Assembly: GCF_036971445.1 (NCBI RefSeq)
Contig: NC_091472.1
Location: 121,892,001 to 121,956,000, forward strand
Source of the DNA: Narcine bancroftii
Taxonomy: Eukaryota
Reading direction: 5' to 3'
Length of the DNA stretch: 64,000 bases
Of the stretch, positions 1-64,000 are shown piece by piece; position 1 is the stretch's first letter; each line of letters starts with the position of its first letter. Both the position numbers and the translations under genes were made by a program. The notes below the pieces were generated by a model. It was not told where the DNA came from. It saw only the letters and a list, made by a program, of their open reading frames with translations, and did no database searches.

Positions 1-375
1 AATAAACTTTAAGTTAAAAGCCACAAAATGATGGGCAAAAGGGCAAAAATCCAGGCATTTTCTGGGTTATGCTGGTACTTGTAATTTCTCTTATTCTGAC
101 AATGCATTCGAATTACCCCAAAAATCCCCACCCCATTTCAAAGCACCCCGACTCCCCCCCACTCCTGCTTCAACTCATCTCCCCCAGTCCAATCAGTTCA
201 TAGGTTCTTTTGCTTTAAAACCTCACTGCCCATTACACCTCCAGTCTCTCTTCATCTTTAATCCAAGACAATTAGATTTCAAACTTACAAAGAGAGCATC
301 AACGGTTTTCCTCCCCCACCTGGCTGTCAAATCTTACTATTTTTTTCTAGCCTGAGTCACCCTGTTTACTTTCCA

Positions 376-625
376 ATTTTTTAAAATTATTTTTTGATTT
401 TTCACACTGTGAACTATATCAATCAAAATACATACAAACATTTCCCTCTTAAGTATATACAGTGGCATTTTCTCCCCTTTTTTCCCCCTACCTTCCCTAT
501 CCCCCCCTTCCCACCCCCCTCCAAACCCATTAAACGTTCAACATATACAATACAATAAAACCATTAAACAAAATGTCATCACACAATGAAACTAAACAAG
601 AAAATTCTGTCACCTACTTTTACAC
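376..625 (-). mobile_element. 5'-truncated L1-type LINE 3' UTR fragment
   Basis: T-rich (poly-A) left end and a C-rich tract typical of a fish L1 3' UTR read antisense. 8-bp direct repeat actttcca at 368-375 and 626-633 (TSD). Confidence 0.6.
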
Positions 626-670
626 ACTTTCCACTTCTTGAGGGCAAGGAGAGTGTAGAGAAAAACCCTC

Positions 671-848
671 TGCAATGAACGTGGATTCACTAGCAGCTGG
701 CTCCGCCCTCATCTGTTCACATATAACCCTGGTTTCCCACCCAAACCCAGAACCCTTCCAAAGACTACTATGAAACCCTACCTATAGTTATAAGCTAATA
801 AAAGCATTGGTTCTCCCTCCAGTCGTGAAAGCTTTTATTCATGCAACA
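671..848 (+). repeat. 5' LTR of provirus 1 (178 bp)
   Basis: tgcaatgaac...catgcaaca. TATA-like atataa at 721 and AATAAA at 797. Aligns to 3197-3390. Confidence 0.95.
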
Positions 849-869
849 ATTTTATTAGCTTATTCCCTA

Positions 870-1290
870 ATGATGGAAGTTCTACTCAAGCCAGATATGC
901 TGCTGATAGACCCTCTCTCCCCCAACGTGGCTAAGGAGTTCACATACTGACTGGACTGCTTCCAGGTCTACATGAACGCGACCAGAGATGTCTTCTACAC
1001 CGATGAATGCAGTCATCAGGCACTGCTCTACGTATGACGTTGCTATTGAGGCAGTGTAGGCTCAGTACCTGAAGTCACATAACAAAGGACCAACTCGCTC
1101 TATGTTGCCAGTGGCCAGGAGAGACCCTCGATGACTACCTGCTGGATCTGTGGATGTTTGACAAGGAGTGCAGGTACAAAGTGGCTACGGGCCTTACTCG
1201 TGAGGAAAAACAGATCCAGGACACTCTAGTCGCAGGGGACAACTCAAGGTACATGAGGCAGTACCATGACGCCAACCTTCAGAGTTTTCT
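870..1290 (+). pseudogene. gag remnant of provirus 1
   Basis: ATG at 870 reads MMEVLLKPDMLLIDPLSPNVAKEFTY*LDCFQVY, resembling Mag-type gag N-termini. Has stops and frameshifts, then jumps directly into late RT. Confidence 0.7.
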
Positions 1291-3020
1291 CCACAGCGGC
1301 AAAAGCCCTGAACCTCACTTATAACTGACAAGTGCATCTTAAAGACTATCTTAAGGCTGACTATCCTTGGCTTTGTGTTGTTAAATGGCATCATTGTCCC
1401 TGATCCCGATAGGATGCACCCCATGTTAGAGCTCCCCATCTGCAGGACCACAAAGGCTTTGAGCAGATACCTGGAGTTTTTCTCATATTACACCCAGTGG
1501 ATCCTTCAATATACTGATAAAGTTCACCCTCTCTTAACAGCCACTAATATCCCCCTCTCGGCTGAAGCCCAAACAGCTCTTAACTACCTCCGGAACCATA
1601 TTGCAAAAGCCGCCAAGCACACAGTGGACGAGAATGTACCTTTCCAAGTGGAAAGCGATGCTTCAGACGTAGCCCTGGCTGCTACCCTCAACCAGTTTTT
1701 TTATTGCGGATAAAACAAGGCCACGAATTCCAGAACCCTCTGTGGAAAATGAGGATCAAGCCATTATAGAAGCCATGAGGCACTGGAGACACTACCTGGC
1801 TGGTAGAAAATTTACACTCCTCACTGACCAGCACTCAGTCACCTTCATGTTTAATAATGTCAAGAGGGGAAAAATCAAAAGTGACAAGATTGCTAAGTGG
1901 GTGATCGAGCTCTCCACCTACAATTATGACATTGCTTATTGTCCAAGAGCCCTTAATGACCCTCCAGATGCCTTATCCAGAGGAAGCTGTGCCTCTGCAC
2001 ATACTTGACAACTGTGGTCTGTACATAATGAGTCCTGCCATCCAGGGGTCACCTGCATGGCTCATTTTGTCAAGGCATGCAATCTGCCTGACTCTATGGA
2101 GGATATCAGGGAAATGACCAGGTTTTGCCAGGTCCGTGCAGAGTGCAAGCTGCACTTCTACTGCCCTGCCAAGGCCCACCTGATCAAGTTATCCAGGCCC
2201 TTCAAATGGCTCAGTGTTGTTTTAAGGGGCCTTTCCCCTCCATGAACAGAAACACTTTCTTCCTCTCTATCCGTGATGAGTACACCCACTTCCCGTTCAC
2301 CATTCCATGTCCAGACACGTCCACTTTGTCAGTCATAAATGCCCTAGACTCTAATTTTGCCCTGTTCGGGTATCCCATCTATATTCATAGCGACCGGGCC
2401 TCAGCCTTTATGAGTGACGAGCTACGTCAATACCTGTTGGTGAGGGGGATTGTGCACAGCAAGAGTACTAGCTACAACCCCCTGGGAGAATGGGCAGGTT
2501 GAAAAAAATGCCACAAATCTGGAAGGCTGTCAAACTAGCCCTGAAGTCAAAAGGCCTTCCAGACTCACACTGGCAGGAAGTCCTCCCAATGGTGCTCCAT
2601 TCCATCCAATCGCTGCTATGTACTACAACCAACACTACCCCTCACGAGCTCCTATTCACTTTCGAGGAAAGGTCAGCATCGGGAACTACACTCCCAATCT
2701 GGCTCACCACTCCTGGTCCTGTCCTTATCAGGAAGCACATAAGGAGAAGCAAGACCGACCCTCTGGTGGAAAGGGTGAAACTGCTCCACGCCAATCCCGC
2801 GTATGCCTATGAGGAGTACCCTGATGGCAGAGAGGACACCATCTCCATCAGGGACCTGGCACCCACCAGAACAGAGGGTCCATTGCCTCAGGTGCCCTGT
2901 GAGCCACACAGCTCAATCTTGCCACACCCAGTCAGGGCCTCAGGGAATCCGGTTCAGGAAGAAAGTGCATCCCCTCTATCTTTGAGCCAGAAATCCAGCC
3001 CACCTCTCCTCCCTCACTAG
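1290..3020 (+). pseudogene. pol remnant (RT C-terminus, RNase H, integrase)
   Basis: ORF pieces FQVESDASDVALAATL and AIIEAMRHWRHYLAGRKFTLLTDQ (RNase H); IHSDRASAFMS and STSYNP/NGQVEK (integrase core). Frameshifted; protease and most of RT are deleted. Confidence 0.92.
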
Positions 3021-3196
3021 GGGACCAGGAGACCCAAGGAGTCCAAGGCCCCCTGGTGCTAAGGCACTCCACCAGGATCTCCAGACCCCCAGACCAATGA
3101 AATCTGTAAATAACTGTATATTTTTCAACCATTTTTTTCTGAACCCATTTTCTCTGTCTTCATTCACAGACCCTAAATTTTTCAGGGAGGGTTGAA

Positions 3197-3390
3197 TGCA
3201 GTGAACTGGGATTCACTGGTAGTGTGTGGTGCTGATGGCTGGCCCCACCCCCATCTGCTCACATATAACCCTGGTTTCCAGTCTAAACCCAGAACCCTTC
3301 CAAAGACTACTGTGAAACCCTACCTGTAATTTTAAGCTAATAAAAGCTCTTGTTCTCCCTCCAGTCATAAGAGCTCTTATTCACATTACA
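3197..3390 (+). repeat. 3' LTR of provirus 1 (194 bp)
   Basis: tgcagtgaac...cacattaca, preceded by the PPT and followed by TSD ccctc. Confidence 0.95.
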
Positions 3391-4289
3391 CCCTCCATCT
3401 CACCTCTCAGTAGACATAGATTCAACCCCTCCTGAAAGCATCAACTGACTTCTTTGTCATGGAGGGGATGGTCAATTATCTGAGTGTAGAGGATGACATC
3501 ACCAATGGGAATTATTCTGCCCATCAAGTCTGTGCTGGCTGATGGCTGTTACTGTCAGTGATTACTACCTATGCAAATGCTCTGAAGTGCCACCAATTTG
3601 CAGTCCAAATGTACTCCCAGATTACTTTCATACATTCAATAACTGCAGCAGTTCCTGCAATCAAACACTCAACAATCCAAGAGAAACACAAAGACTGCAG
3701 ATGCTATAAACTTGAGCAAACAACTGAGCAGGTCAGAGGCAAGCTTGGGGAAAAGAGTCAGTCCACATTTCATGTTGGGACTCTTTACTGATAATGTCCA
3801 ATGCTGGAATAAGCCTGGTTCTCCACTTCCTATTCTAAGATATTTCCATACACCATAGAACAATATTCAATCTATCAAGTCTTTGCTTGCAGTCATCAAT
3901 CCCTTCCACACTTATTCCTCTGCAAATAACTCTCCCATGAACCCATCGGCTCCTCTCTGATTCTCCTCCCATTCACTTAAGCTAAAGGTGACTTACAGTA
4001 AGGAAGTGTAGAAAAAAAAATTAGTTAATTGTAAATTTCCTACTCACTGCTGCAGGTATTGTGTAAAATTCCCATCTGCCTAAACTGCTGAGTTGAAGTG
4101 AATTAATACCACCCTGCGACACAAGTTCCCAGGATCACATGATCTCTATTGCCCAATCAACTTCCTGCTGATTGAAGCTGTTCCGATCCAACTGCCTGTG
4201 TCACCTGACTCCAATTGCCAGGTGCAGCCTTCAGATCAAATCACTGCTGAAGGCTACTACAATATCTACCTCCAAGATCACTAAGTCTG

Positions 4290-4960
4290 CTACAGAAGTA
4301 AAACACGAAAATCTGTAGACACTGTGGTTGAAGTAAAAACACAAAGCTGGAGGAAACTCAACAGATCAAATAGCGTCCTTTATATAGCAGAGGTAAAAGT
4401 ACAGATCCAATGTTTCAGGCTTGAGCCCTTCTTCAAGGTATGGGAAAATGTCAGTGGTCGCCCGAACAAAAGAGTAGGGGGAGAAGTGGCTGCAAAGGCA
4501 GGAGGTGATAGGTGGAGAAGGGAGGGAGAGGACAGAAGTGAATAAGGGGAGGAGGGATAGCTAGGTGAATAGAGAGGAGGGGGAGGAGAACTGGAAAGGG
4601 GAAGAGGAGAGCAGGTTAGCAGAAACCAGAAAAGTTGATGTGAATTCCATCTGGCTGGACGGGGCCCAGAGAGAAAATCCAGGGTTGTTCCTTCAATTTG
4701 TGGGTGGTCTTGGTGGGATAGTAGTCAAGGCAATGGACAGACATGGGTGTATGGGAGTGTGACACAGAACTGAAATGGTTGGCTATTTGGAGATCTCTGA
4801 CACTGGTGCGGATGGAGCAAAGGTGCTCAGCGAAGTGATCTCCCAGTCTGTGCCCTGTCTCTCTGAATTAGAGAAGGCCACAAAGAGAGCACCAGATGCA
4901 GTAAAATCAATCAATCAAGTGTTGCTTCACTTGAAAGGCCTGTTTGCGACCCCCCCCCCC
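4290..4960 (-). mobile_element. Penelope-like element 3' end (GIY-YIG remnant and pLTR), inverted relative to the adjacent copy
   Basis: Minus strand gives KQAFQVKQH and a hammerhead-like motif at 4409-4438. Homologous to 6120-6346 and 29760-30360. Confidence 0.8.
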
Positions 4961-5039
4961 TGACTGTGATGAGGTAGTTGTGAAAGTTTGTATGTTTCTA
5001 ATATTATCTCAGTGTTAAAACACTTCACTTTAAGAAACC

Positions 5040-6346
5040 TGACTAGTCACCCTCCACCACCACCCTCCTCCACCTGGCAGAACTTGTACTCACTTTAAAC
5101 AACCTCTCCCTTTAACTCATCTCATTCTTCCAAATCAAAGGAGTAGCCATGGGTACCCACGTGGATCCCAGCTACACCTGCCTGCTTGTGGGCTTTGTGG
5201 AGCAATCCATGTTGCAAGTCTACACAGGCAAGGCTCCTCAACTCTTACTCCAGTACATTGATGACTACGTTGGGGCTGCCTCATGCACCTGTGATGAGCT
5301 TGTCAACTTCATCCACTTTGAGGCCATTTCCACTCCAGAGTCGGCGTCAGATGAGATCTAACTGGGGGGCAGTAGGGTATCCGCAGGAGGGCACAAACTG
5401 CCATTCGAGAATTCTCTCAGCGGGGTGGCTTACCTCCATGGACTTCCTCTGTCTGTCGTGCCATCACACTTCCCCCTCCCTCGAGCATTTCAGACAAACG
5501 TGCATACTTATAGCATATGGAGATGAAACCACTTGATTCATTTTGGTGACACCCCCTCTGATGGCATCACCCAGTGTGGTCCACAATCCCCTAGTGATGC
5601 TAGTGCTGTGGGTGGGTTGGGGCACAATAATTCATTAGGGGGGCAAGGCCTGCGAATGCCCCCAATGACACAGAGCCTGTTCTACCCCGATCTCAAACTC
5701 GCCTGGTCCATCTCTGACAACACTGTCCCCTTGCTGGATCTCCACTGCATCTGCTCGCAAGATGAGGTCTTCAGATCTGCCAAAATGTTTGCCTTCTTAT
5801 ACAACCGTGCCTTCCCCTCCACCACCTCAACAACATCTCTGTCATTTCCTGTTTATCTGCCCTGACTCCCTCTGCCCCAGATGCAACAAACACAGAATCC
5901 CCCTCATCTTCACCTACCACCCCACCAGCCTTCACATCCAACATATCATCCACCCGAACTTCCAGCACTTACAACAGGATCCCACTACCAGACACATTTT
6001 CCCCTTCTGTAGGGACTGCTCCCTCAGTGACTCCCTCGTGCACTCATCCCCCCACCTTGGCACCTTCTCCTGTGGCTGCAGGAGGTGCCACACGTGCCCA
6101 CACCTCCTCCGTCACCACAGTCCAGGACCCCAAACAGGCCTTTCAAGTGAAACAACACTTCACTGTGTATCCACAGGATGGCTTTACTGCATCTGGTGCT
6201 CCCTTTGTGGCCATCTCTACGTCAGAGAGATTGAGTGCAGGCTGGGAGATCGCTTCACTGAGCACCTTTACTCCATCTGCATCAGTGACTCTTTTGTTCG
6301 GTCACCTGCCGACATTTTTACATACCTTGATGAAGGGCTCAAGCCC
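5040..6346 (+). mobile_element. Penelope-like element, decayed RT and GIY-YIG
   Basis: FQIKGVAMGTHVDPSYTCLLVGFVEQ..YIDD (PLE RT), LKLAWSISDNTVPLLDL, YCIWCSLCGHLYVREIECRLGDRFTEHL (GIY-YIG). Confidence 0.88.
5336..5679. mobile_element. hAT-like MITE inserted in the Penelope RT
   Basis: Imperfect TIRs cagagtcggcgtca / tgacacagagcctg. Degenerate 8-bp TSD ttccactc / ttctaccc. The RT frame (..HF..FHP|DLKLAWS) resumes across it. Confidence 0.65.
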
Positions 6347-6349
6347 CAC

Positions 6350-6980
6350 AGGTTCCAACCACCCAGTCCGACTGCCGTTAGCTCCATACAGACTTTGAAT
6401 GGCCTCTTAAAGGAGCCGACAGTAGTTTTATTTAAAATCACATGACCACGAGGTCTGCGCCGAAGATGGTGGAGCCTATGATTGGCAGCAGCCATGAGGG
6501 GTTGCAGACACCAGGGAAACGGAGGACCAGCGCAGGGCCACAGGAACAAGGAAACCATCCCTCATCTGAGAAGGAGAAGCAGAGGAGGTGACCCACGGGG
6601 CAGTGACCACGGCAGTGGACGAGTGAGGGGTTATCTGGTGTGGGCTGTGGGCTGTTGGCAACTCGAGGCAAGGAACCCATGGAGAAACTGACTGAAGGTG
6701 TGCCAGGTATCAGAACCGGGTTTGAAGAGAGTGCCGAGGGTTCTTCATCATATTGGAGGTTCAGATCTGAGGCTCAGGTTGCTGATAGTTTGGATTGGAC
6801 TCTGTGTGGTTATGGATTCTGCGGGAGCGCTGGAGGCGAATCCACGAATACTCAGTGACTCGGGGGGGGGGGGGGGATCTCCCTCTTGCTTATCTTTCTC
6901 TGACTGTTCAAGGCATTTCAGGCAATTTCATGTAATATGGCACTGTTTTTATTCCATGACAATAAATTGAATCTTGAGAT
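6350..6980 (+). mobile_element. Unclassified non-autonomous retroelement (same family as 39770-40268)
   Basis: Non-coding body alignable with 39850-40170. 3' tail gacaataaattgaatcttga resembles the Rex1/L2-type tails in this window. Confidence 0.6.
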
Positions 6981-8473
6981 TTTCAATCTATTCTACGATC
7001 TGCACATGCACTGAACTTCTTTACTTGCTGCAGCCGAACAGATGCTTGCAAAGAAAAACTAGAATTGTAATCTAATTGAATTCAATGTCTTCTTGAGGCA
7101 GCCCCTCACATGTTTTCCATGGATGGGAGGCCAGAACCTGTGATGGACCTGGCAAAGTTTTTTTTTTACCTTCTGTGGCCTCTGCAATGAGACATTTGAA
7201 TTAATGACCAGGCAGTGACACAACCATTCCTTTCCATTCCTCTAATTGAATCTTCTTATTCCTCCTCGAGCCTGGATTCACTACACTTCTGACTCTTTCT
7301 GAAGCAGCTCTAGCTTAAAAAGGTGAGTACAAATAGCTGAACAAGATTTACATGGTAATCAAAACTTCACACGGTATTCCAGATGCAATTTCTAGTATTA
7401 TAGACCCACAAGCATAATATCCATGGATTTATACAATTGTATTATCATTTTGTTTGAAAGATCCTAGAGGCCTATATAACCATTTCTGTGTTCTTAGTCT
7501 GATTCTATTTTAAAGATTCATTGAACATGAAATTAGCTTTAATAACTCACACTCCTCTTTGCTGATTTTGTTTCAAAGATTCAATCACAATGGATTTATT
7601 GCTTTGAATTTAAGCTCTCTATATTCCAAAAGATAGATCTCAAATATGTTTTCTATACTATACCGGTACAGAACAAGAACTACAGCCCAGACCCTGCTCG
7701 CACATGGTCTAAATCCATTCTTGCCTCTTCAGTGTTGCTATCTTTGGAGTTTTAAAGACTTGGGTATTTTTATTAAAAGGTCTTCTCAATTGGAGTGGGG
7801 GTGGTGGAGGGGTTAGGGAATAATCTTGCTTTGCTTCCACCATCCTGGTTTGCTGCTACCATCATCCTTTCAAGGTCATGACCAACATGACTGGGGGTTT
7901 CTGTCAATCTCAGGGTATGTTCAATCTGGTACAATTCCACTGCCAAGCTTCAGAGACACCTTGTGTTATCAAGCCTTGTGGTTGCTTCACAAGCTTCATT
8001 TAGTCCCATCAAACATTGTATTCCACGTATGTTTGTGTGGTGAGATCACTGTTCTCGAATGTACATTGCTGAGGATTTTCCTAACGTAAAACCAAACAAG
8101 AGAATGTCCCAAATTAAGAGGAGCATTTCACTAAATATAAGTCAGGCTGGCTAATAATTGAAATATGGGCTGTTTAATAGGACACAATGGCTGAATTGTT
8201 GCTGCAAGAAATAATTTGGTTGCAAGAAATGTTGGCAAGGTTTCAGTACACACTAAATCTGATACTTTCCGCCAAGACTGAAACTTCCCTCTGAAGTGCA
8301 GCAAAGACGATTGCTGAGAGTCAAGGGTACACGTCATTCATGCAAACAGGCTTCTCTCTCCACGAGAAGTTCTCACGAACCTCACTTTTAAATGTCCGTC
8401 CTATTCTTTTAATTTTCTCCCCATGATCTTGAATTTTAGAACACATGGGAAACCTGAAGATGCACAAGGCATG

Positions 8474-8670
8474 GCAGATGCTGGAACTTGGAGCAAAACA
8501 CGATATGCTGGAGGAACTTGGTGGGATGTGCAGCATCAGTGGGAGATAAAAATGGCCAACATTTCAAGTCTAGTGTTGACAAGTCTCCAACCCGAAGGAT
8601 GAAAAATTTGTTTTCTCCCACTGTTGCTCTTCGACCTGTTGAGTCCCTCCAGCAGATTGGTTTTCTTTGC
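8474..8670. mobile_element. Short palindromic Penelope-derived element
   Basis: Left arm gctggaggaact..gcagcatcagtgggaga is the reverse complement of right arm tctcccactgttgct..gagtccctccagc. Confidence 0.65.
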
Positions 8671-9799
8671 TGGGGAATCAATCTGTCAGAAGCTTTGCAA
8701 AATAAATTGAGGGATTTATGACTGAGATTTATGCTGATGACTTGTTCTTCCTTGGTAATTAGTTCATTCTTAATAAATCCGGTGTGTGATTGACTTATCA
8801 GAAAAGCTTATGAGTGATTTTGTCCTATGACTGAGGGATACTTTAAAGTGGAACATATGGGAGTGGAAGACTTTCAACTGTGACATCTTTATGAAGGATG
8901 CACTAGATGTGAGCCATAAGATCTTTGTAGTTTCCCATAGCAATTTTTATTGAAATATTATGCACAAGTCTGCCCCTGCTTTGCATAGGGCTTTAATTCA
9001 CACTGGTGGGTTTATGAAGAATTACTCTTTGCATAACATGAGCAGTCGTTCATATGCTTAAAATAAACATTTTAATGATGGTGTTAAAATTTTACATGAA
9101 ATTGTTAAACAGTTCATTACCAAAGGAATTTCACCCCATTAGGCACTGTTTTACATGTTCTACAATGCACAGTGTGGTTCATTGCCCATTTTCACAGACC
9201 GGGTGCTTGAGGAAGGCTCAGGCCCCAAACTTTAGTAATATATCTTTACCTCTTCCGGATGCTGCAAGACCAGCTAAGTTCTTCTATCATGTCTGTGTTT
9301 TACTACAATCACAGATCTGCAGACTGCTGTGTTTTACTGCTTCCATGACACATAACTTCCGCTGACTAATATCAATGCTTGATTGCATTATTGCTCCATG
9401 CTGTTTGATCCTGGATTGAGAGGTGATGAACCACACAGTGAATTACAAGAAAACCTGTATGGTGCTTTCCACCACCCTCAACACATCTCAAGGTATTCAG
9501 TCATTAAGCACTCTTAGTTGTTGTTGTAGAAGAAGGTGGGCAATCGTTTATAGACTTCAGTATAAATGCATTAAAAGGAGTTGGTAACGTTCCAATGTGA
9601 TTACAACAGCATTCATTGCTCTCACCAGCAAGCAGAGGGTGCAGTGGGCACCATCCATTAAATGTATTGAAGTTATTCATCAAAGCTACTCCCCACAGAT
9701 TCCCCAAACTCTCATTCCTTACCACAAAGGACGAGGGCAGTGGAGGATGGCACCCCATTCCCTGCAGGTTCCATCTCTGAGTCACACTACACCCCATTA

Positions 9800-10145
9800 G
9801 GCCCATCCTGCCTATCTCTCTCTCTCTCTATTCCTCTGTCTCCTTATCCTTCATCTCTCTACCCCTTCCTTCTCCATTCAGAGCTATCCCCTCCCCCTAT
9901 CATTTCTCAGCTTTTTTCTCTTCTGCCCTCCCACCCAGATCCACCTATAACCTCTTGCCTGTGGGCCTGTGCTCCCCCACCCCTTACTTCACCTATTTAT
10001 TCAGGGGCCTGTCTGTTTTTTGCTCATACCTTGATGAAGGTCTCAGGACTTGCATATCTTTGCCATAAAGAACCCTGCATGACCTGCTGAGTTTCTCCAG
10101 CACTTTCATGTCTTAAACTACATTCATAGCATCTGCAGACTTTCC
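9800..10145 (+). mobile_element. Penelope-like 3' end / pLTR fragment
   Basis: Pyrimidine-rich tract, ccttgatgaagg motif at 10029, gacctgctgagtttctccagca..tctgcagact end shared with other PLE ends here. Confidence 0.7.
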
Positions 10146-10790
10146 AAGAACTCCCTCCCCATCACCACTCTGGAAGTACCTTCACCAGAAGGAATTTAGG
10201 AGTTCACTATCACCTTCTGAAGGGAAATGATAATAATGTTTATTGGCGTACACATGGTACAATATACACTAGCACTGAAATTCTTACAACCAGGTACTTT
10301 GTAAAATAAAATGACAAACACAACTTAAAAAAAACCAACTGCAACAGGATACTTAATTGAAATTTGGAATGGACATCAAATACTGTCCTTTCCAGTGATG
10401 TGTTGATCATGAAAGATGAATAAACTTTAAAAATATCCAATATCCCAGGCCACTATTGCATTAGACTTAATCTTTGCTCAAAACCTTGTATGGTGGGGAG
10501 TATATGTTCAGTTCTGAGAGGATTCATTTCTACACCTCTCCATGATCACTCCATTTCATGCTTGTATGGGCAAAATACAGCACTGACTTTAAGGTCTCAT
10601 CAATCCAACCAAGAACACCTTCCACTTAACCTCCTCTACCACACAGAACCAGCTCAAATGCCTCTCTAAAGTAATGCATGCAGGTGTGTTTTTGTGTAAT
10701 TATCCTCTGTATATTCAGATGAATTAGCCTCCATTAATTTTGGATGAAGCCTTTGAAAACCACTATCGGAGTTGTGAGGTTGGGGGTGCA

Positions 10791-11014
10791 TGTTTCATCT
10801 TGTATTCGTATGTGTGAGTTCTTGGACAACACATGGATGAAGGAAAAGGTTATTTATTTAAAAGTTGTTGTAAACAGCACCATGAGGCTGTAAGTCTCCA
10901 TTACAGATCTCACATACTGTGTGTCAGCCCCCTGCTGGCAGCCAAGTCTAATCAAACAGGAACTATAATCAAGGCCTTGCTAGTGGCCATGCAAACATGA
11001 TTACTATCATTACA
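10791..11014 (-). repeat. 3' LTR of provirus 2 (224 bp)
   Basis: tgtttcatc...cattaca, adjacent to the PPT (tctccctttctt on +). Confidence 0.93.
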
Positions 11015-11338
11015 TCTCCCTTTCTTAAAACAAAGGTAGCTTAGTTTTAACTACATGTTTTCCTTGTATAACTCGACAATTTTAACTTTAACATCAAGAA
11101 CTTACATTTTTATTGTTATCAACATTGATAACATGTTTTAAACATGTTTTGTGGGTTCACATTTACATACACTAAAACTTGAAGAGTGAATAAGATAGCA
11201 CTACTTCATTCTATAACAGGAGTCTTTAAATTTGCTCAATGAGTCTCTTAGGAAGATTCATATGTCCTGATGATCTCCTGATTGATTGTCCTTGAATCTG
11301 AGTTGTTGCCTGAGATGATGTCTTCTCAGATGTGTATT

Positions 11339-14110
11339 CTACTGTGGCTGGTCACATTTGAAAGTCTCGACGATTTCTTGGCAGAACAATACCTTCATCT
11401 GTCTGAATGGTGTATGATCTTGGTTGGACTTCACCAAGGACAGTTCCCTTCTGAATCCATAAGTTTGTTTGTCTTTTAGCTTAACTTGGTCACCAGTGTA
11501 GAGTTCCGGTAGGTTTATTGTTCCTCTGTCAAAGTAATACTTATGCTTTTCTTTCTGTTGTTTTTTTAATTTCTTCCCTTTATTCCCGTTTTTGATTTTA
11601 GGAGGTTCTCCTGAATGGGTAGGTTTGATCATAGCCTACGTCCTATACGGAGTTGTGCTGGTGACATACACACTCGAGCAGTGTTGTGCGGTATACTAGA
11701 ATACTCTGGTAGAAGTCTGTTCCACTGTCTTTTGCCTTGTTCATCAGTCTTTTCACTGTCTGTTCTGATTTTTCCACTAGACCATTGGACTGTGGAAAAT
11801 TAGGACTTGACGTGGTGTGTACAAAGTCCCACTCTTCAGCAAACTGTCGGAACATTAAATTGCAAAACTGGGGTCCATTGTCTGTGAAGACCTCGCTTGT
11901 CACGCCATGTCTAGAGAACATGACTTTCATACCTGTTATTACAGTATCTGCTGTGGTGGTGTCAGTCTACACACCTCTGGATACAGGGAGTAATAATAGT
12001 CTGTGACTACAAAATAGTCCTTTCCTTGACATTTGAATAGGTAAGCGCCTACCTTCTGGTCAGGTCTGTATGGTGTTGGGTGTGGCTTTCGTGATTGCTT
12101 GCTTGATATTTCTAGCATATTGTACAGTTTGACACTTCATTTGCTATGTTATTGTTGATTCTTGGCCAGTACATCACCTCTTGTGCTCTTTTCTTAAACT
12201 TTTCAATTCCGAGATGTCCTCCATGGATCCTTTTTAGCATCTCCTTTCTCAGACTCTTTGGGTTAAGGATTTTGCTTCCTTTGCAGATAATGTCTTCAAT
12301 CACTGATAGTTCCGCCCTGCAGTTCCAGTACTCTGAAACGTCAGGTGAGCAGTCCTGCTTCATGTTGGTCCATCCATCCAAGATGTTTTTTCTCAGTTGT
12401 CTCAGTGTTTCATCTTTGTTTGTCTCTGACTTTATGAGCTCCATTTTTGCATCTGATATAGGCAGTGCACTTCTGATCATGTTCATGAAGGCATTCATGT
12501 CTTCATCCATTTTGGTGTTTGCGGGCTCTCTCGTGTCAACAGCTCTAGACAACGTGTCTGCTTGTATACATTAGCTTACCCAGTGTATAGCATTGTAGCA
12601 TAATCATCATTCTTTGTATTCTCAGTGGACATTCATTTAATGGCTTTTGGAACAATGCAATCAAAGGCTTAAGGTCAGTCTCTACACTGATTGCCTGTCC
12701 TGACACAAACTGATGAAATCTTTCACAGGCGTATGTGATGCTGAGCAGCTCCTTTTCAATTTGAGCCTATCATGTCTCCACGTCTGTCAATGAGCGTGAT
12801 GCATACGCAATGGGCTGCCAGTCATTATATTTTTGCAGAAGAACTGCACCGAGCCCACTATGTAATCCGTCTAATGATATCTTGATGGGTCTCGCTGGGT
12901 CGTAAAACCTCAGAACTGGTTCCTCTGTGAGCAGTTTCTTTAGTTCACTCCATGACTTTTCATGGTCATGATTCCACTCCCATTCAATGTTCTTTTCTGT
13001 TATTCTTCTCAATGGAGCCATCTTTTCTGAGAGGTTGTATATGATTTTACCCATCTAGTTGACCATTCCATTAAACCTCTGTACGTCCTTTTTGCATTGT
13101 AGCCTTGGCATGTTCCCAATGGCAGACACCTTTCTTGGATCTGGTCTGATGCCATCACTGCCAATAATATCTCCTACAAATGTTAGTTCAGTCACCCCGA
13201 GCCGGGATTTCTCTCTATTCAGCTTCAAGTTTGCTTTCCTTATTGCTTCCATCACTTTCCTTAGTCTCTCATCATGCTCCATTCTCGTGGTTCCCCAGAG
13301 GTGGTCATCCATTGAGGTGTCAACTCTGTCCAGGGGCTCATATGGATAGTTTTGTGATACATTTCAGCAACTGAGGCAATTCCGAATGGTCACCTTAGGA
13401 ATCTGTATCTGCCAAATGGACTATTGAATGTGCACAGTCTTGAACTTGCTTCATCCAATTTTAACTGCCAAAATCCTGATGATGCATCTAACTTGCTGAA
13501 AAACTTTGCATTTGTAAACTGTGAAATGATTTCTTCACATGTTGGAAGGTTAAAGTGTTCTCTCTTTACTGCTCTGTTTAGATCTCTTGGATCCAAGCGA
13601 ATTCTAAGCTTTCCATTCTTTTTGTCCACAACAATGAGTGAACTCACCCACTCTATTAGCTCATCTATCTTCTGAATCACGTTCAGGCTTTCCATCCTGT
13701 CCAACTCTGCCTTTAGTTGCTTTTGGAGTGCAAATGGAACTTTTCTACATAGATATATTATCAGTGGCACACATTTATCACTCTGATCGTGTGTTCTCCT
13801 GGAAGGCAGTCTGGACCCTGATATAGGACATTGTACTCTTTCATGAGTTCATCATGACTGTCTCTCCTTTGCTTTCCATAATGAGGTCTCTTTTTACTAG
13901 GTTCAATTTCTCACAGGCTGTTAAACCTAGTATGGCCTGTACATCCTTTGATATCACGATGAATGGTAGCATATGCTCTCTGTCCTTGTGTTTCACTTTG
14001 ACCATGATTCTCCTTGCACTGGTATATCAGTACCTGAATATCCTGTCATCTTCATTTTTGTTCCATACATCTTTGGTCTGGGTCTAATCAGTCTCTGATA
14101 GTACATTAAT
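11339..14110 (-). pseudogene. pol remnant (protease region, RT, RNase H, integrase)
   Basis: RKVPFALQKQLKAELDRME, LDPRDLNRAVKREH, FSKLDASSGFWQ, MDD, GLGAVLLQ..PIAYASRSL, HGGHLG..C..C, TDNGPQF, SSPNFPQSNGLVEK. Broken into several frames. Confidence 0.95.
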
Positions 14111-14221
14111 TTGTCACAACATCTACATAGAATTCCTCCATCTCCCTTTCATATACTGCATGAACCATGCTTTGTTGCACTTGGTTCCTACAGCAACAGG
14201 CATAATGGTTGCTTTTGTTGC

Positions 14222-14917
14222 TCATATTGCTGGACACTTTTTTTGGTAGGTGTTGTGTACCGCATCAATGACATGGCTTTCAATTGCCCCTTTCATTTTG
14301 TTCACTGGCCACGCCTCTCTTTCCACTTTGGCGTGCTTTTTGTTCTTGCTCACTGCATCCACGTTGAAGCTAGTTTCACTGAACAGCTCTTTTGCCTGCA
14401 GATTTACAGTTTCTGTAGACCTACAGAGTGCTATGGCTTTTTCCAGGTCTAGATTTTGCTCTCTTAGCAGTTTTTTCCTTATACTACTATCTGGAATACC
14501 ACACAAAAGTCTGTCTTTTATCAACGTGTCAGTCAGTCCATCAAATTCACATGTTTTGCTTCTGTTTCTCAATTAAGTCACATATTCATCAATACATTCT
14601 TCCATTTTCTGTACATGTTTGAAAAATCTGTGCCTCTCAAATGTAACATTACATTTAGGAATGCAGTATGCCTCAAACTGTTCCATTATTTTTTCCAGTT
14701 TCATTTTGTCTCCTTCAGTAGCAAATGTGAAGTTATTATATACCCCCAGGGTTTCATCACCCACAACATGTAAGAAAACTGACGCTTTCACTTTATCACT
14801 TTTCTTGTCAGCTCTGACTGCCACTAAATACAATCCAAAATGCTGTTTAAATCTGTTCCAATTTTCAGTCACATTATCTGTCAGCTGAAGTTTGGCTGGT
14901 GAATGTAATCCTTCCAT
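14222..14917 (-). pseudogene. gag remnant of provirus 2
   Basis: MEGLHSPAKL..NWNRFKQHFGLYL..FEAYCIPKCNVTFERHRFF, LIKDRLLCGI..KLLREQNLDLEKAI. In-frame stop at about 14573 and a decayed zinc knuckle (..KKCPA). Confidence 0.9.
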
Positions 14918-14999
14918 TATTCACTGTTTTATCTTCTCTTCACTAATCAGTTGCTGACTTTAGAGTTTCCTTTTAAATTATTTCCTTTTAATTTCCTTC

Positions 15000-15017
15000 A
15001 TCCCACTTCTGACACCA
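15000..15017 (-). other. Primer-binding site complementary to the tRNA-Leu 3' end
   Basis: TGGTGTCAGAAGTGGGAT immediately inside the 5' LTR, matching the ..ATCCCACTTCTGACACCA end of vertebrate tRNA-Leu(CAA). Confidence 0.88.
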
Positions 15018-15155
15018 TGTTTCATCGTGTATTCATATGTGTGAGTTCTTGGACAACACATGGATGAAGTAAAAGATTATTTACTTATCTAATCAAACAG
15101 GAAATATAACCAAGGCCTTGCTAGTGGCCATAAAAACATGATCACTAACATTATA
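15018..15155 (-). repeat. 5' LTR of provirus 2 (138 bp, about 86 bp deleted)
   Basis: Matches both ends of 10791-11014 but lacks about 10861-10946. Confidence 0.92.
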
Positions 15156-16674
15156 GTGCATACAGCAGGGGAGGGGAAAGCGCAGTCTTTCACATGAGGA
15201 TCTTCAGTTTATTCTGGTCCTGCCCTCGCTGATTAGCATTTACCTCTCTGTTAAACCAAATGTCACAACATGGCCTAAAGCATGGAAACTATTACTTGAT
15301 GGCACCATTCTAGAAGAAACGCCTGCATCAGGAAGCTGCTGGATATAAGGACGCTAAACAAGAAAGTCTGTGGATGATGAGGTTGATTCCAATGCAGAAG
15401 CGTGCAGGAGAACTTCAGTAAGGGTAACCAACATTTGGGGCCTGGCCTGGGCTATTGGTCAGGATAAAAGAGTAACTACTATGATGTGCACTGTAAATAA
15501 ATATTTGGTTCAGATGTATTCAACTTCACAAAGCATGGAAGCTAGTACTCTTCAGCTATTTACATTTTCCAATTTGAACTAGATTGTATTCGATGAGCTA
15601 CCTTTAATCAGCTGGTTTCTAATGCCTCTGTATTCCAACAGAGCTCTTCAATTGAAAGAGTGTTTAAATATGTTTGACTTCAACCAGCCATAAGTAGGAT
15701 ATCTGTGCTTTCAAAGACCTCACACTGGTTTTCAATGAACTAGGGTACTGAAGAAATGAAGGTTAATGCTTGGCTTCTTCTGCCCTGTACCTCTGATGGG
15801 AAATTGGCAGTGCAATTTATTTCACAATTCATGCACATCCATATTTCATGCAAGGCTTCTGAAAACTTTGCAGCATCTCCATTGCACCAAAACAGTTAAT
15901 ACCGAGCACGAGAAAAGCACACCTCAACCTTCCATTCAATCACTTTAAATAAACATGTTAACACCAGAGTTTTGAACATGATTAACCAGTTGTAAATGGG
16001 GTGGTCAGTGAAGAGGAAAAAATACCTAACTTTGATGCAGTGTCAAAGCCCTTAGGAGTTCCCATTGTGTTTCATGACCAACAAATTACTTTTGAAATTG
16101 TCTGTTATGTGAGGGAATTCTGCAGACAGTAAGCTCCCACAAACACTAAAAGCTAACCCTCATCTCTGATTCGATTTCTACAATGCAGACCAATCCGTTC
16201 TCTGAAACCTCAAGACCATCGTAAATTTCTGCCAGGCATACAGTTCAGACAAGTCCATTTCTCTCATCAGTCCTGTGCTCAGCTTGACCTGTGCTGGATC
16301 AGTGTTAAACAATGACAGGTTCGAGAGGCCAAACGTCCTGTTCCTTTTCCTATTTTGTATGTTCTGAGGAGCGGAAAACTTTTTAAATGACCTCACATTC
16401 AATCTTCAACTCACACCCTCCCATTATCCCCGGGCCTGGTTAATGAAGCCTCTAAGATTGTGAGACTTTACTTCCACCACCCTTTGAGGAGGAGACTTCC
16501 AAAGGCACAGAAGGACATAGTCCTAATGTGGCAAATGGAATTAGGTGTAAAAGGCCAGAATGGACACAATGGGCTAAAGGACAGCTTTCTGTGCTGCGCA
16601 GCTCCTTGAATGACTCTTCAATCCCTTATTTTTTTAAAGGAATCTTCCTAGTTTGAGACTCAAGAACCATATGC

Positions 16675-16860
16675 AAGCAATGTTTTTGCAGCACGAGCAA
16701 ACCAGGTTCAAATCCACCACTGTCTACAAGAAGATTCTTACATTCTCACCGTGTCTACATGGGTTTCTTCGAGGTACTCTGTTTCCTCCCATGTTCCAAA
16801 GACAAATGTTTAATTGGTCACATGGGTATATTGTGAAGGGTCTGTTACCATACTGGGTCT
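16675..16860 (+). mobile_element. tRNA-derived V-type (HE1-like) SINE
   Basis: B-box-like ggttcaaatcc, then ctgtct..gggtttc..ttcctcccat..caaagac core. The same core recurs more than 10 times in the window. Confidence 0.7.
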
Positions 16861-17480
16861 CTAAATATTTGGTATGACACCAGAAACGGTGGCAAATTTC
16901 TACAGATGTGTGGTGGAAGGTGTGCTGACCAGCTGCATTTTGGTCTGGTATGGGGACACCAATATTCCTGAGTGTGAAGAGCTCCAAAAGGTAGTGGATA
17001 CAGCCCATGACATCACAGGCAAAATTCTCCTTGCTATTGAGAACATCTACAAGGAACACTGCAGCCGGAGAGCAGCAGCAATCATCAAGGATGCACACCA
17101 CCCTTCACACACTCTGTTCTCATTCCCACCATCAGGAAAGAGGTACAGGTGCCACAAGACTCACACCAGCAGGTTCAGGGACAGCTGCAATCCCTCACCA
17201 TCAGACTCCTCAACAACCAACTCAATCAGGGACCCATTTATGGACTCTTACTTGTATGATTTATTGATTTTCTTTTTTATTCTGTCTATATTGCACAGTC
17301 AATTTGTTTACATTTGTTATCTGCTTACAGTTCTTTATTTGCTTACATACACTGTGTAATAGTTTTTTTTTGCACTACCAATTAGTGGTAAATCTGCCTT
17401 TCCCGCAGGAAAAAGAAACTCAGGGATGTATGTGATGTCATGTATATACTCTTGACAATATTTGGAAAATCTGAAATCTA
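16860..17480 (+). mobile_element. Rex1/Babar LINE 3' fragment
   Basis: NFYRCVVEGVLTSCILVWYG..IIKDAHHPSHTLFSFPPSGKRYR..TSRFRDS, with tail gacaata..aatctgaaatct. Confidence 0.88.
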
Positions 17481-17484
17481 AATG

Positions 17485-17982
17485 ATCATACAACAAGAAG
17501 CACCCTCTCCAGCTCCTCAGAAAGATTAAGTGGATCTATCCAGGAAGCAAGAGCGGGCTAAGGCAAGGAAAATCTTACCCAAGGAGAATCTACACAAGAC
17601 AGCAGAACCATACAACATACTTGTTGACTACGCAGACCAATTGACAAAGGTCTTCACGAACATCTTCAACACCTCACTGCAACAGTCCATTGTTCCCACA
17701 GGTTTCAAGACTGCCACCATCATCTTGGTATCCAAGAGGGAAACAATAACAGGCCTTAATGATTACCACCCTATGTCACTGACCTCCACCATTATGGAAT
17801 GCTTTGAGAGTCTGGTGATGGAACACATCAAGGCATACCTTCCAGAGATGCTGGACACTTCAATTCACCTATAGAAGAAACGATTCCACAGAGTTGTTGC
17901 TTTGCTCTGTCCTGGCCCACCTGGAGAACGGGGCCTCACGTGCCAGGCTGCTGCTCATTGTCTCTAGCGCAGCATTTAATAC
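17485..17982 (+). mobile_element. Rex1/Babar LINE RT fragment, part 1 (interrupted by CR1)
   Basis: ADQLTKVFTNIFNTSLQQSIVPTGFKTATII..LNDYHPMSLTSTIMECFE, ending at SAFNT. Confidence 0.88.
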
Positions 17983-20900
17983 ATAGAACATTACAGCACA
18001 GTACAGGTGCTTCAGCCCTCTATGTTATTCTGACACATATATTCCTAATAAAAAAAATACTGAACCCTCCCTACCCCGTAACCCTCTCCGTCCATCAAGA
18101 ATCTCTTAAATGCCTGGCAAGGCATTCCAGACACCACAACTCAATAAGTAAAAAAACATCCCTGATGTCTCCCCTAAACTTCCCCTCCTTCATTTTGTAC
18201 ATATGTCTGTTGTTTGCTATTTCTTTCCTGGGAATCAGGTGCTGGCTGTCTACTCTATCTATGCCTCTCTTAATCTTGTAGACCTCTATTAAGTCACCTT
18301 TCAACCTCAACGCTCCAAAGAAAAATGTCCCAGCTCTACTAACCTTGTCTCATAAGACTTGTTTCCAATCCAGGTAACATCCTGGTAAATCTCCTTTGCA
18401 CCCTCTCCATAGCTTCCACATCCTTTCTATAATGAGGTGACCAGAAATGAACACAATATTCAATAAGTGTGATCACACCAGAGATAGGTAGAGTTTCAAC
18501 ATGATTTCTCCCCTCCTGAAGTCAATCGCTTGATTAATGAAGCCCAGCATCCCATGGGGCTTCTTAACTATCCTATCAGACTATGCAGCAACCTTGAGGG
18601 ATATATGGATTTGGACCGCAAGTTCCCTCTGTTCATCCACGCACTTATCCAGATTGAACTCCATCTGCCACTTTTCCGCCCATCTCTGAATCCTGTCTAT
18701 GTCCTCTTGTAACCTTCAACAACTTTCAGCTTTGATAACCTTCATGTTATCTGACCCATCCCTCCGTCTTTTCATCCAGGTCATTTATTTTTTTTTAAAT
18801 CACAAAGAGCAAAGGTCCCAGAACAGATCCTTATGGCACTCCACTAGTTACCGACCTCCAGGTAAAATACTTCCATACCGCTACTACTCTCTGCTTTCTT
18901 CCTGCAAGCCAATTTTTTAAAATCCATTCAGCCAAGGTCCCACTGATCCCATGTCTCATGACTTTCTGGATGAATCTCTCGTGGGGGACCTTGTGAAATG
19001 CCTTGCTAAAATTCATGTAGACCACATCTACCACCTTATCCTCCTCAATTTATTTTGTTACCTCCTCAAAAAATTCAATTAGGTTTCTGAGGCATGACCT
19101 TCCCTTCACAAAGCCATGATGACTATCCTTGAGTAGACTGCACTTCCCCGAATGCTCATAGATCCTATCCTTAAGAATCCTTTCCATTAGTTTGAACACC
19201 ACTGACGTAAGACTCACTATTCTATAATTCCCAGGATTCTCCGTATTATCCTTTTTTAAACAAGGGGACTACATTTGCCATTCTCCAATCCTCCCGCACT
19301 TCCCCTGTGGTCAAAGAGGATTCAAAGATCATAGCTACTTTTCCAGCTATTTCTTCCCTCACTTCCCACAGCAAGCTCGGGTATATCTCATCCATCCATG
19401 GGGACTTATCAATCTTGATGTTTTAAGAAGATACAACTCTTCCTCTTCCTTAATCTCCACATTTGTCCAGCACACAAGACTGTTCTATTCTAACCTCAGC
19501 CTGATCTAAGTTTCCTTTTGTAATTACTGATGCAAAGTTTTAATTTAGGACCTCCCCAATCTTGTCTGCCTCCAGGCACATGTTGTCTCCTTTACCCTTT
19601 TGCACCCCACCTTCATTCTTGTCATCCTTCTGTTCTTCACATACACATAGAATGCCTTGAGGTTTTCCGTAATCCTACATGCCAAGGCCTTCTTATGCCC
19701 CCTTTGAGTTCTCCCAAGTCCTTTCTTAAGCTCCTTCCTGTTTACCGTATATTTCTCATGAGTCCTTCCTTTTTCCTTCTTCCTATATCTAATATAAGCT
19801 TCCTGCTTCCTTTTGTCTAGTTGCCTCACCCGTTTCATCAGCCACAGTGTGGCCTCTCCTCTCATTGGTTGGTCCACATACTGTGTCGGGAATCCTTCTT
19901 GAATACACCTGACAAATTCAACCCCATCCATCCCTCTAGCAGGCATGAAATTCCACTTATTATTAAGGAAGTTGAAAACATCCATACAACAATCCTGTAT
20001 TTCCTGCACCATTCAAAATCTACCTAGTTATCTGTTCCTTGGTGTCCCAAAGGCTATTTGGGGGCCTACAGATTACTCCTAGCACAGTGATTGCTTGCTT
20101 CCTATTTCTGACGTCCACCCACACCAACTCAGTGAACTCCCTCTACAGCGTCCTCTCTTTCTACAGCCATGATACTATCGCTGACCTGTAATGCTTCTCA
20201 CACACCCCCACCCTATCTCCCATCCACATGCTGATCCATGCTGACTTCATCCCCTTTATTCTTAATACTCGTTACATTGAAATAGACACATTTCATATCC
20301 TCTAACTGGTTACATTTATATTTTGTCCCCTGCCTGTCCTTCTCACTAACTCAGAACACATGACATCATGCTTTTGACCTTCTGCCCTAATCTCTGCCCT
20401 CACATTCTGATTTCCACTCCCCTGACAAACTAGTTTAAACCCTCCCCAACAGCTCTAGCAAGCCTGCCTGCCAGGATATTGGTCCCTTTCCAGTTCAGGT
20501 TCAGCCTGTTCTTTTTGTACAGGTCAGACCTTCCCCAGAAGTGATCCCAATGATCCAGAAATCGGAACCCCTGCCCCCTGCACTAACTCTTCAGACACAT
20601 ATTCATCTCTTACAACTTCCTGTTCCTACCCTCTCTGGTGCGTGGTATAAGCAGCAATCCTGAGAAAACCACCCTTGAGTCCTGCTTTTTAATTTTTTTC
20701 ATATCTCTCTATATTCCCTCTTCAGGTCCTCTCCTATCTATGTCATTGGTCCCCACATGCACCACGAAGTCTGGCTGCTCACCCTCCCCCTCAAGAATGC
20801 TGTGAACTCAATAAGTCATGTCCCTGACCCTGGCACCTGGAAGTCAACATATCATCTGGGAGCCTTGATTTTGTTCAAACCTCCTATCTGCTCTCCTAAC

Positions 20901-21461
20901 CAACGAGTCCCCAATTACCATAGCTCTCCTCTTCTCCTCTCTTCCCTTCTGAGCAGAGGAGCCAGCCTCTGTGCCCGAGATGTGACCATCATGAATTGTC
21001 CCTTCAGATTGTCCCTCCCAAGAGTATCCAAAACAGTATACTTGATGTTGAGATGAATGGCCACAGGGGTGCTAAGCACTGTCTGCCTATTCCCCTTCCC
21101 TCTCCTAGCCGTCACCCAGTTACCCATCTCCTGACTTTTAGGGGTGACTGTTTCCCCTAAAGCTCATCTCTATCATTGCCTCCCAAATGATCCAGAGTTT
21201 GGTTCCTTATCTCAATCTGCCAGATGCACCTCTTGCAAGTGTAGTCATCAGGGACAATTATGCTGTCTCAGATTTCCCAAATTCTGCCATCGGAGCATTC
21301 AACTGCTTTAGCTACCATCTCCATTACGTCTTCCTAATTTAAATTCAAAGGTCTTACCTGACAGGAATCAAGCTCATTCTCAACTTCTGCTCACTGAAGC
21401 CTCATGAACCAAAGCCTGCAAGACCCACTCCTACCCTGATCCATTCACACACTGGCTCCTC
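17983..21461 (-). mobile_element. Near full-length decayed CR1 LINE (ORF1 and ORF2 remnants)
   Basis: ORF1 start at about 21318 (MVAKAVECS..VPDDYTCKRC; NWVTARRGKG). ORF2 pieces GVEFVRCIQE, VDVVYMNFSKAFHKVPH, TSGVP, RLKGDLIEVYKI. CR1 tail at the left end. Confidence 0.9.
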
Positions 21462-22345
21462 TCCAGAGGCTAGAGGAGAAGCTGTCCTTGCTGGGTCTTA
21501 ACAGCACTCTTTGTAACTGGATCCTGGACTTTCCTAAGACTACAATCTGTCAGGGTTGGTACCAGAATGTCGAACCATGGTACTATCCCTGTCACACTGA
21601 GCACTGGTGCACCTCAGGGCTGCGTGCTCAGCCAACTCCTGTTCACTCTACTGACCCACGACTCTTGTGAAATGGTGCAAAAGTAACAACCTGAGTCTCA
21701 ACGTGGACAAGACACAAGAGATGATTGTGGACTTCAGAAGGACCAGGAATGACCACCCTCCACTACACATCAACAACTCTGTAGTAGAGTGAGTGGAGAG
21801 CACCAAGTCCCTCGGAGTTCACTTAACTATCATGGACACTCAATTTCTCCTCACTTGCCATGAAGGCTCAACAGCGACTGCAATCCTGAGAAGACTGAAG
21901 AGGCCAAGGCTACCGGCCACCATTATGTCAACCTTGAGGCGCTCTATCCAAAGCACCCTGGTTGACTACATCACAGTGTGGTACAGTTGCTGCAGAGAAA
22001 TGGATCAGAGGTCAATCCATAGGACCCCCCCACCCCACCCCGCCCCCCATCAATGTGATTTACTGGGATCATTATCTGAAGATGATTTGCAAAATCATTG
22101 AGGACCCCTTCCACCCTGCACACAGCATCTTTCAGCTGCTCCCATCAGGGAAGAAATAAAGGAGTATGAGAGCCAGAACCACCAGGCTGAGGAACAGCTT
22201 TGTTTCAAGGGCAGTGAGAATCATGAATGACTAAAGGAACTGTTCACACTGACCATCCTAGACTTTCATTTGTACAAAACAATATTTATTCGTATAGATA
22301 AAATACTTATCCTGCATATGCATAGTTGGTCTGTATGTATGTTAT
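21462..22345 (+). mobile_element. Rex1/Babar LINE, part 2 (3' tail resumes at about 25884-25978)
   Basis: KLSLLGLNSTLCNWILDF, WCKSNNLSLNVDKTQEMIVDF, KIIEDPFHPAHSIFQLLPSG. Continues part 1. Confidence 0.85.
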
Positions 22346-22537
22346 AAGAACATAAGAAATAGGAGCAGGACTATTTCTGCCCATCGAGCCTGTTCCTCCA
22401 TTTAGTAAGATCATGGCTGATCTGATCATTGACTCAAGTCCACCTACCTGCCTTTTCCCCATATCCCTATGTTATATAATTGGGATAATATGAACGATTT
22501 TGTAACTGTGCAAGACTACACCCTTCTCATTGCAGTA

Positions 22538-22687
22538 NNNNNNNNNNNNNNNNNNNNNNNNNNNNNNNNNNNNNNNNNNNNNNNNNNNNNNNNNNNNNNN
22601 NNNNNNNNNNNNNNNNNNNNNNNNNNNNNNNNNNNNNNNNNNNNNNNNNNNNNNNNNNNNNNNNNNNNNNNNNNNNNNNNNNNNNNN
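22538..22687. other. Assembly gap (150 N)
   Basis: Run of N. Confidence 1.
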
Positions 22688-23457
22688 AGCCATCAGTAAA
22701 TAAAGTCTCTTTTGTTATTTGAATTTTGCATCTCTAAGTTATTTAAGAAGCCTCCCAAGTAATTCCAGAGGCATAGCACCCTTAATTTCTTTTTTATGTA
22801 AAATATATCCAACTGAACCTTAAATATGTTTAATGAAGTAGCCTCAACCACTTCCCCGGGTAGAGAATTCCACAGATTCACTACTCTCTGGAAAAAACAG
22901 TTTTTCCTCATCCCCATCTTAAATCTACTCCCCTGAATCTTGAGGCTGTGTCCCCTAGTTCTGGTCTCACCTACCAGTGAAAACAATTTTCCTGCCTCTA
23001 TCTTATCTATCCCTTTCACAATTTTATATGTTTCTATAAGATCTCCTCTTATTCTTCTGAATTCAAATAAGTATAATTCCAGATAATTTAGTCTCTCCTT
23101 GTAGGGCAATTCACTCATCTCCAGGATCAACTTGGTGAACCTCCTCTTGACTGCTTCCAAGGTCAGTATATCCTTCCTCAAGAATGGAGACCTTATCAGT
23201 ACCGTGAATATTTGCAGCATGACCTCCCTGCTCTTGAATTCAATTCCTCTAGCAATGAAGGTCAACATTCCATATGCGGTCTTAATAATCTGCTGTACCT
23301 GCAACCCAACATTTTGCGATTCATGCACAAATACTCCCAAGTCCTTCTGCACTGCAACATGCTGCAGTTTTTCACCATTTAAATAATAACCTGGTCTTCT
23401 ATTTTTCCGACCAAAGTGGATAACAACACATTTACTAACGTTGTACTATATCTGCAA

Positions 23458-25369
23458 ACTTTTTTGGGAAAATATCATTAAGGTTTTGGAAGATTTGTTC
23501 ATGATTGAATTGCAACTTGGTCCATTATTGTGCTTACTGGGTTATACTAATACATTAACGATGTGCAGAGAACAAAAAAAAGGACTCTACATCACCTTTG
23601 TTGACATCATCAAAGCCTTCGACACCGTGAGCAGGAAAGGGCTTTGGCAAGTACTAGAGCGCCTCAGATGCCCCCCAAAGTTCCTCAACATGGTTATCCA
23701 ACTGCACGAAAACCAACAAGATCGAGTCAGATACAGCAATGAGCTCTCTGAAACCTTCTCCATTAACAATGGCGTGAAGCAAGGCTGCATTCTCGCACCA
23801 ACCCTCTTTTCAATCTTCTTCAGCATGATGCTGAAACAAGCCATGAAAGATCTCAACAATGAAAACACTGTTTACATCCGGTACCGCACGGATGGCAGTC
23901 TCTTCAATCTGAGGCGCCTGCAAGCTCACACCAAGACACAAGAGAAACTTCTCCGTGAACTAATCTTTGCAGATGATGCCGCTTTAGTTGCCCATTCAGA
24001 GCCAGCTCTTCAGCGCTTGACGTCCTATTTTGCGGAAACTGCCAAAATGTTTGGCCTGGAAGTCAGCCTGAAGAAAACTGAGATCCTCCATCAGCCACCT
24101 CCCCACCATGGCTACTATCGGGCACACAAAACTCAAAACGGTCAACCAGTTTACCTATCTCAGCTGCACCATTTCATTGGATGCAAGGATCGACGAGATA
24201 GACAACAGACTCGCCAAGGCAAATAGCGCCTTTGGAAGACTACATAAAAGAGTCTGGAAAAACAACCAACTGAAAAACCTCACAAAGATTAGCGTATACT
24301 GAGCCGTTGTCATACCCACACTCCTGTACGGCTCCGAATCACAGGCCTTCTACCGGCATCACCTACGGCTCCTAGAACGCTTCCACCAGCGTTGTCTCCG
24401 CTCCATCCTCAACATTCATTGGAGCGACTTCATCTCCAACATCGAAGTACTCGAGATGGCAGAGGCCGACAGCATCGAATCCACGCTGCTGAAGATCCAA
24501 CTGCGTTGGGTAGGTCACGTCTCCAGAATGGAGGACCATCGCCTTCCCAAGATCATGTTATATGGCGAGCTCTCCACTGACCACCGTGACAGAGGTGCAC
24601 CAAAGAAGAGGTACAAGGACTGCCTAAAGAAATCTCTTGGTGCCTGCCACATTGACCACCGCCAGTGGGCTGATATCACCTCAAACCGTGCATCTTGGCA
24701 CCTCACAGTTCTGCAGGCAGCAACCTCCTTTGAAGAAGACCGCAGAGCCCACCTCACTGACAAAAGACAAAGGAGGAAAAACCCAACACCCAACCCCAAC
24801 CAACCAATTTTCCCTTGCAACCGCTGCAACCGTGTCTGCCTGTCCCGCATCGGACTTGTCAGCCACAAATGAGCCTGCAGTTGACGTGGACATTACCCCT
24901 CCATAAATCTTCATCCGCGAAGCCAAGCCAAAGAACGATGGGTTTATGATTGGATAAATTCCAACTAGCATTTATACATCTGGGGATAGTGGTGGCTAAA
25001 AAATGTATTGCTGTTTCGTGGAGAATGATGTTGAATTGAATATATAAAGATGGCACAATGAACTAAAATCATGTATTTATTTAGAGAAGATAACTTATAA
25101 CTATGAAATAATTATCCTTTATTTGTTAAAATGTGAAGTTAATATTTGAAACATATGGATTTAGATATAAATGTTATTTTTAATGATGTAAAGGGTTGGC
25201 ACACCACACAGTAACCGATAATTACCCAAAATATGTATTTTGCTCCGACATGGGGGAGGGACACATGGGAGGAGGGTGGAGGGAGGGGGGGTAGTTGGTG
25301 TATAGTTTTTTTAAATGTAAATTATTTTGTATGCATTCTGTAAAATTCATAAATAAAATTGTCAAAAAA
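23458..25369 (+). mobile_element. L1-type LINE 3' end, split by an RTE insertion
   Basis: FWENIIKVLEDLF..PLLCLLG, then after the RTE VAKKCIAVSW..CIYLEKITY, a G-rich 3' UTR, aataaa and an A-tail at 25364-25369. Confidence 0.8.
23564..24933 (+). mobile_element. Young 5'-truncated RTE-clade LINE (RT and C-terminal C2H2-like motif)
   Basis: FVDIIKAFDTVSR, GVKQGCILAPTLF, FADD, QLRWVGHVSRM..LYGEL, FPCNRCNRVCLSRIGLVSH. 7-bp TSD aacgatg at 23557-23563 and 24934-24940. Confidence 0.96.
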
Positions 25370-26794
25370 GCACTCCTGTCCTTCTGCACTACAGCATCCT
25401 GTGGTTTTTCACTATTTAAATAATAACCCGCTCTTCTATTTTTCCGGCCAAAGTGGATAACCCCACATTTACTAACATTGTACTACATCTGCAAGACCTC
25501 TGCCCACTCACCTAACTGCATTCTTCTGCAGCCTTTCCACATCCTCTGTACAATTTGCTTTTCCACTCAATTTAGTACCATCCGCAAAGTTGGCCTCACC
25601 ACTCTGTCCCCTCTTCCAAATCATCACTGTAAATGGTGTACAGCTGCGGGCCCAGCACCGACCCCTGCGTCCCTGCGCCCCCCCCTTTCTGCCAAACAGA
25701 AAAACACCTATTTATCCCGACTCTCTGCCTTCTGTCAGTTAACCAATCCTCAATCCATGCCAATATACTTCCCCCGACTCCATTGATCTGTATCTTATTG
25801 ATTACTCTTTTATGTGGCACCCTATCAAATGCCTCTGAAAATCCAAATATACATCAAACTGGTCCCCTCTATCTACCGCACCCATTATGTCTGGTTGTGT
25901 GTCTGCATGTTTTGCACCGAGGACCAGAGAACACTATTTCATTGGGTTGTACAATCAATTGACAATAAACTTGATTTAAAGAATAGTTGTGATGGTGATC
26001 GGGGGATGAAGTGTATACTACTCACAGACTCAATCTTATTACTGAGTTCCCAGTCCACATATTAGATACACTTCACAGCAACAAAGAGGGAATGACCCTG
26101 ATAATCACCAATAAAAATCATAGAAGCTAGTATCAAAACAAGTGTGTACTTTGACCTACATTGTGCCCTCCAGAATTTTAATTGGATTTTGCATCAACTC
26201 TGTGTGCCAATGAGTGTTTTCTCTCTTCTCATCTGTCATTAGACTGTAATACAATTATCTTTGCCTTGTGATGCATGACTACCTGACAGGAATGGGAGTC
26301 AACGATGGTGGAAAGGTCACCCAGAGATCCTGATGCCCACTAAGTTTGTGGATTACTTCAGAAACCATTCCAAATCACAGATGTTCTTCCCCCCACCCCA
26401 TAGAGAGTTTAGAATGTAGGTGGCTTCAATCTCTGCTTTGAGGAAACAGGAGATCCAAATGAATGTAAAATACAAGGGGTGTGTGATTGTCCTGTACAGA
26501 ATTAAAACAAAAACACCAAGAACAGCACTATATTGGCACAGAGATAAGAAATGCTGCCAACTGGCTTCCAAGATCTGGCTTCATTCCCAAGCTCTGCTGC
26601 TGTCCATGTGAAGTTTACACATTCTTGCCATGACTGCGTGGGTTTCTGGCAGTTCTCTAGTTTCTTCCTACATCGCAAAGATTTGCAGGTTTGTCAGTGA
26701 GTAACAAGGTATAGAGATGAAAGGTGGCATTTGGGGGAAGTTAACCCAGAAATTGACATCTTAGGAACCCGTCCATTTCAATGCTGAACAATTA

Positions 26795-27085
26795 CTCATA
26801 AGATATAGAGCAGAAGTAGGCCAATCAGCCCATCATATCTGCTTCACCATACTATCACGAGGTGATCCATCCTCTCAATTAGCCCCACTCCCTGGGCTTC
26901 TCCCCACAACCCTTGATACCCCGACTAATCAAATACCTGTCAATCTCTGCCTTAAATACACCCAATGACCTCGCTTCCACAGCCACATGTGGCAATAAGT
27001 TCCACAGGCTCACAACTTTTTGGCTCAAGACATTTTTCTGTATCTCTCTTTTAAATTGATGCCCTTTTACCCTGAAGTTGTGCCA
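26795..27085 (-). mobile_element. CR1 3' fragment
   Basis: SQKVVSLWNLLP..FKAEIDRYL and a CR1-type tail. Confidence 0.8.
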
Positions 27086-27409
27086 TATCAAATCTGTCCC
27101 AATCCCCGGAAGATCAGGAGAAGCCAGAAGCTTTTCCCAATGATGTCATGTCAAACTTTGGATGAGATTTTTGAACAAGCAGGCATCAGATCTCTCAGAA
27201 CTGATCCTTCTGTAGAGGTGCCAGCAAAATCCCCAATGTCCTGATCAACATCACTCAAATTGCCATATGTGAGATCTTGCTGTGCACACATTGGTTGCCT
27301 TTATTTACAAGGGATAATCACACATAACCCATACGGATTGTGATCAAAGCTTGCAAGGCCAGATCTGGGGACCTTCATAATCATGTCTCAGATTGATGTG
27401 TTTTTAAAA

Positions 27410-27655
27410 ATCTTTTAGACATACCGCACAGTAACAGGCCCTTTAGGTCCACAAGCCTGTGCTGCCCAATTACACCCAATTGACCTAGAACCCCTGGAAC
27501 ATTTTGAACGGTGGGAGGAAACCAGAGCACCCCGAAGAAACCTATGTAGTCATGGAGAGAACATACAAACTCCTTACAGACAGCACCAGATTGGAACCTG
27601 GGTTGCTGGGGCTGTAACAGCATTGTGCTAACCTCTATACTAACTGTGCCAACCC
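27410..27655 (-). mobile_element. V-type (HE1-like) SINE
   Basis: gtgggaggaaaccagagcaccc..caaactccttacagacagc..gaacc..gtgctaacc. CR1-like tail at the left. Confidence 0.8.
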
Positions 27656-27879
27656 GTGTTGCAAGACTGTCTTTGATAATCCCTTGGTTTTCCCCTGGAT
27701 CTAACGCCAGTCTGCACTGCTTCCATCCTGGTCCTGAATTCCCCACCCACTGCAGCCCCATGGAACCTGATCCTCCACTGAACCACCGGCCTGCTGCAAC
27801 AACCTCTCCGACCCCTCACCTCTCCAGTCATGCCCCAGCCCCCACCAACTACCCACTCATGCCTCTCACAATCCAGGCC

Positions 27880-28400
27880 AATGTGTAATCTGCTAGAGAA
27901 ACTCATCAGGTCAAGCGCCATCAGTGGGAGAAAAAGGTTAACATTTCAGACTGCAATCCTTCATCAGGACTGAAAGTGCAGAGGAGAGATGATCAGTATA
28001 ATGAGGACATAGTGGGAGGGGGTTGGAGAGGGACCAGGAGGGGATTGGTGAACCAGGGAGGGGTGAAGGATGACGCACAGACGCAGCTGATGCCAGACAA
28101 AGGAGAGAAAGACAAGAGGAAAATAGGGGTACGGTAGAGGGAGACAAGTCCTATATGTTGGAAGGGGGTGATAAAGGGATATAAAGGAAGCAAGTGCTGG
28201 AATCCATAAGAAGGTGACAATGATGGTCAATTCAAAGATGGAGAACAGATGGAGATGAAGCAAGGTGGGTTGACAGGGGTGGGTGGGGGGAAGAGAGAGA
28301 GAAGGATCCCAGAGCGGAAACATGGTGGAAGCAGTGATTTGAGGAACCAGAGAGTACCTTTGTCATTGTGTTTTGCTCTAGATTCCAGCATCTGCAGTCT
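27880..28400. mobile_element. Penelope-derived segment with inverted arms and a hammerhead-like core
   Basis: Minus strand 27940-27969 reads tcCTGATGAaggattgcagtctGAAAtgtt. Purine-rich body. Right arm gattccagcatctgcagtc. Confidence 0.65.
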
Positions 28401-28679
28401 TATTATGCAAGTGGTTATTATGGGCCCTGTATTGTGTGAGCACCATGGTCCACAGAAACACTGCTTTGTCCGGTTGAGAATGTACTCAAACTCGTGTGCC
28501 CTTCACAATGTGGGCTGGACTTGTACCTGGTTTCATTAGTGCTCTACAGCCTATGAAGGGATAAGGGCTTCTCCTGGTTCAATATTCAAGGAATATACAT
28601 ACAATAGTGTGTCTGCCACTGGCTTCTGACAAAGTGCACTGTGATTGTCATGTTCACTGGTCGTAGGCCACATTGTTTT

Positions 28680-30360
28680 GGGATCTCAAACTCCTCCCTC
28701 CCCAACCCTTCACCTCCCCTCTCTAACTTCCCCTACCTTCCACCTCCACATTCTGACCTCCCTAACCCTCCACCTCCCAACACCGTCCAGCACATTGATG
28801 CCCGCTCTGACCCCTGCTTGGTCCCTATCATCCCCTCTGTTCTTCCCTTCTCCAAAACAGAGTGCTCAGTCCTCAGTAAAGGCCTTAGCTTTGCCCCCCT
28901 TCCGCCCAACACCTTAATGAGTTCTGCACACATCACAATGCTGAATTCTTCTTCCGTCGCCTCCATCTCCAGGCCTACTTCCACAACCATGACTCACCAC
29001 CACTCCCCACTCAAGTTCCTTTCTCCCTCTTTAAGCCTTCTTCCTCTTAAATACCTCGTGCTGGCCAGCCGCCCACTCTGGATTTTTTATTTCCAACTGC
29101 TGCCAAGACATCAACCGTCTCATCTTCACCACTCCCCTCTCATATTCTAATCTGACTTCCACCGAACCCTCTGCCCTTCACCCACTCAGCAACAATCCCA
29201 ACCTCACCAGCAAAACCACAGACAAGGGTGTGCTGTAGTAGTCTGGCGCACTGACATCTACCTTGCCGAGGCCAGACGACAGCTCTCAGACACCTCCTCC
29301 TACTTACCCCTTCCACAGGACCCCACCACAGAACATCAAGCCACTGTGTCCAACACCATCTCCAACCTCATCACTTCTGGCCACCTCCAATCTCATTGTT
29401 TCTCACCTCTGCACTACCTGGTTCAACCTCTTTCCCAAGAATATAGACACTCAATTATCCGGGTAGACTCATTGTTTCCTCTTAGTCTACTCCATCTTTT
29501 CTCACCTGGTCCAATCCCTCCCCACCTACATCCATCATACCTCACATGCCCTCCATCTCTTCAATGACTTCCAATTGCCTGAACCAGACTGCTTCATTTT
29601 CACTATGGATGTCCAATCCCTTTACACATCCATCCCCCATACAGAAGGTCCTCAAAACAGTCATAGGAAGAACATACAAACTCCTCACACACAGCATGGG
29701 ATTTGAACCCTGTTCCTGATCACCAGTGCTGTAACAGTGTTGCGCTAACCGCCTACGATGCCTTCCATGAAGCAACACTTTACTTGTGTATCTACGGGAA
29801 TTATCCCATGTTTCCTTTGTGGTCTTGTCTACATCAGAGAGAATGGCACATACTGGGAGATTGCTTCAGTGAGCTCCTTCACTCTGTCTGCAACTGAGAC
29901 AGAGATCTCCCAATGGCCAACCACTTCAATTCCATGCCCATTCCCATGCTCACATGTCTGTCCATGACTTCATATACTATATCCCCCCCCCCATAAATTT
30001 ACTCCATAAATTGGAGGAACAACACTTGATTTTCCACTAGGGCACTCTCCACTCAGATGGCCTTAACATCAACTTCTCTGGCTTCTGCTAGTCTACTCTC
30101 TGCTCTCCCTCCCTTCTTTTCTCCAGCTCTCCATTCATGAAGCCACCCCTCCTCCCCCCCTGCTCATTGGTGTAACCTCCCTCCCTTATTACCTCCTGCT
30201 TTTGGGACAGTGCTCCTCCCTCTACCATTTAGTTTGGGCACCTGCCGACATTCATTCATACCTTCATGAAGGGCTCAAGCCTGAAATGTTGGTTATCTGT
30301 CTTTATCTTTGCTACAAAAAATACACTTTAAACTTCAACCACAGTGTCTGCAGACTTCTA
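28680..30360 (+). mobile_element. Penelope-like element, decayed and internally deleted
   Basis: TECSVLSKGLSFAP, DKG..VVWRTDIYLAEARRQL, FIFTMDVQSLYTSIPH, GIY-YIG remnant LGDCFSE, KLEEQHLIF, and a pLTR motif at 30261-30290. Confidence 0.85.
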
Positions 30361-30559
30361 TGTTTTATAAAGCAAATATTCTTCCTTTAATTCTAACTGC
30401 AAAATTGTTACCAGTTTGACAGTGTTTAATTTCTTTCAGCTGCTCAGAGTCCCAACGTAAAACAGCACAGACACCGTGGGTCCCTGAGTGGCTCCGTTTG
30501 TAAACACACACACTGGCTTTAAACTGGAGTTGCAAAGCCCTTCCCATGCTTTGGAAATA

Positions 30560-31665
30560 TGGAAGATCAGATTATTATTTAAATGGCAAGTGGCTGCAGA
30601 AGGAAGTGCTTGTTGGTTTACAGGTGCAGGAGGCCATGAAGAAGGCAAATGTATTGTTGGCCTTCAATGCTAGAAGAATGGAATTTAGGAGCAGGGAGGT
30701 TATGCTGCAACTGTATAAGATACTGGTAATGCTACATCTGGAGCACTACATGCAGTTCTGGTCTCCTTACTTGAGGAAGGATGTACTGGCTTTGGAGGCA
30801 GTGCAGAGGAGGTTCATCAGGTTGATTTCAGAGTTGAGGGGATGAGCCTATGAGGAGAGATTGAGTCGTTTGTGACTCCCTACTAGGAACAATTTTTTTC
30901 CATTTCCATTATTAAGATTAATAAGTAAAGGGGGTTCAAATACAGATTACAGATCATATCATAAAATAACATGATCACATCAGAAGTATAAAATCTTATA
31001 CAAGGGAATTTAATGTGTATTATTGGTATAATTGTTGTATTCAATATTGATTTTGGACATAATACAAGTTATGATTTAATTGTTTAATTATTATAATGAT
31101 AGAATTTGATGTGCTGAATAAAATAAATTAATGTAATAATTCTGGTTATACTACTAATTTTCAATTCATATGTGACAATATACATGATAAGATTTGGTTT
31201 GTGTTATCATTAATAGACCTTGTGTAAAGTGTTTTTGTTCAACTCAATAAAAAATATTTTAAAAAGAGTCATCTGGGGCTGTACTCACTGGAATTTAGAA
31301 GAATGAGAGGGGATCTTATAGAAATGTATAGATAAGGTAGAGGTAGGTAAGTGGTTTCCATTGGTGGAGGAGACCAGAACTAGAACTACGATACAGGGTA
31401 GTAGATGTAGGACAGAGATGAGGAGAAACTGCTTATCCCAGAGGGTGGAGAATCTATGGAATTTGCTGCCTATTGAAGCAGTGGAGGTGACCTCAGTTAA
31501 TATATTTAGATTTGTACATAGAAGGGGAATTAAGGTATATTGGGGGGGGGGGGGGGGGGGGGAAGGCAGGTAGGTGGAGATGAGCCTATCATCAGATCAG
31601 CCATGACCTCAGGGTTGATGGGCTGGATGGCCTACTCCTGCTCCTTTTACTTTTGTTCTTATGTT
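30560..31665 (+). mobile_element. CR1 3' portion with an AT-rich insert at 30878-31265
   Basis: EFRSREVMLQLYK..QFWSPYLRKD..VQRRFIRLI, then LYSLEFRRMRGDL and SQRVENLWNLLP after the insert. Confidence 0.85.
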
Positions 31666-32005
31666 TTTATGGCTGCTGGCCCAACTTCTCTATGCTGTTT
31701 AGTGAAGCTCATCCCTTTTTAATTTATAGTATGGTGGAAGACATTCCAACCCATGGAACATGTGTTGCCCAATTAACCTCCCAACCCTCTAAAATATATG
31801 GGGTTGGAAGAAACCAGATTGCCTAGAGGAAACCTGCACAGGTCACAGGGAGAACTGTGCAACTGAGACAGTGCTGGATTCGAACCTGGTCGCTGCCACT
31901 GTAATAATATTGCACTTACCATTTGGCCTGTGCTCAGCCCACATCCCTCCAAACCTTTCCTGCCCATTGCACTCTCTCCAGCACAATCATCTTTCCACGT
32001 GTCAG

Positions 32006-32104
32006 AATGAGTGCCTGCAGGGGGTCTTCTCGATCAGTGGGACCCTGCTCGCAAAACTGGTGGAACACATTGAAACAGTGCTGCTGGATTTACTGTCAGC
32101 AAAG
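32006..32104 (+). CDS. Candidate 99-nt coding exon of an unidentified gene
   Basis: ctttccacgtgtcag|AAT...AAG|gttagg. Open phase-0 frame NECLQGVFSISGTLLAKLVEHIETVLLDLLSAK in non-repeat DNA. No homology recognised. Confidence 0.35.
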
Positions 32105-32516
32105 GTTAGGCTGCTTCACCCTGGCTCAGAGTAATGAAGTTACCGAGGGATTATTGCTTCTGGGGAACCTAATAGAATAAAGTGTCAAACTTCAAAACAG
32201 AAGCCAATTCATCATTGTTCATCTCCAGGCTCTACAAAGCTGGAGCTGTTCAGTAATCCACGTTGCAGTCCCCAGATGATTCACAACATCGTGCTGCTTC
32301 TCTGTGATCTTTTATTTATAAGATGGACATTTCTCCTAGAACCTCCCAGGCAGCCTGAAATGAAGGCTGTCATGGCAAGACGAAGCAACACCACATCTCC
32401 CCTCTCCTTTCCTTCCCCAGCACCTTGAGGGACCACTGCTAAGTACCACTGTTCAAGAGAATGGACAAATGTGTTTGGACAGATTGGCACCAAGAAATAA
32501 AGGTCATCAGTCCCAA

Positions 32517-32754
32517 GTCAAACCCACCTCCCATCACAGTTGAAGGCCTGCACCAATGCAACTGTTAGTACCTACCTCCCTCCCACAGATCAGTCACAGA
32601 ACATTTCAAAAAAACAGCAGTCCCCTCTACATGCAGTCAAACCCACCTCCCATCACAGTTGAAGGCCTGCACCAATGCAACTGTTGGTCCCTACCTCCCT
32701 CCCACAGATCAGTCACAGAACATTTCAAAAAAACAGCAGTCCCCTCTACATGCA
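32517..32754. repeat. Tandem duplication, 2 x 119 bp
   Basis: 32517-32635 and 32636-32754 differ at two positions (ttagta vs ttggtc). Confidence 0.95.
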
Positions 32755-33254
32755 ACCTTAGAGCCCCGGGTCATGGAGTTTGACAGCAAACTTGGCCTTT
32801 CAGCCCAACATGTCCATGCCAACCAAGTTTTTTGCCCAAGGAAGTCCTACTTTCCTGCATTTGGCCCATAGCCCACTAAATCTTTCCTATCCATGTACCT
32901 GTCCAGATGTCTTTCAAACATTAGAATTATCCCTACCTCTACCACATCCTCTCATAGCTCACTCCACATATCTACAACCCTTCGTGTGAAAATGTTACCC
33001 CTCAATTCCCATTCAAATTGTTCTCTTCTCACCTCAATTCATCCCCTCTAGTTTTAGTTTCCCCTACTCAAGGAAAACACCATGCTCCTCATAATTTTGT
33101 CCACCTCCATACGTTTCACTTCAGTATCCTAGGGAGAAAAGTCCCAGCCTATTCAGCTACTCCTTGTAATTCTAGACTGTCTTTTAACTGCCACATCTTC
33201 TAAACATGTAGAAATCATTTAAGAACTAAGATAGCATTTTTTTTGTTTATTCAT

Positions 33255-33790
33255 AATGTGTGCATTTCTGGCAAAGGCAGCATTTATTTCCCATCCATTA
33301 TTGCCTCTGGCTACTATGCCCACACAGAGGGGAATTAACCTCATTGGCGGATCAGGTCTCACATGTGTGCCAGACCAGATAAGGACAACATATTTCTTCT
33401 CCTGAAGAACATTAGTAAATTGGATGGGTGTGCGGTGGAACATGGTATTGTGGGACGTACCCCCATTGAGCTGGGCAGGCTGGCCCACCTGCTGAACCTG
33501 TATCCCCTCCCCTTAAGACCCCTAACTGAGAGCCCTAGTCTCTTCCCCCATACCTGACCTTGGACTTGAGCCAGCCACATGCTGAGGCATGCCTGGATCT
33601 TTAGATCAATAAAGCCTTTGGCCCTTACTTCACACTACAGCGTGCTCATAACAATCCAAGAGTTTGGTGATTGTTATTACTTGTTTTTTATTATTATTAT
33701 ATTTCAGATTGTGAACTGGATTTAAGTTCCACAACACCTGTGCTGGGATTCGAACTCATGTGTGTGGAATGATAGGCCGGAATGTACTTG
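33255..33790 (-). mobile_element. Deu-type (SacSINE1-like) SINE with an LTR-like insert at about 33429-33653
   Basis: gcagcatttatttcccatcc tail, ctcacatgt..ccagacc..ctgaagaacattagt core, gggattcgaactc B box. Insert is TG..CA with aataaa but has no clear TSD. Confidence 0.6.
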
Positions 33791-34254
33791 GTCTGCTCCA
33801 CTTTGAAGAGCTCATATGAGAAGTGTTCAAATATCACAGTGCACTTCAGAGGACCATTAGCAGACAAAGACTTGACCCAGAAGCTCTGACCAAACAGAAG
33901 GTCAAAGGTTCAGTTTTTGAAGAGGTAAAAATAGAATTCCAGGGCTTACCACTTGGGCACCTGAGGGTTGTGCTACCACTGATGGACTGTAGACTTGGGA
34001 AGTTAGGGTGGCCAAAGGTGGCTATTTCAGTGGACTATATGCTTGGAGCAGTGATCAAAGGCTGTGAGGGAGTCATGGTGGAATTTCAAAGCAAAATGTT
34101 TAGGACTGAATCATTGCACGTGTGCTGAGCAGAGGAAGATGATGTGTATCAGGATGCTGGGAGGAGGACACAAACAGCACTGCTTGTAAACAGTACATGC
34201 AGGGAAAGTGGATGGCTGAGAAGGAGACTCGATGAGCAATGTAAATACTTTGAC

Positions 34255-34975
34255 TATTTCTGTGTGCAGTAACTACAGGAAAGATATCGATAAGGTTAAA
34301 TGAACACAGAGACTGATTCCAACCTGGGATTTGAGGAGCTGAATCACAGGGAAGGGTTTTTTAAAAATTTAATTTAGAGATACAGTATGGTAACAGGACC
34401 ATCCAGTCCACAAGCCTGTACCGCCCAATTACCATGTGTCTTATTAACTACGATCTTTGAAATGTGGGAGGAGATTTGAGCACCTGGAGGAAACCCACAT
34501 GGTTACGGGGTGAGAATACAAGCTCCTTACAGACAGCGCTAGATTGGAACCCAGATCGCTGGTGCTGTAGTAGCATCGCATTAAATAGGTTAGGGACTCT
34601 TTTTCCCTGTAGTGTTGGAGAATGATGGGAGATTTGATAGAGGCATACAAAAATTATGAAAGGTATAGAGAGAGTAAATGCAAGCAGGCTTTTTCCACTG
34701 AGGTAACATGAAACAAGAACTAGAGTGAAAGGGGAGATGTTTAAAGGGAACATCATGGGGGGGAAATGCACGGACACATTTGGGCAACGAGAGTGTGGAA
34801 CAGGATGCCAGCTGATGTCGTGAATGTGGGTTCAATTTTGACATTTAAGAAAACTTTGGATAGGTACACAGATAGGAGGGTTATGGAGGGTCTGTGCGCA
34901 GGTCAATGGGACTAGGCAGAATAATATTTTGGCACAGGCTAGATGTTTCGGGGCTGCAGTGTTTTATGGTTCTAT
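34255..34975 (+). mobile_element. CR1 3' fragment with a nested minus-strand V-SINE (about 34365-34585)
   Basis: LGLFSL..RMMGDLIEAYKIMKGI motif. SINE core gtgggagga..ctccttacagacagc. Confidence 0.75.
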
Positions 34976-35656
34976 TTGTATAACGTGGCTATATTCTACA
35001 AATATTCAATCTGTTCACTACTTTTGACTCAAAAACCTGCATTGCAAACAAGCTGTGTGATTGACTGATTCCCAACCTCAAAGCTGGCTCACAGGATAGA
35101 GATTTTTTTTTAAATCATTGACTTTTAGTAGACTTGTCATTGGTTTTTTTGGATATGCTCTGAGTGGTGTCCTGGAGATAAATCCCTGCAGGCTCCTGGC
35201 AAGCCTACAGTAAGACTTAAACCACAGTGGAAGGTGGTCAGGGTCACTCACTCCTGTCAAGGAAGTGAGTCGAAGCGAACAGCTCACACAGCACACGGAC
35301 ACAAGCACACATTACTTGTCCTGTTACCTGGCAACTGAAGGTCACAGGTTGACAAACAACATCCTCTGCCAAGAGTGCTCAACTGGGGTCCATTGTGGGG
35401 AATCAAACCCTCTTTTTACAACCTTGGCATGAAGACAGAACAGAGATGATATTTCTCTGCCCAATCTCCTGGGAAGCATTTTGTAACTTCCAATCAGTTC
35501 CCCCTTATTTTGCATCCCTACTCAAGATAATGGTAAAGCAAGCTTGGTGCGTCCAATCACAATTGGAGCAGCCAGCTGTGCCCCCACTCTGGCTTCCGTC
35601 ACTGCTGGCAAGCCCAATACAAGGGAGTGAGGGGAGTCCTGCTGTTCACTGGGAAG

Positions 35657-35795
35657 NNNNNNNNNNNNNNNNNNNNNNNNNNNNNNNNNNNNNNNNNNNN
35701 NNNNNNNNNNNNNNNNNNNNNNNNNNNNNNNNNNNNNNNNNNNNNNNNNNNNNNNNNNNNNNNNNNNNNNNNNNNNNNNNNNNNNNNNNNNNNNN
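35657..35795. other. Assembly gap (139 N)
   Basis: Run of N. Confidence 1.
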
Positions 35796-35934
35796 GTGTC
35801 TGAGCGCTTGCCTGTGAGTATCTGTGAGAGAGAGAGAGAGAGAAAGAATTTTGGACAAGCTCCCAAGCTCCAGGAAGTTTGTTAGAGTTGGAGGAACCAG
35901 GCAGAAGTGGTGGGGGGTGGGGAGGGAAAAAGAG

Positions 35935-35935
<1 letters not shown>

Positions 35936-36012
<77 letters not shown>
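35936..36012. repeat. (TG)n microsatellite, about 38 units
   Basis: Perfect dinucleotide run. Confidence 0.99.
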
Positions 36013-36014
<2 letters not shown>

Positions 36015-36879
36015 TTCAGCCACAACACATGGGCTTTCCTGGTTACTCTCTCCCCAGCAACATGACAGCACAGCTTGGTTCTGTTTTAACACTTTAATGT
36101 GATGCTGCATTGCAAATTTCATGGAACCTACTTTTTTCCTGTTGCAATCACACCCAATAAAAATGTGCTTAACAGAAATGAAAGATTAAATAAACAGTAG
36201 GGCCCTGGAGAGTATTGTAGTGGGGTTGTTAGAGCAATGCTATGACAACGCCAGCAACACAGGTTTGAATCTGGCACTGTCTGAAAGGAGTTTGTACGTT
36301 CTTCCTGTCACCTGCACAGGTTTCCTCAAGGTCCTCTGGTTTCTTTACACGTCCCAAAGACGAACATGTTTGGTAGATAATTGGATGTAATGTAAATACA
36401 TAGGTTTCAATGGATCTACTGTGTGTTATTCAAAAAAAAAGGGAGACTTACAGGTACAGGTACATAATTCCATAAAAATGGTAGGGGTGCTGAAGAATGC
36501 ATTTGGTTTCACAGTCAGGGCATTGAGTACAGGAGCTGGGATGCCATTTTACAAATGTGCAGGACCTTGGTGAGACCACACTTTGGGTTTCGTGCACAGC
36601 TCTGGTCACCCACATGGAAGAACAATATCATTAAGCCGGAAAGGATGCAGAATATATTTAGGAGAATGCTACCAGGACTGACAGGCAAAGAGAACATTTG
36701 TATCCACAAGCTGGATTCATCAGAACTGATCAGGCATGATGGGTTGAGGTTAGGAGTGGGACTGCAGTATATTTAAATGAAATATAGGGGTGGCCCAGCT
36801 TAGAACTTTACCCGGCAGGAATATCTACTTTGAAATACTGCCATTATTTCCCCTTTCATGTCTTCTGAATGGTTCCATG

Positions 36880-37622
36880 GCATAGATCAGAGAACAGGGA
36901 AGCACAATACAGGCCCTTCAGCCCAGGATGTTGTACCGACCCATGTAAACCTATTCCATAACAATCTAAATCTGCCCAACCTCAGAGTCATTAACCCTAT
37001 TTTTTTTAATTATATCTATGTGCTCATCTACAAATCCTTTTAATTTCCCTCTTGTACCATTCTCCATCACTAGCCCTGACATCGAATTCCAGTCACCCAC
37101 CACTCTGTGTAAAAAGATCCATCCCTGACATCTCCCCTAAACTTTCCTCTGCTCAACATAAACATATTTTCTATTGTGGTCCCTGGAAAATGTTGCTGGC
37201 TGTCTATCCTATCCAAGCCCCTCATAATTTTAAATTCAGACATACAGCCCGGTAACAGGCCCTTCTGACCCTTAAGCCCGTGCTGCTCAATTGCACCCAA
37301 TTGACCTACAACCTCAGTACATTTTGAAGGGTGGGAGGAAACCAGAGCACCTGGAGGAAACCCACACAGACAACATTGTGTTAACCACTACACTAACCGT
37401 ACCACCCCTTAACAACTACACTAACCATGCCACCCTCTTATGTACCTCTTTTGAGTTACATCTAATTCTTTGTTGTTCCAAAGAGAATAGCCCCTAGCTC
37501 TGTCAATCTTACTTTATAAAACATGTTCTCCAACCCAATTAATATCCTGGTATATATCTTTTGCACCCTTTCCATAGCTTCTACATCCTTCCCGTAGTGA
37601 GGAGACCAGGACTAAATGCAAT
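36880..37622 (-). mobile_element. Older CR1 3' fragment hosting a V-SINE (about 37230-37435) and the young CR1; continues at about 39040-39255
   Basis: FKIMRGLDRIDSQQHFP..GKFRGDVR on the minus strand. HRSLKVAMQVERVVKEAY in the distal part. Confidence 0.75.
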
Positions 37623-39039
37623 ACATAACATAACATAACATAACAATTACAGCACGGAAACAGGCCATTAGGCCCTTCTAGTCCGCACCGAACCAAACAC
37701 CCCTTTCTAGTCCCACCTCCCTGCACAATGCCCATAACCCTCCATCTTCTTCTCATCCATATACCTGTCCAACCTTTTCTTAAATAATACAATTGACTCC
37801 GCCGCCACTATTTCTCCCGGAAGATCATTCCACACAGCTACCACTCTCTGAGTAAAGAAGTTCCCCCTCATGTTACCTCTAAACCTCTGCCCCTTAATTC
37901 TTAACTCATGTCCTCTTGTTTTAATCTTTCCTCCTCTTAACGGAAATAGTCTATCCACATCCATTCTGTCTATCCCTTTCATAATCTTAAATACTTCTAT
38001 CAAATCCCCTTTCAACCTTCTACGCTCCAAAGAATAAAGACCCAATCTGTCCAATCTCTCCCCATACTCCAGATGCTTAAATCCAGGCAACATTCTGGTA
38101 AACCTTCTCTGCACTCTCTCCACTCTGTTTATATCCTTCCTATAATTAGACGACCAGAACTGCACACAGAACTCCAAATTAGGCCGCACCAACGTCTTAT
38201 ACAATCTCAACATCACCTCCCAACTCCTATATTCCATGCAATGATTGATAAAGGCCAGCATACTAAAAGCCTTCTTCACCACCCTATTCACGTGAGTTTC
38301 TACCTTCAGGGAACGATGTACCGTAACTCCTAAATCTTTCTGCTCTTCTGTATTCCTCAATGCTCTCCCATTTACCACATATGTCCTATTCTGATTCTTC
38401 TTACCAAAATGAAGCACCTCACACTTATCAGCATTAAATTCCATCTGCCATTTTTCAGCCCACTTTTCTAAGCAGCCCAAATCCCTCTGCAATCCTTGAA
38501 AACCTTCTTCATTATCCACTATTCCACCTATCTTAGTATCGTCTGCATATTTACTAATCCAATTCACCACCCCATCATCTAGATCATTAATGTATATAAC
38601 GAACAACAATGGGCCCAATACAGATCCTTGAGGCACACCACTGGTCACCGGCCTCCAACCTGACAGACAATTATCCACTACCACTCTCTGGCCTCTCCCT
38701 TTCAGCCAATGTTCAATCCATTTGACTATCTCAAAATTTATACCTAAAGACTGCACCTTCCTAACTAACCTTCCATGTGGTACCTTATCGAAGGCCTTAC
38801 TGAAGTCCATATAGACAACATCCACTGCGCTACCCTCATCCACATTCCTAGTCACCTCTTCAAAAAATTCAATCAGATTGGTCAAACATGACCTTCCTCC
38901 CACAAATCCATGTTGAGTGCTCCTGATCAGACCCTGTCTATCCAGATGTTTATAAGTACTATCTCTAAGAATTTTCTCCATTAATTTACCTACCACAGAC
39001 GTCAAACTTACAGGCCGATAGTTGCCAGGCTTCCTCCTT
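37623..39039 (-). mobile_element. Young 5'-truncated CR1 LINE
   Basis: Uninterrupted ORF2 frame, intact 3' UTR and a pentanucleotide tail (cataa)n at about 37624-37644. Confidence 0.96.
37707..39005 (-). CDS. CR1 ORF2 reverse-transcriptase domain (432 aa open, N-terminally truncated)
   Basis: QHGFVGGRSCLTNL, YMDFSKAFDKVPH, SGVPQGSVLGP, YADD, KDLGV, RRLKGDLIEVFKI. No stops or frameshifts; endonuclease absent. Confidence 0.93.
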   Translation of the reverse strand: MTSVVGKLMEKILRDSTYKHLDRQGLIRSTQHGFVGGRSCLTNLIEFFEEVTRNVDEGSAVDVVYMDFSKAFDKVPHGRLVRKVQSLGINFEIVKWIEHWLKGRGQRVVVDNCLSGWRPVTSGVPQGSVLGPLLFVIYINDLDDGVVNWISKYADDTKIGGIVDNEEGFQGLQRDLGCLEKWAEKWQMEFNADKCEVLHFGKKNQNRTYVVNGRALRNTEEQKDLGVTVHRSLKVETHVNRVVKKAFSMLAFINHCMEYRSWEVMLRLYKTLVRPNLEFCVQFWSSNYRKDINRVERVQRRFTRMLPGFKHLEYGERLDRLGLYSLERRRLKGDLIEVFKIMKGIDRMDVDRLFPLRGGKIKTRGHELRIKGQRFRGNMRGNFFTQRVVAVWNDLPGEIVAAESIVLFKKRLDRYMDEKKMEGYGHCAGRWD

Positions 39040-39769
39040 GACTTTTGTAGAACTGCAACGTTACCTCAAGGCTCTTGCACTCAATTCCCCTGACTAATGA
39101 AGGCTATAAGCCTCCTTAACCACCCTCTCAACTTGCATGGCAACCTTGAGGGATCTATGGGCAGACCCCAAGATCCTCTGTTCCTCCCCACTGATCAATC
39201 CATATACCAAGTAATCTGCCTTCAAGTTCAACCTTCCAAAGTGCTTCACTTTAGTGCATCTTTTATGGTCATTTGTGATTGGTGCATTACACAGCCACTG
39301 GGAGCAGTGCTCCCTGTACAAGTCAAAATATTGGCTTAGTGGCAGGCTACTTGACTATGGAAATATAACAGTGACAGGACCTTGTTTAAAATCCACCTTC
39401 CTGTTCAACTCCATGTTTCAGATTCAACAATGTTTGATGAGGTTCAGAATGATGATGGTGAATCCTGGTCTTAATTAGACCCCCCCAAAGCAGACGAGAT
39501 TAGCAATTTACAACCAACATGATTAAAATGCACAAATTCATCAGTCCCTCGAACACGATGACAGTTGATCAGCTCTCAGTGCACTAAATGCAGACAGGTT
39601 AAGTCCAGCATCGAGAACTCTCGACTAAAGCCCCTGTTTGTGCGTTAAATACTCAATCACCACTTGCTTTATGGGTTCCAGTGGGCTCTGACCCCCAACT
39701 TAACCACCTCACCATTATACCATGTATACCACGAGGGGTTGGACACTCCGGGGTAGCAGCAGAGTGGCA

Positions 39770-40268
39770 CAGGGCACCAGAAACAGGGAGAACACCCCCG
39801 CATCCCCGTTGAGGAGAAACATGACCCTACGGAATGGTATCCACTGCAGTATACCAATGAGGGGCTCAGTGGCTAAAGGACCCACATAGGCTGCGGGCTG
39901 CTGGTGACTAGCTCACGGGAACCAGGTTTTAGAACTGGGATTTGAGCGGATGCTGAGGGCAAGAAGGGTTCCGAAAGGGCCTCAGCTTCCTGCTTATATT
40001 GAAGTTTTGGATCTGGAGCTCAGGTCGCCAATGGGTTGAACTGGAGTCTGTGTGACTGAAGAGGTTGCAGGAGTGCTGGAGGCAAATCCACAAACACTCA
40101 GTGTCTCTGAAGGGGCTCTCTTTTACTCTCTTTCTTTGAAATTTAGGGGTGCTGAGCAATGCTCTTGGCAACTGTTTGCGTTTGAGCGGATAGAGTTTGA
40201 TATGATATATATTACATTTTAATGTAATATATTACAAGACAAAAGAAAGAACATTTGAACATTGAAAC
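39770..40268 (+). mobile_element. Unclassified non-autonomous retroelement (family of 6350-6980)
   Basis: Shared blocks ctcaggt(c/t)gc, (a/g)g(t/c)gctggaggc(a/g)aatccac..actcagtg. Tail gacaaaagaaagaacatttgaacattgaa. Confidence 0.6.
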
Positions 40269-40699
40269 CACTGTAAGAAAAATGTATACATTTACTTTCA
40301 GTAAGTATGCAGAGACAATTCAATATTTAAACCGTTAACATAATTTTAATTACCTTTTGATTTGTGTGCCCAAATTGCTGCTATCTAACCCTATTAACCC
40401 TCCAGTAGAAATAATTCTCCCTACTTCCCCTCCCTAAACTGGAATTAGGTCCAGCTTCAGGGATTTACACCTCTCAAGTCTGACAACTCCCAATATTGTC
40501 CTCTTAACTGCTATGGATTATGGATTTAAGTAATTGTAGACTGACAAAATGTTCAGAGAGCATCACTCACTTACTGTTCCAAGAAACTTATTTTTAGAGT
40601 TTTCATTCTGCCATAAATAAAAATTATCTCTATCCATGCAAACAATTGCCCTCATTCTTACAGTCGATGGTCTCTCCTTGGATTGGGATGTCCCTGATC

Positions 40700-41645
40700 A
40701 TGGAAGACATCTAGTGAGATGCTGCCTCAAGAAGGCAGCCAACAAGCTAAAAGACCCTCATTACATCCTTTTCTCTCTGCTACTTTTGGGCAGAAGGTAC
40801 AGAAACCTGAAATCCAGTACCTCGAAGGTTCAACAACAGCTAGCAGGCTCTTGAACCTCCCCATGTGACACTAATCATCGTCTGCTCCGACACCTCAAAC
40901 GGACTGCCTGCACTATTGCAGACACTTTGTTCCTTGCACTAGGGTAACTGTGAATATGGATTAACTATTTTAATTTCATTGTCTGTTTTTAATTCAATTT
41001 GTGCATACTATTGGAGTGATTTTTTTAAAAATTCTGCTGCAGCATTCAAGAATTTCAGTGCCTATGTACACTACAATGTACTGCATATATGCATATAGTA
41101 GTCAAATATTGTGGGCCAACCTTTAGGGTAAAATTTAGGAAGTCGACTATTACACGCATACTACTTTTAACTGAAGCAAGGACTTGCATCGTTCAAAGTG
41201 TCAGGTGCTTGGATGGACACGCTGGTGGCTGGGACTGGGTAGTAACACAACTGGTGTGTTGGAAGCTTGCATGGGCAGTTGGGCAGCCAGGACTGGGTAG
41301 TATCTCTGAGTTTGGTGTGTTGGGAGCTTGGATGGGCAGGTGGGCAGAGCCCATGGTCAAAGAGTTTGGAGCTGTGGTGGGCAGGTGCCAAAGCCTGGGA
41401 GAGAGTTGGTGGTCAGGAGCTCAGATGGGCAGCCAGCTGGGGCCTAGGCAAGAGTCTGTGGTCGAAGCATTGGGAGCTCCAATGATCAAGCAGCCAGGGC
41501 CAAAAATGGGGCTGGGGCGGGGGGGGGGGGGTCACCTTTTACATGCAATATATGGAAAATACCAGATTTCTGGGCTAAATATAGGAGGTCAACTTTTACA
41601 TGGAAGCAACTATTACATGCATATATATGGTATTTGATAATAAAT
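40700..41645 (+). mobile_element. Rex1/Babar 3' fragment
   Basis: RCCLKKAANKLKDPHYILFSLLLLGRRYRNLKS. The tail ..tacaatgta|tttgataataaa is split by a MITE. Confidence 0.75.
41081..41630. mobile_element. Tc1/mariner (pogo/Tc2-like) MITE
   Basis: About 23-bp TIRs ctgcatatatgcatatagtagtc / aactattacatgcatatatatgg. TA TSD at 41079-41080 and 41631-41632. Repeated subterminal gtc(a/g)act(a/t)ttaca motifs. Confidence 0.85.
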
Positions 41646-42697
41646 GAGTATCTCCCCTCTAAGTCTCCTGAAACCAGCTCCTTGACCAAGTCTTTGGTTA
41701 ATTTGTCTGATATCTCTTTATGTGGTTCAACATCATACATTGTTTAATAACACTTCTGTGAAGTGCAAAAGGATAATTTATTATGTTAAAGGTGCTAAAT
41801 GAGTACAAGTTGCTGGTATATGGCACCTTCCCAAATGCTGTGCCAAAAGTCAAAGTAAATCTCATTACTCTATTCCCTTCCTATTCATTTTTTTTGCAGT
41901 GTTTACCAAGGTCTGGCATGACTCACCCTTCAATAACCTGTATCTGCTCATATTAATTCTGGCACTATTTTGGATGTATCCTTATTATAGACCTGTTATT
42001 TACAAATGATGGCCTCTCTCCATCTCTTAGCTCAGGGGTTTAACCTGGTGAGAGAGCTGTATAGAAGAGGGCCCTACTTTCCCTTGGGAGAAAGGTCAAA
42101 AACCAGAGGAATGGCTGGAAGAAAAGGAAACTATTCATTTAAAACACAAGCCCGAGGAACTCTGGGTCTCATGGCCTGAACAGATAGTGGAACACAGATC
42201 TTCACATGTGAAGAGATGCGTGGCTGGTCCTCTATAGGACACTGACAATAACAATGACTTTCTCTACATCATGACATTTTCCATAATCCAATCATCTCCT
42301 TTCCCGTCAAACATTATTCCCCTGCAACAACATTTAGGAGAATGATATTTCTATTATTTCTTAGAATTGATGTGGAAAGTTACAGCACTGAGGTAGCAAT
42401 TCAGCCCATCGAGTTCATACATGATCTTTGCAACAGCAATCCAGTTGGCTCCATTCCCTGGGTCTTTTACAATACTTGGCATTTTTTACCCCTTCTCGAA
42501 CTTACCAAATTTCTCTCACAAGCACAATTGTAAATGCATCATCCTTGTAAGGAGTTAATTCCATTTGTAACTACATTCTGAAGTAAAATATTTTCCTGAA
42601 ATTTAATTTGGTTTCTTTGCTAATCACCTTAAATCTTTGCCTTCTATCTCTGGACCCTTCTGTCAACAGGAATAGTTTACTCTTTATTGCAGGACAT

Positions 42698-43010
42698 TGG
42701 ATGGCAGAGTAGCACAGCAAGCAAAGTTGTTGCCTACCAACTCCAGTGATCCAGGTTTGATCCTGACTTCTGATGATATCTATCTAGAGTATCCCTGTGG
42801 CTGTGTGGGCTTCTTTCAGTTGCTGTGGTCTCCTCCTTCATCCCAAAGATATGCAGGTTGGTTATTTAATTGGTAACAGCAAATTGGCCCTAGTGTGTAG
42901 GCGAGAGGTAAATCAGAGGGAGTTGAGGAGAGAATAAAGTGGGATTAGTGTGAGTGTTAAGATAGGTTGGTGCAGGTTCAGCTGGCTGAAGGGTCTATTT
43001 CTGTTCTTAT
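42698..43010 (+). mobile_element. Full-length old V-type (HE1-like) SINE
   Basis: A-box/B-box-like head (ggcagagtagc..ggtttgatcc), V core ..tcccaaagatatgcaggtt..aaattggccctagtgtgt, and a CR1-like tail. Confidence 0.75.
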
Positions 43011-44149
43011 CTGACCAGAACAATCCCAGTTCCTCCTTGTAACCTCACCCTACCGTACTAAATCTCTTCTGCATGAACTCTTTAAGGTCATCACATACTT
43101 CCAGTTGGAAATGAACAGAATTGTAAAACAATACTGCAACTGCAATTGTGTGAGTGTTTCGCTTAATGAGGCTTTCCTTGCTTCCCTCCAGATTATTGGC
43201 TGCAGTACACAAGATTCTTGTGATTTATCCATCCAAACCCTGAGCATTTCTAGTCATCATTTCTCCTTGAAGAACATTTGTTATTTGCTCCATGCCTCCA
43301 CCTCAACATCCATCCGTGAAAATAAAGGCAAGACGTACAAATGAGTTAAACAAGAAAGTCTGCAGACACAGTGGTTGCAGTGCAATGCACAAAAGTGCTG
43401 GAGAAACTCAACGGGTTATGCAGCATCAATAGGAAGTAAACAACATTTTGGGCCAGATCTCTCTGCCAAGGGATGAGCAAAAAGCAAGTAGGCACTGAAA
43501 CAAAAAGGTTGGGGGAGGGGGGGAGGAGAGGAGAGGAGAGGAAGGGGAAGGGAAGGAGTACAGACCAACAGGAAAGAGGTCATTGGTGGATATAGGTTCC
43601 CAGTGTTTTTCTCATCTATGCTTCCACCTATATTCATCTGTGACCTCTTACTTGTACTCTTCTCCCTACCCCTTCCTTCCCCACCTCCTCTTCTCCCCTT
43701 ACTTACAACTAACCCCCATACATCTTTGGAATGTGGGAGGAAACTAGAGTGGGGAGAATGCACAAACTCCTTGCAGACAGCGATGGGTTCGAACCTGGCT
43801 CGCTGGCGCTGCAATAATGTGCTACCTTAATTTATGTTTCATGTTCTAAAAAAAAATCATCCTCACAAAACATTTCCTGCTCCCAGATTTTAGAGAAAAA
43901 CTTCCACAATTATACCTCTTTTGTTAACATATAATTAATCTTCCTTCATCTTTTTTTAAATTTCGATTTATATGCACCTGCTAGAATTATGCATCACAAT
44001 CCTTACCTAACTTGATTGGTATAATTTAAAACTTTTAGTGCAGCCGCTGCAAATTATTATTCTTGTTCTGGTGTATTCCTTTGTTTTTCTGATTGCCGAG
44101 GTGCTAATTAAGAGAAGGAAGGTGGAAACAAGACTGTTAAATAAGAGGC

Positions 44150-44385
44150 ATATGGGCTATTACAGCACCAGCACCCCAGATTCGAATCCAGCACTGACTG
44201 TAAGGAGCTTGTACATTCTCCCCATATATATGTGGGTTTCTACCCCCCACCCACAGGTGTCCCAGTTTCCTTCCACTCTCCAAAACATACAGGGATTATA
44301 AGTTAATTGTGGTATTTCGCCAGTACTGGCTTGTGGGCTGGAAGGGCCTGTTACCATGCTACATGTCCCAATTTAAACATTTAAT
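44150..44385 (+). mobile_element. V-type SINE
   Basis: ttacagcacc..gattcgaatcc..ctgtaaggagcttgtacattctccc..gaagggcctgttacc. Confidence 0.8.
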
Positions 44386-44394
44386 ATGAATTTA

Positions 44395-44705
44395 AGGAAC
44401 CCATTGAAAGAACCAAAGACTTGTTGATCCAAACCAAGGCTTTTATTAACTAAAAGACTGGAGCATATCACAAGTAGGTCGACCAGTCCAAAATGACCTG
44501 GTCTGGCTAGGAGCAATCCTTTAAGACCTCCCAGTAGGTGTGGCTACACTCTCAGCCAATCACAGTCATCCAACACGACCATCTGTATATATACACATTG
44601 GTGATAGAATCTATACTATCACATTCATCCCTTCTTTGAGGACCGACCCCAGGGTGGATGGAGGTTAGGGGCTGTACTGGTCAGGGGGTCTGACCATCTG
44701 GCCCC
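44395..44705 (-). mobile_element. Gypsy 3' LTR with PPT and a short internal stub
   Basis: Minus strand: PPT aagaagggatgaa then TGTGATAG at 44623, and agttaataaaagc poly(A) context. Same ..tgaa|TG junction as provirus 1. Outer LTR end is uncertain. Confidence 0.75.
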
Positions 44706-46727
44706 GCAAACAAAGCCCCAAAATAAAAGAAAGAAAAGAAAAAGAAGATAGATAAGCAAAGAAGGAACAGAAAAGCAGTAAAAAAGGAGAAGTAACTGTC
44801 AAGATCTGGTATCCAGTTCAGAGGATCTAATTCCTTTTCTTGCCTAGATCTCAAATAGCAGAAAGAATGAGGACGTAGAACTCACAATCAGAATAAGTAT
44901 CCCTAAATATGGAACTCTGTGTTCCACAAGGATGGCTGTCATTCCTGCAAAAACATATTATACTTCTTCCTTAAAATGTAAGTAATTTTCTCCAGAGGAA
45001 CACAACTCTGCATTCCTGCATTCCATCACGCTATATGCAAAGGAGAATCAGACATCCAAGTTACCAAAATACACGTCCTGGTCACCGTGAATGCAATTTT
45101 AAGAAATTCTTATTGGTACTTGGACAGCCTCATTTTGGGTCTTATTGTACACCTTTAGACTTTTTGGCAATTGTTTCCCAATAATCTGGTCGAATAAAAT
45201 GCCTAATTTTCCCCAAAAATGTTTCACTTTAGAGCATGATCAGGTGGAATTTAAAAAGATTCCAGTTTCTTCACCACATCTAAAAGATATATCCAATATA
45301 TTAGAATTTAATTTATGTAATTTCTGCAGGGTAAGATATAGCTGATACAAAAAGATTATATTGCACCAATCTATATCTTACACTTATTACAATGGTTATG
45401 CTGTCCTGACACAAATTGGACCAGTTCTTATCACCATTACCAATATTCAAGTCTGATTCCCATCCTTGTTTTGATTTATAAAACTCCCATTTGGGAGTGC
45501 CTGACTGAAGTAAGGAGTACATGGCTGATGTAAACTTTCTTGTGTTCCCCTTTTGAACCAGAATCTCCATTTCACTGCACTCTGGTAACATCATCTGAAG
45601 AAAGTTCTTAATTGAAAGTAGCAGAAGATTGTGTTGTTAAGATTTTTTTTTTAACTGTTCAGATGGCATTAGCTGCCCTTGCACATAACAATCTTCCACA
45701 TGCCTGATTGCTTTATGGGACCATGTAAGTAGAATCTTATTATCTATTGCTAAAGGAATTTATCTATTTTGAATCAAGGGTATTTTTGGAGATTTTTTTT
45801 CCCTTTGTTCCAATTATTCAGTCTGTACCAAATATTCAAAATATGCTTATTACGTCAAAAGTTATAAATTTGATTCAAGCCCTATATAATGAACCTAAGG
45901 CCAGAGTTGTGACAAATGACCAAGTATCTCCAGCATTTCCCACTGTCCAGATCTATCAGGCAAGGATGTCCATTATCTCTGGCTCATTTATCTTGGCTAT
46001 AGAACTTTTGGCAGAAATTATTTGACATTAAGGGGTTTAGGGTTGACCAAGATGAACATAAAAATGAGTCTGTTTGCAGATAATGTATTAATATAGCTGA
46101 CAGAACTGGAAACTTCTTTGCAAAAGTCGCATTTACAACTGGAAGACTAAGGGAGGATCTCTGGGTAGAAAATAAATTGAGATAAAAGTGAGATTGTGCC
46201 ATTAATTCATGGGGATTATCCAAATTGTCAAAGAAATATGCATTTGGTTTGGTGAACAATGGGATTAAATATTTGGGAATCAAAACAGATAATGACGAAA
46301 AATGTGTATAAAATGAACAATCTCCCCTTGTTTAAAAAAAATTGAAGACTTAAATAAATCTTTAACTCTTCTGATAACTTTGATTGGAAGAATTAATTGT
46401 GTTAAAATGAATATATTCTCACATGCACAGTACCCCTTTTAGACTCTTCCAATACCATTACCACAGATTTATTTTTTCAAAATTTGAATAAATTAATTAG
46501 GAAGCTTCTTTGGAAAGGTAAGTTAGCCAGAATCTCCATGAAAAAAAAATAACTTGTAAATATGGGGGGTGTGCAACTCCCAAATTTTAAATATTATTAC
46601 TGGGCAGCCCAGATGAAATCTGTCACTTCCCTCTTTGATGGAAGAGGCGAGTCTTCCTGGGTGGAAATTGAACTGCACAAGGTCAGAGAGAGAGGGAGAG
46701 TAGCAGAAGATCTCGTAATATAAATCT
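44705..46727 (-). mobile_element. L1-type LINE with a 5' inversion
   Basis: 44705-45850 (-) is the ORF2 C-terminus (ISVRYRLVQYN..). 45853-46727 (+) is RT (IQALYNEPKARVVTN, SLFADN, IKYLGI, GGVQLPNFKYYYWAAQ). Confidence 0.85.
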
Positions 46728-47619
46728 ATTTCTGGTGGAAAAGAAGCACCTTTAACAGAGCACATTTGGAACACTTGCTGCCCTCTCTCTATTGCTAGCA
46801 CATGTTTCATCTTCGGTTTTCCTTTCAATCCGCGTCTCCTAATTTCTCCGAACTGACATCAAAATAAGTTGCACCATGCTCCATCATTGACATCCAGACC
46901 CCTTGAGCTACAAAGACCACCCAGGTACCACACTTCATGGCTTGCTGGCAACACTCCAAGAAGCACCTTGGGATGTTTTACTAAAACCTGAATGCAAACT
47001 GTTACGCAGCACCATTTGGAAAAGTGACTGCTAAATGGAGCATTCAACTCTATTACATAGAGCCGGAGTCTCCCGGCATCATCAGGGTGGAACTGTGTCC
47101 AAAGCCGCACCTCTTCCTGGGAAGTCTACACTTCCTATCCAACTTCTTGGGACCCAAGATCAAAATGGCATTGACCCTAGCTTTTAATTTAATTGAATTT
47201 CATTGCTAAAAGTCTTTGGAATAAAAAGGAACTAGACAGATTGTTTTCTTTCCAAGTGCTTAAATTGATGTGACCTGCAAGGCACTGCTTGATAGATGGT
47301 GGAAGTAAGTGAAATAATCTTTAAAGAAAATGGAACCTCCATTTTTGAACAAGATGTCTCTTACCAATTTTTATAGATGGACAATGGAAACTATTCATCA
47401 CAACTTGGTCTAGGAATTACTCTGCCCAAGACCACAAGAAACAGCAGAGAGTGGTAAATGCAGTTCACACCATCGGGTATCCAACCATCCCACTATCAAC
47501 TCCACCTACACTTCCCACTGCCTTTGGAAAATGGCCCACTTGTATTTAATGTAATTCTCCACTTGTGTATATATTCAATATAACTCAATAAACAGATTGA
47601 AAATGAAAGTGGCCAACTT

Positions 47620-47879
47620 TTGTTTCCAATCTCCTCCCTTCGGAGGCTACAAATGAACACAAACAATCTACTACTAATAATAAGGTAAACATTGGGTTAA
47701 AAAAACTACTTAATCTTACAAAGTTTGAAAATAATTAAGAAAGGAACCCCATAAAGAAACAAAGTTAAGATTCATTTCAGTCATGGAACATCTAACCTTT
47801 TTCCAAGTCAGACTTGCCATCATATCAGACAACGAGTGGGAGTGACAGCATCTTTCCATCTCATTAAAATGGCTCTTCT
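47620..47879 (-). mobile_element. L1 3' fragment inside a Rex1 remnant (about 47380-48190)
   Basis: LSDMMASLTWKKVR..FVSLWGSFLNYF on the minus strand. A tiny plus-strand L1-like tail lies at 47542-47607. Confidence 0.65.
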
Positions 47880-48184
47880 TGCAGTTCACACCATCCGTCC
47901 AACCATCGACTCCACTTGCACTTTCCACTGCCTAAGGTAAGTGGCCAACTTCTTAAAAGACCCACTGCAGTCACACTCTCTTCTCCCTATTCCCACTAGG
48001 CAGAAAATACAAGTGCTTGAAAACATGAACCACCACATTCAAGGGCAGTTTCGTCCCTGCTGCTATCAGACTGATGCTGCCCTTGCACTGTTTTTAAACA
48101 GAACCTTTTGTCTAAAACACTATAAATTACACTTTTGTTTTATTTTGCACTACCTGTTATGCTCAATGGATAGAAAGCAAATCA

Positions 48185-48995
48185 AATTTTTTTAATGTTT
48201 TTGTGAATAATTTATTTATAATTTTGCCAATAATTCACAGTAGAACAATTACATTCACCAAGTATATTCACATTTCTTTTGCTGAGTCTGGTTATATCCC
48301 CCTCCCCCCACAACAGAAAACAAGAAAACAAAACATTAAACATTTAAATAAAGAAACAATCTTACATAAAAAGGCAAAAACGCTCATTTAACACAAAAAG
48401 CGAAGACAAATAACATTTTTTTAAAAAAACACACATCCTCCAGGTCTCCTACTTAGCCTGATTGGAATGGACCCCCCCCCACCCTCCCCCCAGAAGAGGA
48501 AGGACAAGCACAGTGGACCGTATTATATCCTTGCACCTATGTAACGCAAGTATGGTTGCCTGATTTTAAGAAAAGTTTCATATTTTTTCCATAAATTATA
48601 CATAATTTTCTCCAGGGGAGCACAGCTCTGCATTTCCGAATTCCAGCGCGCCATGCCTCGATGAGAGTCTGATTCCAAGTAATCGCTATGCACTTCCTGG
48701 CCACCGCCAAAGCAGTCAATACAAATTGGATTTGAATTTTTCCCTGTGTTCGGTGTACGTGAAAATAAACAATGCAATTCAAGTTTTGGTTACCTATTAT
48801 TTGACTTAACGATACATATATCTATATTATATCTTTATATTAATTATTTTGAGGATGGGGTTTGGGGGGGAGGAAGGTTTTTTGGGGGGGTATTGTATAC
48901 TGTCATGCATGTAGTTATAGTCTTTTTTCCCTTTGTAACTTGTACTATTACATCAATCTTTGACTGCTACATGTATGGAGGAAATATTTAAAAAA
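48185..48995. mobile_element. Two back-to-back L1 3' ends (48185-48745 minus, 48745-48995 plus)
   Basis: TALAVARKCIAITW..CAPLEKIMYNL..FLKIRQPYL on minus with a T-run at the left. G/T-rich UTR with an A-tail on plus. Confidence 0.7.
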
Positions 48996-49830
48996 TGAAA
49001 CAAGGGAAGTATGGAGGTATTGAAATAATTGGACAGCTCTTCCAAAGAGCCAGCAGCATCAAAATGGGCACAATGGCATTCTTCTGCCCAGTATGATTCT
49101 CAGTCGATATGGGTTGGATTCCAGCCCACAATCCATGTGGGTTGGAAGAGCCTATTACCGTGTTGCATCACTAAATTAATTTAAAGATTAAACCAGGGGA
49201 GATTTCCAGGATTCCTTATGGAATAGTGCCATGGAATCTCAAACCCTGTCAAGAGAATGCAGGAATGAAAGGTTTATTTCTAGATCATTGAAAATGTGTC
49301 TGCTTTAAGAAGATTATTCAGATAAGATCATTCACACACTGAAACAGCAATTTAGCATACTCCACAGAAATTCTTCTGTCCCATTTCTTGAACTGAAATA
49401 CACCTGCCTGGACTGTGATTGGCTGCCTTGGAGATGTTCCCTTTGTAAGCACTGCTTTGCAATTACTGTTCACAGCAGTGAGTTATTACATTAAGACTTT
49501 TTCCAGCCAGGACTCTCCTTCTAGTTGAAGGATGGACAATGGGAACATAATCACAACAGGATTATCAAGTGATAATCTGCATTTGGCTAGCAGCAGAGAA
49601 CAGAATTAAGGTCAATTGAATTACTGCAAGCTTTATTTGGGAATTACTGTGCTCAAATACCATGACCGAGCAACAAAATTGTTACAGAACTTGCAGTGAG
49701 CATTATCAGACACTCAAGAATGGGCATTTATTTGGACTGGCATGGAAATGGCCACAGACCACAATACCAGAATGATAGCAACACCTTGCTAAGATAATGT
49801 GATGTCAACAAATGACATTAGAAAACCCCT

Positions 49831-50874
49831 TTCTTCTTTCTTTGGCTTGGCTTCGCGGACGAAGATTTATGGAGGGGGTAAAAAGTCCACGTCAGCTGCA
49901 GGCTCGTTTGTGGCTGACAAGTCCGATGCGGGACAGGCAGACACGGTTGCAGCGGTTGCAGGGGAAAATTGGTTGGTTGGGGTTGGGTGTTGGCTTTTTC
50001 CTCTTTTGCCTTTTGTCAGTGAGGTGGGCTCTGCGGTCTTCTTCAAAGGAGGTTGCTGCCCGCCAAACTGTGAGGCGCCAAGATGCACGGTTTGAGGCGT
50101 TATCAGCCCACTGGCGGTGGTCAATGTGGCAGGCACCAAGAGATTTCTTTAGGCAGTCCTTGTACCTTTTCTTTGGTGCACCTCTGTCACGGTGGCCAGT
50201 GGAGAGCTCGCCATATAACACGATCTTGGGAAGGCTATGGTCCTCCATTCTGGAGACGTGACCCATCCACCGCAGCTGGATCTTCAGCAGCGTGGACTCG
50301 ATGCTGTCGACCTCTGCCATCTCGAGTACTTCGACGTTAGGGATGAAAGCGCTCCAATGGATGTTGAGGATGGAGCGGAGACAACGCTGGTGGAAGCGTT
50401 CTAGGAGCCGTAGGTGGTGCCGGTAGAGGACCATGATTCGGAGCCGAACAGGAGTGTGGGTATGACAACGGCTCTGTATACGCTTATCTTTGTGAGGTTT
50501 TTCAGTTGGTTGTTTTTCCAGACTCTTTTGTGTAGTCTTCCAAAGGCGCTATTTGCCTTGGCGAATCTGTTGTCTATCTCATTGTTGATCCTTGCATCTG
50601 ATGAAATGGTGCAGCCGAGATAGGTAAACTGGTTGACCGTTTTGAGTTTTGTGTGCCCGATGGAGATGTGGGGGGGCTGGTAGTCATGGTGGGGAGCTGG
50701 CTGATGGAGGACCTCAGTTTTCTTCAGGCTGACTTCCAGGCCAAACATTTTGGCAGTTTCCGCAAAGCAGGACGTCAAGCGCTGAAGAGCTGGCTCTGAA
50801 TGGGCAACTAAAGCGGCATCGTCTGCAAAGAGTAGTTCACGGACAAGTTTCTCTTGTGTCTTGGTGTGAGCTTG
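49831..50874 (-). mobile_element. Young 5'-truncated RTE-clade LINE
   Basis: QAHTKTQEKLVRELLFADD..FTYLG..QLRWMGHVSRM..FPCNRCNRVCLSRIGLVSHKRACS, one frameshift, (gaa)-rich tail. Same family as 23564-24933. Confidence 0.96.
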
Positions 50875-51690
50875 ACTGCTAAAACACCTAATGGCCACTG
50901 TTTAATTTATTTGAGTATAGTTACCACAAAAATATCTCATGCAGTATTTATACAGAATATCTAGTTATTGATCAAAGAAATTGGCTGAGAGATCATTATA
51001 TATCCAGCTGCATGGTTAGGAAGCAATTAGCGCAACACTGTTACAGCATCAGTGACCCAGGTTCTAATCCACTGCTATCTGTCAGGTGTTTGTACATTCT
51101 CCCCAAGTCCACCTAGGTTTCTTCTGGGTGCTCCAGTTTCCTCCTACATTCCAAGGTTATTTGGACCCTTGAGTGTATTTGGGTGGAGTGGGCTTGTGGG
51201 CCCAAAGGGCCTATTATCGTGCTGTTTCATTAAATTAATTTTAAAATTAAACCAGGGGAGGGGGTAGGGGGTAGGGGGGGTGGGGGGAAAGAAATTTCCA
51301 GGATCCCTTATGGAATAGTGGCATGGAATTTCAAACCCAGCCAAGAGAATATACACAAGTCCTCAATTTAACTTCTCAAGAGAAAAGAGGCACTAACAAC
51401 AGCGCGGTGCTACCTCCTGTGGTGAAAAGGTGATAGTTACATGAATGAATGAAGTTTATTGTCATATACCGAAGTACAATTTCTAAATGCACTGAAAGTC
51501 TAACTTGCCAGTTTCCCCAAGCACACGTTAGCCTAATGTGTCTAATCATCAATTATCATAAACAGTGATCCCAGTTTTCCTTCTCCCAGTGTTTCTAATT
51601 CATTCATCTTCTTACACCTCCTTCAGTTTTCTGTCACTCTATAGGACATGCATCCAGCCCTTGCATCACTGAATCACCCTTGTCATCCAC

Positions 51691-51907
51691 TCTAGACAGC
51701 ACCTAATAGCCTGAATACACTTGGGATTGTCTGATCTCGGAAGCTGAGAAGGCTCTGGCCTGGTCGGTACTTGGAGGGGAGACCATCTAGGATCACCAGG
51801 TGCTGTGAGGGGCACTGGACAAAGTGGCGACTCTCTGTCTGCCTTACAGTAGACAGAAGTTAAAAGAATTTCAGGTATGTTACGAGACAATAGTGGAACC
51901 TTTACCT
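51691..51907 (+). mobile_element. 5S rRNA-derived SINE (SINE3-type) / 5S pseudogene head
   Basis: gcctgaatacac..gtctgatctcggaagct..ggcctggtcggtacttggaggggagacc..accaggtgctgt matches 5S rRNA over about 51691-51810. Followed by about 95 bp of non-5S sequence ending gacaatagtggaacctttacct. Confidence 0.85.
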
Positions 51908-53446
51908 AGATCACTTACCTTCCCTTTGGTTCTCTTTCCCTTCCCTTTCAGAATCTTAACACGTGCTCTCCCTCTGACTCATTCCTAGTTCTGATGGAAC
52001 ATTTCTCTCTCCATAGATGCCGTCTGACCTGCTTTGTACCTACGGCATTTCCTCATTTATTTTTCATTCTGGGTCCCAGGAGAATGACTCCAAGTCAAGC
52101 CAAAAGCAAGAAGTGGGCTACGGCCAGCTACTAATCAAGCAACATCACTTCTTAAAAATTGCTGCAAAGCTAATTTCACAAGACAGATAATCTACCTTCT
52201 GCTACTCCCACACAAAAGCTAAAAGTTAATGCCTGTATTAAAGCAGCATGGATATACTGCAAATGTAATGCAAGCACATTCAACTAAGAACAAGTCAGAA
52301 ATTCCAGCCCAGATACAAACAGCACAATCTAAATCTAATTTCTCAGACTTTATCTTCGCCAGCTTTGATTTTATTTGTGCAGTGTTGAAGGTGACAGGAA
52401 AGGCTGCTTACGGGCTCCTCCCAACCATCCTTCCTGAAAGCACAGTCATGGTTATTCAAGGGCCTTGCTCATTGACAGCACTCACATCAGACATGGACAG
52501 TTCAATCAAGCCCTGGTGGGAAGCCCTGGCTTCACACTGTGACACTCTTGTCAAGCTCAGCATTAATTAGTGCAGATTGAGCAAGTTCCCCGCGGACGTT
52601 TGCACGGAAGGAGGCGAGTAAGAAATGGAGGGGTCTGTGCGCTGTGGGTAGGTGCTGGGCCACTGGTACTGGCTGTTTAAGTGCACCAAAGGGGTAATAG
52701 CAGGGATGAGATTCTCCAAACTCAGCAGCAAGGAAGAAACAAAAACAATGTGCTTTTATACAGCACCCTTCATGTCCTTGGAACCCATTACACCAAATGA
52801 TATTTTTATTTCTTAAAGTGTGTCATGTGTTCTATTTAGCTGCAGATAGGAAAGAAGGCAGTTAATTTATACACAGCAAGATTCCACAAGCATAATAAGC
52901 AGCCATTTCTCCCCTCCCCCCGTAATGGTTGTTGAAGACTAAAATAGTATGAACTTAATGTTGAGGTTGCCCGCCCAGTATCCACTATTTAAATTCAGAG
53001 AAAACACGTTTCATAAGTTTCATTTGACGCAACATTCCTCGATAACCCTCTCTCATTCATCCACTAAGAATCAGGAGGAGAGTTAATATTTGAACTAATG
53101 AACAAAGGCAGTTGATATACAAAAGACTTACACAGTGCAAATCAGCATTTCCTAGCTATTCAGTGCACAAGAGCCAAGCAATTCCTCCAAGGCAGCTCAC
53201 TGCTGGGGCCAACACACCAAGCAGCTGGTCACATGCTCCAACTCTTAAAGAGGTAGACAAGCCACAAACGCTGCACTGATCAGCCCACAAATCCCTGGTC
53301 TCACTTGCCACAGTGTTGTGGAATGCCTGATGGCCCAATAATTGCACCGCAACAGTGTAGCAACCTCTTGATGCCCGGGTTGAGAGAACGCGCGCATTGT
53401 CCCCCAAACCAGGAGAGCCGCATGCAGAGTCACAGTGATGTCATAA

Positions 53447-53984
53447 GCCGCTTTCAGGTGGACTAGCTGGGAGAATGCGGCTCCAGAGCCGGATGCGGGT
53501 GTGTGCGAAGCGACTTTCAGGTGGCAGCGCTGAAGACGCTGTTCTGGCACCTGAAAGGTCCACAGCGGGGAGAGGCACCTCAGAGCAAACGCCAGCTCCT
53601 GTCGACTGTGGTAGTAGTCCCACCTGTTTTCAGGTGCCTAGAGGGAGCGCTCGGAAGCAGAGAATACACCTACCCGGGGAGGGTTGGGTAAGTACTCCTC
53701 GGGTCAGGGTTCTCCACTTTCAGCCACATTTGGGTATTTTAGGTGGCTTTATGTTGGGGCCACCTCACTGTCAAAAGACAAAGGAGGAAAAACCCAACAC
53801 CCAACCCCAACCAACCAATTTTCCCTTGCAACCGCTCAACCGTGTCTGCCTGTCCCGCATCGGACTTGTCAGCCACAAACGAGCCTGCAGCTGACGTGGA
53901 CAAGTACCCCTCCATAAATCTTCGTCCGCGAAGCAAAGCCAAAGAAAAGAAGATGTTGGGGCATTCTGGCCACCTGAAAGCAGC
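53447..53984. mobile_element. PIF/Harbinger MITE
   Basis: TIRs gccgctttcaggtgg / ccacctgaaagcagc. TAA TSD at 53444-53446 and 53985-53987. Internal repeats of tttcaggtg. Confidence 0.9.
53761..53952 (+). mobile_element. RTE 3' end nested in the Harbinger MITE
   Basis: KRQRRKNPTPNPNQPIFPC. Perfect 10-bp TSD atgttggggc at 53751-53760 and 53953-53962. Confidence 0.95.
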
Positions 53985-54039
53985 TAAACACTTCATGAAA
54001 AGGGACAGGGATTTCAGAACCGTGAGGAAACCCACTGAT

Positions 54040-54390
54040 TCCATAAGCAAATGTGCTGGAGAAACAGCACATTATAGGAAGAAAAAGGTACCCAATGTTT
54101 CAGGCCTAAGCTTTTTTTTAGGAATTGGGTAGAGCAGGGAGATATCTGAATTAAAAAGATTGGGGGGAGGAGAGTGGAAGGAAGAAGAGCACAGCCACAC
54201 AGTTAAGAGGTAAGTAGGTGGTCATGTGTGGGAGAGTAAGTGAAAGAGGCCGATAGGGTGAGAGGGCAACTCTCTGAGAGGAGAAGGAAGGGAAGGGGGT
54301 GGGGAGTTGGAGGAAAAGACAGAAGGATAGGGAAAAAGTGAGACTGGGCAAGGGAAGACCTACTCATTTACGATCTAAGCCTCCCACCTT
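54040..54390 (-). mobile_element. Penelope-like 3' end fragment
   Basis: gtgctggagaaac..aatgtttcaggcctaagc motif and a purine-rich body like 4340-4640. Confidence 0.6.
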
Positions 54391-56589
54391 AATGACTGGA
54401 AAGGGAATTGTACCAGCAAACTTCCACTCACAAGGCAAGGGTGTCACCATCGACCATAATTGTGTCAAAATTTCTAATGATATCAGATTTAAGTTTCAAG
54501 TTTAATTTTTGTTTCTGGGGTTGGGTCAGCAGAGGGAGGACAAAAAGCTTTGCAATGGGTAGATTGTGTTAAATGTAGATAAATGGGAAGTAGCAGTTTT
54601 TTGTTGGAAGAACATACACACCAATCAAAAAAGAACAGCATCTGTGGAGAGAAATGAAGAGTCAACGTGTTGGGTTGGGGGTTTACTGCCCCGGATCCCA
54701 TCATTTGCAGTCTCCTGACTCCCATTAAAGGTTGAGTTAAAGGGTAGCAAGAATAAAAACAACAAGCAATAAGAGATGGGGCAGAAAAAAAAATTTGGGA
54801 GCTCATGCTAAGCTGGAATCAAACTATGGTTATACTTCACTTACTCTAATCAGAACTGCATGCTTTCCTTTAAAAAAGATGTATGACTCAAAGATAGTCT
54901 GACTTTTCGTGCATTTTTTTATAGTAATGTTGTAAGATAGTTATAATATGAATGTTTGCTCCATGACGCTGCAGCAAACACCGAATTTCGTGACTTGTTC
55001 ATGACAATAAATCCTGATTCTGATTTTCAAGGATGATTACAGAAATGTGAGAATGGATAAATCAAGAAAAGATGCACACACTGTGTTGCTCTGCACTTGA
55101 GAAGGACAAGGAGGGGCTTAGAGGTTTAAAAATGATCAAAGGTTTTAAGAATGGATGCAGGGAGAACATTTCTACTCCTGGGCAAGAACACAACTAGAGG
55201 CTGGCAATGTCAACAAGAAATCTAGGAAGAACTTAGAAGAACATATTTACCCAAAGTGTGAAGAGTACGTAGAACTTGTTCCCTCAGGGAGTTGTGGAGG
55301 TGAATCGAATGAACACATTTAAAGGAACGATAGCCAGAAAACGAGGTAGGAGGAAATTGATTGATTTAGTGAGGAAAGATGAAAAGATCAAATGGGACAT
55401 GTCTGGGGCACACAGAACATTTCTGAACTATATCTCTCATGATTATTAATCAGTGTATCCACTGCTGCAAAGCCACATTGATCATGATACCATTGTATTT
55501 CAGTATGTTGAAATGTCCGATACTCCAATAATAGCACCTAAGTTATGGCAGTAATTGCAATTTCAGAACTGACCAATCAAGCTCCCTTGCTGAAAACATT
55601 GGAATTGATATTGGTCTAAAGTTTGATGTATCAGCCTTTCTGAAGGTGCACAACTCAGATAAAACTGTAGAGTCAAGGTTAATGAGTCCTGTGTCAAATA
55701 AACCCCTCACAATAGCAAGCCACTGAGAGATATTCCATAAGGGACAATTAGCCTGATCTCAATATGCCAGTCTTACGCCACAACATTACAAGCTGCACTC
55801 TTGATAGTACTGTCAATATACAAACGAGGGAGCATAAATTAACTAAATTGTCTACTTTCTTTTTAATAAATTGATTATATCAAGAATCTTTGTTATCTGG
55901 ATATCATGGTTTAGATAGAACCTTGGAAAGCACAGAGATTTTATAGATATAAATAAATATATATATTCAAAGTACACTTCCAATATTATGTTGATTGTGC
56001 ATTGTTGTAAGTGATACTAGAGACTTTGATACCAGTGAGCAGCACCAACATGCAGAACCACTCTTGTAACATGTGTCAGACCACTTTATGATGAATGAAA
56101 TGCATTTCCTTTGGACTCCATGCATCAACCATGTTCAGTGAGGGGGATGGGGTGGGGGTTGTGTCTGGCTTCAGATGAAACAGTTGGTTTTACAGCTAAC
56201 AACATTTATTTACACCAAAAACAGTGCAAAGAAAAGAGGAAAAAGTAAACAGGAAACTGCAGCAACATTTCAAAATCAAGCAGAAGTGCAATGACTGGCA
56301 GACGGCTACAAATGAATTATAGACTTTGATTCAATCCAGTTTATTTGCAAGAATGCAATCACTAAGCTTGGCCGATAGCAAAATGACCAGTAATGCCCAT
56401 TCTGTCTTGGTATACTATTGTCATATTAAGCTATTTTGTTTAAATATCAGCAGCTATTTTGAACAGAGTAAGCTCACACACAGCAATATGTCGATGACAC
56501 TGCTGTTGTTAATAGAACTGAGGCATAGACATGAGCAACAAATTCTCTTACTTGCATCTGGGACCACGGGAAAGACCCAATTAAATGGC

Positions 56590-57000
56590 ACATGCCCCGT
56601 GAACCATTATAGTGAAAAGTTTTATTTTGTGTGCTATCCAGCCAAGTCAATTCATATAGAAGGCAGTGCAATAATAAACAGATAAGTAACAGTAAAGGGA
56701 GTAATGAAATTATGTCAAGTTGTTCAGAGAATAGAGAAAAGGACAACTGAAGCCATGCACGGCATCATCTTTTGCCAAATAAGAGATCCATCTACAAGTA
56801 TGATAACAGCAGGGAAGAATTTTTTTCAGGCGCATGCACCTTCTGCCTGTACGGAAGAGGGGAGGGGGAGAGAAGAGGGTGTGACGGGAATGGGATGGGT
56901 CCTTTAATATGTTGGTCACGTTCCGGAGGCTGCAGGAGGTGTGAACAAAGTCAATGCATGAAAGGAAAGTTTGATGCAATCATGAGGATCCAATCAACAA
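56590..57000 (-). mobile_element. Rex1/Babar 3' fragment
   Basis: CSLRNVTNILKDPSHSRHTLFSP..TGRR on the minus strand. Confidence 0.7.
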
Positions 57001-60000
57001 GATGGAGTCTTCTACTTTTGTGATGGGAGAGTGTTGTATGTTTTCAAAAACCAATGATGCGGTGGTTGGCAGGACCCCTCCTGGACCATATCTGGTGAGT
57101 GGTGGTGGTTTCTCAAGTCTGCTCAGAAACAGCTGAGCTTGGACTATTCATACTGAAATGCAGTTCGACTTGGACTGAGCATGAAATCATAATATATAAA
57201 ACGAGATGAGACGTTGGCCTCATTTTTTTTTAACATTAAAAGCTACAACACCAATGAGCAAAGTAGATGGGCTTTTCCTTCAGTCTCAAGTTTTGAAACC
57301 TGGTGAAGGGAGATCGTTTTTGGCCAGTGGGACAATCTCCCATTGAGGAAGGTGCCAAGCTGACACCTTCCACACTGCTGCAGTTCTTCAAATACTTTCT
57401 GATGAAGGCAGATCGTTTTGTTAAAAAAAATCTTGCACGGAGCTGCTGTCAAACTAAATCACGTGAGGGATGTTACTAAGGCAGAACCTGATTCCCCAGA
57501 GTAGGAGTGTTCAAGATTCGAGGTTTAATTCTTAAAATTATTTTAAATGTAATTTAGAGATTATTTTCGGACGAGGCACAGACTAGAAGGGCCGAATGGA
57601 TCTGTCTCTGATGGTTCTATATAGCACGGAACCGGCCCTTCCAGCCCAGGAGATTTACTAACTCCGCACATCCTTGGAGCACCCTGCTGAAGCCCACGAG
57701 GTCACGGGTAGGACCGTCAAACCCCTTACAGACAACGGGGATGCTAGTGTGAAACAGCGTTGGGCTAACCGTGCCATTTAAAGTGAGATACAAAATATTT
57801 AAACATCTTCCCACAGACGGCGGTGGGTTATATGTAGAACAAGCTGCCAGAAAACTGCCGCCAGTGTGGGGATTTTAAAAAATCGTGTGGACTGTTACTT
57901 GGATAGGAAAGTTTTAAAGGGGCACGGGCAAAGGGGACGAGCTCAGCGGGCCAGCATGGACCAGTTGGGCCAAAGGGCCTTATAATACTCGTTGTGACTC
58001 AATCTAGAGGCCCGGGGGGCAGCCCTAAGAAGAAGGGCTTAACTCCAAACACAGCACATAGAAAGGTCGAAATCCGTTTCAATGTGGAAATATAGCAGCC
58101 TGTTGCAGTAACGAGGTGACAGATACCCGTTTGCCACTTATTGGGGTTTATAGTTGACTCCAGTCAACACCTCACTGCCCAGCCAGCCAACAGTTGCACC
58201 AATGTCTTCTCCGGAATGCCAGGAATACATAAAAAGAAATGACAGATGTGACAGAAAATTAAAATTGAGTCTAACAATCACCCAGGGGTCCAAATAAAGC
58301 CAACCCTCCCTCCACTGGCATGCCAAAAGGGGGAGGAACAGGGTCTGTTTTCCCCATTAGACGTTAGGAGAGGGAGACGTTCGGCTCGTGGTGGGAACAG
58401 ACTGTTCAACTGTTCAGGCGTCTGCTTCATTCTCGGCACTCCCGTCCAAAACATGGACGCTTTTTCCTTCCTGTGGATGCTGCGCGACCTGCTGAGTTTC
58501 TCCCACACTTTGATGTGCTGAATAGATTGCTCAACCGGGAACCAGCGTGGAGCAAGTGCCTTCCTTTCTTGAACATTACAGCATAATACAGGCCCTTCGG
58601 CCCACGATTTTGTGCCGACCTACATAAACCTTCTCCACAATCGCAACCTTCCCTTCCTCACATCCATAACCTATTTTTTCCCCCTCCTCGCATCCATGTG
58701 CCCCACCACGAGTCTTTTAAATGCCGCGAAACGTTATTCGGTTCCAATCCAATTCCCTGCTGCGAATGGAATCAGATTCAATAGGAATTGGAACACATCT
58801 AAATCGCACCGTTGCCGGGCGGTAGAGAAGGCGTGAGCCCTTGACTGGCTGCGAGACCACAATTATTGCCTTCAGGTGCCGTGGGTTGAAGTCCCACTCC
58901 TGAGACTGTCACTCCAGACTGACCGCCGGCAGGGCAGTCAACGCTGTCGAAGAGGTTGCTTCTGAACTGAATGATAAATCAAGCCCTTGAATGCATTCTC
59001 AAGCAAGCACAAAGCATCCCCCGAGTCTAAAGTCTGTCTTCACGGGTGAGCGAGGAGGTACCGGTCAGGTAATCCCCGTCTTTTTTCAACCCCCCGAAGA
59101 ACAGAACCTGCACCTCTGGTTTTGCTGGGGAATTGCATCGAGTTGTTTCATCTCTAAGGTTACCTGGAGTGGAACAGGCTGATCAGAGACCCTCCGTCAA
59201 ATTGCTCCAAACTAAACAAATAACCAACCCCAAGTCCCGACCAGGGATAATTTCACTCTTTGACCACAGGTCGCATTGAACGATCGGACCCCTCCTGATT
59301 AGAAATGTTGTTAATTGTGCGATAAAGGTAGCAACCATTCTCCCAGAATACGTCTCAGGTCGAAACTGTGGGGAGATTTCAGATAAAGGTTCACCGCTTC
59401 CGATTAGGGGCGAAATCGTCGGTTTAAGTGTCCTCTGTTTAAGGACTTGTATTTCATGGGCTGGCGAGAGTGCCGCCTCGTTACTTGCAAGAAAAATACC
59501 CACGTCATTCATTCTCACAGGAGGGCCTTTTCTCACAGTATAAAAGGTGCCACGGTGATAATGTTTCTCTCTCACTCGAGTACAGTAAGGGGAAGAATTC
59601 CTTGCTCCGGCTCAGAGATGCGTGCGTGCGTGTGTCCAGTGTTTGTAGGCGTCGGTGTGAGCGCGCCAACTTGAATCACTGAATGTGTGTCACTGTATCA
59701 GTTTAAAAATATTCTTAAAAGTACACCGTTGTATGTCATAATGTACTTGTCCGTTTCAGCTGGATTTAACATTGGAAGGGATGGCATTCGGTCCTTACTA
59801 CTCCATGGCTACTCTCTCTCTCTCTCTCTCTCTCTCATGCCCACAGCTCCCAGGCTCAGTCCCCATTTGCTCTCATCCTTCCCATCCACGGCTCAATCCC
59901 TTGCCTCTCAGCTGCCCTCCCTCCAATTGACCTCCATCTTCCGCGCCATCCCAGCTCCCTCCAGGAAGGAGACTGTGTTCTGGTAACAGCACCCACTCCT

Positions 60001-60382
60001 GCCCGCAGCGGCACCCAGGAACCAAGACGGAGTTTCCATAGGACGGCGCCGTAAATGAAGGGGGAAAAAAATCCTTAATTTCCACGACGTGTAGTTTCCC
60101 CAGAGATCGAAGATAAAAGTAGAACTGAGTTGCAGAGAATAGGGCGGAGAACCACACCATTTCCTCTAAGTCTTTAAATATTGCAGACAGCCCATTTTAG
60201 TCTGAATATTGGGGAGGCAGATGAAACGGAGGGGCAAACGGAATGAAGGGAGAGTTCCACATAGACCATCAAGAGGGACATCGGTTCCCCTAGTGAGATG
60301 AAGTTGTCCACCGGGGTGACAGTGGGTGTCTCCCGCTCAGCACGGACACGGGCTCGGCTCAACTACCGGTCGATTCTCTTAC

Positions 60383-60735
60383 CTGCTCGGACGTAGAGGC
60401 AGCCACATCGGAAGGAATCCGGAGCCGCTGCAGCTTCGAGCAGGAGTTGGCCTCTGCTCTCCTGCGATCTTCTCCCCTCTTCCCAGTCGACAGTGGCCAA
60501 GCCGAGGATTGGGAGAGCAGCGCACAACTCTCTCTCTCTCTCCACACACACAGACACAGCCCAGTCCCACCAACTCTGGTGAGCGATCACGCACCAGCGC
60601 CAAGTCTCAACGGGGTTTCCTTCTTAATTCTAAAGAGGAAAGCGCAGCGGTGAAGCTCATTTAGTCTGATGTGCAAAGGGACACGCTGTCTGTCCGTCAG
60701 CTCTCGCCTTTCTTTATTCCCTCTCTCCCTCTCTG
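60383..60735 (-). other. Putative first (mostly 5' UTR) exon of an unidentified minus-strand gene
   Basis: Consensus donor CAG|GTAAGA at 60383/60382 in the island core. TATA-like tttaaat at 60765-60759. GA/GT-repeat leader. Confidence 0.45.
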
Positions 60736-61639
60736 CTCCCCTGTACTCTGGAATCTGAATTTAAACACAACCCCTGTCCGCTCTCATAGAACACGCAGGC
60801 GTGCACACACCGCTTAAAGCAGGGCACCTCCACCTCCAACTCATCGAAGGGGGAAAAATGATTGAAGCACCGTCTTCAGATCAGCGTGGGAGTGATCCAC
60901 GTTATTGCATTCGTCCACGAATTAACAACGGCGACGGAATCGCGGGGCGGATGGAGGCGGGGGAGAACCCAGCACACAGCAATGTGTGTGTGAGCATTAA
61001 GCCAAAAGCAATCAGGGGGCGAACCTTTGCAAAGGAATGGTGAAACTCTCTCCCCCAAATTTGTCGGCACTGCGATCTGCACGAGTGCTGGTTGAAAAAG
61101 GGCGAGGGTTTCGTTCCGCAGGGCAACACTGTGCGGGTCTGCCTGGTGTCGAGCAAACTCACTGCGGCGCCGAGTCACCTGCACCTGTTCCCAGACACGA
61201 TTGATAAGAGAGGGGGAAACAAGGACCGGAAGGGATTTTTGACACAAGTTCAGCAGTTAAAATAAAAACATTGGAGAAATATTTGGAGGAGAAAAGTTTC
61301 AAGGTTAAACAGAAAGGGACAGGAGGATTGCGACTAACTGCTGGAATTAAAACAAAATAGCGACGGCAGATTTTGGAAATCTAAAATAAAAATTAATGAA
61401 TTTATTGTCATACACATGGTACAATGTACCAATGCACTGGAATTCTTACTTGCTGAATACCTACTTCATGAGGTATAAAACAGGAACTGCTGGAAACAAG
61501 GGGCAGGAATGGCAGCGCCTGAGAAGCGAGGAACAGAGGATCAGGTCGATATCATTGATCCAGACTCCTCCATAGAATATTAACCATGGAATGAATGGCT
61601 TCCTCTGCAATATTTGGTGTAACTTCGCAAGTAATGACA

Positions 61640-62188
61640 GCTGGGAGCCCAACACGCAATCTGCTGAAGGATCAATGGTGCGGTTAAGAAGTTAACACTT
61701 CTTAACGTTATGGGCCAGAACCCTTCATCCGGACTGAGAGCTGTCCTGGTGAAGAGTTCTATCCTGGTGAAGAGTTCTGTCCTGGTGAAGAGTTCTATCC
61801 TGGTGAAGAGTTCTGTCCTGGTGAAGAGTTCTATCCTGGTGAAGAGTTCTATCCTGGTGAAGAGTTCTGTCCTGGTGAAGAGTTCTATCCTGGTGAAGAG
61901 TTCTGGCCTGCAATTTTTATTTAAAAATAACATGCAGCACGGTAAGCCACGAGGTATCCCACTCACCTACACTGGTAGGTTTTGAACGGTGGGAGCCCCC
62001 GACAACAGGGAAAATGTACAAAACCGCTTACAGCCAGCGCGGGACTCGAACCCCGGTTCAATCCCGATCGCTGGCGCTGTTAAGGCGTTGCGCTTACCGC
62101 TAGCCAATGTTAACACTTCATTATTCTCCCATGCTGAGTTCCTCCAGCAGATTGTGTGTTGCTTCAGGTTCCTGTGTCCGCAGTCTCC
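61640..62188. mobile_element. Palindromic Penelope-derived element containing a minisatellite and a nested V-SINE (about 61915-62110, minus)
   Basis: Left arm caacacgcaatctgctgaagga is the reverse complement of right arm tcctccagcagattgtgtgttg. Opposed hammerhead-like motifs in the centre. Confidence 0.7.
61743..61904 (+). repeat. 18-bp minisatellite, 9 units (RTCCTGGTGAAGAGTTCT)
   Basis: Exact tandem units differing only at the first base (G,A,G,A,G,A,A,G,A). Confidence 0.98.
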
Positions 62189-62954
62189 CCCCACCCCCCC
62201 GTGCGTGTGTCCAGGGTTACTGTTTCTGCAGCATTCTGACTTTCAGGCGTTCAGTCATAATCCTATGCATTGTGGCTTTGGATAATTGACTGCTCAAATG
62301 CGCCAAGTGCCCAGACCCTCTATTCCTCTCATCCTGAGCAGGATTGCTGTTACAAAAAAAACCCCAAAAACTGGAGGAGCATCCGTGGGAAGAAATGCTC
62401 AGTTAACGATTCAGGTTGGGACCCTTTTCAACACCATTAGATTCAATAGGAATCTAATAGGTTTATTTAATGTTTAATTGTTAAACTATCCACAACAGTC
62501 TATGTGACATATATGGGAATGAATGAGAGTTAATTTTGTTACAAATCACCTCAATCATCAACCCACTTCAAAGAATATCTTCCCTCCTTTGATCTTTCCC
62601 TAAAGACATTCAGCCCTGCTGGTTTCCACTTTCCAGGTTGACATCTATTTTCCCAGCCAAACACAATCTGCTAGAGGAACTCAGTAGACCAAGTAGCATC
62701 AGTGGAGAAAACAAATGGCACTCACCAGGTCTATTTTCTCAGTTGATCTAGTTGCCAGTGCTCTTGACCCTCACACTATATCCCACCAGGTTGAGGATTC
62801 AAATCATAGCCCCAAGCAGATACAGTTGGGCAGAAATATTATTTTGTAGACCTCAAATTTGGATTAAAAAATCCAAGGAGACTCTCTTCTAACATGGTCA
62901 TGCTTTCTATACAACAGCACATTATTTTCTTTGGAACATCCTAAGATGTTAAAT

Positions 62955-63365
62955 GCACAAATTACATCCTTCTTCCTTGTTCTGCCTCTCTCGAATGGAG
63001 GTAGCAAGTTTTAGTCTGTAGATGGCCTAATAAACGTTCATGATGGCACTGGCCGAGTTCACAACACTCTGTAGCCTTTTCCTGTCCTGTGCATTGGACC
63101 TTCCATACTAGTCAGTGATGCCACCAGTCAGAATACTCTCCATAATACACCTGTAGAAACGTGGAAGAGTCTTTGAGGATATTCCAAATATCCTCAAACT
63201 TCTAACCAAGTATAGACACTGACAAGCCTTCTTCATGATTACATCAACATGAAGGCCCCGGGATAGATCTTTAGAGATGTTGACACCCAGGAATTTGAAG
63301 TTGTTTACCCTTTCTCCTGCTGCCTCCTCAATGAGCACTGGTTCATATTCTCCTGGTTTCCTCTT
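62955..63365 (-). mobile_element. Rex1/Babar fragment
   Basis: ERVNNFKFLGVNISKDL..KKACQCLYLVRSLR..FYRCIMESILTGGI. Confidence 0.85.
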
Positions 63366-64000
63366 TGGGCTGCATGGTTGCCTCGCAGTTAGGGCAATAA
63401 TGTAACTAGTCCAGAAGCCGGGGTTAAATCCGGCACTGTCAATGACCTACATGGATTTTCCCTGGGTTCTCTGATATTTTTCCCAGCCTCCAAAGATGTT
63501 CATAGTGGTAGGTTAATTTAGTGTAATTGGGTGGCACAGGCCGGAATCAGCTTTTAACATGATGTAAGTATATTATATCATGCTCCAAACTGTTGTTGGG
63601 GAGGGAGTTTCAGGACCAAGCATTGATGAAGGAACAGCAATGTACTTGTGCATGAAGATGATGTAGACTTGGAGAGGAACATGCATCATGCTGTGTCCCC
63701 AGAGCTTGCTGGCCTTGTCATTTTTGGTCTTAGAGGTCATATCTTCTGAAGCCCAGAGATGGTGGCATGGAATTAAGTTATTGCTTGAGTAATTATTGAT
63801 CTGAAGTAGTGAGGAAAATTAACTTCTGTTAACACAATGTTCAGATTAATGATATGGGATTTTAATTAAAGATCTGAAACATTAATTCCGTTTCTCTTCA
63901 ATTATGCCACCTGACTATTGTGTGTTTTTGTTCATTTCCATTTTTATTATTTCCTCTCCAATGGGAAGGTGTTTTTGGGAACACTTACCACGGTCTGCCT

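Follow-up and report, generated by a model that had tools for sequence, protein, structure and literature searches.

A compact animal Gypsy clade with primer sites complementary to its own LTRs: evidence for likely self-priming from an internally deleted copy in Narcine bancroftii

Introduction

The locus analyzed here raises the question of what primes the reverse transcription of a Gypsy element in which the segment following the 5′ LTR complements the element's own LTR. It lies in a 64,000-nt stretch of the Narcine bancroftii genome (NC_091472.1, positions 121,892,001 to 121,956,000 of the forward strand), hereafter the window, and an original prediction from the sequence had named it a candidate for tRNA-independent self-priming. 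Self-priming has been described as a feature of the Tf1/sushi chromoviruses (PMC10085805, PMC4600332). According to the consulted sections of the literature, the Tf1 primer is made up of the transcript's first 11 bases, freed by RNase H (PMC7175516), its use needs a three-duplex "pretzel" structure (PMC10085805), and about half of the Tf1 cDNA retains the copied primer site (PMC11042837). Self-priming has also been predicted from the complementarity between LTR and primer-binding site in the plant element Tcn1 and in the TAR lineage of Ty1/copia (Houba, Osr-1) (PMC6317226), and Skipper is described as having neither a TGG site nor an LTR complement (PMC5006619). The mollusc Gypsy clades Cigr-1 and MolGy are listed, with no priming data in the section concerned, in PMC6238403; background on LTR and gag features is found in the corresponding sections of PMC3601003 and PMC2577118.

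Results

The element occupies positions 671 to 3390 on the plus strand, as do all of its features given below, and is flanked by a direct 5-bp target site duplication (TSD) with identical bases at 666-670 and 3391-3395. A comparison of its LTRs, which have TG...CA ends, placed the 5′ LTR at 671-848 and the 3′ LTR at 3197-3390, with 151 of 175 aligned bases identical. A degenerate polypurine tract (PPT) is found at 3184-3196, as judged from the sequence and the equivalent position in family copies. When the protein P0029 was compared with the element by tblastn, its residues 1-34 and 93-148 matched a broken gag remnant (873-1261) and the next match began at residue 606; downstream of this remnant, the remainder of gag is absent, as are the protease and the greater part of the reverse transcriptase (RT). 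A broken pol remnant, with the end of RT, RNase H (RH), and integrase, is found at 1327-2912. The copy thus measures 2.7 kb, versus mostly 4.1-4.6 kb in family members with both LTRs. Its LTR ends, TSD, and PPT, together with the Pfam order PR-RT-RH-IN in all eight relatives examined, assign it to Ty3/Gypsy, and the nearest named proteins among the matches listed were from Scyliorhinus, Hypanus, and Mobula, as fits a host among the cartilaginous fish. We found no match in an Rfam search of four loci, no tRNA gene in the 64-kb window, no relative in a viral sequence collection, and nothing in locus scans with a single protein as the query.

The putative primer-binding site starts 1 nt past the 5′ LTR, at 850-863, where no TGG is present. 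An inverted-repeat search confirmed that it is complementary at 14 of 14 bases to an arm within the LTR (790-803, with AATAAA at 797-802), from which it is separated by 46 nt, and that 850-862 also pairs 13/13 with the arm core in the 3′ LTR (3333-3345), exactly as originally described. A lone 14-bp inverted repeat is weak evidence, and other inverted pairs of 14-18 nt occur in the same 8 kb of the window; this complement goes beyond chance because its position is fixed and because it covaries across families, as shown below. The leader of the window copy folded with a z score of only -2.07, the helix being predicted to close U5 into two hairpins. Compared with 30 host tRNA genes (11 anticodons, none of them Leu), the site had a longest match of 6 nt, located away from the tRNA 3′ end. 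The second LTR element of the window (10791-15250, minus strand), which is broken by stops and frameshifts, serves as the contrast that had been drawn, its primer site (15017-15000, minus strand) being of the TGG type. We take this site to be of the tRNA-Leu type, for which no gene was among the 30 compared, and the RT motifs of this element to be of the Mag/Steamer type.

The non-tRNA site was found throughout the window family. The LTR search gave 3969 and the RNase H search 30,236 candidates, which are not copy numbers. All of the 30 copies picked by their junctions shared the site, in a sample biased by the query, and an independent sample of 40 loci was picked by RNase H alone, 25 with and 15 without a 5′ junction. 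A TGG primer site was present in none of these 25 junctions, and 23 of them differed from the window site by two mismatches or fewer, indicating that the window copy did not simply lose a tRNA site.

To follow the complement across families, we used a profile built from 65 relatives, which yielded the best 80 of 574 metagenome loci, 6 loci from prokaryote assemblies, and a younger sister family of this genome. The loci with a gag start provided 82 upstream regions (one region was too short) in 36 clusters including the window, and every CA within 100 nt of gag was scanned for a post-LTR complement to the element's own LTR. At least 11 perfectly paired bases were found in 29 of the 36 clusters, a level reached by 8 of 1260 pairs formed across families and by none of 900 dinucleotide shuffles; since the 29 clusters were chosen by pairing, 29/36 is the informative figure. 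The paired clusters carried 26 distinct primer-site 11-mers. Their complements were 11-19 nt long, with arm lengths concentrated at 13-16 nt, and 28 of the 29 began 1 nt past the CA; the loop spanned 21-70 nt, and RCC followed the arm in 22/29. When the arms were dealt to other families, positions 4-11 paired at 55%, with a maximum of 67% in 2000 deals. A single-site compensatory change distinguishes L109 from L112, and, where both LTRs were present, the LTR ends set independently by the LTR pairs agreed with the scan. The arm helix was predicted at a mean P of at least 0.83 in 26 of the 29 leaders, the other three folding otherwise.

The seven clusters without such pairing comprised a spurious gag match (L126), a contig without a 5′ LTR (L151), a contig cut before the arm whose 3′ LTR holds a 12-nt complement (L118), and shorter or mismatched arms in L140, L152, L165, and a third family of this genome found beside L188. 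The clade ranges from corals to cartilaginous fish, its elements being about 4 kb in size, with Acropora, Montipora, Porites, Pocillopora, and Actinostola among the named members of the clusters. The complement of the primer site to the element's own LTR is therefore real and clade-wide. As the site acts as a primer site and tracks the element's own sequence, the primer is very likely derived from the element.

A few individual loci were also of note. The third family has an arm and primer site of 14 nt with one mismatch, seen at about 960-976 of L188 (element orientation) and in L192, beside the younger family. In L139, an 18-nt direct repeat is common to U3 and a sequence overlapping the end of the primer site, and could compete for the arm. 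L127 has a 14-nt primer-site-like sequence past its 3′ LTR, and no TSD was found there, as expected for a retained copied primer. Six contigs filed in bacterial MAGs (L181-L186) carry elements of the clade, probably as host (eukaryotic) contamination.

The overlap of the arm with the poly(A) signal suggests an alternative function, in which the helix only hides the signal of the 5′ LTR or regulates translation and the primer is another RNA or a protein. A canonical hexamer (AATAAA or ATTAAA) was found in 20 of 30 arms, including that of L117, formation of the helix is confined to the 5′ LTR, and the tRNA comparison covered 30 genes with 11 anticodons. However, the hexamer was absent from the other 10 arms, so that occlusion cannot be the only role, and in L101, L103, and L115 it is located in the loop, outside the helix. 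In addition, the 1-nt offset from the LTR end is needed by a primer site but not by occlusion, a cellular primer cannot follow 26 different sequences, and the tRNA match noted above was short and away from the 3′ end. We thus consider this explanation improbable; silencing of the 5′ poly(A) site, as first proposed for the window copy, is a plausible second role of a helix that serves priming.

A phylogenetic analysis placed the clade outside both of the lineages with which it might be grouped, as far as the RT-RH sequences indicate. The polyproteins of the clade are single open reading frames (ORFs) of about 1200 aa; none of eight full polyproteins scanned contained a chromodomain or a Tf2-type SH3 domain, and neither was among the precomputed domains of the 120 matches listed. 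An RT-RH tree was built with 33 of 52 rows after thinning, a quick tree of all 52 giving equal groups, and its chromovirus references were fish chromodomain-bearing proteins only. The clade formed one branch with a support of 100/100, separate from the fish chromodomain elements (100/100), the Mag-type rows (99/97), and the Gmr1-type rows (100/99), while its joining with the Mag-type rows had a support of only 72/24. The labels Mag, Gmr1, and CsRn1 are our assumption from motifs and domain order. A Mag-like nature of the window element had been proposed, and it holds only for a weak similarity of the gag N-terminus to that of the second window element (24%, E 1e-8); the RTs of the clade and of Mag-type elements are 23-27% identical. 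The suggestion that self-priming arose separately was not supported: a grouping of the clade with the chromoviruses was not rejected by the AU test (p 0.46) and the tree gave no settled deep branching order, leaving room for a shared origin with Tf1/sushi. Chromovirus copies in this genome were few and decayed. Most of the Pfam SH3_Tf2-1 matches read from it (L207-L232) have the integrase before RT and are presumably Gmr1-type elements, so that this domain is not a chromovirus marker in this genome.

We then considered where the transcript might begin. The window LTR has a GC box (703-708) and a TATA-like motif (722-726) that likely form its core promoter (703-726), and the LTR of the younger sister family has a CCAAT motif, a TATA at base 109, an Inr A at base 141, and the arm at 179-192. 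In both families, the TATA-like motif precedes the arm by 68 nt and the arm end by 82-84 nt, and no promoter motifs are present at -30 from the arm. From the TATA/Inr arrangement of the sister family, a 5′ fragment serving as the primer would measure 52 nt, a value set before the footprints described below were seen. In the window family, the start is probably near 751, as TATA plus 29 nt, and about 38-40 nt upstream of the arm, rather than near 790 as originally expected. The putative self-primer, from this predicted start to the arm end, would then cover 749-803, in agreement with the footprint stops, and the 46-nt loop (804-849), comprising the end of R, U5, and a 1-nt spacer, would be the template for the predicted strong-stop DNA. 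The TATA spacing is not common to the invertebrate families, and no common TATA was found 25-35 nt upstream of the arm across families (6 of 30 only). The arms of L138 and L149 begin about 40-44 nt from the start of the LTR, suggesting that the primers there may be short and 5′-terminal. Contigs of four runs, presumed to be RNA, cover the younger sister family, and no poly(A) loose end was seen in them among the matches listed.

Both ends of the primer may be read from failed reverse transcription products integrated in the genome. If a retained primer is read through during plus-strand synthesis, the product should have the LTR end and the primer site joined to the reverse complement of the R sequence upstream of the arm. 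The younger sister family had 115 such footprint junctions versus 919 normal junctions, and reversed-pattern controls gave none. Ninety of the 115 were read in detail. Palindromes consisting of the whole LTR, the primer site, and an inverted U3-R back to the LTR start made up 25 of them, 20 with a direct TSD. Another 45 were of an inverted-U5 type, in which U3-R-arm is followed by an inverted U5 and a jump; 31 of their 40 distinct breakpoints were within 10 nt of base 193, the arm end, and one was near the start site. The remaining 20 were truncated read-throughs with 19 distinct lengths, i.e., 26, 29, 30, 35, 38, 42, 44, 47, 50, 51, 52, 53, 55, 55, 56, 75, 90, 113, and 179 nt. Fifteen of the 19 were 56 nt or shorter (p 4e-7 versus uniform) and seven fell at 50-56 nt, a group shifted by 1-7 nt by microhomology, while four extended beyond the predicted start.

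The same junctions occurred in the window family, where the 21 probe matches comprised 10 ordinary LTRs on the other strand, which were dropped, 2 inverted-U5 footprints, and 9 read-throughs. The latter stopped at 27, 27, 29, 36, 53, 54, 89, 96, and 109 nt, six of the nine at 54 nt or less, with two at 53-54 nt (p 0.011) and three beyond the predicted start. The stops at 53 and 54 nt belong to L321 and L396, the footprint insertion of L396 having a TSD, and 53 nt corresponds to window base 751.

These junctions reflect integrated cDNAs and not later genomic inversions, as all 14 non-palindromic footprints of the sister family with both ends in view had TSDs; altogether, 34 footprint insertions had direct TSDs. 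Chance, the loss of a tRNA site in the window copy, or a genomic inversion artifact would have agreed with the AT-rich arm, the age of the window copy, and one palindrome (L309) that extends into the flanking DNA without a TSD and looks postinsertional or like an assembly artifact. This explanation is refuted by the family-wide and clade-wide complement, including the covariation in 29/36 clusters and the absence of TGG from all 25 junctions, and by the TSD-flanked footprints.

A number of footprint loci had further peculiarities. Palindromic insertions of LTR sequence alone, about 430 bp in length, ending in U3 on both sides and flanked by a direct 5-bp TSD, were seen at L285, L286, L288, L295, L298, L299, L311, and others, and an annotator would take them for small inverted-repeat DNA elements. 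L304, L364, L376, and L378 have a common inverted-U5 breakpoint at LTR base 190, joined to the LTR end; L364 and L378 are both 266 bp long with TSDs. The four may represent a recurrent accident or a small nonautonomous derivative. At C16:12196634-12196838 of this genome, three junction-probe matches of alternating orientation within 200 bp suggest a repeated fold-back array.

The footprints also bear on the length of the primer. The arm of 11-16 nt may prime alone, as a Tf1-like 5′-terminal piece or trimmed on both sides, in which case all the footprints would come from plus-strand DNA that folded back onto its arm. This would suit the concentration of arm lengths at 13-16 nt and the short-LTR families L138 and L149, whose arm is about where the start site would be. 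Moreover, the palindrome of L375 continues without a break for 15 nt into the complement of the PPT, so that full palindromes are best accounted for by a plus-strand DNA template and a long RNA primer is not required for each footprint. In the sister family, a DNA hairpin (-7.5 kcal/mol) is centered on the predicted start/Inr and could likewise bias breakpoints there and produce the group at 50-56 nt. However, no such hairpin is present at the corresponding place in the window family, which nevertheless has stops at 53-54 nt; in the sister family, 7 of the 15 truncations of up to 56 nt fell in the last 7 of the 39 positions before the predicted start (p 0.01). The promoter motifs, 68 nt upstream of the arm with none at -30 in both families of this genome, also disagree with a start at the arm. 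A short primer is thus unlikely, albeit the least unlikely of the alternatives considered. The wall of truncations at the predicted start suggests instead a capped fragment, and the cluster of breakpoints at the arm end suggests a cut there, although the breakpoints near base 193 also fit a stem-loop boundary. An upstream start had been expected to leave only poly(A) occlusion as a role for the helix, whereas the footprints point to a longer primer.

Alternatively, the primer could be the 3′ end of the genomic RNA, with the arm of the 3′ LTR trimmed back to the hexamer and paired with the primer site. In the window copy, 13 of 14 pairs are kept in the 3′ LTR, and the whole inverted U3-R was found in 70 of the 90 footprints. 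Such a primer would lead to read-through past U3 into the PPT and the 3′ untranslated region, but this was seen in only 2 of the 70. It also predicts no wall at the start and a strong-stop DNA ending at the cap, whereas the truncations stop at 50-56 nt and the inverted-U5 ends concentrate at the arm end, with only 1 of 40 near the start. We consider this origin slightly less probable still than poly(A) occlusion alone.

Discussion

Our results suggest, with a probability of roughly 70%, that the window element, an aged copy with an internal deletion, belongs to a compact Gypsy clade that likely primes with a capped fragment from the 5′ end of its own RNA, predicted to measure about 52 nt and to stop at the poly(A) signal. 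The candidacy for self-priming put forward at the outset is supported by both the clade-wide covariation and the reverse-transcription footprints; the start and cleavage sites are our inference from sequence, footprints, and promoter motifs.

In the proposed mechanism, transcription would start about 29 nt past the TATA box (at about 751 in the window copy), and the arm at 790-803 would fold onto 850-863. Immediately past the 3′ side of the arm (in most cases ...AAA|RCC), the RNA would be cut or trimmed; the enzyme would probably be the RNase H of the element, as has been reported in Tf1. The primer may be freed by RNase H in cis, or a trimmed abortive transcript may act in trans. RT would then copy U5 into a short strong-stop DNA, which could transfer to the 3′ end through the stretch of R that separates the hexamer from the poly(A) site. 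The primer would stay attached, and plus-strand synthesis would sometimes read through it to the cap and then jump or fold back, generating the footprints. In the families whose arm contains the hexamer, this helix could also conceal the poly(A) signal of the 5′ LTR.

A broader proposal, that an animal-wide Gypsy clade independently evolved self-priming with a primer made of the capped R region cut right after the poly(A) signal, is a tentative one to which we give slightly less than an even chance. If true, one helix would prevent premature polyadenylation at the 5′ LTR and at the same time define where the priming cut is made, and more than 100 integrated reverse-transcription accidents, including LTR-only palindromes with TSDs, would map both primer ends without an experiment.

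The clade shares with Tf1/Tf2/Tj1 and sushi elements the lack of a tRNA site and a primer site complementary to its own 5′ LTR RNA, and, as described in the consulted reports on Tf1, the primer there is likewise retained and copied into plus-strand DNA. However, Tf1 primes with its first 11 bases, relies on a three-duplex pretzel, and has a chromodomain, whereas the clade has an arm of 11-19 nt, no chromodomain, and a separate RT branch. Unlike that of Tf1, the arm of the clade has the poly(A) hexamer at its end and, in both families of this genome, lies about 38 nt within R as counted from the predicted start; it is usually followed by RCC and often by a small hairpin. In the predicted folds, hairpins within the loop are closed by the arm helix. 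Self-priming outside the chromoviruses has already been proposed for the TAR lineage, as here for the clade. TAR and Tcn1 are plant elements, TAR belonging to a different superfamily, and the consulted sections of PMC6317226 do not mention an overlap with the poly(A) signal.

The window element also resembles the Mag lineage (the SURL/Steamer-type C clade) in its short LTRs and 5-bp TSD as well as in the weak gag similarity. Mag-type elements differ in having a TGG tRNA site, as opposed to 0/25 in the window family, and in the RT divergence and branch described above. Base pairing also hides the AAUAAA of the 5′ LTR in HIV-1, but there it is a local hairpin in a tRNA-primed virus, whereas in the clade the partner of the hexamer is the primer site itself. 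Ciona Cigr-1 is reportedly about 4.2 kb long, with LTRs of about 245 bp, one ORF of about 1200 aa, and a SURL-like gag on a non-Mag RT; this anatomy matches the clade, a likeness of description and not of sequence. In the open-access literature, we found no description of how Cigr-1 is primed, and none of the priming of the clade; Repbase reportedly labels some invertebrate Gypsy families as self-primed.

Besides its demonstration in Tf1, priming without a tRNA has been predicted in related elements and in a single copia lineage of plants. To these the present analysis adds an animal clade that is widespread, present in high copy number, and outside the chromoviruses, and that differs in geometry, namely, in a likely long capped primer ending at the poly(A) signal. 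The mechanism is thus a variant of known self-priming, and the footprint junctions are what is new. From them, the positions of start and cut as well as a capped RNA of about 52 nt can be predicted within a few bases, which makes the mechanism directly testable. Probing for junctions of LTR end, primer site, and reverse LTR offers a general route to primer length from DNA alone, and this approach would also suit sushi, TAR, and further elements that lack a tRNA site. The clade is liable to be overlooked by annotation tools in which such a site is required.

Elsewhere in the window, two non-LTR retrotransposon-like fragments at 4385-6345 have opposite orientations and thereby form long inverted repeats.
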